64,000 nt of DNA from Adineta vaga (taxonomy: Eukaryota > Animalia > Rotifera): positions 13,640,001-13,704,000 of the forward strand of contig CP075492.1 of NCBI GenBank assembly GCA_021613535.1. The letters are read 5' to 3'. The position numbers and the translations under genes are program-made. Of this stretch, positions 1-64,000 are shown in pieces. The stretch's first letter is position 1. Every line of letters begins with the position of its first letter. The notes beneath the pieces are model-generated. The model saw only the letters and a list, made by a program, of their open reading frames with translations, searched no databases and was not told the origin of the DNA.

Positions 1-1
1 A

Positions 2-310
2 TTATTCTGGGATGATGGAGACTCTATTGATACTTATGAACGATCAGTTTATAATTATTTCATTTTTAATTATATATCACAACGTTTAACAATTCAACCA
101 TGGGTATATAAATATCCGCAGATGAATAACGAAACAAAACTAGATGATATCAAAATATATGGTATGGCTACTCAACCCATAAACATTTTATGGAATGGAC
201 AAGAATTAAATTTGAACACTCAATGGACATATGATGCAACGAAAAATATATTACATATGACAAAACTCGCATTGACTCTATCAAAGACGCATAAATTCGT
301 TTTTCTGTAA
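2..310 (+). CDS. 3' end of a glycoside hydrolase family 31 alpha-glucosidase (maltase/sucrase-like); gene starts before the window
   Basis: Frame from nt 2 reads LFWDDGDSIDTYE..., the typical GH31 C-terminal motif, and continues into ORF 122..310. Confidence 0.8.
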   Translation, partial: LFWDDGDSIDTYERSVYNYFIFNYISQRLTIQPWVYKYPQMNNETKLDDIKIYGMATQPINILWNGQELNLNTQWTYDATKNILHMTKLALTLSKTHKFVFL

Positions 311-427
311 ACAATATTCAAAGTAAAAGAATGAGAACATGACGTCATATTTTAACTCATAGTTGAGAGGAAGAGAACAAAATGTTAAGATTTTTGAGAG
401 AGAAACTCGTCTATGAGTAAATGTTTC

Positions 428-501
428 GACAGTATGGCCGAGTGGACTATGGCGGCAGTCTTAGGAACTGTTCTTCGTGGGTTCGAATCCCACTATTGTC
501 A
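428..501 (+). tRNA. tRNA-Leu (anticodon TAG), atypical 74-nt form with a short variable loop
   Basis: Acceptor GACAGTA/TATTGTC+A; D-arm TGGCCGAGTGGACTATGGCG; anticodon stem GCAGT/ACTGT with loop CTTAGGA; T-arm GTGGG-TTCGAAT-CCCAC. Confidence 0.85.
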
Positions 502-506
502 ATTAC

Positions 507-512
507 TTTTTT
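507..512 (+). terminator. RNA polymerase III terminator (T6)
   Basis: TTTTTT 5 nt downstream of the tRNA 3' end. Confidence 0.65.
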
Positions 513-1781
513 CGCAATACTTTTCTTCTTTATTCATAAGCAAAAGAACTCATGAAACGAGAGAGAAAAGAGGAAGTTATGACACAATATTAGTATTGAT
601 AAATCTTGAAGTATGTTTTATTTTATACGATAAAGATCGTGAATAGCATGTATAGTTGTAGTTCATTTCTTAAATGGTACTGTATTGAATGTTGAAATCA
701 ACATTTTTCATATGATTTACCATCAATATGACTAATTTCACGGAGAAATAGAATGAGAAAATCTATGAAAAGAAAACATGATATTTATAGTGACAAGCAA
801 TAATAGAATACTCACAGTCAACATAGAATAGACGAATGCATTGCCAATAATCGCGACATACCAATGAAAAAGATAACTTCGATAAGGTAAAGAATAGATT
901 TTGATCACAAGTACTATAACATGTATAATTACACCAATGAAATGAAGGATTGTAATCAATCGACACTATGAAATCAATGTCGAATTTATATTTAAAAATA
1001 ACGAAACGAATAAAACAACTTACAATTAAAATACCGATCCGATTATATTTGATAACAAACATTAGATAAACAGATAGATAGATTAGAATAAGAGAGACTA
1101 AATTTATTGAATATGTCGTAAAAATATTTCAATAACAATAAGAAGTGAACTAATACCTATGATAGTATTGAATGTGAATATATTGTATTGACGCATTTTG
1201 ATATTCTCATATAAATGAATGCTCAGGTAGACTAATACCAGAATCTAAAAGTAAATATTAGAATTGTATTGATACTCAGAATTAGTCAATAATAGAAAGT
1301 TTCGAAATGTATGATGGACGAGTTCTATAGTATATCTCATTGTGGATGTATTACATACCATTTTTAAAATGATTGTCATTAATAAGTTACGTCTTGTTTT
1401 ATATAATTCCACATCTAATTTGTATCTTGTTTTCATTGGTATTTGTACAACTGTTAAATAATCTTTTAGAATATTTTCTATTGAAACATATGGATCCGTG
1501 TTTATTGATTTTTTTAATCGATATTCTGTATTCATTTTCACTTACAAATTAATCAAATGTACACAAAAATAAATCATATCGAATGAAACGATATTTATAC
1601 AATAAAAGAAAGGTTACAAAAGAACATTTCGAATTCCCATGCAGTTTCAAATGTTATTTGCATCATGGCATTTATTATTTGATTTCTTTCACTTCCTTTA
1701 ATTATTATATGGTAAAATCCTTTTTATTTTAGTCATGTTTATTCACATCATAAAAATGCATAGGAAAGTGTATGAAAGATA

Positions 1782-2873
1782 CTATAGATGTTTGATTTTT
1801 TCATTGATAATCGTTTCGCTTAATTCCCATAATTCCTCTGCTTTTTTCGAATTATAAGCTGTAGAACTTGGTTGAGTTGCTCGACAATCTGCGTGATACT
1901 TTCCTGGTTGAGCTTTGTCAGACAGAGCACAATATAAAGTTGTCATTGCTCCTTGAGGAATTGTTTTAGAAATGATTACCAAAGGATACAATAGAATTGA
2001 TTCCATAGAATTGACGTCACGGCCTAATTCAGTTGATGCAATTGAACCCGGATGAAGTGCATAAGCTTTAATACCTCGATTATTATAACGTCTCTGTAAT
2101 TCAATTACATGTAAAATATTTGCTAATTTTGATTCAGCATAAGCTTTAATAGTATTGTACGAATTGTTTTTAATGAAATCAGTATTTTCATTAGCAAAAA
2201 CATGCATCAAACTGCTCACATTCACAATACGTCCACTGGATTTAATCAATAATGGAAGAAGAAGTTGAGTTAAATAGAAATGACCAACTAAATAAATATA
2301 ACACTAGACATGTATCAACAAAAATATTGAAAAATAAAACTTACTATGATTTGTTCCAAAAGTACTTTCTAAACCATCTTTGGTAAATTCCTTTTGTTTT
2401 TTAGCAACACCAGCATTATTAATTAAAATATCAACTTTATCAATTTTTTCAGCAAATGATTTTACACTTGATAAATCACTTAAATCTAAATGATAACCAA
2501 TGACATTTCCATTCGATTGTTTACTTAATTCTTGAGCGATACGTTCAGCTCGATCTTGACCACGTATACCAACAATAACACGTGCATGAAGTTTAGCTAA
2601 TTCAAATGCAGTTTCTCGGCCGATTCCGCTAGCAGCACCAGTAACAATAACAGTTTGATTATTTAAATTTTTCGTCGATGTATAAGAACGACCAGAAGCT
2701 AACCATTGATTTATTACTTGAAAGATAACAATTTGAACAATTAAGTAAATGAATGTATAAAACCATGAAGTGACAGAGAATAGAACATAAACGGATAGTA
2801 GAACATTCGCCAAGAGAAACAATCCTGATTTACTCTCTGGTTCTGCTAAAAGTGTCTTAATTGCAAACGTCAT
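1782..2873 (-). CDS. Short-chain dehydrogenase/reductase (retinol dehydrogenase 11-14/WWOX-like), 2 coding exons
   Basis: TGAASGIG, NNAG, YAESK and LHPG motifs; removing GT-AG intron 2288..2344 restores FGTNHIGHF. Confidence 0.9.
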
Positions 2874-3047
2874 TTATACACCTTAAAAAAAAAGAAAACG
2901 TTTGTATAGTTTTATTTTAAAATGTCTTTTTTATCAAACAACGAATAGTAACTCTTAGTAATTTCATTGTTTTACTTCTATTGGTGAATCGTATGCACCA
3001 TCCTCTAGTTGTTGGAAAAAGATTTATTATAGAGGACACTAGTAAAA

Positions 3048-3073
3048 ATGATGATGATGATGATGATGATGAT
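3048..3073. repeat. (GAT)n microsatellite
   Basis: Direct reading. Confidence 0.9.
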
Positions 3074-3739
3074 ATAGTGTTATTAGTTATTACAATAATA
3101 CTATTGCTTCTATCAATCAGTTTGCATATAACTATCTCTTTATCCTCATACATTTGTTGCATATAGAATTTTGACAGTTTAAATATAAAAGTTGCTATTA
3201 TTAGAGGCATTATTATTCTTGCATATCAGGTACATATCAATACAAATGTCTGGAACATAAACTAGTCTAGTCTAGATAGTTATAAATGTAATACTTACAT
3301 AATCTTAGTTTGACTATGACGTAATTAAACTACTTTTCATAATGATACTATTTCGAAGAGAAACAATTAAAAGACTGTTTTTTTTGTTGATGATAGTAAC
3401 CAAGCAGATTGCTACAGAAGAGTTTTCGAGGATTTTGAAAGTAATACGTGATATAAAAGTGACAGAATTCTCCAAGAAAGAATAATCTTCTATCTCTTTT
3501 TTGAAATAATAAAGATATACTTGATAAATTCTTTGAAGAAGTGTACATCATTTTATTCGCCGACTCGTTCGGTTTCTTAAGGCAAACAGAATGAAAGAGA
3601 ACGTTTATTATCTTTTTCATTTGTTGCTCCTATATAAAATATTGAAAATTTCACTAAAACTTTAGTATTGTTCGACATCAATTGTTAAAAAACAGTAAGT
3701 GTTTTAAACAACCACAAGGAATTAACTCGATCAAATAAA

Positions 3740-4483
3740 ATGCCATTTATAACACGCATAACCACTATTATTAGTAGTATTACATTATTATTAGCAACAG
3801 CGTTGTTATTTGCAAGTATGATATTACCATCATGGTACGTATCTTATTCATTTTCAAATTGAATGATTAGCAATAAGTAGTTCGACGCATGACAACATAA
3901 GTGTTCTTTAATTCTATGTTTCAGGAGTGTCACAAAATAGGGTTCATCTTCAAAAACACTTGGTCTATGGTCTGGTTGTATAACAGCAAATGATCAGACT
4001 GAATGTGGCTCCTTATTGGAATGTAATATATATATTTATCTTCTGGTTGTGCCAAACGACAAGCAGCAAGAGCATTTATGGTCATATCTTTGATATTTTC
4101 AATGATTGGTTTCATATCAATGATCGTAATCGCAATACTTCGTTTGGAACGTTCCAATCTTGGAGCTGGACCAGTGACCACTTTTTTTCTGTATCCATTT
4201 GTTCAGTTTTATATCGGATATATTTGGTTTTCTCCTTGGCTTAAGTTTTGCATTATATGATACGACGAGTTCGGTAGGTGTAGGTGGAATTATGGCCATT
4301 ATTGCAATCAGCATTAATTTGTTTAGCACATGTTTGTTGTGCATAGGAGTGGCGAAAAGTGATGATATCGGTAAAAGTTCAAATCCACGTGTTGATACTG
4401 CAGAAATGACAACTGAATCAAGGCAACCATCAACCATCTCCGTTCAATACAATACTACTGTGGATGAAGCCAGCTCTTTTTAA
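3740..4483 (+). pseudogene. Claudin/PMP22-like tetraspan gene, disrupted paralog of 4940..5726
   Basis: Exon 1 MPFITR...LPSW, intron, then GLWSGC and ARAFM motifs; in-frame TAG at 3938-3940; frame changes near 4030 and 4190. Confidence 0.7.
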
Positions 4484-4939
4484 GTACTTGTATTTTCATC
4501 GATCATAAAAATATCATACTATATCATTTATAAAAATTTTCATTTCTTTATGCCGTTCGTTTATATTGATTGTCAATACCGATTTTATTATCTCGTATTA
4601 GTCTAACTAACTTCTTTTGTATATACTCAATTATATAATTATTTTATATTAATAATTGATAAGATTTATTCAGTTATAAGATCTATCTATTGCACAATGA
4701 AAAGAAAACCAAATCAATGTAATATTTTCTGCTTGGCTTTTTTTTATACACGTAAAATTTTATTATTTGTTCTGTGCAAAGAGAAAAAATGATCATTGAA
4801 ATATGTTAGTGAAACATGATTCCATGTTCATGACTAGCGAGACAAGACATTTTTTTAAATTACTCACGTAATATGGACATAGATTTTTTTTCATTTCTCA
4901 TTATCATTGTGAATATAGACAAAGTTTTCTGTATCAAGA

Positions 4940-5726
4940 ATGCGAAAAAATCAATTATTTAGTTTTATAACCAGCGCTATTTTAAATGTCGTTTGTGTTT
5001 TATTTATTGTCAGCAATGTATTACCTACATGGTAAGGATTAATATAAAATCTAAATGTATATAGTACGATCAGTACAGATCTTTGAAATATGCGTGAATT
5101 ATATAGAGAAAATTACATATTGTCTCCTAAGATGGTTGAAGTAGACAAGTTTTATATGCTACATTGTATCTTCTTTTCATTTAAGGTCGGCAATAAAACT
5201 AGATGCTAGTGGTTTAGCAAACTATTTGTCTCCAGCGGAATTGGCTAAAGCAGGCAATTTATCAGAATACGATGGGATGTCGATAACTGTAGGCTTATGG
5301 AAGTCATGCAAAGAAGAAATCTGTTCTCCGTTACCGAGCTGTTCAGAAGGCGAACTCGATCGCAATAGTTGTCAAAAAATGATGATAGCTCGAGCATTTA
5401 TAACTATGACCTGCGTTCTTTCGGCTGTTGGAGCGTTAGTTCTGATTATTACTGGTATACTGGGTGCTAGTAATGCTCTATTCATCATGGCAACTAGAGG
5501 ATTACCAATTGTAACATTTGTGACAGGTCTTATTGGTATAGCATTAACAATAAGTTTTACTAAGGCCACAGATGAAAATTATCGTGGAATGTATAGAGAT
5601 AGCGTAAAACTGGGTGCGGCAGCTATTTCAGCTATTGTTGCTATGATAATGACTTTATTTGTTGTCATTATCGCATTTTTTATTAGACCAAAAGCAACAT
5701 ACACAATCGTATTAATATTCTTCTAA
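4940..5726 (+). CDS. Claudin/PMP22/EMP-like tetraspan membrane protein, 2 exons
   Basis: Exon 1 MRKNQ...LPTW (TM1); exon 2 has GLWKSC-x4-C, ARAF and three more hydrophobic helices; intron at the same position as in the upstream paralog. Confidence 0.8.
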
Positions 5727-5832
5727 ATTTTCTTTTTATGTTTATTATTAAACTGATCTTGACGGCGAGGGCGAATGAATAGATGGATATGAATTAGGAT
5801 AAGAGCGAAGCTGATACATCCATCTCATTTTC

Positions 5833-8252
5833 CTATTCATACTTGTATTGATCAAGTTTTTCATAAATTTGTTGTACTCCCTGCTTGAACTTCTCTGCAA
5901 GAACTAAGTTCTGTAACGTACTTAAACGAGGATGCGTGAGTGGATGATGCTGCAATAGTAAATCACGAGCTCGACGAAAATTCCATAATGCTGATTCTGT
6001 ATTGTGAAGCTTGACGAAAGCAGAACCGATCGCAGAGTAGGCATCAACAATTTCTATCGAGTTCGGTGGTAAACCGCAATCTTCGATGACAGTACGATAA
6101 TATGAAATAGCCAACGGTAGATCTCTGTGCCTTTCTTGGTATCGAGCTAGTTGGCGAAGTATTTGCGCATGTGGTTTGGCTGACTTATTAAGATTTTCTA
6201 GAAATTGCAATGAAAAACCGTTATTATTACGTAAGCCAACGCTCAAAAGCAAAGCGTTCATAGTCAAAAATGTATTATCATCATTCTGCAGTGAGGAAGC
6301 AATATAAGAAGAGTGATCTGTTTCAAATTTTTTCAAATCTTCTATGTGTCCATGCTGTAAACTTTCAATTGCAGTTTTTATGAACAGAACCTGTGAAAAC
6401 AATGGGTGTGATGCTGGTAATTGACTTGTAAGCAAAGAGAATGTTTGTTCACATACATGTACTATTGTCATTAATTGATTGAATAATTCATCGAGGTTGT
6501 CAGCTTTATCTAGGAAGCTTACAAACGATGAACAATCCGTAATCATTTTATTCAGTGAGGATATTGCACCGCGAAGTGAATTTGGTAGATTTGCATACCG
6601 TTCTAGGTCTTGTACGCATGGAATTAGTAGTGATAAAAAATTCGATACATATGGAACGCAACGATCTTGGCTTACTGAATGCTGCAATAAATTCGTTAAA
6701 CAAATGAAGGAACGATATAACTCATCCGAATCATCTCTTGCGTCTGGTTTACGAAGCTTCAATACTTGTTCCAATCGTTTATAGTCGCCTATTTGAACTA
6801 GAATATTTACAAGTGCAGAGATGTAAAATGATTCATCGCCTCCATAAGGTAACTGTTTTAAAAGAAATGTTTTGAGCTGTTTTACGTCATCGCTTTCTTC
6901 ATAATACAGCTGAGCTTTAACATAGATATTCTTCTTTTCCCAGACGGTGGTACTTGATTGAATTTGCAACATAGTTCCCATGGGCAATAATACTTCTACC
7001 TCGTCTGGAAACTGGCTTAGTGCACTAATATCTGCAAATGGATAGGAACTACTACTGAGCAAAGATGGATCGATTGAAATTTCGAACATAAAATCTCTTT
7101 GTAAATCACAACCCAGATATATCATTGCAATATCTAACTTACGGGAAGTTGACATAAAAGAAGTTACAGATACAATTGTGCCGTTATGACAAGATCGTAG
7201 ATAAATCCCTTCAGTTGAGGAGACTGTCATGGCACGATAAAGTTTTATGATCGACTTTTGGGCTACAAAAGAAAATGATGATATACAACAATACATTGAT
7301 CCGACAAATCCTATCACTATCTTGAGAATGTAGGCGAGATATTTTTGTATTTGGTTAAATTTATTATTCCCATTCATCTCTATGTAAAACTGGAGTGACT
7401 CAAAACTTCTATACAAACAAGAAAATATCTAATCGTATCTTATAATATTTTATCAAAATATGCGTACTATAATGTAACACTTACAGTTTCTTGTTTGTGC
7501 ACTTAAGTTCTGTACATGGTGTAAGTTCATCAAATGTTGATAGACATCGCGAATGAACGTACGAAATTTAAAAATAGTAGCCAAGTTTTGGGTACGAAAT
7601 GCTTTATTCATTAGGCGATAAGTAAATGAATCACATGTATACCACTTTATAGCGTCTTCTTTTCGATAGTTTTGCTCGAAACTATGAATCTTCGCCATCT
7701 GCTTTGGATTATTTCTGTGGAAAAGCCGTGCTTCATCTAACATTTCTCGATATTCATCTGTACTTGTTGTTGGCATACGAAGAAGAACTTGTAGGAATAT
7801 CGATGACGAAACAGAACGAGTGAGGTTTGCTTTCATGTTCTGAATCATTGACTTCTCATCTAGATCAGGTATATCCAAATGTGTAGACTGATTTAATTGA
7901 TGAGTTCGACTGTCGATCAAAACTTGCTGGAGTAGCAATGCGTTGTTAGTAAATACTCCATGCACTTTCAGAGTTCGTTTTTCCTCAGTCGGTTCACTGA
8001 GATAATACAGTAAATTTGATTAAAATCATCCAAAATAGGAATGAGATGATTTTGACTAAAGCCAAGCCATACAAAGATGCATTTGTCCAACTTCACCAAT
8101 AACAGCAGATATTGCATACATTCATCGGCGTCGTCGAATTCATATATATTAATTTCAGCAGATTCGAATTGAAGTAGAATATTTTCATCGTTAACAGCTG
8201 ATCCCACACAAAGGAGAACCATATGTTCATCCGATTCAATCTCATGGCTCAT
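5833..8252 (-). CDS. Receiver-like + R-S-E class mono-ADP-ribosyltransferase + helical/TPR protein; 1-nt frameshift near 8004 (pseudogene or sequence error)
   Basis: WYT.DSF.YR..N.A.R, LYRA, FMSTS and DEVEVL motifs; C-terminal TPR-like helices; intron 7263..7484 is phase-consistent; the frameshift splits CIYLSEPTEEKRTLKVHGVF. Confidence 0.8.
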
Positions 8253-8924
8253 ACTGATAAAGAAAAAAACTTCTTGATAAATAACTATTATATATACTTT
8301 GTTGTTTGACAAAAGAACGATAAATCACTGAAGTGACATCTATTATTTATGCTTTTATTCTATGATTGTCATAATAACAGTCGATTGATGCGGTGAAGAA
8401 CTGGTAAGAAAAAGGCTTTCAAAAAGCCAAGATTAATAGTCTCACAAAGATTTATTATTCTGGTTTTTACCAACAAAACGACAGAGAAAGTCGATAAAAT
8501 TATACCTAAAAATGATAGGTAGAAGAATGATGATTGTATATTGCATACCTATACATTAAACATTAAAATCAATGTTTGAAAAAACAAACAATACTGCAGT
8601 ATTCTTTTCATGTATATTTTTAGACTTCTTTTCAACTGTAGAATCATAATATTCATGTAAAAAGATGATGCAAATGATCCAATTTTAATTTGTTGTTTGC
8701 TTTGGATGAAAAATTGCGTCAAATTGGAAAAGAATGTTATTAAACAATTGTTGATTGATTGCAGTGAAAAACTCGATTTTAGTTTCGTTAAATTGTTTTC
8801 TTTTTTCAACTTATCTTTAGAAACATTACTTGGAATGAAGATATATGTGAAATTCTCAGATCAATCAAATATAACATGCCACTTTCTCATAGGAGTCAAT
8901 CGTATTCAAACGACAATCAATGAC

Positions 8925-10050
8925 GTGATGTTCGCGTATCTAGAAAAAATAAGATTCATTTTTAGAACGAAAGAGAGGAACAACAATAGATACCACGCAC
9001 TGTATAGAGCCGTTAGAATATCAGTAATTGAATATAAATACATCGTGAAACACTACATATGATCAGTTTTTAGTAGGATTTTGAGAGATGATTTTTTTAA
9101 GATGTTGGATCAATTTTCTTCTTCGATCTGATCATGTTAATAATGGAATATACATGTGTATTATAAATAACGTCAACGGAGAATTATTAAATCACAGAAA
9201 CAACAGTTGGAACGAGTGTCAGGTTGAACAAAATGGCATGCGTTTTATTATGAATCATGTACTATTTGGATTTATTGTGGTGATGTTAGTCTTATCTGAA
9301 GTGTATCCGTTATTGATCATTTTGAATGGATATCAAAATGTTCTCGTTATATATGAAGAAGTTTATTGTGATAGGAAACAAAAGAAAGAAGAACAATGAA
9401 AGAGATTTCTTTAGAGAAACGTTCCACTTTATATGATATCAATCATAAACAACGAAAAAGAACGAGTAAATGAAACGAATTTAGTGTTCTTGATCACTCA
9501 TCCAGTTGAAAGTGCGAGCAGAAAAAGAAATACATCTACACGTTAAAATCTTGATGCAATAAGAAAGATGTTTGTTGTCGGCAATAAAAACGAGTTTAAA
9601 AACATCTACTGTTTTGATTTTACTGTTGTATTAGGAGCAGCACCTTGAGATAAAACTGGGTTTGGCTTATAGATAACTTATTATAATTTTTGATTCGGAG
9701 TATAATTCACTGACTAAAAGATATTGTATATGAATAATATGTTTGTTCTATTAAATTAAACAAAATCTTTTTCTTCGTCTATCTTGTTGTGATTAGAGAT
9801 TGAAAGAATGTTATTTTTATGGTTACAAGACAACAGTAATGAAAAATGTTATGTAGCATTCTTTGTCTGCCTCTGTCATTACAAAATACTGGGAGTTTCG
9901 CGTTGGTAACTAGAGTGTAAGAAAAACAACGAGACCATGTTTACATACTTATCCTCTCCATCAAAAAAGCTTTGATGTGACGATTTTTTCTTCTCTCCAT
10001 GTGAACAAATGCGTAAAGATTTCTTTTGTAAAATCAGTTGAATATGAAAT
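8925..10050 (-). pseudogene. Degenerate duplicate of the 5' part and upstream region of gene 10558..11394
   Basis: Homologous blocks (agtaggattttgagagat; catcgtgaaacact; 9900-10030 vs 11950-12095); translates as CSVSRCIYIQLLIF* versus CSVSRCVCIQLLIL. Confidence 0.7.
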
Positions 10051-10557
10051 TGTTTTTATACATTTATTTACGACACGATTGATAACGTACACAGATATGT
10101 ATGAACTTGATAAAACAGACACTATGGTGATGTATTAATTCTGTTGGTCTGCGAGAAGAAATTGAAATAACAGCGTGAAATTGATCATTTGATTTGGATA
10201 TTTAAAGACTACGATCAATTCTATCGATTTTCATTGGTTTTACGTATTAAATATTCTCGCGTGAAATTTCCCGATACGAAAACATGTATCAAATTTCTCA
10301 GATTTCATCAAACACATTCAAACAGCAATCAAAAAAAGATTATTGAGAAACGACTCGTGCCTTTAGAATACTGAAAATATCAATCTATTCGAATGCCGAA
10401 ATATTTGATGAGAGAATTAGAACTTACGTGCCACCATTCATACCTGATAGTAAATAAAACTAAAATCTTCTAATATTCACGTGTTTTTTCATTTATTGTA
10501 CATAAAATGAAGTAGATCATTCACAAAGCAAGAAAGTTAAGAAACGCCATCTATGAT

Positions 10558-11394
10558 TCATTCGAAAGAAATTGACATTGTTTGTGTTGGCCCAGGATAA
10601 TTTGCAGTCATGATACCACCCCAATAGCCATTGGGCCAACATGGTCTTATTACGTAACCTATTGGATTGCTACAAGCAGTTCCTGTCGAAGATATTTCAT
10701 AGCCACCAGAACATGGCCATACTCTCCACTGTACTCCATTGGAAGGAGCTATAATTGTAGTGTTATATCGTAATGCTACTGCGAGCGCAGTAACAGTAGC
10801 TGCATCAGTCACAGTTATACCAGTTGGATCATTTGAACCATAGAGTCGCATCTTCGAATAGCTCGAACAAGTCAAACTAGAAGTGAATGCTTGCCATGCT
10901 GCACATTGCGATGCTAGAGTAACACCATTGGTAAAACTGTCAGAATATGTTTTGGCACATGCTTCAATGAAAATTGACGAGATACATATGAATATAACAC
11001 ATATACATGGGTACTTACCTGATGATTGCGTATCTAAAAGAAAGAAAATGTCAACACTTTTCGTGAGATTCTCTTTGAGAAAAAAATCGAAAAACATATC
11101 GTTGTATAGCTACTCACCAAGTACTATCACAACGATAGGGATGATTATAGCTGCCAATAGTGCCAGAGCTAATAAAATCAATAGTTGAATACAGACACAT
11201 CGTGAAACACTGCATCTAATTATTCAACACACTTATTATTAGCTATATAAGCTCACATATTGCACTTACTTAGATTTGGATGAGGATGTAAAAGTATTAT
11301 ATCTATCTTCATATAGAACTTTGGAGTTTTGAGTAGGATTTTGAGAGATAGTTTTCAAAGAAGTTTGATCGGTCTTCTGATTAATTTTGACCAT
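10558..11394 (-). CDS. Type II membrane protein with a C-terminal Cys/Trp-containing extracellular domain of unknown function; 4 exons including a 15-nt micro-exon (11019..11033)
   Basis: Spliced frame MVKINQK...TM(LLILLALALLAAIIIPIVVIVL)-DTQSS-ACAKTYSDSF...YVIRPCW...WGGI...MSISFE; all junctions GT-AG and phase-consistent. Confidence 0.75.
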
Positions 11395-12469
11395 GTTGAC
11401 GAGGAAGTATCGTTATCTAAATAGGCGAATACAGATTGTATCATAAATAATATCATCTTTAAGCAAAAGGAATGTAATTATCGTATGCGATAATTTTGCT
11501 ACAGTTACAGCACTGTCGTTTATTATGATGACAATTAGGAACTGAAGAAATAGCATTAGGTTGATTTTTATTGTACAAGTTGTTGATTATGTTCATCTAC
11601 TTTTGAAATGTCCTCATCGTATATCGAAAGATTTTTAATAGTGGAATAAAAGAAAGAACGAGAGAGAGAGAAAAGTTTTTTTTGTAAAAGAAAACACCCT
11701 CAACGAGCAAATAAAATACATTCCATGCATTTTTCAAAGATAAACAAGTTTAAAAGGTTGTTTTCTGTTGGTTTTATTTTTGCATTAAGAATAGTATCTC
11801 TCTTTAATACTCAGGAAGATGATTTCCTATGGAAAGAACTGAGAATAATGAACACAATAAAAGTGTACTCGATGTTTCACTACTTATCTGACAGAGATGA
11901 AATAAATAATGTAGCATGTTTTTGTCCAACTCTATCATGTCGAAATGCTAAGATTTTTATTTTGGTAACAAGAATATTAGAAAGAACAACAACGAAGTAA
12001 TGTCTACACACTTATTCTCTTCAGCATAAGAGTTTCAATGTGACTATTTTGTTTCTTCTACTCACGCGAACAAATGTACATAGATTTCTTCTATATACAG
12101 AACATGCAATAGTTTTAACTACTCTTTGGCGAAAAGAAATCGAACACCTCTAATTTTTTTTTGTTTTGATGTGTTGAATTTCATGAATATATGAATGAAC
12201 AGCGCTCAGATTGTGCCATTGGTTCTTGAACAGAAAATTCTTGATGATGTGAGTGTGGATGAGCGTTGTGTATATAAGTCATCATTTTAGGAAAAACTTC
12301 ACCCACATCCCATTGTTTAGTTTATTATTTACATACAGAAGAGCGACGATTTAGAATATTCTATTGATGTGTTCTTGATAAGAAATGACATTGCAAAGAT
12401 AAAGTCAATATCGTTATCATTTATGAGTGAATAGTGAATACAGCTACGAATCATTTGTTTCAAAAAAAA

Positions 12470-13625
12470 ATGTACAAAGTGTGGTTGCTTTTGCTCGTAC
12501 TACAAGATTCATCATTCGCTATTCGTATGTCGAATTAAATAATTAATTAATTCCGTATTTTTCTTATTTTATTTTGAATTAGAAGGACCTGATTCGACAG
12601 CCAAATGGTCAAAAGAAGGTAAAACATTAATGAATGGTACTCTTGGAAATAATACAGATCAAGTTTTCCATCCATATGGACTTTTCATGGACTCAAATAA
12701 TAATCTTTATATTGCCGATAGTGGAAATAATCGAATATTAAAATTAGCAACAGACGCTTCACATGGAACTATTGTCGCTGGATTTGGACCAAATCAATTA
12801 ACTGTACCAACAGGAATTGCAATGGATAAACAAAGTAACTTATATATTCTCGAAGGACCTTTATCATCATCTGGTCGTGTAATACGTTGGGAAAAAGATG
12901 CCAACGTTGGTACCGTACTTTTTTACGGTGCTGAACATCTCAGTGGAATTGTTTTGGATGAAAAGGAAGAATTTTTCTATCATGCTGAATCTATCCAAGA
13001 TCGAATTATTCGATATACAAAAGATGGACAACATAATAGTATTGTTGCTGGTAATCATGGTCAAGGATCTGCTCTTTATCAATTAGTAACACGTATGTAT
13101 AGGAATAATAACAAATGCTTTTTAATTTTCTGATTCTATCATTTAGCATGGCATGTTGCAATCGATCGTAATCATACGCTTTATATTGCAGATAGTGGAA
13201 ATAATCGTGTACTTAAATGGGTCTTAAATACACCAGAAGGCATATTGGTTGCTGGTGGAAATGGTTATGGAAATGATACCAATCAATTAAAATCACCAAG
13301 ATCTCTTCTTATCGATGACGAAATGAATATACTTTATATTGCAGACACATATAATGATCGCATTGTACGTGTAGCAATGGATGATGGAACTGTGACGATT
13401 ATTGCTGGTGGAAATGGACAAGGAAATGCAGCTCATCAATTATCACATCCGAATGGTTTAGCATTTGATAATCAAGGAAATCTTTATGTATCTGATTATG
13501 AAAATCATCGAATCCAGTTATTTACTTTAGAAAAAAACTCATGTAATTATAATACAAGTTCATTGTTAGTAATGTATTTTTTAATTTTTATCAATATTTT
13601 AAGAACGATCCGTCAAAATAAATAA
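12470..13625 (+). CDS. Secreted, probably GPI-anchored NHL-repeat beta-propeller protein, 3 exons
   Basis: Signal peptide MYKVWLLLLVL; repeated P.GL..D...NLYIADSGNNRI units; hydrophobic C-terminal tail. Confidence 0.88.
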
Positions 13626-14223
13626 ATATCGATGTTACTCGGAAGAAAGATCTTTTTTTGAAAATGAGAAGAGTTGTAGTCGAATAGCTTTGACTATATG
13701 ATCTATCATTCTTGAATAAACATTGAATCTATTCTATTTCAAATGGGTTCTAAAAGAAAATCTCATTAAAAAAAAATATGTATAAAAATCAAATAATTGT
13801 TCTATTCGATGCCTCGTGAAAGAGAGATGATGACGCGGAAAAGTTTTGACATGGAATGACATTCTACATACTGATGTATAATGATGATGAAAAAATAGAA
13901 ATGAAAGAACGTAATTTCGCATTCGTTAATATCTAATTAACATGGTTTTTCTATTCATCAAAGTAGAAATGCGATTCAATACGAAGAATAGTAATTAAGA
14001 TAAATAGAGATGCACGAGCAACCGCTTTTTAACTTCATGTTAAAGAAATAATTATCATGGTATCATTTATTTAAATCACAACTTAGTGAGAAAAAGGAAT
14101 GATAGAAAAATTCTGAATACGATGAGATGCATATTATACAAGATTGTCTTCTTGGAAATAGAAAGAAAATTTGACTTATCTCAGTCCCATCTATTGATTT
14201 ATTTTCTCATTTGTAGAGCAAAT

Positions 14224-15333
14224 ATGTCTTCATCACTCGTGATTATTCAACAAATAATTACTCTTTATGGTTATCCATTGATTGCTGTATTTGGATGTTT
14301 TGGAAATTTTTTAAATATTTTTCTGTTAGGAAAGAAAGTACTTCGTGCAACATCTTGTAATAATTGTAAGTATAGAGAAATGTTTTACTTGGTAATAAAA
14401 ATATTCATTTGCAATTATTTAGATTTATTGGCTTCTTCATTTGCTAATCTCGTAATTCTCAGTGTCGGTCTTGTAACACTGATCTATGTCTATGATCGTC
14501 CATGGACTGTTACGACAGTCTATTGTAAAATTCGAAGTTATCTTTTCAATACATCTCAACAAATTTCACGTTTTATGATTGTAACTGCATGTTTTGATCG
14601 ATTTGCTCTTTGTTCAACAAATTTTCGTTTTCGTCAATTTTCTCGTGTCAATATTGCTCGATATTATATGATACCTATTATTGTTATTGTATGGCTTGTT
14701 TTTCCAATTCATATATTAATTTATAATAGTGCTGTCAATAATATTTGTATTTATTTTAATAGTGTGGCAATTTATCATAGTATTTATGGTATAACTATGG
14801 TTGGTTTTACTCCACCTGTATTAATGCTTATTTTCTCCCTATTAACATTTTATAATCTAAAAAGAAAACAACAACGTCAACAAGTTCGCCTGTTAGGCGT
14901 GGTTAGTGTTCAAATGATAACTGAACAAAATCGAAAGCAACAAAAAAAAGATCAACAAGTTCTTGCTATGTTAATGATAGAAGTTGTTGTTTATATTAGT
15001 ACAACGACTCTTGCTAGTATCAATCTACTCTATTCAACATTAACAACATACATGGGTGTGATAAAATCGAATGAACGGAAATCGATTGAATCATTTATTT
15101 CCTTTATAGTAAATACTTTAAATTTTACTTGTCCATGTCTGTCATTTTATTTGTTTTATTTCGTTTCACATGGTTATCGAAGACAATTGAAATTAACTCT
15201 TTCAGCTATTTTCGGACGATGCAGTAATTATCAATTTGCAAGAAATAATAACGGCAATAATCGAACTAGTCAACATATTCCTATACGTAAGATGACGGCA
15301 AAAATAAGTCCTATTGAACGATCAATGAATTAA
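14224..15333 (+). CDS. Orphan class A (rhodopsin-like) GPCR; one short in-frame intron at about 14366-14422
   Basis: GN in TM1, CKIR.Y, ACFDRF (DRY-like), seven hydrophobic segments, YRRQL in helix 8. Confidence 0.85.
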   Translation: MSSSLVIIQQIITLYGYPLIAVFGCFGNFLNIFLLGKKVLRATSCNNCKYREMFYLVIKIFICNYLDLLASSFANLVILSVGLVTLIYVYDRPWTVTTVYCKIRSYLFNTSQQISRFMIVTACFDRFALCSTNFRFRQFSRVNIARYYMIPIIVIVWLVFPIHILIYNSAVNNICIYFNSVAIYHSIYGITMVGFTPPVLMLIFSLLTFYNLKRKQQRQQVRLLGVVSVQMITEQNRKQQKKDQQVLAMLMIEVVVYISTTTLASINLLYSTLTTYMGVIKSNERKSIESFISFIVNTLNFTCPCLSFYLFYFVSHGYRRQLKLTLSAIFGRCSNYQFARNNNGNNRTSQHIPIRKMTAKISPIERSMN

Positions 15334-15899
15334 CCACACCCTCAGTGCTGTTATTTAATAGAAATATATCATCCAAGAATAAACCTTTAATTACACGATT
15401 ATTTCAAGTATGACATGTTTTACGCTCCAATAAAAAGATGAAAGAAGAGTTAAATAATTATATTATTAATTATTTTGAATATCACGAAACTTAGGAATAA
15501 AGCTTTCAACTTTCTAACGCTGGACAAGTTACTATAGAATTGAGCATATAGTATGCTAGCACGTCCGTTACAATTTATTTCCAAGATAGAAAATGCTGCG
15601 GGTAGAAGATCTATTCGCCTTCAACTCAAGTAGTTGATTTAGAAAAAAAAACATATTCAACGTATCTGATGATGAACATTCTTTTATTTTAAGTTTCCAA
15701 TAGAAATAAAACTATTAAAAAAGTTATTAGCTTTCATATTGTTGGCTTTAATTGAGAGAGAGAATAGAAAGTGAGCATACATCATTCGATATGGTTTTGC
15801 CGTACTTCAGAAAAGGGGGACAACGTCCAATAGTTTTGAATTTCAAAAATAGAACGATTTTGTCCTCAATACGTCAGTATTTGTTTCGTGCGAAAGAAT

Positions 15900-17305
15900 T
15901 ATTCATTCTTAAAAGAATAACTGAAATAATCATTTGATGTTGCACCATGTTCACTTCTATGAATAAGATGAACTTATAGTTTTAAAGATCGGTTGTATAA
16001 ACTCAAAGAATTAACATATTTTTCTTGTTTTTCGAAAATATATCTCATGAAGTTGAGTATGTCACAGCAATAAGAGGAACATTTGGTGAGTAAAATTCTT
16101 CTGAAATTTTCATATATAATTCAATAAATCTTAAATTTTTTACGAAGTTCTTTAACATTACATTCGAATTCAAAAAGAACATTGATAGAATCCATTCATT
16201 TATGACAAACATATGAGTAGCAGAAAGAAATTCTTTGAATGCCATGAGTTTATTTTGATTTTCATTTGAACTTTCTAATTCATTGATCGATAAACAATCA
16301 ATTGAATTTGTTCATGTTGTCTATAAAATTATTAAGAATAAGTATTTTAATTGATAAAGTTGATCAATACTTGGTGTTTGTAATGCTTTATCCAATAATT
16401 TGCGAAGAAATGAGTTGCTTATAAATAAGTTTGGATAGTTTTGTTTGATTCATATTCAATTTGATGATAAGATTTCCATTGTGATTGAAATGTAGCCGAG
16501 TTTATAAATAATCATGGAAAATACCGTTGTATTTAAGTTGTACGAATGGCTAGTTTCAAATTAATGTCGTGCGAAATATTCATTTATAGTCAGAAGCACT
16601 TTTAACTTATTGATAGGATGACAGAACGATGGTTACTTTTGGTCAATCATTCAGCTAATTATTTGTCATTCTTAGTTTCATGGTGTTTGATTTTTTAAAG
16701 ATTCAAATCAGATATGTCATTTTTTCTGTATAAAATCGTGAAATACTATATCAATTTCAATCAGTCTATCTCTGCATCCATAAAGTTTTGACTTCATATT
16801 ATCTGAAATTTGCTCCTATTAACATCGATTTTTTAATCTTAAAGTAATAAATTGTGCACGCTCTTCATTATCCAATTAAACTCATCGTATCCTTGTTAAT
16901 ATTTGTTAAATCATTGATGTATGGTTCGGTGTTAACATCGATCATAATATCATTACCATCGCGAATAATTTCGTTGTCATTATCGGTCAAAGCATCATAT
17001 ACTCGTAATAGTCTCTATTTTTCTCCATCGGGTCATTTAACTTTGTTTTGCTCACTTTCTGAAAACAAACTTGCAATATTATCCGATGTTAGTTTCTGTA
17101 TCGGATGATCTAGTTCTACTAACACGTCAATCTTCCGGTCACTTGTTATCGCTTTTAACCAACAGGATTCACCCACTCCAAAACAGACCAAACAATAAGC
17201 ATCTATCAACCATACAGAATTATGTACAGTATCTTCATATGACATCTCTATTTTAGTCTCAGCCAAAGTACCTATACTTGTTTTTGATTTGATAGCGCTT
17301 ATCAT
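15900..17305 (-). pseudogene. Degraded coding remnant of unknown family
   Basis: Protein-like ORF pieces (17033..17305, 16045..16245) continue through stops; no recognisable motif. Confidence 0.3.
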
Positions 17306-18142
17306 ATTTTAGCGATCCTTCTCGCTGCGTGGTATGAGTTCAATATATTTGTCTCTCGAGCTAATAAATGGTTATCAGTTATTTCTACATCTGCACATTT
17401 TTATTCTACATTAAATACAATCGAAGCAATAACTCATACCCTTCCAATTGTGAACGGTAAAACAGAAAACCGATTTTTATTCACAATTTTACCCTCGCAA
17501 CTACTTGGCTATTAAAAGAAATACACGTCATATGCCAACCATAAGTTAAACACATATGAATACAAACAAAACGGCATAACCGCAAGCTTGACAGAATTTT
17601 TCGATATAATTTCAAGTCATCGCACATATACATTCGACATCCACCAATAACTGAGAAACGATATCTCCATGACGAACTATACAAACCCATCACTCCCAAA
17701 CAAACACTTATCACTAAATCCACCTAAAGCTTCAGGGAACCGACTTATACTTAGAAAATCAATTCAAATAAAAATTTATATGACGAAAACAAAACAAACA
17801 ACAAAGATAGTCACTCATGGATAAAAAGGTAGAAACAACACAACAAAGAATCACAAAAAAATATTCCAAAACTCTTAGAAAACTAAAGTTTCTCTCGAAC
17901 ACGTTCACCAACCGCTACCGTGAAAAATTCTCCACTAGTCGATCCTGTCGTCAGCATCCATACATCTCAAATAACAGTGATTCACAAGGGCGGAAAAGCG
18001 ATTTCTGATTTAAATGATTTAATTATGATTTTCAGAAAATTTGAAACAGTTTAGATCATGCAAAACTCATTCTTTCATATACTTTGAAGTGATTTATCTA
18101 TGACTTATACGTGATTAGAGTCAGCTTTTCCCCCTTGTTCAT

Positions 18143-20596
18143 TTATATGGTAGACGAGGTGGACGTAGTTGATGTTGATGAGGTTGTTGCAGTAGTTGAT
18201 GTGGATGTGGTGGATGAAGTTGATGTGGATGATGTCGAGGTTGTTTCAGTGGTTGTTGTTGATGTGGCAGAAGAGGTGGATGTAGTTGATGTTGATGACG
18301 TTGACGTTGTTGAGGTTGTTGAGATTGTTGATGTTGATGAGGTTGTTGAGGTAGTTGATGTTGATGATGTTGAACTTGTTGAGGTAGTTGATGTGGATGT
18401 AGTTGTCGAGGTGGATGATGTTGAGGTTGTTGCAGTGGTTGTCGTGGATGAGGTGGATGTAGTTGATGTGGATGTAGTTGTCGAGGTGGAGGTAGTTGAT
18501 GTTGATGAGGTTGAGGTTGTTGCAGTGGTTGTCGTGGATGAGGTGGATGTAGTTGATGTTGAACTTGTGGAGGTAGTTGATGTTGATGAGGTCGAGGTTG
18601 TTGAGGTAGTTGATGTGGATGTAGTTGTCGAGGTGGAGGTAGTTGATGTTGATGAGGTTGAGGTTGTTGCAGTGGTTGTCGTGGATGAGGTGGATGTAGT
18701 TGATGTTGAACTTGTGGAGGTAGTTGATGAGGTCGAGGTTGTTGCAGTGGTTGTCGTGGATGTGGTGGATGAGGTGGATGTAGTTGATGTTGAACTTGTG
18801 GAGGTAGTTGATGTGGATGAGGTTGAGGTTGTTGCAGTGGTTGTCGTGGATGAGGTGGATGTAGTTGATGTTGAACTTGTTGATGTAGTTGATGTGGATG
18901 TAGTTGTCGAGGTGGAGGTAGTTGATGTTGATAAGGTTGAGGTTGTTGCAGTGGTTGTCGCGGATGTGGTGGATGAGGTGGATGTAGTTGATGTTGATGA
19001 GGTCGAGGTTGTTGAGGTAGTTGATGTGGATGTAGTTGTCGAGGTGGAGGTAGTTGATGTTGATGTTGATGAGGTTGTTGAGGTTGTTTCAGTGGTTGTT
19101 GTTGATGTGGTAGAAGAGGTGGATGTAGTTGATGTTGATGATGTTGTCGAGGTTGAGGTAGTTGATGTTGATGAGGTTGAGGTTGTCGCAGTGGTTGTGG
19201 TGAGTGTGGTGAGCGAGGTGGAGGTATTTGATGTCGAGGTTGTCGCAGTGGTTGTGGTGAGTGTGGTGAGCGAGGTGGAGGTATTTGATGTCGAGGTTGT
19301 CGCAGTGGTTGTGGTGAATGTGGTGAGCGAGGTAGAGGTATTTGATGTCGAGGTTGTTGCAGTGGTAGTTGAGGATGTAGTTGTCGAGGTCGAAGTAGTG
19401 GATGTGGATGTGGATGATGTCGAGGTTGTAGCAGTGCTTGTTGTGGATGTGGTGGATGAGGTGGATGTAGTTGATGTGGATGAGGTTGAGGTTGCTATAG
19501 TGGTTGTTGTTGATGTGGTAGAAGAGGTGGATGTAGTTGATGTTGATGAAGTTGAAGTTGATGATGTCGAGCTTGTTGCAGTGCTTATTGAGGATGTAGT
19601 TGTCGAGGTGGAAGTAGTGGATGTGTATGATGTCGAGGTTGTAGCAGCGACTGTTGTGGATGTGGTAGAAGAGGTGGATGTAGTTGATATGGATGTGGTG
19701 GTCGAGGCGGAGGTTGAGGTTGCGGATATTGTAGACGAGATTGAGGTGGTTGATGTTGATGGATCTAATGATTAAGAAAATTCTCATTTCTATTGTGTGT
19801 GAGTTGTGAGTGAGATTTTGAAGATCGTATTTAAGAATATTTTCGGTTTTGGCGTGCATGATTTGAATTTCTGGCAAGGACGTGCTGTCGGAGGCAAGAA
19901 ATGGTGATATGTGATCACAAAATGGTAATGTGGTGTCTGCTTAGAAGATATGGTTGGTAAACGAAGGTTTTCTTAGGGAAAATTTGTAAATGGCAATCTG
20001 GTTGTGAAACTGAAAGCAACTTAGTGAGATTGTTAAAGGATTTTCGATATAAGCAGTCAGTGTCACGTTTGATTGCGTAGAAATAGTCTTATGATGATGC
20101 GAATGTTCGGAAAACGGTTAGTCTAGTTCAAAGTTAGTTGAAGTAGGATTATGTATTTTTCGATGGATGGGAATGGGAATGATTCAAATGTTTGATATAA
20201 GTTTTACAGTTATTCTAGTTTATTTTCGTTTGAATGAAAGGAAAGTTGATACTGACCGGTTTGTATTAGTGTTGAAGTGATGATGGTGATTGTAGTCGGA
20301 TCGGCTGGTGTTAGCATACTGTTGATTGAATTGGAGAGATTAGTGAACAGTTGACAACTCGCGGTAGATTGCTGAAATGTTGCTACTTGGCATTGCTGTT
20401 GAAGTAAGCATTTCATTTGACATACGCGAAAGTTGTATGCAGATACTATCGCATATGGTGGACAAGTCGTAGTTGCACATTGTAGTTGCCATCCAATTTT
20501 TATAGTCAATCTGCTTGCGCGACTATCCGGTGCAACAATTAGTGGAAAATAAAGAGAAAGAATAAAGACGAAAAATGCTTTCGTGGTCATTTTCAT
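18143..20596 (-). CDS. Secreted mucin-like protein: signal peptide + Apple/PAN domain + about 540-aa Ser/Thr-rich tail, 2 exons
   Basis: Exon 1 20257..20596 has the PAN-like Cys pattern (CQMKCL...CQVATF...CQLF); intron 19765..20256; exon 2 19764..18143 reads (D)PSTSTTS... to TAA in frame. Confidence 0.85.
18146..19760. repeat. Low-complexity coding tandem repeat (Thr/Ser codons) with higher-order units
   Basis: Recurrent gtagttgatgttgatgaggttgaggttgttgcagtggttgtc blocks; three ~57-nt near-identical units at 19180-19360. Confidence 0.9.
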
Positions 20597-21011
20597 TAAA
20601 GACTATGATAGCTTATGAAATAACGTCAATACAGACGAAGACATTCACTAGACGATTCACCCCCTATTTTATTTCACTCGTGAATGATTGAAATGCAAGA
20701 AAGTTTTCTTCTGTATATCATCGCTAGTATTATTAAGAAAATTACATTAGTCTGTGTCCTTGAGATTTCAAAGTAAAAGTCTCATTATAATAATACTACT
20801 CTGCTTAGTGTACTTCACCTTGAAAGTTTGTTGACTCTTAAAAAATTACTCCTCTTTCATGTTCATATTTCACATGGAAACAGAAAAAGAAGAGTTTACC
20901 TTGTTACATTTTTTATATCATTCTGCACGACGAAGTAAATTAAAATTATATCGACTGGATAGAAATATATTTGATGACACATGAATATTTATTGATAGAA
21001 AGAAGAAAAAC

Positions 21012-22573
21012 TTAGGATTGACATTGATTCAAAAGAATACCAATAGTTGTGTTTACCGTATTTGTTACGGCAAGATCTTTCCTACCATCATTATTAAAAT
21101 CACCAGAAATAAGTCCATAGGGAAAAGAATTAGTAGTAAAGAGTGTTTCTGATGAAAAAGTGCCAGAACCTAAATTAAGAAATACACTAATATGTGCACT
21201 ATCCGTATTTGTAAGAACCAGATCTTTTCGATAATCATTATTAAAATCAATAGCAACAATTAACCATGGTGATGAACTCATTGATAAGACTATAATGGTT
21301 GCGAAATTACCATCACCAAACCCAATAAGAATGCTAATCGACTGACTACCAAAATTAGCTATTGCAAGATCTGTTCGATTATCTTCATCAAAATCAGCAA
21401 TTGCAATTGAAACTGGAACGGTTCCAACTGGAAATATTGTTTGATTTGCAAAATTTCCATTTCCTTGATTAAGAAATATACTTATTGTATTATTACCAGT
21501 ATTAGTAACAATAAGATCAATTTGATTATCATTATTAAAATCTCCTAAATCAATGGCATGTGGTACAGCATCCGTTGACAATGTTTTCAATGTAGAAAAA
21601 TTTCCATTACCATTTCCAAGATACACACCAATCTGATTATTTCCTTGAATAACAATCGCAATATCAGATAAACCATCTTTATTAAAGTCGCCAACTGCAA
21701 TGCCACTTAGAAAGAAACCGACTAAAATCGTTGTTTGCAATGAAAACTGACCATTTCCATCGCCAAATAATAATCCAATACTATCGTTTCCAAGATTAGT
21801 AACAACAATATCTAATCGATTGTCATTATTAAAATCACCGACAACAATCCCTTCGGGATTAGATCCAGTTGGATATGTTCTTTGAGTAGCAAAAGTTCCA
21901 TTTCCATTGTTAAGAAATATACTGACAGTATTATCATTTTTATTGGTAACAACGAGATCTTCTTGATTATCCGCATTAAAATCACCCACACCCACATATT
22001 GTGGACTGCTACCAGTTGTATACGTTAACATCGATGCAAATGACAATTGACATGGTACTAAATGAAAGACAATGATCTATATGAAGTTTTCCAAGATTTG
22101 AATTTACCTATTGTTGGACACAATATCGTCCATAATAATGGTAAGCATATTGCTTTAGGTGAACAACATGAATTGATGACGCAGACTGATGTGTTTGATG
22201 TACATGTATTTGTCGAAGTATTACAAAATTCTAAAATTCCACAAAGACTTCCCGGTGCACAATACGTTCGATTATCAATTGTACGATAAATATAACAATA
22301 TGTCGGAGATGGACGACAATTATCAGATTGATTCGAACATTGTGAAAGAAAACAATTTGTTAGAGGATCTTGTGCTGAATGTGAAGAATTAGAAAGAATA
22401 TAATCGATATTATGATTCTCTCGTTGACAAGTATTATTAGATGTTTGACCTGAAAAATGAACAAAAAAAAGATTATTCTCTACAACAGTGAAATGAACTA
22501 TACCTGTCATCATTTTTAAATGAATTAACAATACAACTGTAAGCGTAACTCTGTATTTTATCATATTCATCAT
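21012..22573 (-). CDS. Secreted FG-GAP/VCBS-repeat beta-propeller protein with an N-terminal Cys-rich domain, 3 exons
   Basis: Seven GDFNxDxxxDL(A/V)V...G.GNG.F repeats; Cys-rich segment C..SVCVINSCC; phase-1 introns join the ORFs. Confidence 0.88.
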
Positions 22574-23243
22574 GCTCGATCTACTTTCGAATATTTCAAA
22601 GAGTGTAATTACAAAATCGCTAAAGATTGGCAATGTTAAAAAGGAGGATCTTTTGATGATATATATTTACTTACGAGAGACTTACAAATTATAGTCTGAT
22701 GAGAAGAAAAGACATGGTACATTCAAGGACTTTTTTTCATTCTTTATATAGTTAGAAGTATATAAAGAAAAAGGAACTATAGTCTCACATATAAGTGATC
22801 TATCTATAGTGACAAAAGTACACAACCAAGTTATCTGTAACTGCTGAAAAGAAATATTGAGGATGTAGGATATTAATATAGTCTATAGCGGCAAGGATAA
22901 GGCATCACACATATTGATAATTTCATTGGCAATCTTATAAAATATAAAAACAGGTCACATTATTATTTGTCTTCTAAACTTTTCAGCAAAGTGAGTAAAT
23001 AAAAATTGGAAAATACAGAAGTTTTTCTCGTTTTCTTTGTTTGTTGAATAACTCGAAAGAGAGTTCAACTAAGTCAGTAAACCTAAAGCATTGACCTTTT
23101 ATTCAGACATTTAAAGAAATCTTCGACATAATGAAACTATCCGTACGATGTAAGAGTTATCAATAATTTTCTGCAACTTTCTTCTACAATGGAATAGAAA
23201 ATTATTGATATTGATCATTCATTTTAGATAAAAATCTACAAGA

Positions 23244-23501
23244 ATGAGTAATTCGTCAGCAAATAATTTAGAATCAGCACAGATTGATAAAATAAAAAAT
23301 AATATGCTCTTTTCAAGCTCATTGATCTTTCTCGCCGTATGTATACCCTACCGGTTTGCGTCATCTTTGGCTACATTACCGCTCATCTACGTATATGTTT
23401 TGTCGGGTATTGGTATTGGTTTTCAAATCACTCCATTCTATTATATATCGAATGTTTCACCTGCTTTGATTATCTGTTTTATATGGTTGGTTCTTGTTTA
23501 G
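23244..23501 (+). CDS. Small hydrophobic (2-3 TM) hypothetical protein
   Basis: 85-aa ORF with hydrophobic segments; no family recognised. Confidence 0.35.
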   Translation: MSNSSANNLESAQIDKIKNNMLFSSSLIFLAVCIPYRFASSLATLPLIYVYVLSGIGIGFQITPFYYISNVSPALIICFIWLVLV

Positions 23502-24464
23502 ATCGTTCTTTATTATCATCTTGAAATACTCGTCGAATAATATTAATTATGACGCTTTGTATCTTATTTGATCGAAATATATTTCGCATGATAATCGTTC
23601 AAGTGACCTTACTTCTTCTATGTTCATTGCCTATTTTCGTATTTCACTTGTACTCAAACCTTACACTAAGACGACGATAAAAAGTAATGTGTACGCCGTT
23701 CAGTAGAAAATTTAATCTTGAAAAAGTATGTTCATTTTACAACTAGTCGTCATTTCCGGAAAATATTGAAGAATTTGATCAACTGTTTTGTTTTGCATGT
23801 CTTTCGAAGAGAGCAAAAAAAGATCACGTATTTATGAAATAGACAAGAGAGAGAGAGAGGTCTATTCAAAAAGATGTCCATCACTTCTCTTCGTACATGA
23901 AGAACGTTATTAACTATTGGTGTAGATTTAGAAGTTATTTGCAGGAGCGTCATTACCCCCTTCTTTGCCCGTTTACATTTAAATTGATGCCATATACTAA
24001 ATTGTGCACTCATATTCAAATTCAAATGACATAATTCATTCTTTTTTTTTTCTCTTTTCATAACATCCATATAGTAGTATACGAATAGAAGGTGAAAGAA
24101 AAAAAAAGTATGACATTTTAGAACTATTACATCACGACACATACATGCGACATTTTTCTCTATGTACATTCATCAAACAAAAAAAACCTCATTATTATGT
24201 AGGCCAGCGTCTCTTCCTTTCTTGAAAGGACGGATTTTTTTTATAGGAAGAAAAAAAAATGCCTTATTATTATTTCCTTACGTAAGAAGAAAGTGAATAA
24301 GTTCACCTTTTTTTTTTCATTCATTCAAGAACGTATTTCTGTACGAGGTAAAAGAAGAAGAAGAAGGCATATGTTCAAAACTATAAAATAGATACATATC
24401 TTTCTTCATGTAATAAAATCTATTTTAGATTTTCAAACTGATTGATTTATAAAACAAAGACAAG

Positions 24465-24824
24465 ATGAAAGGTAAACTGAATGCGATACATTTTGAAAAG
24501 AAGAGATTATATTTCAAATAATCTAAAATATTTATCTATTATCTATTAGAACCGCCAGAATCTATTATATTATACAATGACGTTCAGCCGACACCAAAGA
24601 AAATTATTAAGCGTCCAAGTAGTGAAAGCATACATTCTGGTTATTTTGCTATCATAAGTGCCAGTCTTGGTTTTATATGTCTTATTCCTGCTATTATTTT
24701 TACACTCACTGGTGCTGCAAGTCTCAGTGATGGTGATAATGGTCGTCTTATTGCTGGTATTGTTCTATTTGGTTTTTCTATTACGCTTATTATTCTAGCT
24801 TTTCTTATATGTTGTTTAAAATAG
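24465..24824 (+). CDS. Small 2-TM protein (93 aa), not in the ORF track
   Basis: ATG AAA G|gt intron 24472..24549 ag|AA gives MKEPPESIILY...GYFAIISASLGFICLIPAIIFTLTG...LIAGIVLFGFSITLIILAFLICCLK*. Confidence 0.7.
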
Positions 24825-25198
24825 ATCAAAAACAAAATTCTTGTATTGTAGTATAATAAAGAATGGCATTATATTGTCATCAAATCTTTTCAAATTCACT
24901 TCTTTTAATGCTATAAAATATGAAACAGTATTCTTTTTTTATTTCTCTTTAACATACTATGATCGTGAAATGATGAATTCATTCATCATCTTATTGACTA
25001 CCATCGAGTTGTGGTTTGAATAGATCGTATGTGGTTAAAAAAAAGCCCGTGGAGAAGTATTTTTGAAAATTTATTTCGGTATTAATAAGAAAAATAGTTC
25101 GATACTTAATTAATGTTTGCAGAAGAAGACGTTATTGGAAGAATTGAAAAAGATCTATCGAGCATATACTAAGGATTGAAATGTAGAGAAAACAAATG

Positions 25199-25471
25199 CT
25201 ATATGAATAATATTCCGTTGTAAAGAGTATCCGAGGCAGCTGCAAATCGACTTGCTTTCACTCGTGAAGCTCTGGCTGAACGTCGAGCATGACTTTCATT
25301 AATTTTCACAGTGCCAAAAGCTGTTGGAACTCTCACTGAGAATTTGTCTTTGGTACTTCTGGATTCACCTGCAGCTACTTCATATGTTGATCCAATTGCT
25401 CGACTAGATCGCACCTTTGCTGAATGATGACGTACCAATGGGTAATGTCCATCATCACAACAGAAACTCAT
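25199..25471 (-). CDS. Small basic orphan protein (90 aa)
   Basis: AAAA-ATG context; TATA-like TATATAAA about 75 nt upstream; ORF visibly more GC-rich than its flanks. Confidence 0.6.
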   Translation of the reverse strand: MSFCCDDGHYPLVRHHSAKVRSSRAIGSTYEVAAGESRSTKDKFSVRVPTAFGTVKINESHARRSARASRVKASRFAAASDTLYNGILFI

Positions 25472-25703
25472 TTTTAACGAAACTTGAATAAATATGGAGA
25501 GAACTATTCGAAAACGATAGTGAAATAGTAAACTTTTTTTCTTTCTTTATATATCTTTCGACAAAAACAAACAATTATTTTTTCTACTATGACATCAAAT
25601 GATACGAATGTAATAACAAATAAAATATTTTTATTGTATCTTCAAGTAACGAAATATTGCTGACGCACGAAATCAAATCGAATGAAAGAACACTTGAAGC
25701 GTA

Positions 25704-25767
25704 TCTTGAGGTTTTAGGTCTCGTTGAGAGTATAGTGTTTCATCCACCCTCACCCACACCCTCAAGA
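25704..25767 (-). repeat. Telomere-repeat hairpin element, copy 1
   Basis: TCTTGAGG...CCTCAAGA terminal inverted repeat; minus strand reads cttgagggtgtgggtgagggtgg...ctatactctc...cctcaag. Confidence 0.75.
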
Positions 25768-26483
25768 ACTTAACGATAGTAATTGAAGTGTCATACGACG
25801 GAATTTACGCCATTCAATTATTTGATGTAGTCGATGCTTTTGTCGAATTATTCGCATTACCACTCCAATGTTACATATTATGATTACGAATGTTGGAAGG
25901 ATATTATGTCCAACCAGATCCCAAAGACTCAACCATGTCACATAAAAAAAACAAACACCACCACAATAATTATCAAAGATATTTTCACATGGTGGAAAAC
26001 TACAGCGATTAAATAAAATACAAATGTATAGATGATCAAATATATTGGTGGAATGTAATGAAATAGAATTTGGTTTATTTTCTTATTGAAAAAATTTCTC
26101 TGAAATATCAGAAGATGTCGTTCAATCGATAGCCAAGCTAGTAGCATGGGTGTTGCGGCAAAACATGAAGAATCGATATAACGCCAGAAATAACAGAATT
26201 TAGGAGATGCTGACCAAACTTCTCCAGTACGTAATTGATCTATGTATACTGGAATTTCAAATAATTGAGATAGAAGTATAATTAGTATAAGAGCTATGAT
26301 TGAACGATTGTGAATACTATTTCGACATTGATGATCCGTTAGACAGATGATTATTATTGACAACGAACAAATGATAGCTGGAATATCTAGTAGAAGATAT
26401 AACAAAAATCGGGCGAGATAAGGAAATTCAAAATGATTATAATTCGGAACTTCAAAATCACTGGAATTTGACGTTGAGTTCAT
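25768..26483 (-). pseudogene. Class A GPCR pseudogene (frameshift near 25995; truncated in TM6)
   Basis: LSIERH motif; the alternative frame continues PPCENIFD...WRKFRRMTLQLLSLSS and ends at the hairpin element. Confidence 0.75.
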
Positions 26484-27022
26484 CTTTCAGGACCACAGTT
26501 CTTATCTCACTGTTTGTATAAAAGTCGCAAAAGAAATAAGAAGATTAAATAAAAAGTATAAGAGAAATTCTAACTTCAAAAGTCAGAAACATTGAATTCC
26601 GTTTATTTCTTAGACACAATTTTCATAATTAAGAGCTGCGTAAGTACTTTCTTCACAAGGAACAGATTTGTTAATTAGAATCAGGAAATGAACTTTTCGT
26701 TTAGCATCAACATCGTTTATGTGTCTATAAATAGAAGTCTTCTCTTTCTTATGGAAATATTCAGATGTATCTTTGAGATTCGATAAAGAAAAAAACTGTC
26801 CACAGAGATCTTTTTATTTTATTTTTTTATTCCTAGATGCATGATTTTATAGTTAGTAAAAATCTGATGCCCATATTTAATAATATTGATGAACTATTAT
26901 GAAAATGCTGATATCTGTATCTATCATCATAAATCGTGCACATCGAAAAGATTTCTAATGATAATGATGACAAACAAATAAGCAATAGTTTGAATGATCT
27001 TTTCTTATTTTCCTCACACACG

Positions 27023-27493
27023 CTAAACAATTAAATTGAGACTTTCATAAAAAACAAAAGTTTCTTTTTCACATGCATCTGTAGAATAATTACATCGAAT
27101 AAATGAATCACCTTCACGAAAACCACTTGGATAGCCAGGACAATAGAATTTCGATTCATCTTTTCGACGATGTAAACGTCTTTTCAATCGGCCAAATTTA
27201 CATCTGGGACAGCGAGGATATCCACCATGTTTGACCAAGTAAAGAATTCGAGAAATAAGTTCACTTTTATTTCCAAATGGATTTTGATGATTAAATCGAA
27301 GAATGTCTTTAAGAACTGGTACTGTCAATGCATTTAATTGCACACGGAGTGACGGTGGTTTGTCTGATTGAATTTTCTGTTTCTTGGATGTTCGATGCTG
27401 TTGTTTTTTTTCATCATTATCAACATCTTCTTCATTATCAGGATCATAGGGCGAATCTCGTTCGTCGTAGTGAACTCTCTTTCTCAATGACAT
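27023..27493 (-). CDS. Stand-alone PADR1 (PARP1 Zn3-like) zinc-binding protein with a charged, NLS-like N-terminus
   Basis: LKDILRFNHQ...GNKSELISRI...GGYPRCPRC..G.L...FYCPG...IRC resembles the PARP1 Zn3 pattern LKELL..N.Q...LDR...FGAL.PC.EC.G.L...YYC.G....W.KC. Confidence 0.7.
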   Translation of the reverse strand: MSLRKRVHYDERDSPYDPDNEEDVDNDEKKQQHRTSKKQKIQSDKPPSLRVQLNALTVPVLKDILRFNHQNPFGNKSELISRILYLVKHGGYPRCPRCKFGRLKRRLHRRKDESKFYCPGYPSGFREGDSFIRCNYSTDACEKETFVFYESLNLIV

Positions 27494-27656
27494 GATTGTT
27501 ATGGCGCAATTGTTGTGCAATTCCAATTTAAATACTCTCGCATTTTCTTATCACTGTAGAAAGAGAGAAAAAAGACAAAAAAAAATATAGTTATACTTAT
27601 CTCATATTTATTATATTTGTTAAGAAGTAATATGCAAAAATTACATTACAGAAAAA

Positions 27657-29140
27657 TTAAATAGCGTGTGCATTATTTTCAATAATAGTTGCTTGTGAAT
27701 TCATTGTTGAGGATGGAATTGATATGTTGAATGTAGGTTTTAAATGCCATTCTTGACAAGGTAATGCATTTAATCGTGTCATTCGTTTCCACATCAATCC
27801 GATCCATATGAAACCAAGAATAAAACAAATACAAACTTCAATAGAATATTCATATAGTTTTGGTAACCAATTTGAAATATATAAAACTGATGTTGATGAC
27901 AGATTTTGACCAAGATTAGAGATTGCTGCTAATAATGTCATATAAGTAGAAGCAATTCTCGGTTCACTAACACGTGCATAAATTCCAATTCGTGAAACTG
28001 TGATAATATAAACAAATGTTTCATTCAAACAGATAAAAACGATCAGCAATGGATAATAATATGATGTATGAAGAAGTTGTGGTGTAAAAAAGATATAAGT
28101 AGCCAAGAAAATTCCGGCAAATAAACGTGGAATATATCCTCGTGCAAACCATAAGAACGGATGTGTTATTCCACTCATACATAATGGTACAAGAATATGT
28201 ACAACAAGTAATGGAAGATTCATCAAAGCGATTGTATCACGTCCAATTCCATATCTAAACAGAAATAAAAAGAAAGAAATAGATGAAAAGATGAAATAAC
28301 ATACTCCATTAAAGTTAAATTTGTCATATAATAAGTAGCAGCAAAACCAACATTGAAAGTTAATAAGATCAATGCAAATTGATAAACACACTTTTTCTTT
28401 AGTAATTTCAAAATATCCATATAAGTTTCAAATAAATTTCATTTCATTTCTTGTTCATTATTTTCTTCTTTATTCGAATGTTTTTGCCAAAAGATGACTG
28501 CAGCAATAATAAAACTAATAAGAATAAAGACAATTCCCCAAAAGAATGTAAATTGTTGAAGAGTGAATAATCCATGAGGACGAGAAGGCAAAGATAATGG
28601 TTGACGAACAAATTGATTTGTAAAATGTGCTGATTCAAATGTAATTAAGACGGTTGTACCAATACATCTTCCAATCATTTCACCAATGGCTTGACAAGTC
28701 GATGACCATTGTGGATTTGAAGTTGTAAATAAAATAACAGACCATCCATCAACAACGATATCTTGTGTTGCAATAAGAAAATATAGAAAGAAAAAGATGA
28801 TTGTTAATGGCAGAACATGTAAATTGATTAACAGTGATTCAATATAAAATGAAAGAATAATAAGAATGATACCAATAAGTAATTGTGCAGGAACTAACCA
28901 TGTTTGTTGTCGACCACCAATACGTGGACTATAAATTGAATCAATCAATGGTGCCCAGAGAATTTTGAAACTAAATGGATAAGCAACCCAACTGAATGTT
29001 CCTTGTTCTTTCCATGATGCATTATACGATGCTAAATACAATGGAATCGATAGAGTAAAACCTTGAATAAATCCTTGTAAAGTATAAAGAATAAGAATTA
29101 GAACAATACGCCAAATTAGTAAACTTCGTGGAACAATCAT
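27657..29140 (-). pseudogene. Acetyl-CoA transporter 1 (SLC33A1/AmpG-like MFS) with an in-frame TGA at 28439-28441
   Basis: LYTLQG, YPFSFKILWAPLIDS, ATQDIVVDGW and TYMTLLAAISNLG motifs; EQEMK*NLFETY continues in the same frame; intron at about 28255-28304. Confidence 0.8.
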
Positions 29141-29640
29141 CTAATGTTATATTTGATTGTAAAAAAGTACTATTGTTACTTTGAAATAGTTTCAAATTTC
29201 GATGATATTCAAACAGAATGAAAAGAAATGAATTGTTCGATTGAATGTTGTTGCCTGAGAAATGATAGAAGTGGCGTATATTGATGTGACATGGACGACA
29301 TATAGGATCAGAGAAAAGTGACTGTGACTTTTTCTTTTCTCTTTCTGTCTCTCTCGGTATATAGGATTATATGTAAACAAAGATGAAAAAGAAAGAATTG
29401 AATTGACAATATCCTATTTCATATCGTTGCTTAGTTTTTAATCGTATTTGTGAAAATAGAAATAGGTAATTGATGTTTATAAACGTCATTCTAATCGAGA
29501 TAATAAGATTAGTTTTTTTTTATCAAAAACGAAAGATTGATTAATTGATAATATAGATTATGGAAATATATTTTAAAATGACAAGAATTGAAGAAAGAAA
29601 ACTCGGAGTAAATATACAGTTTTCATTTCATTTCGAAACG

Positions 29641-32600
29641 ATGTTTCAAATCATTTATTATATTCTTTTTATTTTTCAATGGTTTCATTTAATTTATGGA
29701 CAAAATTTTCTTTCCATGCCACCACAAGATTCTTGTGTGTCAACAAATATGACTCTTCGTTGTCCAAATTATTATGTTGTAATTATCACTAAGGCTCTAT
29801 ATGGTGTGACTCAAACTTCTAATTCATGTCAATATTCACATGATGATTGTCTAGTTGATACTATGAATACCATATTATGTCCAAATGATGTCCATGAATG
29901 TGTTATTTACGCAGCACAAGAACCATTAATACACTGTAATAATCAATCGAGCAATTATCTTCATATAGAATATGATTGTGTTCCATTATGGATGAATGAT
30001 CCAGGAGATGAGTATAATATGTGTGAAAATGATAACATTATAACGAATAATCATGGAAGGATAACATCTCCTGGTTATTCACATTACTTTCAAACAACTG
30101 AAACGGAATGTTCTCGTACTATACTTGTTCCAAATGATAAAATACTTCGTTTATGGTTAACTGACTTGTATATTGGAACAGCAGGTATAGATTGTTCAAA
30201 AGATTATGTTGCTGTTGTTGATCGTCATGATATACGATGGCAATGCGGTTTAAAACGATATTCTTATCCACTTTTATATTCATCAACAGTTATGATTCGA
30301 TATTTCGCTTCAACTAAATCGGTCATGTATCGTGGAATGAGAATGTATTTCGAAATTATTGATCGTTCATCTGATAATACTTATCGAAGTTCAAACGGAA
30401 CAACAACAATGACATCTACTGTGCAAAGTTTTCAATTGTGTAAAGGTAAAAAATTCTCTATGTCATAATCGATTTTAAATCTTCTTTTTCTCATTAGGTC
30501 AATCATATACACTCCAATGTCTGAATAATTAATTGTAGTTGTACGAAAAAATATCTATGGTGTTACTCATTCTAATCAATGTGAAGATTATAATATAACG
30601 CAACATTGTTTACTGACAACAGAACCAACATTTTCTTGTCGTCAACGTTGTACATATTTGTACACAGGTAATCGAGCTATTCCATCGTGTGAAAATAGAA
30701 TTGCTACTTATCTTTATGTTAAATATCATTGTATGCCAATAAATACTGAACTTGTATTACCGAATATTTCATGTCCAATAGATAACTCAAAAATGTTACT
30801 AGAAATTAATCGACAAGGTCGATTTCAAAGTTATGATTATCCAAATTTGAAGAATATGAATTGTACATATCGATTAAGAACAAAACCTGGTCATATCATG
30901 CATATCTATGCAATTGATATTAGTTTAAATGATTTCTTCTCGAATTGTACTCAAAATAAATTATCATTGATTGAAGATGGTGAGATTGATGGAAGTGATT
31001 TTTGTGAAGAACGATCACAAAAACTAATCTATTCAACTCGTTCAAATGAAATCGATCTACATTATATAGTCACTGATGATCGTTTATTTACATCCCATGG
31101 GGTTCATTTGTATATTGAAAGTCAACCTGATGCATCAATGACTGTACGTGAAAAACGTGAACATGATTTATGTTTTAATAGTTCACTGAATTATTCATGT
31201 CCAATTGGTTATACATTTATGATTACTAGTGCTTTTTATGGCATAATGAATAAAATATTCAATCAATGTAGATTCATGCCAGGTGATTGTATTGAAGATA
31301 CATTATCCACAATAAATCAATGTCAAAATGATCAATCGACTTGTTTTCTTTCATATATGACTAAACGTCGATTGAGTTCATGTTCAGATAAATATGGTGA
31401 TTATTTACATGTAATGAGTGAATGTGTACCAAGTAAACCTCATGAAGTTATGTCATCATTAAAAGTCTACAATATTTGTGAAACAAATGATACTATTAGT
31501 GATATTAATGGAATTATCATTAGTCCAGGTTTCCCATCGTATGAAAGAACCAATGGTGAATGTAGACGATCGTTAGTTATTGCTAGAAAAGATCAAGTTT
31601 TGAAAATTTGGTTGAATGAAATAGATTTGTCATCGGATAATACTTCACATAATACTTGTAGCAAAGATTATCTAATGATCAATACTGCTTATGTTTATTG
31701 TGGTATTCATAAATTAGCTATGACACCTATTAGTGCATCGAAGATCGATATACAATATAGAGGTACAACATCATCAACTTCTTTCTATAAAGGCTTTAAA
31801 TTATATTTTGAATGGATTGAAAAGTCAACTAATATGACATATAATGATACTACATTATTATCAACAACAACATCTTTTAATATACCGATACCACTTTGGG
31901 CGCAAAATTTAGAACTTTCACCAATATTATCTGCTCATATTTGTTTTGGATCATCCTATACTTTGCAATGTCCTCGACAATCTGATTATGTTCTTTCAAT
32001 CATTTACACAAGTTATGGCGTTAGTGGTACGGGTTTATGTAAAGTTCCAGAACCGAATCATTGCCAACAACAAGTTTCATTAAATTTAACTTGTACATAC
32101 TCATGTTTGATCGAATATTATACTCCACAAACAATTGCACAATGTACATTTCAAAATGCTGATTATATTACAATAGATTATGAATGTATTCCAACCCGTT
32201 TACCTAAGGACAAAAATCCTATTGATATTTGTGCACCATATTCATCCAACGATACGTTTAATACGAGTACAGATGTAATGATGATGATTAGTCCAAACTA
32301 TCCGACATTAAATAGTACACATAATTGTTCGAAAAGAATTGAAACATTGCCAGGTAAATTATGGATGATCTACCTCGTTGATTTATCTTTGGAAGGACGA
32401 AATGATCTCAACACGTGTAATATCACTTCATTGACTACTTACGATGGACATGATGAAATAATTCAATGTGGTTTAAAACAACTCACGTTAATGCATGTTA
32501 GTTGTTCACATTTTATTGAATTTAAATTTGTTTCAAATAGTCAAGCATTTAATTATCGTGGTTTTGAAGTCTTTTTATATACGATTAATGCACCAAATGA

Positions 32601-34387
32601 TTGGTCATATCAACTCACTAATCTAATGGACCACGGCAGCACCAATAAGAACAACGCGAGATACAACAGAACTAGTAACGATCGGTTCTAATCTAGTTAG
32701 TACACCAATTAGACAAATAATATCATGCATTTCACAGTCTATAATCATGCATTGTGATCAACCTGATTATGTTCTTATTCTACATGAAGTAGCATTTGCT
32801 GCCAGTAAAAATAGCAGTTGTGCTTATTCAAATCACGATTGTTTTGAAGATTGTACTGCTTTATATCATTTCTGTTCTGGCAGATCCATATGTAATATAT
32901 CTTCGCCTGAGACTGTATTAAACTCGTGCAATAATTTCTTGGCAAATTATTTACATATCAAATATCAATGTATTCCTACTCGACCTAAATCGTATTTCAA
33001 CATATGTTCATCAATGAACAAAGTTCATACTGTTGATGGTGGAATTATCGTTTCATCACTGAATTACACATCCGCATCTAAACAATGTCGAATACAATTG
33101 CATTCAAAAAACTTCTCATCAAGTCAAGGTTACCGAGCATTCAAAGTTTATCTACTGAACATGAATTTACCAGGTCGATCAAATATATCTAATCAAAATC
33201 GATATTGTGATGAAAATGATCCATTTGTAGAAATTGATGATTTTAATTCAAACAAAATACGTCTCTGTGGTACTTCTCTTACATATTATTTATTTGAAAC
33301 ATGTTCAAATATATTAGAAATTCGATATTACAACGTTCATATGAATATTAGTTCGATGCAATATGACGGTTTTGCAATTTATGTCGAATCAATTGAAAAT
33401 GATCAATGTCGTCTAACACCACCCATTGTTGTTACACATCAAATTGCTTGTATCAAACCACATGAACATATTCCAATTCAATTCAATTGTCCGAAAGGGT
33501 ATGGTCTTGTTTTCTTGAGATCATCTCATTTCATAACAATAAATCAATCTGATCAATGTGATGTAACTCAATCGATTTGTTCATATCTAAATATACAACC
33601 ACATACACAGTGCTCAGGTCAAGAATCATGTAGTTACATTTACAATACTTCGTCTTCATTACAATTGAATTCTTGTTCAAATCAACAACCAATTGCTACC
33701 GATTTCTATTATCAATGTCTGCCTATGTATCCATCTACAACATATCCTGTATACACACTATGTCGAGATAAACAGACGAATACTTCTATGGGATTTATTG
33801 AAACATATAACTATCCACATACTTACCAGTTTGGAATACAAAAATGTTCCTTGATAATATCATTACCAAATAATTCTAATCTGACGAATAGATATTCGAT
33901 TCATATTTATAGTATAAAAACATCCATACGCACTACTTCAATAGCGTGCATCGGTCAACTTGGCTTGCCATGATTTCATTATACTTGATGGTGATGAAAA
34001 TAGAACAAGTGCAGTTTTATGTGGAAATAGTAGTCGACCAAGTTTTCAATATCAAACAAATCAAAATCAAATCAAAATAACATTTCATATAGTAGATGAC
34101 ATATCTATCGTTGATTCTACTCTTTGGCAAGGTGCTCAATTATTTTTTATGATTGAACATCAAGATCTACCATCAACAACACAACAAATGATATCATCAT
34201 CTACTATTCAAAGTATGTTCTCGAAAATTAAATCTCTTTTCTAATTTCTTATCTTTTAGCATCAACTACTTCAGTGAAAGAAATTTTAATAAATTCAACA
34301 GTAAAATTCATTGATACAACTACAACATTTACTTCGACTTCGACATCGAGACCAAGTCAAGCACAGTATCTGAAACTAGTTCGATAG
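29641..34387 (+). pseudogene. Large secreted protein of alternating SUEL/Gal-lectin-like and CUB domains; three frameshifts (about 30530, 32630, 33960)
   Basis: Signal peptide; repeated C...L.CP...I..A.YG modules ending YL...Y.C.P, alternating with CUB modules (G.I.SP.YP, C..DY, CG, GF..Y); Thr-rich tail. Confidence 0.75.
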
Positions 34388-34818
34388 CAACGATCATTTC
34401 TAATCTAGATCATATGTTGTTGTTTTATTGTTTCGTTTTTTCTTCATTTGTCGCTTCTTAAAAACTACAGTTTTTTTTACAGAAATAAATGCATTAATAA
34501 CATAAGAATATAGCTTGAAATTAATTTTATCCTGTATATGATCACATATGTATATTTATTCAACAAAAAATATCAGTAATTATACCAGCTCTTATTCGAT
34601 CATATGATCGACGAATGACATTAATTTAATTTAATGAATTACATGCTGTTTATTTTAGAATTTGGGACAGAAATAGAACTTTGAAATATTCTTTACAATT
34701 TACTGTCTTCCTGTGATGGGCTCATTTCCCATTAAAATTTGATAATGATGTAGAAAATAAGGCGATCATTTGTATTTTCGCAAATACTCGTTGACTTCAA
34801 CTTCATTTGAACATTATC

Positions 34819-35790
34819 ATGCTGAAACAAACTTTCTCACCTATGTCAGTTATAATTCAATCGATTGAAACAAATTTATGTCGATATATCGGCCCATTTT
34901 TACTCTTTATCGGTACAATCGGTTGTCTCTTGAACATTCTTGTATTTTCTCGAAAAAGTCTCCGAAAAAATCCATGTTCATTTTATCTCATTGCATATAA
35001 TATTGCCGATCTATTATATATCTATTGTGCATTATTATTTCTAATCATCAGTATCGGATATCAAATCGATCCAACTACAGTTAATTTAATCTTCTGTCGT
35101 TTACGTCTGTATACTGCACTTTTATTTCATGGTTTAAGTCAATTTTATTTAATTTTGGCTTCAATCGATCGAGTGTTAATCACTTCACGTCATGCTTTAA
35201 CACGCCGTCGAAGTAATCGTCGGCTAGCATTCATCTCTATTGCCATTGGAACACTCTTTTGGATAATATTTCACAGTCATACTTTAATTTTTAGCGATAT
35301 TATCGAAATGGCTCCACATTCTTTTGTGTGTTTTTTTCGACTAGGCATCGAAGCTGATTTCGTTGACTATTATACAATTATTAAAGAAACATTGATGCTT
35401 TCACTAATGATCATCTGTGGATTATGTTCGATTCATAATATTCGAAGTATACATCATATTCAAGTTGTTCCCAAAGAATTGATAAGACGACAAATTCCTT
35501 TGAATGAAAATCATCATTCTTCTTCGTCAAAAGATAGACAATTGGTGTTCATGTTAATTGGAGATATAACGACGTATACTTTCTTTAGTTTTATATTTGG
35601 CATTTTTGTTCTGTACACACAAATTACGAAAAACGATAGCAAAAAATTTGAACATATTCAAATTGAAAATAGTTTAAGAAATATTTGTTTATTTAGTATT
35701 AATATTCCATGTTGTATCAGTTGTTATGTAAATCTTTTCATATCGAAAACATTTCGAAATGAAATGAAAAAGATCTTTGTACGAAACTAA
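34819..35790 (+). CDS. Orphan class A GPCR (intronless)
   Basis: LRKNPCSFYL, CRLR.Y, LASIDR, KDRQL and SKTFRNE motifs; seven TM segments. Confidence 0.88.
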   Translation: MLKQTFSPMSVIIQSIETNLCRYIGPFLLFIGTIGCLLNILVFSRKSLRKNPCSFYLIAYNIADLLYIYCALLFLIISIGYQIDPTTVNLIFCRLRLYTALLFHGLSQFYLILASIDRVLITSRHALTRRRSNRRLAFISIAIGTLFWIIFHSHTLIFSDIIEMAPHSFVCFFRLGIEADFVDYYTIIKETLMLSLMIICGLCSIHNIRSIHHIQVVPKELIRRQIPLNENHHSSSSKDRQLVFMLIGDITTYTFFSFIFGIFVLYTQITKNDSKKFEHIQIENSLRNICLFSINIPCCISCYVNLFISKTFRNEMKKIFVRN

Positions 35791-36970
35791 ATAGTTATAC
35801 ATTCTACTGATTGTCAAATGAATATTCCGATAAGTTAAATAGGCGAACAATGTCATTATGAGTATTGGACCGATACTTAGAAAATAAAGTAGATAGTTTA
35901 TTTGTTATCGGTGCAATATTGAAGAATATCAATGATACAATACTGTGAAGACACCAGATAAGAATGACTATGACCAATAACACCTATAATAAGGAGAAAT
36001 AAACCAACATAGACAGTAATTTATTGAGTAAAATACCATGACATAACTTAAGTTCATTTGTAAGAGATGAATAGTCTCTAGAAACGATCATTCATGGAAA
36101 AATTTGTGATAAAAAACAAAAAAGCTGTCAGTGAATAATTATAGACATATAGTCGATATACTATATTCTTTTCATTCTTACTAACAGTATCTTAAAAATT
36201 TATTTATTTTATTTTTCAAAGAACAAATAACCGGAGGTAATATACGTCAACGACGTAATCTACATACAACACACTGTTAGTGAATCATTATCTAGTGCTT
36301 TTCTTTGAGTAAATCTGATTAATGTTCTTACTTGCACTTGTTCTATGTATCAGAAGTTTTGAATACAGCAATATAAGTTGTTATGATGCATATAATTTTG
36401 AGAAAAGTGCTCACATCAACGCCGATATGTACATCCCTTGATAAACATTATTTCCCGGTTGAACGTAATTTTCCCTCTTGATGTGTTGTTACGATATTCT
36501 AATCTGTAAAAAATGAGTAATTATCAATATACATTCATCAAGCTACACAAATTGAGACTCTATTACCATCTTAATGAGTTTACAGTTGACTGTTTTCTAT
36601 TGTAATTAGCATTTACAGTCAAAAATTCCAAACGTCACGAATCAATCATATAAAGAAATTCGGAGTTCGTTCATAACGTGAATTCTTCACTAAATACTCT
36701 GAAGTATTTGCATATATATATTTATCAAATGTTTTATTAAATCTACTTACAGATATTACTATTGACTTTGTTTCACGATCATTTTTCATCTGAATATTTT
36801 GATCTATGTTGATAATATGAGATCAAACTAGTAAGGAGATAACGTACATGGTTACATCTTTTATGAGGCACTCAATTTCATTTAATTGTGATACAGACCC
36901 TTTGTAATATACGAAAATCATACTTAAAAATAAGAAATATGCATTGTTCGGACGATATATGTTAATCTAC

Positions 36971-36984
36971 TATATAAAGATAAG
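36971..36984 (+). promoter_or_regulatory. TATA + GATAAG promoter of first-exon cassette A
   Basis: TATATAAAGATAAG, conserved with the cassette B promoter. Confidence 0.55.
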
Positions 36985-37116
36985 AACACAATCAAAAACC
37001 TATTTTCATTCTTGAATACATTACTTACAGTTTACGATTATTCCGATAGTGAAAGGTAAATATATATATGTATATGATTTGCATTAAAAAAAAGCGAAAC
37101 AATCTGTACAAAAATT

Positions 37117-37387
37117 ATGGATAACAATCCCTGGGAATATGTGGGTAAAAGTGAATATAATAAACGTCCTAGACGTTTCAGTCGTCGGTGCATTATCATC
37201 TTTTGTATTGCTCTTTTCGTCTTGACAATTGTTGCCGTTGGTCTTGCTCTTCTTATAAAGTTTGTCATTTTGAAACGACCACAACCGACAGACTACTATA
37301 ATACAACGACATCATCATCATTCGAAACCTCTAGCAATATAAACATATCAACGGAAATAACAATAAGCATCACTACAGTGCAACCAG
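37117..37387 (+). CDS. Variable first coding exon A: cytoplasmic tail + type II TM + Thr/Ser stalk
   Basis: MDNNPWEYV...RRFSRRC-TM-stalk; ends CCA G|GTAATT (phase-1 donor). Confidence 0.7.
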
Positions 37388-37777
37388 GTAATTTTCCACG
37401 TATTGTCTAAGTTTCTGATCACATTCAGTAAGGCTTTGCTCCTATTTTCGAACAACCAATATGTATATCTATCAAAAAAAGTTCGTGACTTTTCATTTAT
37501 TGAGAAAGAAATCTTTACGCTGTTCGTGTCATTGTGTGTATGTTAAGAGAGAGACTAAAATCGATCAATTGTCCAACTATAGTTACTAGGGTAGGCAGAT
37601 TTTTAGATATTCTTAATCAACTGTGAGAAGTTTCACTATGAAAAATACCACAATATATCTTGTGGTATTTGTATTTATGACAGATCATATTAAGATAAAG
37701 AAGCAGAAAGTAGGAGCATTATAAATGGCAAGTATATATACATATATGAGTTGTGTGGATGATATGCCAAATATATC

Positions 37778-37790
37778 ATATAAAGATAAG
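37778..37790 (+). promoter_or_regulatory. TATA + GATAAG promoter of first-exon cassette B
   Basis: ATATAAAGATAAG followed by sequence homologous to the cassette A 5' UTR. Confidence 0.55.
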
Positions 37791-37924
37791 AGCACACTAA
37801 TACTTATTTTCATTCACGTGATTATTACTTACATTTTATGATTATTCTGGTAGTAAAGAGGTGAATAAAACGAAGTTTCGATAAATCACCTATAGTGACG
37901 AAAAACTGAATCCCTAGCGAACAA

Positions 37925-38234
37925 ATGAACAATAATGTATGGCAATACGTAGATAATAATAAAGATGAAAAGCAGCCTAGGCGTCTGAGTCGTCGTTGTA
38001 TAATAGTTATTTGTTTTGTCTTTATCATCTTGGTAATTGTTGCAGTTATTCTTGCTATTTTATTAGCACCATCCAACTCAACTACCACACCTCCTTCGAT
38101 CGTCAACAACAACGAGACAATAACAGGCAGTACATTAATAGACACAACAACAGTAATTGTTACAGGGTCAACTTATACATCATTTGACACATCAATGACT
38201 TCAATTACAACAGAGATTACGACTGAAAAACCAG
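37925..38234 (+). CDS. Variable first coding exon B (paralog of A)
   Basis: MNNNVWQYV...RRLSRRC-TM-stalk; ends CCA G|GTAACC (phase-1 donor). Confidence 0.7.
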
Positions 38235-38791
38235 GTAACCTTAAAATTCATGCGTTTTTTAGTCTTATTTCTTGAGGGTTTCTTTTTGTTGAAAGAATGA
38301 CTTCAATTAAGGTGAACAAAAATTGTAGATTTAAGTTGAAGTTTTCTCTTAATAGACAAACTTTATGTACCGATTGTGGGTCTATGCCATTAAAAAAACT
38401 AAGATCGTATCTGTATTGTTCTATAATTAGAATAGCGAAAGTTTTAATTAAATCTTCAACACATGTTTCTAAAGGTATATCAACTTACTAAGTGATTATA
38501 ACTTTTATTGCATTGTTCTTTATATGAATTACCGATTCGAGTAGATTGTATTAGAATTATAAGCATAATATTCTATGAAAGCTTATGATACGTATGCGAA
38601 TGAGACTTCTAATTAATACAAGAGATCTCGAAGATAAAATATCGTTTATGGCTGCAAATAGAGTAATATTTTTTTTCTTACGTTCGTATTAACGTCATTT
38701 GTATCTTATCAGTATTATTTTAGATAAAAATAAGCAGCAGGTAGTTTCACATCGTAGTTTGTCGATCTTTCATTGTGAGTTGACGCTTTTT

Positions 38792-38993
38792 ATGGAGCAA
38801 ATTGTATATATGGATGACATGAATTCTGGATCTCATACAGAAAGTGATGAAGGATATAAACGTCGATGGTGTAATCGTTGGATAATCTTGATCGTTCTGA
38901 TAATTTTCCTAATCGTGGCACTAGTTATCACTTTAGTGGTGATATTTGTCCTTCCAAAACAGTCTTCTTCCAATCCACCCTCTTCTAAGCCAA
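38792..38993 (+). CDS. Variable first coding exon C (diverged, short stalk)
   Basis: ...KRRWCNRW-TM-PKQSSSNPPSSKP; ends CCA A|GTGAGC (phase-1 donor). Confidence 0.6.
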
Positions 38994-39408
38994 GTGAGCT
39001 ATGCGAGATACCGCTGTTTTTCGAATCAGCTTTCTTATTTTTCTACTCAACAGAATATCGAACGATCTGTTAAAATATGTTACGATTACACATATACTTT
39101 TTCGACTTTTCTCAAGAAATGAAAATACAGAATGAAAACTGCTCTGACTTCGTGAGAAATTTTATAGTAAACTTTTCAGAACTGACCATAGTTAGAACCT
39201 ATACTAATGATTCGATCAAATCACTATAAGTCTCAATAATCTTTAGCGTTTACTTGAAAATTATGCTGAGATTTGAGATTAATTTGATTCTATTTGAGCA
39301 AACTAATTTCAGTTACATACAAGTCTCCTGCTCGAAGTAACTGATATTCAGTTAGACAACACACACCATACTTTATTAAAAGAAATTTCTTGTTGAGAAT
39401 TCTTTTAG

Positions 39409-40409
39409 ATTGGATTAATGTCACAAATATGAGATATCCACGATGTCATCACACCGCGACTTTTATTTCTAATTCAACAGTATTAATCGCTGGTGGATAT
39501 TATAACGGAGATGCATTGCAAAGCACTGAATTATATCTCAATTCCAGTGAACGATGGATGCTTGTTGGAAACATGACTGATGGACGGTACGATCATACCA
39601 TGTCTCAACTAACAAATGGATCCATATTAGTAGTTGGTGGATATAATGGAAGAAGCGAGCTGAAAAGTGCTGAATTGTACGATCCATTAACAAGAAGCTG
39701 GACACGTGTCAATGATATGAATGTTGCACGGCATGGACATGCCACTTGTGTTTTAAATAATGGAAAAATATTAGTATCTGGTGGACTGAATAGTAACGGC
39801 ATATTGAATAGTTGTGAAATATATGATCCAAAAACAGGATTATGGACTAATACTGGCAAAATGACAAATAGTCGATATGCGCACACAGCAACTAAATTAG
39901 CAAATGGACGTGTATTAGTTGTTGGAGGATACGAAAATGACTCTCTGAATACTGCCGAATTATATGATCCAGCACGAGGAACATGGACACCAACCGGAAG
40001 TATGAACTATGCTCGAAATGAACATATTATTCTATTATTACCAAATGGATTCGTGTTAGTGATTGGAGGATTTAATGAGAAAGCTCTAGCTAGTGCTGAG
40101 TTGTATAATTCAACGGTAGGCACTTGGACAGCCATAGAAAATATGACTAGTGCACGTGATCAACATACAGCGTCACTATTAACAGACAATGTAGTGCTTG
40201 TGACTGGTGGACGCAATTATAGAGATGATGCGTTAAATAGTGCTGAACTATATGATTTATCAACAAGAAAATGGAGCATGATCGGAAATATGAGTAGAGA
40301 ACGTTACGGACATACAGCAACTGTTTTACCAAATGGACAGGTACTATTAGCTGGTGGATGTGACCGTAATAATAATGCTCTCATCGATGCTGAAATCTAT
40401 AATTCTTGA
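39409..40409 (+). CDS. Kelch / galactose-oxidase-type 7-bladed beta-propeller exon with no signal or anchor of its own
   Basis: Seven repeats of M..AR..HTA..L.NG.VLV.GG....L.SAELYDP..G.W; phase-1 acceptor ttcttttag|AT TGG; many N-x-S/T sequons. Confidence 0.9.
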
Positions 40410-40996
40410 CGGATATATTATAGTGATTGACAATATGTTTCTTTATTGAACATAATTTTCTCATTTGATACTCTCTATTATATTAGTCGAATACTTACAA
40501 TACAATGAAAATAAATTGTATAACTTTTGTATTTTTCGAAATTTTCCAGTTGTAGGGTGTGAATGCGGGTAAAGAGAAGATATACACCTATAACTTATAT
40601 ATAGAAATAAAACTTATTCTAAAATTTTCTAAATTGTTTTATTTAATTCAGTTCTTTCATCACATTAGAACATAAACATGCGAGATTATCTTCAGTATAG
40701 GTGTACCAATGGTTCGAATATATAAAGTTAAATCCTCCCAATTTGGTATTCGACGAAGACGAGGTACAATTATATTGTTTTATTGTTCAGTACGATCATC
40801 ACATTTTGATAAAAAGCATTTTAAATGAAGTAGCATATCCTATAGAGAAATGTAGACATTATTTTTAAGACATTTTTGTTTAAAATCGTTATTACTCTGT
40901 TGTCAGCTGTTGATATAAAATCAGTAATGAATTCAACTTCAACGAGAAATGTCTGCAGTAGTTTAAAACGACTATCGAGTAAAATACGAATATCAT

Positions 40997-41063
40997 CTTG
41001 AGGGTGTGGTGTGGGTGTGGGTTAGGTATGGGTAAAGATTATAACCAAACCTATACCGTCAAG
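40997..41063 (+). repeat. Telomere-repeat hairpin element, copy 2
   Basis: CTTGAGGGTGTGGTGTGGGTGTGGG...CCTATACCGTCAAG with inverted ends. Confidence 0.7.
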
Positions 41064-41311
41064 TTCAACGTTTGACTCAATTGTGTCTATGTGAGTCAAA
41101 ATGATTCAAATCAAATTTTACACAAGCCTTTTTCTCTCGCACTTGAAAAGGAAAGAAAAAATAAAGAACACGTGTTATTCATTGCGGCAATTCTATTACT
41201 TCGAAACATTAGGCAATACTTATTCACTATCAAGTTTGTTTTCTCTAATGCAACTTTTCTCATTTAAATATATACGCAACTACAATTATTCTGAGATACA
41301 ATAAAATCAAA

Positions 41312-41899
41312 ATGACTGATACAATAAATATACGACAACACATGAACGGTACTACATGTACATGTACGTTTTCCAATGAGTCGTTAACTGACGATCAGAT
41401 TGAAGAGCTGACATTATATTTACCGTCAACTTGTCAAAATCTTAGGTTATCCAGAGTAGACTTAAGTGAAACGGCTGTGAATTACATTGCTGAAAATCTT
41501 CTACTTCGTGGAAATAATTCTCACTTGAAAAGTTTATCGTTATATTGTACAAAATTAACAGACGAAGGTATAACAAGTATATGCCGTGCAATGGTTGATG
41601 GAGATAATCACAAACTTCGTTTTCTCGATATACAACTAAATAATATTACAGATATTGGTGCACTAGAAATAGCAAAAATGTTAGAAGTTAATAAAGGTTT
41701 GGAAATATTGGATATGAGTTATATGAATATTTTGCATGATGGTTTCATGGCCGTGTTAACAGCATTAGTAGAAAAGAATCGAACATTGAAAATATTAGAC
41801 TTTACGGGATCAACGGCCATAGATGAAAGCATGAAAGAAATGATCGTAAAAATTAAAGATAGAGTTCATATAATAAATATGTGCTATAATTATGAATAA
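41312..41899 (+). CDS. Short ribonuclease-inhibitor-type leucine-rich repeat protein
   Basis: Repeats LKSLSL...LTDEG, LRFLDI..NNITDIGA, LEILDM..N.I..DG. Confidence 0.85.
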   Translation: MTDTINIRQHMNGTTCTCTFSNESLTDDQIEELTLYLPSTCQNLRLSRVDLSETAVNYIAENLLLRGNNSHLKSLSLYCTKLTDEGITSICRAMVDGDNHKLRFLDIQLNNITDIGALEIAKMLEVNKGLEILDMSYMNILHDGFMAVLTALVEKNRTLKILDFTGSTAIDESMKEMIVKIKDRVHIINMCYNYE

Positions 41900-42050
41900 A
41901 CAGGGAAATGTATGATATATATCTTCATTGACCTAAGTATCTATTGGCAAAACTATAAGAACAATAATGATCGATATCTTTGCAGACTGTCTAATTATTG
42001 AAAAAAATTAGCAATGAATTCACTTTGCTGATAATAAAACAGCAATAACG

Positions 42051-42305
42051 ATGAATAATCTAAATGTATCAACTATTGTTGATCTACCTAATAAAATACG
42101 TTTTCAAATCTTCGAACATTTGAGATCTGAAGAAGTCTACAAGATATTTGCTAATTTGAATGTTCATTTAAATTCTATTGTTAAATCCATACCGAACTTA
42201 ATTTTCGTTAGAGCAAGTCAACTAGATCACAAACTGGAAAATGATTGTTCACAGAACGCAATGCATGAAGTAGATCATGTGTGGGTAAGTATTGACATAG
42301 GTTGA
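42051..42305 (+). pseudogene. Truncated F-box-like N-terminal fragment
   Basis: DLPNKIRFQIFEHL...F.NLN...NSI pattern; ORF ends after 84 aa. Confidence 0.5.
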
Positions 42306-42604
42306 ATAAAAGTTCATTTGGTAATAACTCGAAATGCATTGTCTTTCTCACTGTTTGAAAAATATTTCAACGTTGCAGGAATGTAATCGAGTCGTGAATG
42401 GAGTGTTGATTACAATATATTTTTGCGCTCGCAGGGAAAAAAACTAGTTTCTTTCTTTTTATTACGAAAGCGATTACATTTTTTTTCTTTTCTTCAATCT
42501 GTTGCTAACGATAGTCAATAAAACGTTTTTATTTTTATTGATAAAAAGGAAGAAAAAAAACTCACCACACATAAAGCATAGTAGTCATATAGGGATACAC
42601 ATTT

Positions 42605-44647
42605 CTAACTTGATTTGGAAGATATTCGTTGAATATTTTTCTCATTTTGTACTAAATCAGCATCTGTTGTAGATAATATTTTACGATAGATCACATTTGC
42701 TTTCTTATAATATGATAAAGCTTCATTCCAATTCCGATTTTCATCATGAACAATAGCTATATGGTTAAGTGTCGTTGCAGTATCAATATGTTCTGCAGGA
42801 AGTGCTATTTTATAGATTTTCAATGCTAGATTAAAATGTTCTAAAGCTCGATTAGATTCGCCAAGCCGTTGATAGATAGTTCCAATATTATAATGTGAAG
42901 CTCCTATATCATAATGATTGCCTGTAAGACAATTCATTCGAATATTTAAGGCAGTTTCATAATATTTCAATGCATCAGAATATTTCTTCTGTCGTTGAAA
43001 GATACCACCAATATTATTCCAGCACATTGCTACATGAACATGATTATCACCGTGTGCTCGTCGAAATATTGATAAGGCGTTGCTATAAGCTTCTAATGCT
43101 CTTTCGAAATCACCAATAGTTTGATAGATATTTCCAATGCTATTATAGGTATTTGCGATATTCGGATGATTTGATTGGTAAGTTTTCTTATCAATCTCAA
43201 GTGACTTATTAAAGAATTTGAGACTGGCATCATGATTACCCTTCTTTTCTTCTAAACTACCGAGTGAAAAATAACATGTCGATATATGATGAGAATCATT
43301 CGATCGAAGACTATCGTCGAGACAACGTCGATAATATCTTTCGGCATCAGTATATTTTCCCATTCGTTGTAGTACAGAACCTAATCGAATGAGATCTAAT
43401 TCTATTTGCTTATCTTCCGATTTCATTGTTTGGAAAATTTCTTTTAATTCATGATTTTCATCACCACATAAAGTTAATCTGATTGTACACAATCCGTTTC
43501 GATCATAAAGAATATTACCAATTCGAAAGATTGATCCTAACATAAATAAAACTTCTGCTTCTTTTCTATACTCACTCAATTCACTTATATTAGCAAAGGG
43601 TTTAATTCCTGGCAAACGTGGATCAGCATAAATTTCGAATAAGATTCGTTCGAGTCCATTTTTCTGTGTAACAAATGAAAAAGCTAAATCTCGATTGAGA
43701 CTAGTCGACAGAAATGAATTAATTGAAATCAAGCGTCCTTTCGATTGTTCTAAATATTCAAGTTCATTAGGCCACAGAAATTGACCTCGATAGACCGTCA
43801 CTGGAGATGAACATCGATGTCTTTTTAATTTTTCTTCCAAGTCACGAATTAAAAAACGAAATAAATAAATCGAATGAATATCTTGTGTACGAAGTGCTCG
43901 ATTTAACATTCGATAAACAAATGAATGCCGTGTGTACCAATAAACTGCTCGATCTTTGACATATGTATCATGAAATTCTTGCGTAAGTTTTAATTCATCT
44001 TTTTCATTTTGTAATCGTTGTTGACATTGAAATATTAATTCTTTGAAATCAGCAGAATCAGATGGAATTCCAAGAAGACAATCGATTAATAATTGAGAAT
44101 GAACGAATTCTCCATTCAATCCAGTTGCTAATTTCTCTTTATCAGCTTTTTCATCGAATGTAGCAAATGCCAATGCGTCATCATTTTCTGTAATCTGTTC
44201 TTTCGATTGATCACATCGAATTTGAGAGATTAATTCACCTAATTCTACGGCTAAACCTCGTACCTATAAATATAAATCGTTTTATAATAAGAAAAGAAAA
44301 CGAATAAAAACCTTTGGATATTTTTTTGCCCATTCATTGTTTTTTTTATTACCACAATAAACATAAATAGCTTGAATTCTTGGATTTTTTTCGATTTGAG
44401 GAACAATAGTATAGCCTAATGAACCACTTACAATAAGAATAACTCGTTCATTATCCTTTAATAATTTTATATATTCTTGACAATCAACTTCTCGATCAAA
44501 TGCCTTGAAATGCTGGAGAAGAGATTTCAATTGATGTGTAGCATCGATACTTTCTTGTTTGGTTTTAACAGTTGCATCGAGCCAAATTAGAATCGATGCT
44601 TCAATATGATCTACATTCGATGTCAATCGTCTTTGCACACCTCCCAT
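42605..44647 (-). CDS. Receiver-like + R-S-E class mono-ADP-ribosyltransferase + TPR-repeat protein (intact), 2 exons
   Basis: LIWLD...LIVSG...IYVYC N-terminal domain; intron 44264..44311; WYT, VYRGQ, FLSTS and EAEVLF motifs; about six kinesin-light-chain-like TPRs. Confidence 0.9.
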
Positions 44648-45122
44648 GGCCAAAAAATATCGACTGTACACTGACTGTTGCAGTAGTAAAATAAAATCGA
44701 TTCATTCTTATTCTTTCGAACACGAGAAGAAAATATTCAAGTTGTTTTCTTTTGATTATTATTCTTTCAGTTTCTTTTTTACTGTATTCCGCGAAAAAGT
44801 CTTTTTAGTTTTACTGAATGAAAAATAGGCATCTGATGTTGTTTTTTTCGGAGAATTTATTGATTTTTCATAACCAAACATTATGTTGTTTTAAAAATAA
44901 CTTTTAGGTACTATAAAGTTCATCATTAATCTTTATTAAGCTTGAAAATGATCCATTCGCATCATCATCATCATCATTATTATCTTCTTTTTTTTTCTAC
45001 ATCACCATGATATGTTTAACATTGTCTTTTATCAGTATTTATATTTTCTTTTTGCTTTGCGTATAAATAATCTAATCTTTTGAATTACAAGGACATATAA
45101 ACTCACTCTTTATACTTTAACA

Positions 45123-46493
45123 ATGAAGGTAAGTAATGATCTCTATAGTGTTGGCGTGTGATGATTTTTTGTTTTGTTTTTGTACTATAGATAATACTCT
45201 TTTGTATCCTATTTGGAACAGTTGTTAGTGACTTATCACTTGAATGGATTAAATTTAAACAGGATTATAACAAACAATATCCAAATGCTGCTGAAGAACT
45301 CGAACGTAAGCAAATATTTATTGACAATGTGAACCGAATGCGAAAATTTCAACAAACTTATTCGGATGCTACATTTACGATGGGTATTAACCACTTAGCA
45401 GATCGACGCATTCAGGTAATTCTTTCTAATACAATTTATCCAATGAAGAACTAAAACATTCCATAGGAACTTGTTTCGGGCACAAAATCTTCTTTAAAAT
45501 CTTATCCTGTATCATCGAAACAATCTGTTGAAGTAAAAGATTTTCCTGAGTCACTTGATTGGCGTGTAAAAGGTGTAATTTCACCTGTACATAGCCAAGG
45601 TTTAGTAGGAGAAATCATTGCTGCTATTGTCAGTACTGGTAATGATTGAAACGCATTGTCATAAGTGATTTTGATTCTCTAATATATTTTTTGTTTTACA
45701 TAGAACTCGTGGAAACTCTCAAAGCTATCGAAGCAAAAAACTTCATCGAAGGCAGCATCTCTCGTGTATATGATTGTTGCCCACAATCCATTGATGTTTT
45801 CGAATGTATAAGAAATATGAGTGGTATTTGTAAAAATAGTGACTACCCTACTGCCCTAAAGAAATGTGAACCAAATCAATGCAAACCATTTTTTACCGTA
45901 TGTGATATTTACATCAATATATTTCGTGAAACATGTTAGTTTGAAATGTGTGTAGTTTGATAAAATTAACAAGCTTGCAAATAATGATGAAACCACCATG
46001 TTAGCATGGATGCAAGAATCTACACTTTGGGCAGAAGTTGATGCTGAAAAATTTGCAATGTATATGGGAGGTATCTATGATGAACCAGCATGTTCACAAA
46101 CGTCAATCGATCATGTGGTAAAAAATAGAACAAATCTTGTAATTTCATTTGTCTGTTAAAATAATTTTCTCCGACGTAGTTACAAATCGTTGGTTATGGA
46201 GTTGAAGGTGGTAATCCTTATTGGATATGCAAAAATAGTTGGGGTAAATGGCCATATTAATGAAAAGTATATCTGCAATATTTATTTGATTGTTTCTTTT
46301 TGTAGGCGAAGACTGGGGAGAAAAGGGCTATATACGTATTGCACGCGGTAAAAATATGTGTGCTATTGCCACACAAGTCGTACAAGTTGCTAATACAAAG
46401 ACGAGTGATGCTAGACGATCACAGACCATTATTCCAATGTTTTTCATCCTTATGTTAACAATAGTTGTTCAAAGGATTTCTAATTACTATTAA
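45123..46493 (+). CDS. Papain-family (C1A, cathepsin L-like) protein with I29 propeptide, catalytic Cys replaced, GPI-like tail; multi-exon
   Basis: ERFNIN-like EELERKQIFIDN; DWRVKG; QGLVGEII in place of QGxCGSCW; DHV..VGYG, KNSWG and WGEKGY retained. Confidence 0.85.
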
Positions 46494-46915
46494 TTGAAAC
46501 AATAAACTAACAACAAACTATATCGATATTTTATTTAAGTTATTTTTCATAAATAAATCAATTCAATTCATTGTTTCTTGTTATTTTCTTTGATCGTCAA
46601 CGGAATGCGAGTTCCTATTTAATACTACGAGATGCAGTAAAGAATATCTATTTCATTAAAACCTTAAATGACCGTCTTCGCTTTCGAGAAAAGTTAAAGA
46701 ATGAAGTTGAATGAATTTAACCTCATGCTCCAAAGCTGTTAAATAGAGTGATTGGAATGACAAGTTTTTTATTATTAAATAATAGCAAGTGCAATGGATG
46801 AGGTACATATATATAAACAAAATAATCGTATTGCTATAAGATAAGCAAGCATGTTAGTTATAAGCGTGAGAAACAAGTTCTTTTTAAGTATATTTTTGTA
46901 TTTAATCAATACCAG

Positions 46916-47128
46916 TTAACACGGTGTACAACAACAAGTTGATGCTTTTCGTTTACAGCCACCAGAGCAGTAACAATCTTCACCACCATCTTTTGACGAA
47001 CAGCTTCGACCTTCATCCGCTTTTAATTCCGCATTAGTTAAATCTTGAACAGCAAGAGTATTGCTAAATTGTATGGACACTACTAGCATAATTATTACCA
47101 AAGAAAGTAATGTATAAGAAAGACGCAT
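46916..47128 (-). CDS. Small secreted Cys-rich peptide precursor (8 Cys)
   Basis: Signal peptide, short acidic pro-region ending in GR, then SCSSKDGGEDCYCSGGCKRKASTCCCTPC; TATA-like sequence upstream. Confidence 0.75.
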   Translation of the reverse strand: MRLSYTLLSLVIIMLVVSIQFSNTLAVQDLTNAELKADEGRSCSSKDGGEDCYCSGGCKRKASTCCCTPC

Positions 47129-48130
47129 TTTGAACTTGTTTTCACTTGATAAATTAACTCAATATACATTACAACGTTACCTATATATAGTTGAGAAGAA
47201 AAGTGATGGATAGATTATATTTTATTGCGTATTCATGATTATTTAGGTAAGTATAGGAAGTAAAATATTACGTATAATGTCATTACTTTTATCTATATTT
47301 ATCAACAACGTATAAAATCATGTACAGCAGCTATTTTTGACTATAAATCGATTGCGTATGTTGAAAATTAAGGATATCTATATTTATATCATTACGGATT
47401 TTTGATAGTCGTCTGCATTCATTATCGATCGATAGAGTATATAAGGTGTTCAGTCTTTTCCCTTTTCTAGCGAAACGTTGATTTTGGCTGGAATTCTCAA
47501 CAGTGTCGAAACATTCGTTGTATTCAGAATTGAATTACATATAATTTCAGCTGCCAAATAGTGTTTTATGCTCATCTTAAGCTAGATTAACTGATATGTA
47601 GTTATTGATTCTTCAATCCGTTGAAACACCGTTTGAATGTATATTGCATGTATAGTACTTGTTTGTTAAACAATATTTGTTGGACAAAGTTTTGTCAATT
47701 ATGTTTCATCATACAAGCAAATGTTGCTGCATCACTAACTTTTGAGTCAACTTCTACGAAAAGAAATAACAGAATTTTAACTTAGGCCACAGAGTTGCAG
47801 TGATATCACCGTCTGTTTCCTGCGAATTCATCGTAGTTGACGATGTACAATGGGTGAAAGTATGAAAACATCTGTGAAAAGTTTGTAAAACTATTCGATT
47901 GAATCGGACGACGTTTTCTTTTCAAATTTATTTTTTTAAGAAAAAGAAACAGAACAGAACAGAATTAAAATCAAACATTTTCTCTTTACACGTGTTACAA
48001 ACAAAAAAAGTCGTACACATATGATAGAGAAAAAAGTTAAATATAACTATAGCATGTATAATCCAATGAAGTTGAGTTTATTACAAATTTCAAATATATT
48101 TTCATTTTATTTATATGTAAATATCTGATC

Positions 48131-49243
48131 ATGAGCGAATATGTATGGTTCTTCTTCATCTTAATTTTAACGCCTTTTGTCATCGCTCTATCTTTCTTTT
48201 CGTACGGTCACATATGGTCTTTGGAATCGTTCTATAATGGTATTTCTACAAATAGCCATTCGACAACAGAAATATCCATTGAAACTACGCTTCATTGGAT
48301 TCGAACAATCAATGATGGATCGATCAATTCATATCTTCTTACTTTAGTATTAACAAAAGATAAATATTCTTGGGGTCGAAATTCAAAAAATTCATCATTT
48401 CGAACATTTCTATCGTTTCTCAACATTATAAAATCATCACATATTCCAGCAAGTAACATATCTTTAGGATTACTTACTTCATCTAAAGAAGAATATATCA
48501 AATATAAAAAGATTATAGAAATGACTTCAATGAATTACGGAGAATTATTTACACGTGTTCATATCATCTATCATCCAGGTTTTGTTGATCAAAAACAACG
48601 TACTATTTTCGATGTCGGACGTGAAGAACGTCATGACTATACTAAACAAAAAGAACGTCGACGTCTTTTATCTCGTTTACGAAACTATTTAATGATATCT
48701 ACGTTACAATCAGAAGATCATATTATCTGGCTTGATGCGGACGTCTATTTTTCATCGAATATACTCTTAAAGACAATAATCAAAAAGTCAATCGATTCAA
48801 AACTCATACATAATCTTCCTCTTGGTCTACTTACTACTCGTTGTGCTTTTGAACGAGATCCACATTCAAACTATGATTTAAATGCTTGGCTCGGTCCTCG
48901 TCGAGTACCAAATGCCAAAGAACTTGATCACATACGAAATGGTGGTATTTTCGTTGGTCGACCAACGAAAGATACAAAGATGCTTGATATCTTATTGGAA
49001 GGAACAGTAAATGAAGATCTAATCAAATTGGATAGTGTTGGTGGTACAATCCTTTATATCAAAGCAGATCTTATTCGACAAGGTCTTGTCTTTCCACCAT
49101 ATTATATTATTGGTACAGAATGGAATATGCAAGAAGGTTGGGATGGGATAGAAACAGAAGGACTCTGTTATATTGCTAGAAATTTAGGTCATGATTGTTA
49201 TGCACTTGGTGGTGATTGGGTTGTTACACATACAAACTATTGA
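48131..49243 (+). CDS. Anp1/Mnn9/Van1-family (GT62) glycosyltransferase, fungal type, intronless
   Basis: N-terminal TM; RH.......RR..L.R.RNYL, WLDAD, YDLNAW, LDSVGGT.L and IETEGLC motifs. Confidence 0.85.
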   Translation: MSEYVWFFFILILTPFVIALSFFSYGHIWSLESFYNGISTNSHSTTEISIETTLHWIRTINDGSINSYLLTLVLTKDKYSWGRNSKNSSFRTFLSFLNIIKSSHIPASNISLGLLTSSKEEYIKYKKIIEMTSMNYGELFTRVHIIYHPGFVDQKQRTIFDVGREERHDYTKQKERRRLLSRLRNYLMISTLQSEDHIIWLDADVYFSSNILLKTIIKKSIDSKLIHNLPLGLLTTRCAFERDPHSNYDLNAWLGPRRVPNAKELDHIRNGGIFVGRPTKDTKMLDILLEGTVNEDLIKLDSVGGTILYIKADLIRQGLVFPPYYIIGTEWNMQEGWDGIETEGLCYIARNLGHDCYALGGDWVVTHTNY

Positions 49244-49340
49244 ATAACGAAGAAGTATAATTTAAAAACGTATTTTTATTTCGAAAAATTTATTAAATAA
49301 AATCTTGTTAAAAAAAATTCGTTCTTCGAGAGTTTTTTTT

Positions 49341-50817
49341 TCATTGTTTTTTGTATCTGTATCGTACTTTCACATCTCTATCTGGTAACATTACACCAGT
49401 ACCAACAGAATTTTTTCGAAATCCTAGTCTTTGTTCATGTTCATCACCAAGAAATTCTAATTCAATTTCTTTTACTAATGTAATTAAAATAATTTTCATT
49501 TCATTTCGTACAAAGAAACGTCCGGGACACATTGATTTTCCAGCTCCAAATGGCATATATGATGATGGAAATTTATTTAAATGTATAAATCGATCATATT
49601 TGAATTGATATGGTTCAGAAAAAATAGTTTCATCATAATGAAAAACTGTTGGATAACCACAAACTAAATCTTTCGGATGAATTTGCAAGTGACGTCCGTC
49701 ATGGAGATCCAAAGTTGTACCACCTTCTTTGTATGTACAACGCATAAGAAAAATATTTCCAATAAGACGTAATGTTTCATTGATTATACTATCCGCCAGT
49801 TTCATTTTGTTCATATCTCCATTATGAGTAATAATTTCGTCACGTAATTCTTCAAATATACGTCCATTATCAGTGATGAAGAGATAGTGAAGAACCCAGA
49901 ATGTTGTGGGAATTGTATTAGCCAAAGATGCCCAAAATAAGATCATCATATGTGCACCAACATCAGTTGATGTGAATACTTCTTTGAATTTCTCTTGATA
50001 TTGTTCTCGTGCAGCAGTGATAAATTCACTTTCATTTGGCCGCTGTTTGACAAGTAATTGTATGGCTTTTTGTCGACCTTGATATGCATCTCGATAGAAT
50101 AGTTTATAAAACCATGGTGGCAATCCACGAGCAAATACATAAAATTTTTCATTGAACAAAAGAAAATTCTTTTCTAATTCTTTTAATTCTTTGCCTTCAA
50201 TATCACCAAATAATGAACGAGTCGATGCTTCAAAAATTAATCGATGACACAAGTCCATTAGATCACATTCACGCCATTCTTCATTCAAACTAGTTCGATC
50301 TTTGTCTAATGTTTGATGAAAATGTTTAAGAAATTGAGTAGTTAAATCATTTAATGCCTCAGGACGTTGTAGAGTTTGTGAATAGATCGTTTTATGAAGT
50401 GCTTGTGATATTGATTCACGAATATCTTTAACAAAAAGGAGATAAACAATGACATATGTATCTAAATAAAATCTTACCTTTTGCTACTCGACGACTACCA
50501 AATATATTACTAACCATTTCACTACCAGAAAAAACTAGATCGGGATTTTTTGTCATCGACTGAACATCATGAATATCGAGTAGAAAAGTGAAACGTTGTC
50601 CAACAATATTTGCAGTAAAGACTGATCCATACTTGACAAAATTCTCAAAGATAAATTGATTTGCATCATTGAGAAAATCAACTAGATGGCCTAGGATAGG
50701 TGTATGATAGGGAACGAATGTATAATCTCTATAGAGTCGTTTGGTTTTCAAGTTTGAATTGATGAGAAAAGTGAAGAGACCAATAATAACAAGAATGAGA
50801 ATAGCCGTTATAAACAT
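49341..50817 (-). CDS. Cytochrome P450 of the CYP7/CYP8-like clan, 2 exons
   Basis: WASLANTIP (I-helix), ETLR, FKYDRF and PFGAGKSMCPGRFF heme motif; intron 50426..50477. Confidence 0.9.
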
Positions 50818-51924
50818 GTCTTCAGGATCGTTATTCCGTTGAGCAAAAAAAATAGAAGAGTGTATATGGTATTTGATTATATATTCATTTTTCTCATTAG
50901 GTAAAAATGTAAAGGTAATTTGTTTTTGCGTCAAGCAATATACAAGTAATTAGAAAAGACGTCAATATACTGTTAAACAACGATATCAATGCGCATCTGA
51001 ATAAATCAAGTCATTCATCTTTTTTTCTTTTGAAAAACAAATATCTGCAACACAGGAAAGAACGAAAGTACGCATCAATAAATTTCTATTTTTCTTTCGA
51101 TTAGATTTATAATGTCAACTTAATTTTACGTACGATAAATAAATAAAAAACGTACATATGCAAAGATTTATTATTAAAATAAACTTTGAAAGCTCTATTT
51201 TAAACACAATCTTGTGCAAACTTTGATTTATAGTTTATTGTGTCAAGGAATATATTATTTATACGGAGAAAATGTGAATCAAAGATATATCGAACAAGTT
51301 TCGTCATGGTATCGGGATCATGTTAATTAGACATGACAAACTGAATGAAATTGGAAATGAGATGATGTCACCTGTCTTATTGATATTCAGTATTCTTGTA
51401 CGCTCAACACATAATCTTTTGTCTTTTTCTCTGGTAGATAAGTCCGTATTTTATGTGAAATAATTACATTTGAATAGAAATCATAGTCGAACAAACACAT
51501 CGTGTTTTAAAACACACAAAATTATATCTTTCCATTTGTCATAAGGATCAAGAGTGAAACATACCTCAATTAGCATTAATACTGTACAATATAGTAAAGT
51601 TACAACACATTCGTTTTTCTCTTATTTCCTTTATATTTTTATCTTTCAATATCGTGTTTTTTTTGTGTTATATTGCTGACAAATTTTCTATTGAATCAAC
51701 AAAAGAGTAAGTCAGATCTAATATTTTATGACACTTTTTCAATAACGTTGCTTTTCTCTATGCACACACATCATACAATTCGTCTCTTTCACATTCTTGT
51801 CTTAATAAAAACAGCGTCGAACTTTGCAAGTTATTCTTTAGTTTGAGTATAGCAAAGATAAGTTTATTTATACAAGCAATCACAGACAAACTTTATGGTG
51901 AATAAACTCTTACATTCGGATCAT

Positions 51925-52385
51925 ATGAAAATGTCGCGCACATCATTTCCAATGTATTTTGGTCAGAATAGAAAATTTGGTGATGCTGCTTCGACACCAT
52001 TGACTATGATCAGTTTACATGTAGAACAAAAGGTCAATGCAAGTTTTCCATCAATTGATCAAACTGCCACAACAGTAACGTTTAAAAGTAGTTACCATAC
52101 GAGATTACAGAAGTTGGTGCTTTAGAATTTACATTACCGGATACAGCAACAATGTGTGGATTTGGTAAATATAGAAAGTTAGCAAAGAAATCGTTATCAC
52201 CGTTTTTTTTATTTAGGCCTTGATGTCGATGGTCAGATTGTTGATGGTGTTGTTGTTGAAAAGGAAAAAGAAGTTCGAAAAGGTGTCGATCCTGGTTAAG
52301 TAGAAATGGTTACTGAAAATCTATTTCGTACACGAGTATATCCAAATGAAGCGGGAGGAACTCGATTTGTACATGTTATTTTTTA
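51925..52385 (+). pseudogene. Truncated bacterial-type VIT (vault/inter-alpha-trypsin) domain gene
   Basis: EFTLPDTATMCGFG|intron|[38 protein letters not shown]; frameshift near 52120, internal stop, no downstream domain. Confidence 0.7.
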
Positions 52386-52546
52386 TATTCTAATTTATTT
52401 TACTACAATTCTACATAGTTTGGATATTTCATTAGTTTGTACACAAACAAAGAACAATGCCTTCGATATACTTTAGAGAATATCATATTATCAGAATTAT
52501 TTTGCAGTATGTTAAGTACCGCCTACTGTTCCACACAATCCGAGTA

Positions 52547-52594
52547 GGGTGTGGGTGTGGTTCCTATACTCTCACCCACACCCACACCCACACC
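52547..52594 (+). repeat. Telomere-repeat hairpin element, copy 3 (best-preserved core)
   Basis: GGGTGTGGGTGTGG-TTCCTATACTCT-CACCCACACCCACACCCACACC. Confidence 0.8.
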
Positions 52595-52745
52595 GGAACT
52601 ATGCAATCGTTAAGAGATCGTTATTTTAGTTTAGTTAAGTTAGTAAAATAAATTCAAGATGATTGAGTATACGACAAAAAACTATGACAACAAGAGAATA
52701 AGTTTATTTCAAAAATGGAATGAAAAAGATAATTTTAAGTATATT

Positions 52746-54855
52746 TTATAATTGATTTAATGGAACTCTGTTTAAAATAATTTTACCTAGATATCGAGCA
52801 CCATAATGCTGTGTTGTATGTAAACCATCTAATGAGATTAATTTTCCTTCTGGAGTAAAAAGAGGACATGTATGATTAAAAAAACTACATGTCATGTTAA
52901 TTACATCAATAAATATTGATTTATCCAAAGTTTTTTTCAACAAGTCATTTCTTTTCAAAGCATATGTGCATGGTTGTTGATATTGATTTACGCGAAACTC
53001 ATAAGATTTGTTTTTATAGAATGTAACATTTATTGGTACACCAAAGTTTTTCGAACCTAATACAAATAATTTTTGATTTTGTGTTATATTCAATAATTCG
53101 AGTGTTTTTGGTAATCTTTCAATACTCCATTCTTCCCAATAAGCAGCTAATATAATGACATTTGCTTGACGTATAAGTGACAGTCCAAATCGAACATCAT
53201 TGTCATTAATACACATATGTTTGGTATTCTGATAAACCAAGTTTAATCTATCCTCAGGTCCCACATAAATTTGACAAGCAGGACTGACAAAATGACAACG
53301 TATTTCATAATTAGATAAACTATTTGTTTCTACAATCATGGTTAACAAATCCATTCCAAAACTATCACCAACGATTAAAAGTCTTCGATTTGTCTTCGCT
53401 GATGCTTCTGAAAATGTTAAGAAGTCTTTCATACGATAATGAAATTTTTGGTTCACATAATATGGATATCCAAGATGTTCAATATCATACATAAATGTGT
53501 CTACTTCTTTGTGTAAATTCAGACTTATATTGTTTGATGTTCGGTTTATTATAAGAAATCGATTATATATTGGATCATCTATTACGATAGAATGATTGTC
53601 TATTACTGCAGTAATTGTGAGGGAACGTTTATTAGAAGTTTTAATAAGAAATAAAGCAATTAAGAAGATTATTAGTGCTCCTAGCCATGACATATGAAAG
53701 ATATTTTTTCGAGAGAAACGATTTTGATTACGAAATGGTTGTTCCACAAAGAAATAACTGAGTGTAGCAATCAATAGAATAACAATAATCATAGAACTAA
53801 TAAATGAAATATTTTGTATATTAATTTTTTGTAAACGAAAGTAAACTAATAGAGGTTGATGCCAAAGATATGCACTATAAGAAATAAAACCTATTCCACG
53901 TAATGGTCGTGTCGACAAGACACGTCCTACTAAAGTATCATAATTTCCAAAAACAATGACTAAAGCTGTTCCAAATGTTGGTAGTGCAGTATAACAATTG
54001 GGAAAAGGAGGTATGATACGGTTGTCAAGTAATATAACGGATGCAATAATCAATATAAGTCCAATTAAAGCAAAAAATTGTGTCCATATATTAGATGACT
54101 TTTTAGAACTAAGAAAAAAAAAATTATATAGTTCTTTAATTTAATAAGTACAATACATACTTATCATCATTGTTAGTGTTTAAATAGAATGCAGCGAATG
54201 CACCAATTAACAGCTCCCAAATACGTCCGATCGGCATATAGAATGTTGCCCAAGTATGTGGTAGAAACATGTGATATGGTGTTGATGAACTTATTTGAAG
54301 ATTTCCTCCCCATTGTGCAAGAAAAAAACTACCAAATGCAGTAAAACCAAGAATAATCATCAAATAAGACCTTTTTTTATTTGCAAGTAGATAACATACT
54401 AAAGGAAAAACAAGGTAGAATTGTTCTTCTACGGCCAAGCTCCAAGTATGAATTACAGGATTGAATTCAGTTCGTTGTGAGAAATATAAACTATCTTTCC
54501 ACCAAAAGAATATATTCGAAGAAAAAGTAAGAATAGAAATAAGAGAATAGGCAGATTCTTCTAGTAATTCATATGGCATCCAATAATAGGCTATATAAGC
54601 ACTAATAAATGAAATGACATACAGTACTGGTAGAATACGACGGCATCGTCTCTCATAAAAATGAATAAGTGAAAATGTTTCCTTTTTAATATCGTCGTCA
54701 ATAATTGATGTAATCAAATATCCACTAATGACGAAAAATACATCAACACCAATATAACCTCCAGGAGTCAAATGGATTAAACCAGCATGATAAAAAATAA
54801 CTGGCAATAAAGCGAGCGCTCTCAGTCCATCAATTTCTGTACGATAAGTATGCAT
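52746..54855 (-). CDS. OafA/YrhL-type acyltransferase-3 with a C-terminal SGNH domain, bacterial type, with spliceosomal introns
   Basis: YRTEIDGLRA, GGYIGVDVFFVISGYLIT, HTWSLAVEEQFY, ISYSAYLWHQP, GDSF and DGLH motifs; coding intron at about 54108-54160. Confidence 0.9.
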
Positions 54856-55067
54856 TAAAAATATCTATAAATATATAAAAGAGGTAACGAATTTTAAAAA
54901 TACTTACATAAAGAGGTCCATGAAAAGAAATTAGAAATCGTTGTGAATCAACGATTTTCGAAACCGCGATATTGTACGGTTTTTAGGGTATTTATAAATG
55001 ATTTGACTATCGATGGTCAAGGAAACCGGAACGAACCGTGGTTCACAAAAACCAACTTATTTATATA

Positions 55068-55135
55068 GGGTGTGGGTGTTGGTTGGAACCGTGGATCTTC
55101 CTATTCTATATTCACACACACAGCCACAGCCTTCA
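55068..55135 (+). repeat. Telomere-repeat hairpin element, copy 4 (degenerate)
   Basis: gggtgtgggtgttgg...ttcctattctatattcacacacacagccacagccttca. Confidence 0.55.
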
Positions 55136-55638
55136 TTCACTTTTTAACTAATCATAAACGACTAACAGTTTTTTTTCCGCGCCTAGTCGTATTTTAATTA
55201 TCCCGACAATGTAAAATACATCTGCTCTAGATTACCATTGAATTCAAGTTTTATTTTGGCCAAACGGAATATGATCATGTTCACGTCTCAAGCTGCTCAT
55301 GAACGCTTTCCCGATAGCGTCACAATCTTCCGTTCTCCAGATCATTAAGTAACAAAAAATGGAATTTAGGTGATTCTGTCTAGAAAAACAAACTAGTAAT
55401 AAAAAGACGAGAACAAACTCTATAGTATGAAGAAAAAAAGACGAAGAATGGCAAACAAGCATAGTAAAAGATGCCCGAGAAAACATGCTGATCAACAGAA
55501 GACATACATTCGATAGGAGAGAAAATGTGACTGTACTGACTAGAGAGGAATTTCCCAGAAGAGAGAAAAATAAAAACATATAAGTATGTATAAGGGTACA
55601 ACGCATGAAGTCCAAAAATGAAATTAATGAATTTTAAC

Positions 55639-56511
55639 GGTGGATTCTCGTTTCGTCGAATACCTATTTGATTTTCTTGTTTTGTCGAAATTTTTGATAT
55701 ATCTCTTTTTATCATCATTCTCGTTTCGCCGAAAATGAAATCTATAATTAGATTAGCTAAAACGAAACAATTAATCTTGATTGTTCTTATTGTCTTAAAT
55801 GTTCTGTTTCGACAAAAATTGATTAAGCTCATGAAAAAGAAGAGGATATATACTAGGAAAAGTTTCATCTCACTATTCATACTAAGTTTAATTTGAATAA
55901 AGAATAATGTTATCCATTGTTGAGAGTAAACGAAAAAAGTCTACATTACTATTTGATAATTACCGTTACACACAAGACAAAATTAAAAATACCACGATTT
56001 ATTGGAAATGCTCAAATCGTTCTTGTCCTGGTCGTGTTGTTCATCCACATTTTTACATGTTCATTCGTGCAATTCAAAATGATTTTGCTTACAATTCTGC
56101 AATATTCTCGCGTCATGAACAAACTGGTGTATTACCTCCACGGAAAAAACTGTATGTTAATCGAAATGCGCGCTTGAGTAGTTTAGAAGAACGTTTTAAA
56201 TAACATGCATTAACGTTAGATGACTATCTCGCTAAAGTCATGAAATTAATACGAATAAAAAAATACTAGCGTTTTTTGTTGATAGTTTTTTTTTTGTACT
56301 CACACTTATTCTATAATAAATTATTTTTGATAGAAAACATCTCTTTATTTTCGTGCTACTACTCTAGCGGGAAACATTTGATTGATCTATAATCAATCTT
56401 TTACCAATTAATGAGAAAACACTTTTCGACGAAACGAGAACAGTCAATTTTTTATTTTCGACGAGACAAGAATGACGTGAAAAAATAATTTCGACGAATC
56501 GAGAACTAACC
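55639..56511 (+). mobile_element. Internally deleted Mutator-like (MULE/FLYWCH) DNA transposon, 873 bp
   Basis: Termini GGTGGATTCTCGTTTCGTCGAA / TTCGACGAATCGAGAACTAACC; inverted subterminal TCTCGTTTCGTCGAAA-like repeats; perfect 8-bp flanking duplication ATTTTAAC (55631-55638, 56512-56519). Confidence 0.85.
55907..56269 (+). pseudogene. Transposase relic: FLYWCH N-terminus fused to the MULE C-terminal segment
   Basis: L.FDNYRY...TIYWKCSNRSCPGR joined directly to HPHFYMFIRAIQ; premature TAA at 56201-56203. Confidence 0.75.
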
Positions 56512-57401
56512 ATTTTAACATTTACTCTTTTTCTTTCGTTTGATGCGTTTCGCACAGTCAAAAGTGTCCAGAATTATGCATTTCAACAATCGCATTTCTT
56601 TTCTACTTTAAGTTCGTTTTAACTGTTTGTAAACTATAAACGATTCTTTTGCGATGATCATATCAACGCATCAAAACTTCAGATTTCGAACATTTTTTGA
56701 TGATGTACAAGTGTTTGATTAATAAGCCATTTTGGTGAAATTTAAAATCAGGCCTCGCAGCCTGTTTGCTTTCTTGATTCTTTTCCGATTTTTTAAACTA
56801 TCCTGATTCTCCTGCTTTTTATTAAAAATCCTGATTTTGTTCTGATATTTTACGATTTATTCCCATAGGGTGTAAGTTTAAATAACTATCAATTATTGTC
56901 TGTTATTTTACTTCTTCTATCTTCAAAAGTTCAGCAAAAAATACTCCCGAGTATTTCAGAAAATGAGAATTAATGTTCAAATCATATTTATTTCAATCAA
57001 TCAATTTTTATTCTGTTTCTTTCTATATGTGGTGATGATTCTACAAATGAATAGAAAATATGAACTAAAATAAACAACACGCAAAAGTGAATGAAGAGAG
57101 AATATTGAGTAGGAAAAAAGAAACACAATAGGACAGAACGAACAGAATAAAAATAAAATCAGAAGTATGCATTTGAAGGGAAGATTATACTGCTGCAAAT
57201 TTTATTTTTTCTCAGTTTTGACATTTATTAAAGAAATGTACGTTGTATTACTCACTTCTGATCGTTACTCTTTCCCCGTCGTTATGTAAATTTGACGCCG
57301 AACAGTAGATTAGATTTTTAAATGTCCTGATTTTTAACATGTATCGCTGCAACCTCTGATTTTATTCTATAATACATTCTTTTGATGTTCCTTTAATAAA
57401 C

Positions 57402-57473
57402 GGGTGTGAATGTGAGTGTGAGTGTGGTTCCTGTTCTCTCACCAACACCGACACCCACACCCACATCCTTCAA
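57402..57473 (+). repeat. Telomere-repeat hairpin element, copy 5
   Basis: gggtgtgaatgtgagtgtgagtgtgg-TTCCTGTTCTCT-caccaacaccgacacccacacccacatccttcaa. Confidence 0.75.
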
Positions 57474-57641
57474 TCATTTGATAGTAACCGGTATCTTTGC
57501 TCATGTGAAATAAATTTATGTGAAAAAATGTGAATTCATTGGTCTACATGATCATCATCGTATGAAAATGATTAAACCATAGACTTTTTCAAATTGATAA
57601 AATTTTATTTAAACACAAGAAAAGAAAAACAAAATGAAACA

Positions 57642-58697
57642 TTATTTCGTATTTTGAACAATAGAATCATATGCAGGTGGTAGTTCATCATTATCAATAA
57701 ACATTGATTGTTCAGGATTCGAAGAATATGTAACAGTTAATGGATTGAATGTTTGTTGTTGTGTAAAATCAGGATTCGGTTCTGTTCCAACTGTAATCGG
57801 TATTTTAACATCGAAGTCAGTAAACATTCCTTCGACTTTAACTGCAAATCGTAGTAGATAAGTTATATTGACAAAAGCAGAACGAGTAATTCCTCCTTGA
57901 AATTGATACGATGGCGCCATTGATACTAAGGGAATAACAATTGCATACGTTTCTCGAATTTGTTGTTCTTTCGTATTACATATTTTCGGTAAAGTTGTTT
58001 GAAAGATCGTATATCCACGTGTATTTTGTCCAATACGATAAGATTGTAACATAGAAAGATCAATATGTTGAATTAAGACTTTCCGTGGATTATCAATATC
58101 TAATGTAAATGTTATTAATTCACCAGGCACATATCCTAATTTATTTAAAGTGCCTCTTAATGTAATATGCTTTCGATTTTGATTACCAAAACATGTTGAT
58201 ACTAAACATTGAGGCATATGTAATAGATTAACACGTGGATATACACTTAAATATTGTGTTTCTCTTGTATTTGGTTTATACCAGGGCTTATCGATAACAA
58301 CTTGAAGATAATAACGAACGTGTGGATATGCATGAGGATAATTTAATGTTGGAGGTAAATAATCAGTTAAAGAGATTTGAAATGGCCATGAATATTGCCC
58401 TTGATTTAAAACTAATTCTGTTTGTCCAACTTCAGGTTGAGCAAAAATACCTTTCGCTGAATAGAATGGTACATGATGATATTCAGTACGTGTCGATGAT
58501 TGTCCTCGACTATTGGAAACCGTTCGTGTTGTTGTATAACCAATTTCACCAGTTAAACTTACATAAATTTCATTAGCTTCAATTTTTCCCTGTAGTATAT
58601 TCAAACCAACTGTTCCCGACACGATTTCATTACTGAAATAGAATGGATTATTTCGGTCAAGATTTATTGTAATTGCACTACTGTTACTATTACCCAT
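57642..58697 (-). CDS. Alpha-arrestin (arrestin domain-containing protein)
   Basis: G.YSWPFQ..L...LPPT, VRYYL, GYVPGE and IPITVGT motifs; C-terminal PPAY; N-terminal MGNSNS myristoylation-like motif. Confidence 0.9.
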   Translation of the reverse strand: MGNSNSSAITINLDRNNPFYFSNEIVSGTVGLNILQGKIEANEIYVSLTGEIGYTTTRTVSNSRGQSSTRTEYHHVPFYSAKGIFAQPEVGQTELVLNQGQYSWPFQISLTDYLPPTLNYPHAYPHVRYYLQVVIDKPWYKPNTRETQYLSVYPRVNLLHMPQCLVSTCFGNQNRKHITLRGTLNKLGYVPGELITFTLDIDNPRKVLIQHIDLSMLQSYRIGQNTRGYTIFQTTLPKICNTKEQQIRETYAIVIPLVSMAPSYQFQGGITRSAFVNITYLLRFAVKVEGMFTDFDVKIPITVGTEPNPDFTQQQTFNPLTVTYSSNPEQSMFIDNDELPPAYDSIVQNTK

Positions 58698-59028
58698 AAC
58701 TAACGAATGTAATTTCTAAAATACAGGCAAGAATTTTACAGAGGATCTATTTTTTTTCTGCTTAGTAATATGTTTGAAACAAGTGCGATAAGATATCACA
58801 CCTTAAATGACGTCATTTCAACAGCAACATAATTACAATTTTATTTTGTAATATTAAAAACATATGTGTTAAAGTAAATAGTGTGGGTGTTAATTAGAAT
58901 TTAGAGAAGTAAAATCTATGTGCATAAGTAATCATCTTAGGCAAATGGGATTTCGAAACTTTAGAAAAAAAATCAATTTATTTTTGTAGATTTATGATGG
59001 GATAGTTGATCTTTTTTTGTTAAATATT

Positions 59029-59331
59029 TCATACATTATGTTCATATGCAGATGTTTCTACAATTGGTGTGGTATGCATTGGAAGTGAATTAGAAAAGGA
59101 TGTTGGTTGGCTTGAAGCGAATGAACTGTGAAAATAGTTTTTTGCTTCTACAGCTTGTTTTTCTTTGATATGTGATGATCTAATCGCACAACAAATTCCG
59201 ATGAAATAACAAAGTGAAAATGCTCCACCTACAGTATCACCAATCATCAATAATTTATCCGTATATTTCTGTGAAAAACATGTTTGTCTGTTCATTCCAC
59301 AACACGTGCCACCTAAATCAACCAAATTCAT
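59029..59331 (-). CDS. Small single-TM hypothetical protein (possibly a last exon)
   Basis: 100-aa ORF with one hydrophobic helix followed by CC and a Ser/Pro-rich tail. Confidence 0.4.
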   Translation of the reverse strand: MNLVDLGGTCCGMNRQTCFSQKYTDKLLMIGDTVGGAFSLCYFIGICCAIRSSHIKEKQAVEAKNYFHSSFASSQPTSFSNSLPMHTTPIVETSAYEHNV

Positions 59332-59660
59332 GAGTATTTTATACTTATATTTAAATTATTTATGTTTCTGTCGAGCATGATTTTATAGGTAAAATAAAGG
59401 TTTCAGAGTGAGTTAAGCATGTATTATTCATTCTTATATCAATCGATACTACTACTAACTCTGAAGAAATATGAAGTGAATATTCCGCAATGGATTTCTC
59501 TCTTGTACTTGTACATGTGAGACCATGCTAATTAATCTCTTGACTATTAGTTTTATTTTTCATTAATGAAACTACAACAGTTACCATAAGCATCTATTAT
59601 CTATGATTATGACTCTTTTTTTTATTGTTAAATAAAAAATTCATAATAACCAATGCTTGC

Positions 59661-60652
59661 TCAGAATTCATTCAATGGATTACGATTGACCGCAATATCA
59701 TCTTTCATTGCTAGTCGATTTTGTTTGAATCTTTTGAAAAGCATTTGCTTTAATTGTGATGTAAAGAGAACTGTCGATATACTCAATCCAATCATTGATA
59801 AACTAACAAATAACCATTCAATTCGTAGAAGTAATGGATGTTCTTCACCTGTTATATGCAACATAATTAAAAGAACAACACCAGGTATTCCAAGAACTAA
59901 TAACAAACCAATTGTAATAAGAATACGTCGAATAACAAGTAAATCTCGATCTTGTCGTTGTTTTACTAAAATGATTTGATTATTTTTTTGTTGTCGAAGA
60001 TATATTGTAATACGTAGATAAATAAATGATATTGAAAGGATTGGTATACCATAACAATTAAAAGCAAGCCAAAGTATGCCACGAAAATGTCGATATGGAA
60101 CATAACAATAATGTTCATTTTCTAAATAAATCACATCTTGCCAATAACGAATTGGATAAATCAGAATACAAATTGAGAAAAAATCAATGGGAAAAATTAT
60201 TATGTATAACCATACATATTGAAGCCATCGATGAGTTGAATAGACTACACGACAAAGACGATAAAACGCCTGAAAATAAAAAAAAAAGAACAAAATCTCA
60301 AAAGTTATGCAAATTTTTTGCTTACCTGATTGACAAAACTCCAATATAGAGCTGTCAGGACAACGGGAGAGAAATATCCTAGAAATAGACACCATGCTGA
60401 ATCGAAATCATAGCCATATAAGTCACCTAATAACGTCTGAATATTCGAGAGAATGAGAAGTATCATATAGATTAAAAGTAATAAATAAATGATCAGACAA
60501 TGTATAATCGTTATTCTATCATCCTGTTTAATACCATTGAAATAAATATGAACGATAATCCATAGAAAAATAATCAATGAGTTCAAAAATGTTATTCCAT
60601 CGATACTAAATGTAATGACATTCAATATAAATCCAGTTTGATTAAACATCAT
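59661..60652 (-). CDS. Orphan class A GPCR, 2 exons
   Basis: LYWSFVNQ|AFYRLCRVV joined across a GT-AG intron at about 60270-60326; RDLLVIRRI in TM6; seven TM segments. Confidence 0.82.
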
Positions 60653-61842
60653 TTAACTATTGAACGTATTTATTGTTTCAATACAAAATATTCTTGTGTC
60701 GAGATAAAAGACAACTCAGATGATTATAAATGAAGTACCAGACTTTAAATAATTAAAAAGAAGAGAATCTTTTTTTACAGGCAATCTTGTCAGAATAATA
60801 ACTTATCTTCCTGTTAATTCGCTTGACACGCATTTTGTTCAAAGTTTAGATTCTTAATAGAAAGAAAAAGTGCATTTATCAAACAGAATTTTAATAATAA
60901 GAAAACTATTTTCAAAGATACAAGTCTCAGAATATAGCAACTCCACATCACCTAAAGAAACAATCTTCTTCTGTTTTCAGCATACGATACCTCGCGTGAT
61001 ATAAAAGTTCATTAAGATACGTAATGCTTATATTTATTATAATATCTTGCAGACATATATAATCTTTTCATTAGTTTAAATTAATATATATAAAAGTTAA
61101 AACGATAATAGAAATCTTCCTCTCTACATACGCCACGTATAGTTAGCATCATACATTGCGTCAGATTGTTCGTACTTGTAGATATAGATAAGTTAAGGCA
61201 TGAATTTTTTCATAAAGGAATATTTTGACAATAGTAGCTATGAAACAATATGATTTTGTATCGAAAAATGAAAATATATTTGTCAAAATGTCTGATCAAC
61301 GAAATGAAAATCAACGGTGTCAAAAACATAAACTTATGAATCGAGAAAAGAAGCGAACAAATCCGATTTTCATAAATGATTCATCCGATATGTTATTTCA
61401 TTGTCAGAGTCGTTATTTATCATAATGTAAATATAATTATATTGCATTGAAAGGTTGTTATAAATATAATCCATCAAAAATCAAAACATGTAAAAGAACC
61501 AATCTGACTGCAATTTGTGATTCGGATTGGGAATATCTATTATATGGATGTTGCGTATACTGTCAACACCATGGTATGTTATCATTTTCTTTTAATTGTG
61601 ATATCTTGAATGTATTCGCAAATCGAGTCCCCATTGGAAATAATCAATCAAGAAATATCAAAACTAGCGATCAACTAGAGATTTTTTTACAATATAAATG
61701 TAATTTTGAATCACTTCAGAAAATTGGTCATCAGAATTGTCTTTAGTATGTAGTTGTTCATAATCCTGTACATTAAATTTTGGTAAATCCTAGTCTACTG
61801 ATATTGTATATCCTAGAAGACATGAAACACGATTGAATTAAG

Positions 61843-63780
61843 ATGTGTATGATAGAAAAATCTCCAGTTGATCGCCAGTTCTGGCACTCTCTAATTGATT
61901 ACCCTAAATGGGAACTCGATTTGGTGAAACGTTCAGGATATTACATAGGCTTCCGTCACGAAGATGATTGGGATTTTTGTAACGAAAATCCATTCGTTAC
62001 TACAACATCATTACAGCCTTCAATAGAGTGTGCTATCAATGAAAATGCTACAGGTTTTCTCGATGTCCTTATAAGACAACAACAAAAATTGAATTATGAT
62101 GAAAAGAAATGTTCAACAGACGATATATTTCATCGATGTAAATGGCGTTATCGACATACGATGCTTAATTATGCAATCGATCGTAAAGCTTCTGAATGTA
62201 TTAGCTTGATATTAGAAAATATTTTTGCTAGACGAATCTATTTCACAATTATCGATCATGTTTGTTTAAATGGACGAACAGCACTTTGGTATGCATGTCT
62301 AAATGGAGATTTTGATCTCGTACAAATATTAGTTGAACGTGGACGTGCAACAATTCATAAATGTGGAGTTTTGATAGTTGCTACACAAAATGGCCATCGA
62401 ATATCGTTGATTATCTTTTATGTAGAGGATGTAATCCAAATCGACGAGCAGAAAAAATTGCAATGAAACTGCATTGCATGCAGCTTCTCGTCGAAATCAT
62501 ATTAATTTAGTGAAATTACTTCTAGCATGTGGTGCTAATACGACTGTATTCGATTATAAGGAAAGAACTCCTTTAGATTATGCCATACACAAAAGACATA
62601 ATGAAATAGGTAAAATCCTTATAAGTCATCAAAATGGTTATTTTATCATGAGCCAAACAGGTTTTACACCTTTGATGTTAGCTACCTATTGTAATAATCA
62701 ACCAATCGCTAACATACTTGAGAATATATTATCGACTGAACAAATTCTAGATGAAATGACTTTAGTTGCTTGTATGTTATACGAAATGATGATAATAAAT
62801 TACGTATGTATGCATTGATGGTTAGCGAACGATTTCTATTAAAAATGAATAAAATAAATTGTTTTATTAAACTTCTTCTAAAACAAAGCAATACCTATAA
62901 GCATCAAGGAATGTTGCACCGTTGTCTTCAATTACGAGTGCATGTTTATCAACTACTGATGAAATTCAATCAGTCTCCAAATAGTAAATATCATCAAAGT
63001 TCTCTTAGTGGATTAACCAGTCTTCTATGTGAATATCCTGCAGAAAGGAGATAAAATTCCTATCAAATCACTAGCAACTATTTGGATATGGATATTAAAT
63101 AGAAAAAGCGATAAAAAACAAATTACTCATCTATTTAGACTTCTCTTCTTGATAACACATGTATGTGGTATTTTTCAATCGAATTCTATTGATGTTTTTA
63201 TTATAGCTCATTGAATCCGGAAGTGTAAATGACAATGAACGTCATATCCTTCTGGATCTTGTATATCAAGCGTTACAAAAAAATATTATCATTGAAAATG
63301 AATATCCTCTGTTCAGCTATTTGATTAGCAGAATATCAATGGGTCAGCATATCTATACGTATTCCTTTCTCAAGTATGAATTATTAATATAAAAAATTGT
63401 AATATATTTCGCTTTTAGTATTCCAATTCTATTTAGCCTTCGTGTTTCAATTGATAGTGGAGTAGATGTGAATGAAGTTATTCTAAGCGCAAAATCAACA
63501 CTATTACATTTGATTGCTCGATGTCGTAATATTGACAAGATCTGTCATACAACTACTTCTAGATACAGATGCTCACATAGATTGCATCGATAGAAATGGT
63601 TCAAAGCCAGAAGACTTAGCATTGATTTGGGAAATTCGAATGTTTCTACAAGAGAATCGAAAGCTTTCTCTTAAATGCCAATGTGCACATTTGATCAATA
63701 CACGAAATCTGTCCTATAGAAGTCATCTTTCATCGGCACTTATTAATTTCATTCGAATGCATGGTACAGTTTGTAGTTGA
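61843..63780 (+). pseudogene. FEM1-like ankyrin-repeat protein with a C-terminal BC/VHL-box; several frameshifts
   Basis: GRTALWYAC, TALHAA, TPLDYA and GFTPLMLA ankyrin motifs; C-terminal DAHIDC.D..G and SLKCQCAHLI; broken into five or more ORF pieces. Confidence 0.75.
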
Positions 63781-64000
63781 CACTTCAGTATACAGATCCT
63801 TTATAGGAATTAAATGCAATCAAACGATTATTTTTTTTACTCTGTATTGCACAAAAAAAGAGGCAAGAAACATGTTGATTTTTTTCCATTCGAAATGAAA
63901 ATGTCTTTAGTCAAGACTTTGCTAATATTTTATTTCGTTGAATGAGTTCATCAATTGCATGTAGAGCGTTGTGTTCAATAAAATTGTTCTAAAGATATAG

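Follow-up and report, generated by a model that had tools for sequence, protein, structure and literature searches.

The rotifer Adineta vaga carries a locus in which three tandem candidate first exons, here called cassettes A, B and C, lie ahead of a single exon that encodes a seven-bladed Kelch propeller. We suggest that the 5′ module of one type II membrane-anchored Kelch gene was copied in tandem. The copied unit, of about 0.8 kb, would have comprised an upstream block, a promoter, a first exon for a cytoplasmic tail, transmembrane (TM) helix and stalk, and most of intron 1, and the outcome would be the present array in front of one Kelch exon. Selection has since maintained A and B for translation, and each keeps a TATA/initiator promoter as well as an intact phase-1 donor of the family type. 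A transcript begun at A, B or C would use its own donor together with the conserved acceptor at 39409, and one and the same extracellular propeller would be displayed in three forms, with stalks of roughly 43, 56 and 16 residues and two kinds of cytoplasmic tail between them. The sequence shows the anatomy, the phases, a junction conserved across the family, selection on A and B and an origin by local duplication; we further infer that each promoter is transcribed and that all three joins are spliced. Ordinary use of alternative promoters and first exons is in our judgement the most likely mode, with an even chance of being the correct one. All positions refer to the window, the whole stretch of 64,000 nucleotides that was analysed, and every feature described lies on its + strand; a slash marks a splice site.

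On direct reading, cassette A occupies 37117–37387 (271 nt, ending CCAG/GTAATT), cassette B 37925–38234 (310 nt, CCAG/GTAACC) and cassette C 38792–38993 (202 nt, CCAA/GTGAGC). The constant exon runs from 39409 to 40409. Its start is set by the phase-1 acceptor TTCTTTTAG/AT, directly ahead of TGG, and its frame is open to the stop at 40407–40409. Each cassette has a length of 1 mod 3 and ends in a phase-1 donor, therefore all three joins to 39409 are in frame, with a junction codon for Asp after A or B and for Asn after C. The preliminary description had given the coordinates, phases and splice dinucleotides of the three cassettes, as well as three in-frame joins, and it was correct on each of these points. 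The A and B exons differ by 39 nt, a multiple of three despite the many indels in their stalks, and the ATG-to-ATG spacings between cassettes are similar (808 and 867 nt). The introns needed to reach 39409 measure 2021 nt from A, 1174 nt from B and 415 nt from C.

The three cassettes share an architecture: a tail (basic in A, acidic/basic in C), one TM helix and a Ser/Thr stalk of 43, 56 and 16 residues in A, B and C, respectively. The single helix is strongly hydrophobic in each case (Kyte–Doolittle 3.1–3.8 over 19 residues) and is preceded by 4–7 Lys/Arg; the 13–15 residues before it hold 7, 6 and 4 of these in A, B and C, and the residues after it 3, 0 and 2. With one helix, more positive charge on its N-terminal side and no cleavable signal peptide, all three are predicted type II single-pass anchors, a topology call made by a sequence rule only. 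The stalks contain 31–46% Ser+Thr, compared with 14% in translated non-coding DNA nearby, and this content has been kept while the stalk sequences themselves diverged to background. Hydrophobicity, charge and composition thus bear out the earlier view of each cassette as a tail, a type II helix and a Ser/Thr stalk. The tails of A and B are near-duplicates. No cassette-like open reading frame (ORF) was found on the opposite strand of the same stretch.

The downstream exon is a Kelch propeller throughout. Pfam finds seven Kelch stretches (PF13418, Kelch_4) and nothing else, and Kelch_1 (PF01344) scores 193 bits against a cut-off of 20.1. The seven blades are of 47–48 residues each, the propeller holds nine N-glycosylation sequons, and there is no hydrophobic N-terminus, in agreement with its first description as a seven-Kelch exon lacking a signal sequence. 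A search of 5.8 billion proteins, using the whole Kelch exon and its first 100 residues for fragments, returned nothing above 49% identity and no product of this gene; protein searches were run exon by exon rather than with joined models. When 20 family propellers were used as tblastn queries, no Kelch remnant was found in 35800–39408 (best E 0.27, in a Thr-rich stalk) or, at anything better than that value, in 40410–41300. As previously proposed, then, no cassette appears to have an ectodomain of its own. A 26-nt match between 36798 and 39410 was taken as chance, there being no Kelch match there by tblastn. Nor was another coding partner for the cassettes detected, the other longest in-frame extensions lying inside cassettes B and C. 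Exon starts at 39409 and 39352 open the same Kelch frame.

An in-frame ATG at 39431, seven codons into the Kelch exon, could make this exon a stand-alone intronless gene for a cytosolic propeller to which the cassettes are unrelated. We find this most improbable. The Met in question belongs to the blade motif GNM, repeated in all paralogs, and the polypyrimidine-AG and Trp codon ahead of 39431 are conserved family-wide; moreover, a gene model of Adineta steineri is spliced at the same position.

This wider family counts at least 245 Kelch matches in the genome, of which 20 loci were surveyed in detail and further paralogs by coordinates only. Its members typically consist of a single type II membrane-anchor exon, which a phase-1 intron separates from the Kelch exon. 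The acceptor, YYYTAG/nA-TGG, lies just before the Trp codon in phase 1 and is conserved in 19 of the 20 paralogs as well as here; the NCBI gene model of the A. steineri relative uses the same acceptor after an intron of 375 nt. These comparisons support the identification of the acceptor at 39409 with the family-wide one. At the other side of the intron, the exon-1 end CCAG/GTAA is common to A, B and paralogs L024 and L037, and a family-type phase-1 end of exon 1 is present at A, B and C alike.

What sets this locus apart is the number of its anchors. At least 25 cassette matches adjoin listed Kelch exons, and the 5 kb upstream of each of the 20 paralogous loci contain either one cassette-like ORF or none; among 70 cassette matches genome-wide, more than one cassette occurs only here. 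By DNA the locus is unique, with no close copy in the genome. A syntenic partner, whether ohnolog or allele, was sought in the genome with the locus DNA and the two flanking genes, and none could be named. One of these neighbours is 7TM-receptor-like (GPCR-like), with a family that counts at least 125 matches, the best at 52%; the other, an LRR-like gene, has no close copy.

The alignment of A with B marks the pair as a tandem duplication of considerable age, with a dS of about 1. Over 47 tail and TM codons dN/dS is 0.31 and dS 0.97. Identity is 85% at second codon positions, compared with 60–62% at first and third positions, and together with the low dN/dS this indicates coding constraint on A and B.

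The duplication extends into the promoters. For A, a putative core promoter and non-coding leader exon span 36964–37056, with TATAAAG at 36973–36979, an initiator-like TCATTC at 37006–37011 and a donor AAAG/GTAAAT after 37056; for B they span 37770–37860, with TATAAAG at 37779–37785, TCATTC at 37810–37815 and a donor AGAG/GTGAAT after 37860. This TATA/initiator/5′UTR block is 79% identical between A and B, against a background of about 50% (P ~1e-8 to 1e-6), and an exact 14-mer, ATATAAAGATAAGA, occurs in the window only at 36972 and 37778. No other copy of the block was matched in the genome. Each leader would be followed by a short 5′UTR intron, of 38 nt at A (37057–37094, GT..AG) and 57 nt at B (37861–37917, giving an exon start at 37918). 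Both have conserved AG/GTRAAT donors and AG/CGAA acceptors, while the interior of the A intron is only 55% identical to that of B, which is background. Duplicated promoters and apparent 5′UTR introns had already been noted at A and B, and the repeated 14-mer, the conserved block and the plausible introns uphold that account. Cassette C is without the TATAAAGATAAG/leader-intron block; its own-promoter signals consist of a TATA-like stretch, as opposed to the constrained TATA, initiator and leader block of A and B. The coding constraint, the conserved promoter block and the retained family donor together make A and B putative live first exons, and support the reading of both as coding first exons under selection, each served by a conserved core promoter.

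The same evidence bears on the idea that A and B are pseudo-exons, dead remains of gene 5′ ends that are neither transcribed nor translated. In its favour, this expanded family has many partial duplications, and in-frame stops occur in several of the paralogs. However, at a dS of about 1 a decaying copy keeps its ATG, an open frame of 90–103 codons and the GT in just 0.4–2.5% of neutral simulations per copy. The second codon positions and the dN/dS point to coding constraint, and the promoter block is conserved far above background. We therefore regard dead exons as very unlikely.

Further upstream, the units share another element. The block of unit B (37667–37713) is homologous to that of unit C (38697–38744), their local alignment reaching z=7.5 with 0 of 500 shuffles attaining it. 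The C block includes the TATA-like GATAAAAATAAG and an AG, giving an exon start at 38724, that is in frame with C for a phase-1 donor. The positional counterpart in unit A (TTTGTAAT...TAAAAATAAGAA, 36901–36936) is in register with the B block, a likeness that is not significant alone (38 of 500 shuffles reach it), and has TAAAAATAAG exactly in common with the C block. The best genome match of cassette C is cassette B, although it is weak (E 0.003). Since the upstream block of C is shared with B, A, B and C are all local copies of one unit of about 0.8 kb. The segments after the three donors show no similarity to each other above shuffles. We also considered a duplicated unit that included the acceptor and rejected it, as the similarity of the B and C upstream blocks to the Kelch acceptor region is not significant. 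An origin of the array by local tandem duplication is thus supported; the alternative raised in the preliminary description, three complete genes that lost their 3′ exons, found no support, because no Kelch remnant lies between the cassettes.

The first AATAAA after 37958 on the + strand is at 40510–40515, 100 nt beyond the Kelch stop, and the preceding 2.55 kb are without this hexamer where about 4.7 would be expected (P ~0.009). The variant ATTAAA occurs at 38389, 38447 and 39375. Copies 110–210 nt after the B read-through stop make local termination possible.

A fairly unlikely alternative is that the Kelch gene starts with the proximal cassette, C, alone. A and B would then be small genes in their own right, encoding tail-TM-mucin-stalk proteins of 97 and 116 residues, and would be read through the apparent donor as far as nearby stops or be spliced locally. 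The A and B ORFs do close 7–13 codons past the GT, ATTAAA or AATAAA signals follow both A (37864) and B (38389 and 38447), and long introns are a minority class in A. vaga. Stand-alone proteins would account equally well for the selection that acts on tail, helix and stalk composition. However, CCAG/GTAA and its phase have been kept in A and B while the adjacent stalk diverged to background, the read-through tails (GNFPRIV and GNLKIHAFFSLIS) are not conserved, and this type of exon anchors a Kelch exon in every other family member examined.

Another possibility is that A and B are transcribed with results mostly non-productive for the propeller, the upstream promoters acting mainly by interference or decay instead of supplying new isoforms. 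The A donor would then join 37918, or the A or B donor 38724. Acceptors do exist at both exon starts, and the frame from 38724 runs through C. Splicing from A to 37918 meets a stop after three codons, while the join to 38724 would yield a product with two helices. An acceptor that precedes B also differs from the arrangement at protocadherin and UGT1A variable exons. On the other hand, a purely regulatory role needs neither purifying selection on the coding parts of A and B nor upkeep of phase, and the two-helix product would leave a propeller with nine sequons inside the cytoplasm, which would set it apart from the other family members. We consider this explanation unlikely. The C donor has its own competitor, a well-formed 60-nt intron (38994–39053), of a size typical for A. 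vaga, with acceptor TTTTTCTACTCAACAG/AA and exon start 39054, whose product stops after six codons.

Returning to alternative first exons, this mode has against it the competing acceptors for the A and C donors, the ATTAAA signals after B, and more besides. The required introns of 2021, 1174 and 415 nt compare with A. vaga introns that are mostly 30–100 nt (PMC5916493), and the array is unique among the 70 cassette matches. A fuller version, in which all three promoters are active and either regulated or mutually exclusive, would present a propeller of probably bacterial ancestry at three heights above the membrane and on two kinds of tail, a minimal and independently evolved variable-anchor/constant-head counterpart of the protocadherin and UGT1A loci in an animal with introns usually below 100 nt. 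We offer this version tentatively, as possible rather than probable.

If the joins are true, a receptor-like, lineage-specific family with a bacterial-looking Kelch domain at its core has gained isoform diversity by duplication of promoter plus anchor only, and the locus would allow cap-proximal donor choice across long introns to be tested cleanly where introns of 30–100 nt prevail. It also carries a warning for annotation, as gene finders will probably either report A and B as orphan mini-genes or overlook them. That said, a single case in one genome, using a well-known mechanism, is of limited general significance.

One close comparison is with the single-cassette TM-Kelch paralogs L024, L030, L036 and L037 and the A. 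steineri protein P0095. In these, too, the first exon encodes a type II anchor (basic tail, one helix, Ser/Thr stalk), and a phase-1 intron directly ahead of the Trp codon leads into a seven-blade Kelch exon of about 330 residues. They differ in having one cassette each and introns of 54–375 nt; the exception among single-cassette members is a 1733-nt intron that holds a Tc1/mariner-like transposase ORF. Further afield, bacterial secreted Kelch proteins from metagenomes and MAGs (for example P0001, P0009 and P0019) match the entire propeller at 36–47% identity (E down to 6e-140) and share the blade motif AELYDP..G.W...G.M...R..HTA..L.NG.VLV.GG. A bacterial origin of the rotifer Kelch family would be plausible. 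Unlike the rotifer genes the bacterial ones are without the intron, and the four that we read begin with a hydrophobic signal-like stretch rather than a type II anchor. Kelch domains of known structure (designed SAKe proteins, IVNS1ABP, KLHL20, KLHL12 and KEAP1) are homologous at E 2e-74 to 1e-31; the natural ones are cytosolic BTB-Kelch adaptors, whereas an extracellular position, on a stalk at the membrane, is predicted for the propeller here.

The clustered protocadherins and UGT1A are loci in which variable first exons share constant exons, and the preliminary description had drawn an analogy with them. Part of it holds. As is generally known of those loci, local duplication gave rise to an array of first exons, a putative promoter of its own stands before each of A and B at least, each first exon ends in a 5′ splice site of the same phase, and one downstream exon has the only conserved acceptor. 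The analogy fails where it would have no acceptor upstream of the variable exons, as one lies ahead of B (37918) and possibly of C (the in-frame AG, 38724), and where the variable part would be the recognition part. In this locus the roles are reversed: tail, helix and stalk vary, and the recognition or binding domain is constant. There are only three units, in an array unique in the genome, and as the tails of A and B are so alike, the diversity on offer would lie mainly in the length of the stalk.

Cassette A occupies 37117-37387 (271 nt, donor CCAG|GTAATT), cassette B 37925-38234 (310 nt, donor CCAG|GTAACC) and cassette C 38792-38993 (202 nt, donor CCAA|GTGAGC), and reading the sequence directly confirmed every coordinate of the preliminary description. 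Each encodes a single, strongly hydrophobic helix with 4-7 Lys/Arg residues before it, and a stalk with 31-46% Ser+Thr versus 14% in translated local non-coding DNA, which bears out the short basic tail, TM helix and Ser/Thr stalk first described. Pfam returned nothing significant for the three cassettes. No Kelch remnant was found between or upstream of them, in agreement with the view that none is followed by a recognisable ectodomain of its own.

The Kelch exon begins at 39409, where the acceptor TTCTTTTAG|AT was read from the sequence, and its frame is open from there to the stop at 40407-40409. As the cassette lengths are all 1 mod 3, the proposed joins are in frame as claimed; the codon split by the join would be Asp for A or B and Asn for C. 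The exon encodes 332 amino acids with seven Kelch stretches in Pfam (blade length 47-48 aa) and matches solved Kelch propellers (E 2e-74 to 1e-31), so its reading as a 7-Kelch exon holds. In the host genome (100.8 Mb, six contigs, about 31% GC) it has at least 245 matches, the best among those listed being 53% identical. Its homologs include an A. steineri protein, and searches of protein databases with exons as separate queries, for a near-identical product of the locus, full length or fragment, found none. Nor did an ohnologous or orthologous counterpart of the locus emerge from the searches.

The wider family of rotifer type II TM-Kelch genes provides a useful context. A search with cassette A and a cassette profile built from seven sequences both find similar anchor exons immediately 5′ of many family Kelch exons. 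Of the 20 best paralogs, 19 have a phase-1 polypyrimidine-AG directly before the propeller-opening Trp codon, matching 39409. A and B share their exon-1 end, CCAG|GTAA, with the paralogous loci L024 and L037. The annotated A. steineri protein P0095 has the same build as the window locus, with a type II helix, a Thr-rich stalk and then a 375-nt phase-1 intron at a Gly|Trp junction. By homology, therefore, the acceptor at 39409 is judged genuine and all three cassettes are taken to be canonical family first exons; that the Kelch exon stands alone is hardly credible. The N-terminal modules of other paralogs differ, e.g. NHL-like or Cys-rich. The profile has 70 matches genome-wide, with more than one within 5 kb only at this locus, and a second cassette is absent from all 20 paralogous loci and from the A. 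steineri locus. The three-cassette array represents one local event rather than a general rule of how the family is built.

How did the array arise? A and B are tandem copies, the repeat period being about 806 nt, and the duplicated promoter sequence reported for them is evident in the 14-mer ATATAAAGATAAGA, whose only two occurrences in the window are at 36972 and 37778. The TATAAAGATAAG/leader-intron block is common to A and B and missing from C. The best genome match of C, a weak one, is cassette B, and the 48 nt in front of C (38697-38744) show significant similarity to sequence that lies 65-110 nt upstream of the TATA box of B (z=7.5, reached by 0 of 500 shuffles); A has a positional counterpart of these blocks upstream. 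Successive ATGs are 808 and 867 nt apart, and the gap from each donor to the next unit, 330-480 nt, resembles the 415 nt from C to the Kelch exon. On these sequence comparisons the best explanation of the array is that the 5′ module of one gene was copied in tandem, which would yield A, B and C before one Kelch exon. An origin from three genes that lost their propellers is disfavoured by comparison, no Kelch remnant having been found.

Conservation between A and B is uneven. The TATA/initiator/leader-exon block is 79% identical and the tail and TM coding part 69%, compared with 55% for the leader intron, 49% for the stalk and about 50% for the sequence beyond the donor. Against a background of about 50-55%, the promoter block (72/91 positions identical) has P of about 1e-8 to 1e-6 and the tail and TM part (97/141) about 5e-6 to 6e-4. 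A comparison of 47 codons yields a dN/dS of 0.31 and a dS of 0.97, and second codon positions are 85% identical, first and third 60-62%. In neutral-decay simulations at 0.2-0.3 substitutions per site, only 0.4-2.5% of trials left a copy with its ATG, GT and reading frame intact. The stalks, both Ser/Thr-rich though their sequences cease to align, have a length difference of 13 codons, which means that several indels occurred without loss of frame. From this evidence we conclude that A and B would both be translated exons with functional promoters; their donors are probably functional too, and it is very improbable that the two are dead relics. AGATAA (GATA-factor-type) motifs lie in the TATA blocks of A (36973-36985) and B (37779-37791), and in the upstream blocks of B (37690-37700) and C (38721-38730); their recurrence might point to shared tissue-specific control.

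Are the cassettes joined to the Kelch exon? We consider the chances evenly balanced that at least two of them are productively joined. Read-through to the Kelch exon is favoured by the absence of AATAAA from the plus strand over 37959-40509 (P about 0.009), the first one lying 100 nt past the Kelch stop. However, productive use of all three would need introns of 2021 (A), 1174 (B) and 415 nt (C), beyond the usual size, as most A. vaga introns measure 30-100 nt and the mean is 108 (PMC5916493). The other long first intron inspected, that of L024, owes its length to a Tc1/mariner-like transposase ORF within it. Also against use of all three, the acceptor of B's leader intron (exon start 37918) would put a stop after three codons in A transcripts; that the A and B transcripts are chiefly non-productive or regulatory is, all told, improbable. 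ATTAAA signals follow B, and there is some chance, though a minor one, that C alone is joined, A and B being small membrane-stalk genes in their own right. In front of C lies an AG (exon start 38724) from which a transcript spliced from a phase-1 donor would read into C in frame, and C's own donor could instead use a well-formed 60-nt intron (exon start 39054), whose frame closes after six codons. The preliminary description proposed that promoter choice could display one propeller on three anchors; its coordinates, phases and domains stand, and that interpretation is supported only in part.

Some neighbouring features deserve mention. The L024 transposase-like ORF (399 aa, L024:3610-4809, minus strand, or about 18928300-18929500 of the window's own contig, G000:C3) appears by eye to be an intact Tc1/mariner transposase. 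The TM-Kelch paralog that harbours it in intron 1 has as its stalk a long, nearly perfect (IGTTTTTTTT)n repeat. Directly upstream of the array lies an intronless 7TM-receptor-like (GPCR-like) ORF (34807-35790, plus strand), whose family has at least 125 genome matches, the best listed at 52% identity. A 522-aa ORF at 42605-44173 (minus strand) looks by eye ADP-ribosyltransferase-like in its N-terminal part and seems to carry TPR-like repeats at its C-terminus. A 1.7-kb imperfect tandem repeat (18111-19877; 43-45% GC, GC skew about +0.75) holds a plus-strand ORF of 554 aa, rich in Val/Asp/Glu, and a minus-strand repeat ORF of 262 aa, rich in His/Asn/Ile. Short interstitial runs of TGTGGG, the bdelloid telomere repeat, occur at 21985-21996, 25747-25764, 41010-41021 (a run some 600 nt beyond the Kelch stop), 52550-52592, 55071-55082 and 57448-57465; a 12-mer has 10 matches in the window versus 0.01 expected. 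Healed-end scars of this kind are found in bdelloid regions with many foreign or expanded genes.

Alternative first exons produced by tandem duplication are a mechanism already well known. The proposed analogy with the clustered protocadherins and UGT1A holds for the layout of the locus and fails for two defining features: unlike in those systems, not every cassette lacks an upstream acceptor, and the part that varies is not the recognition domain.
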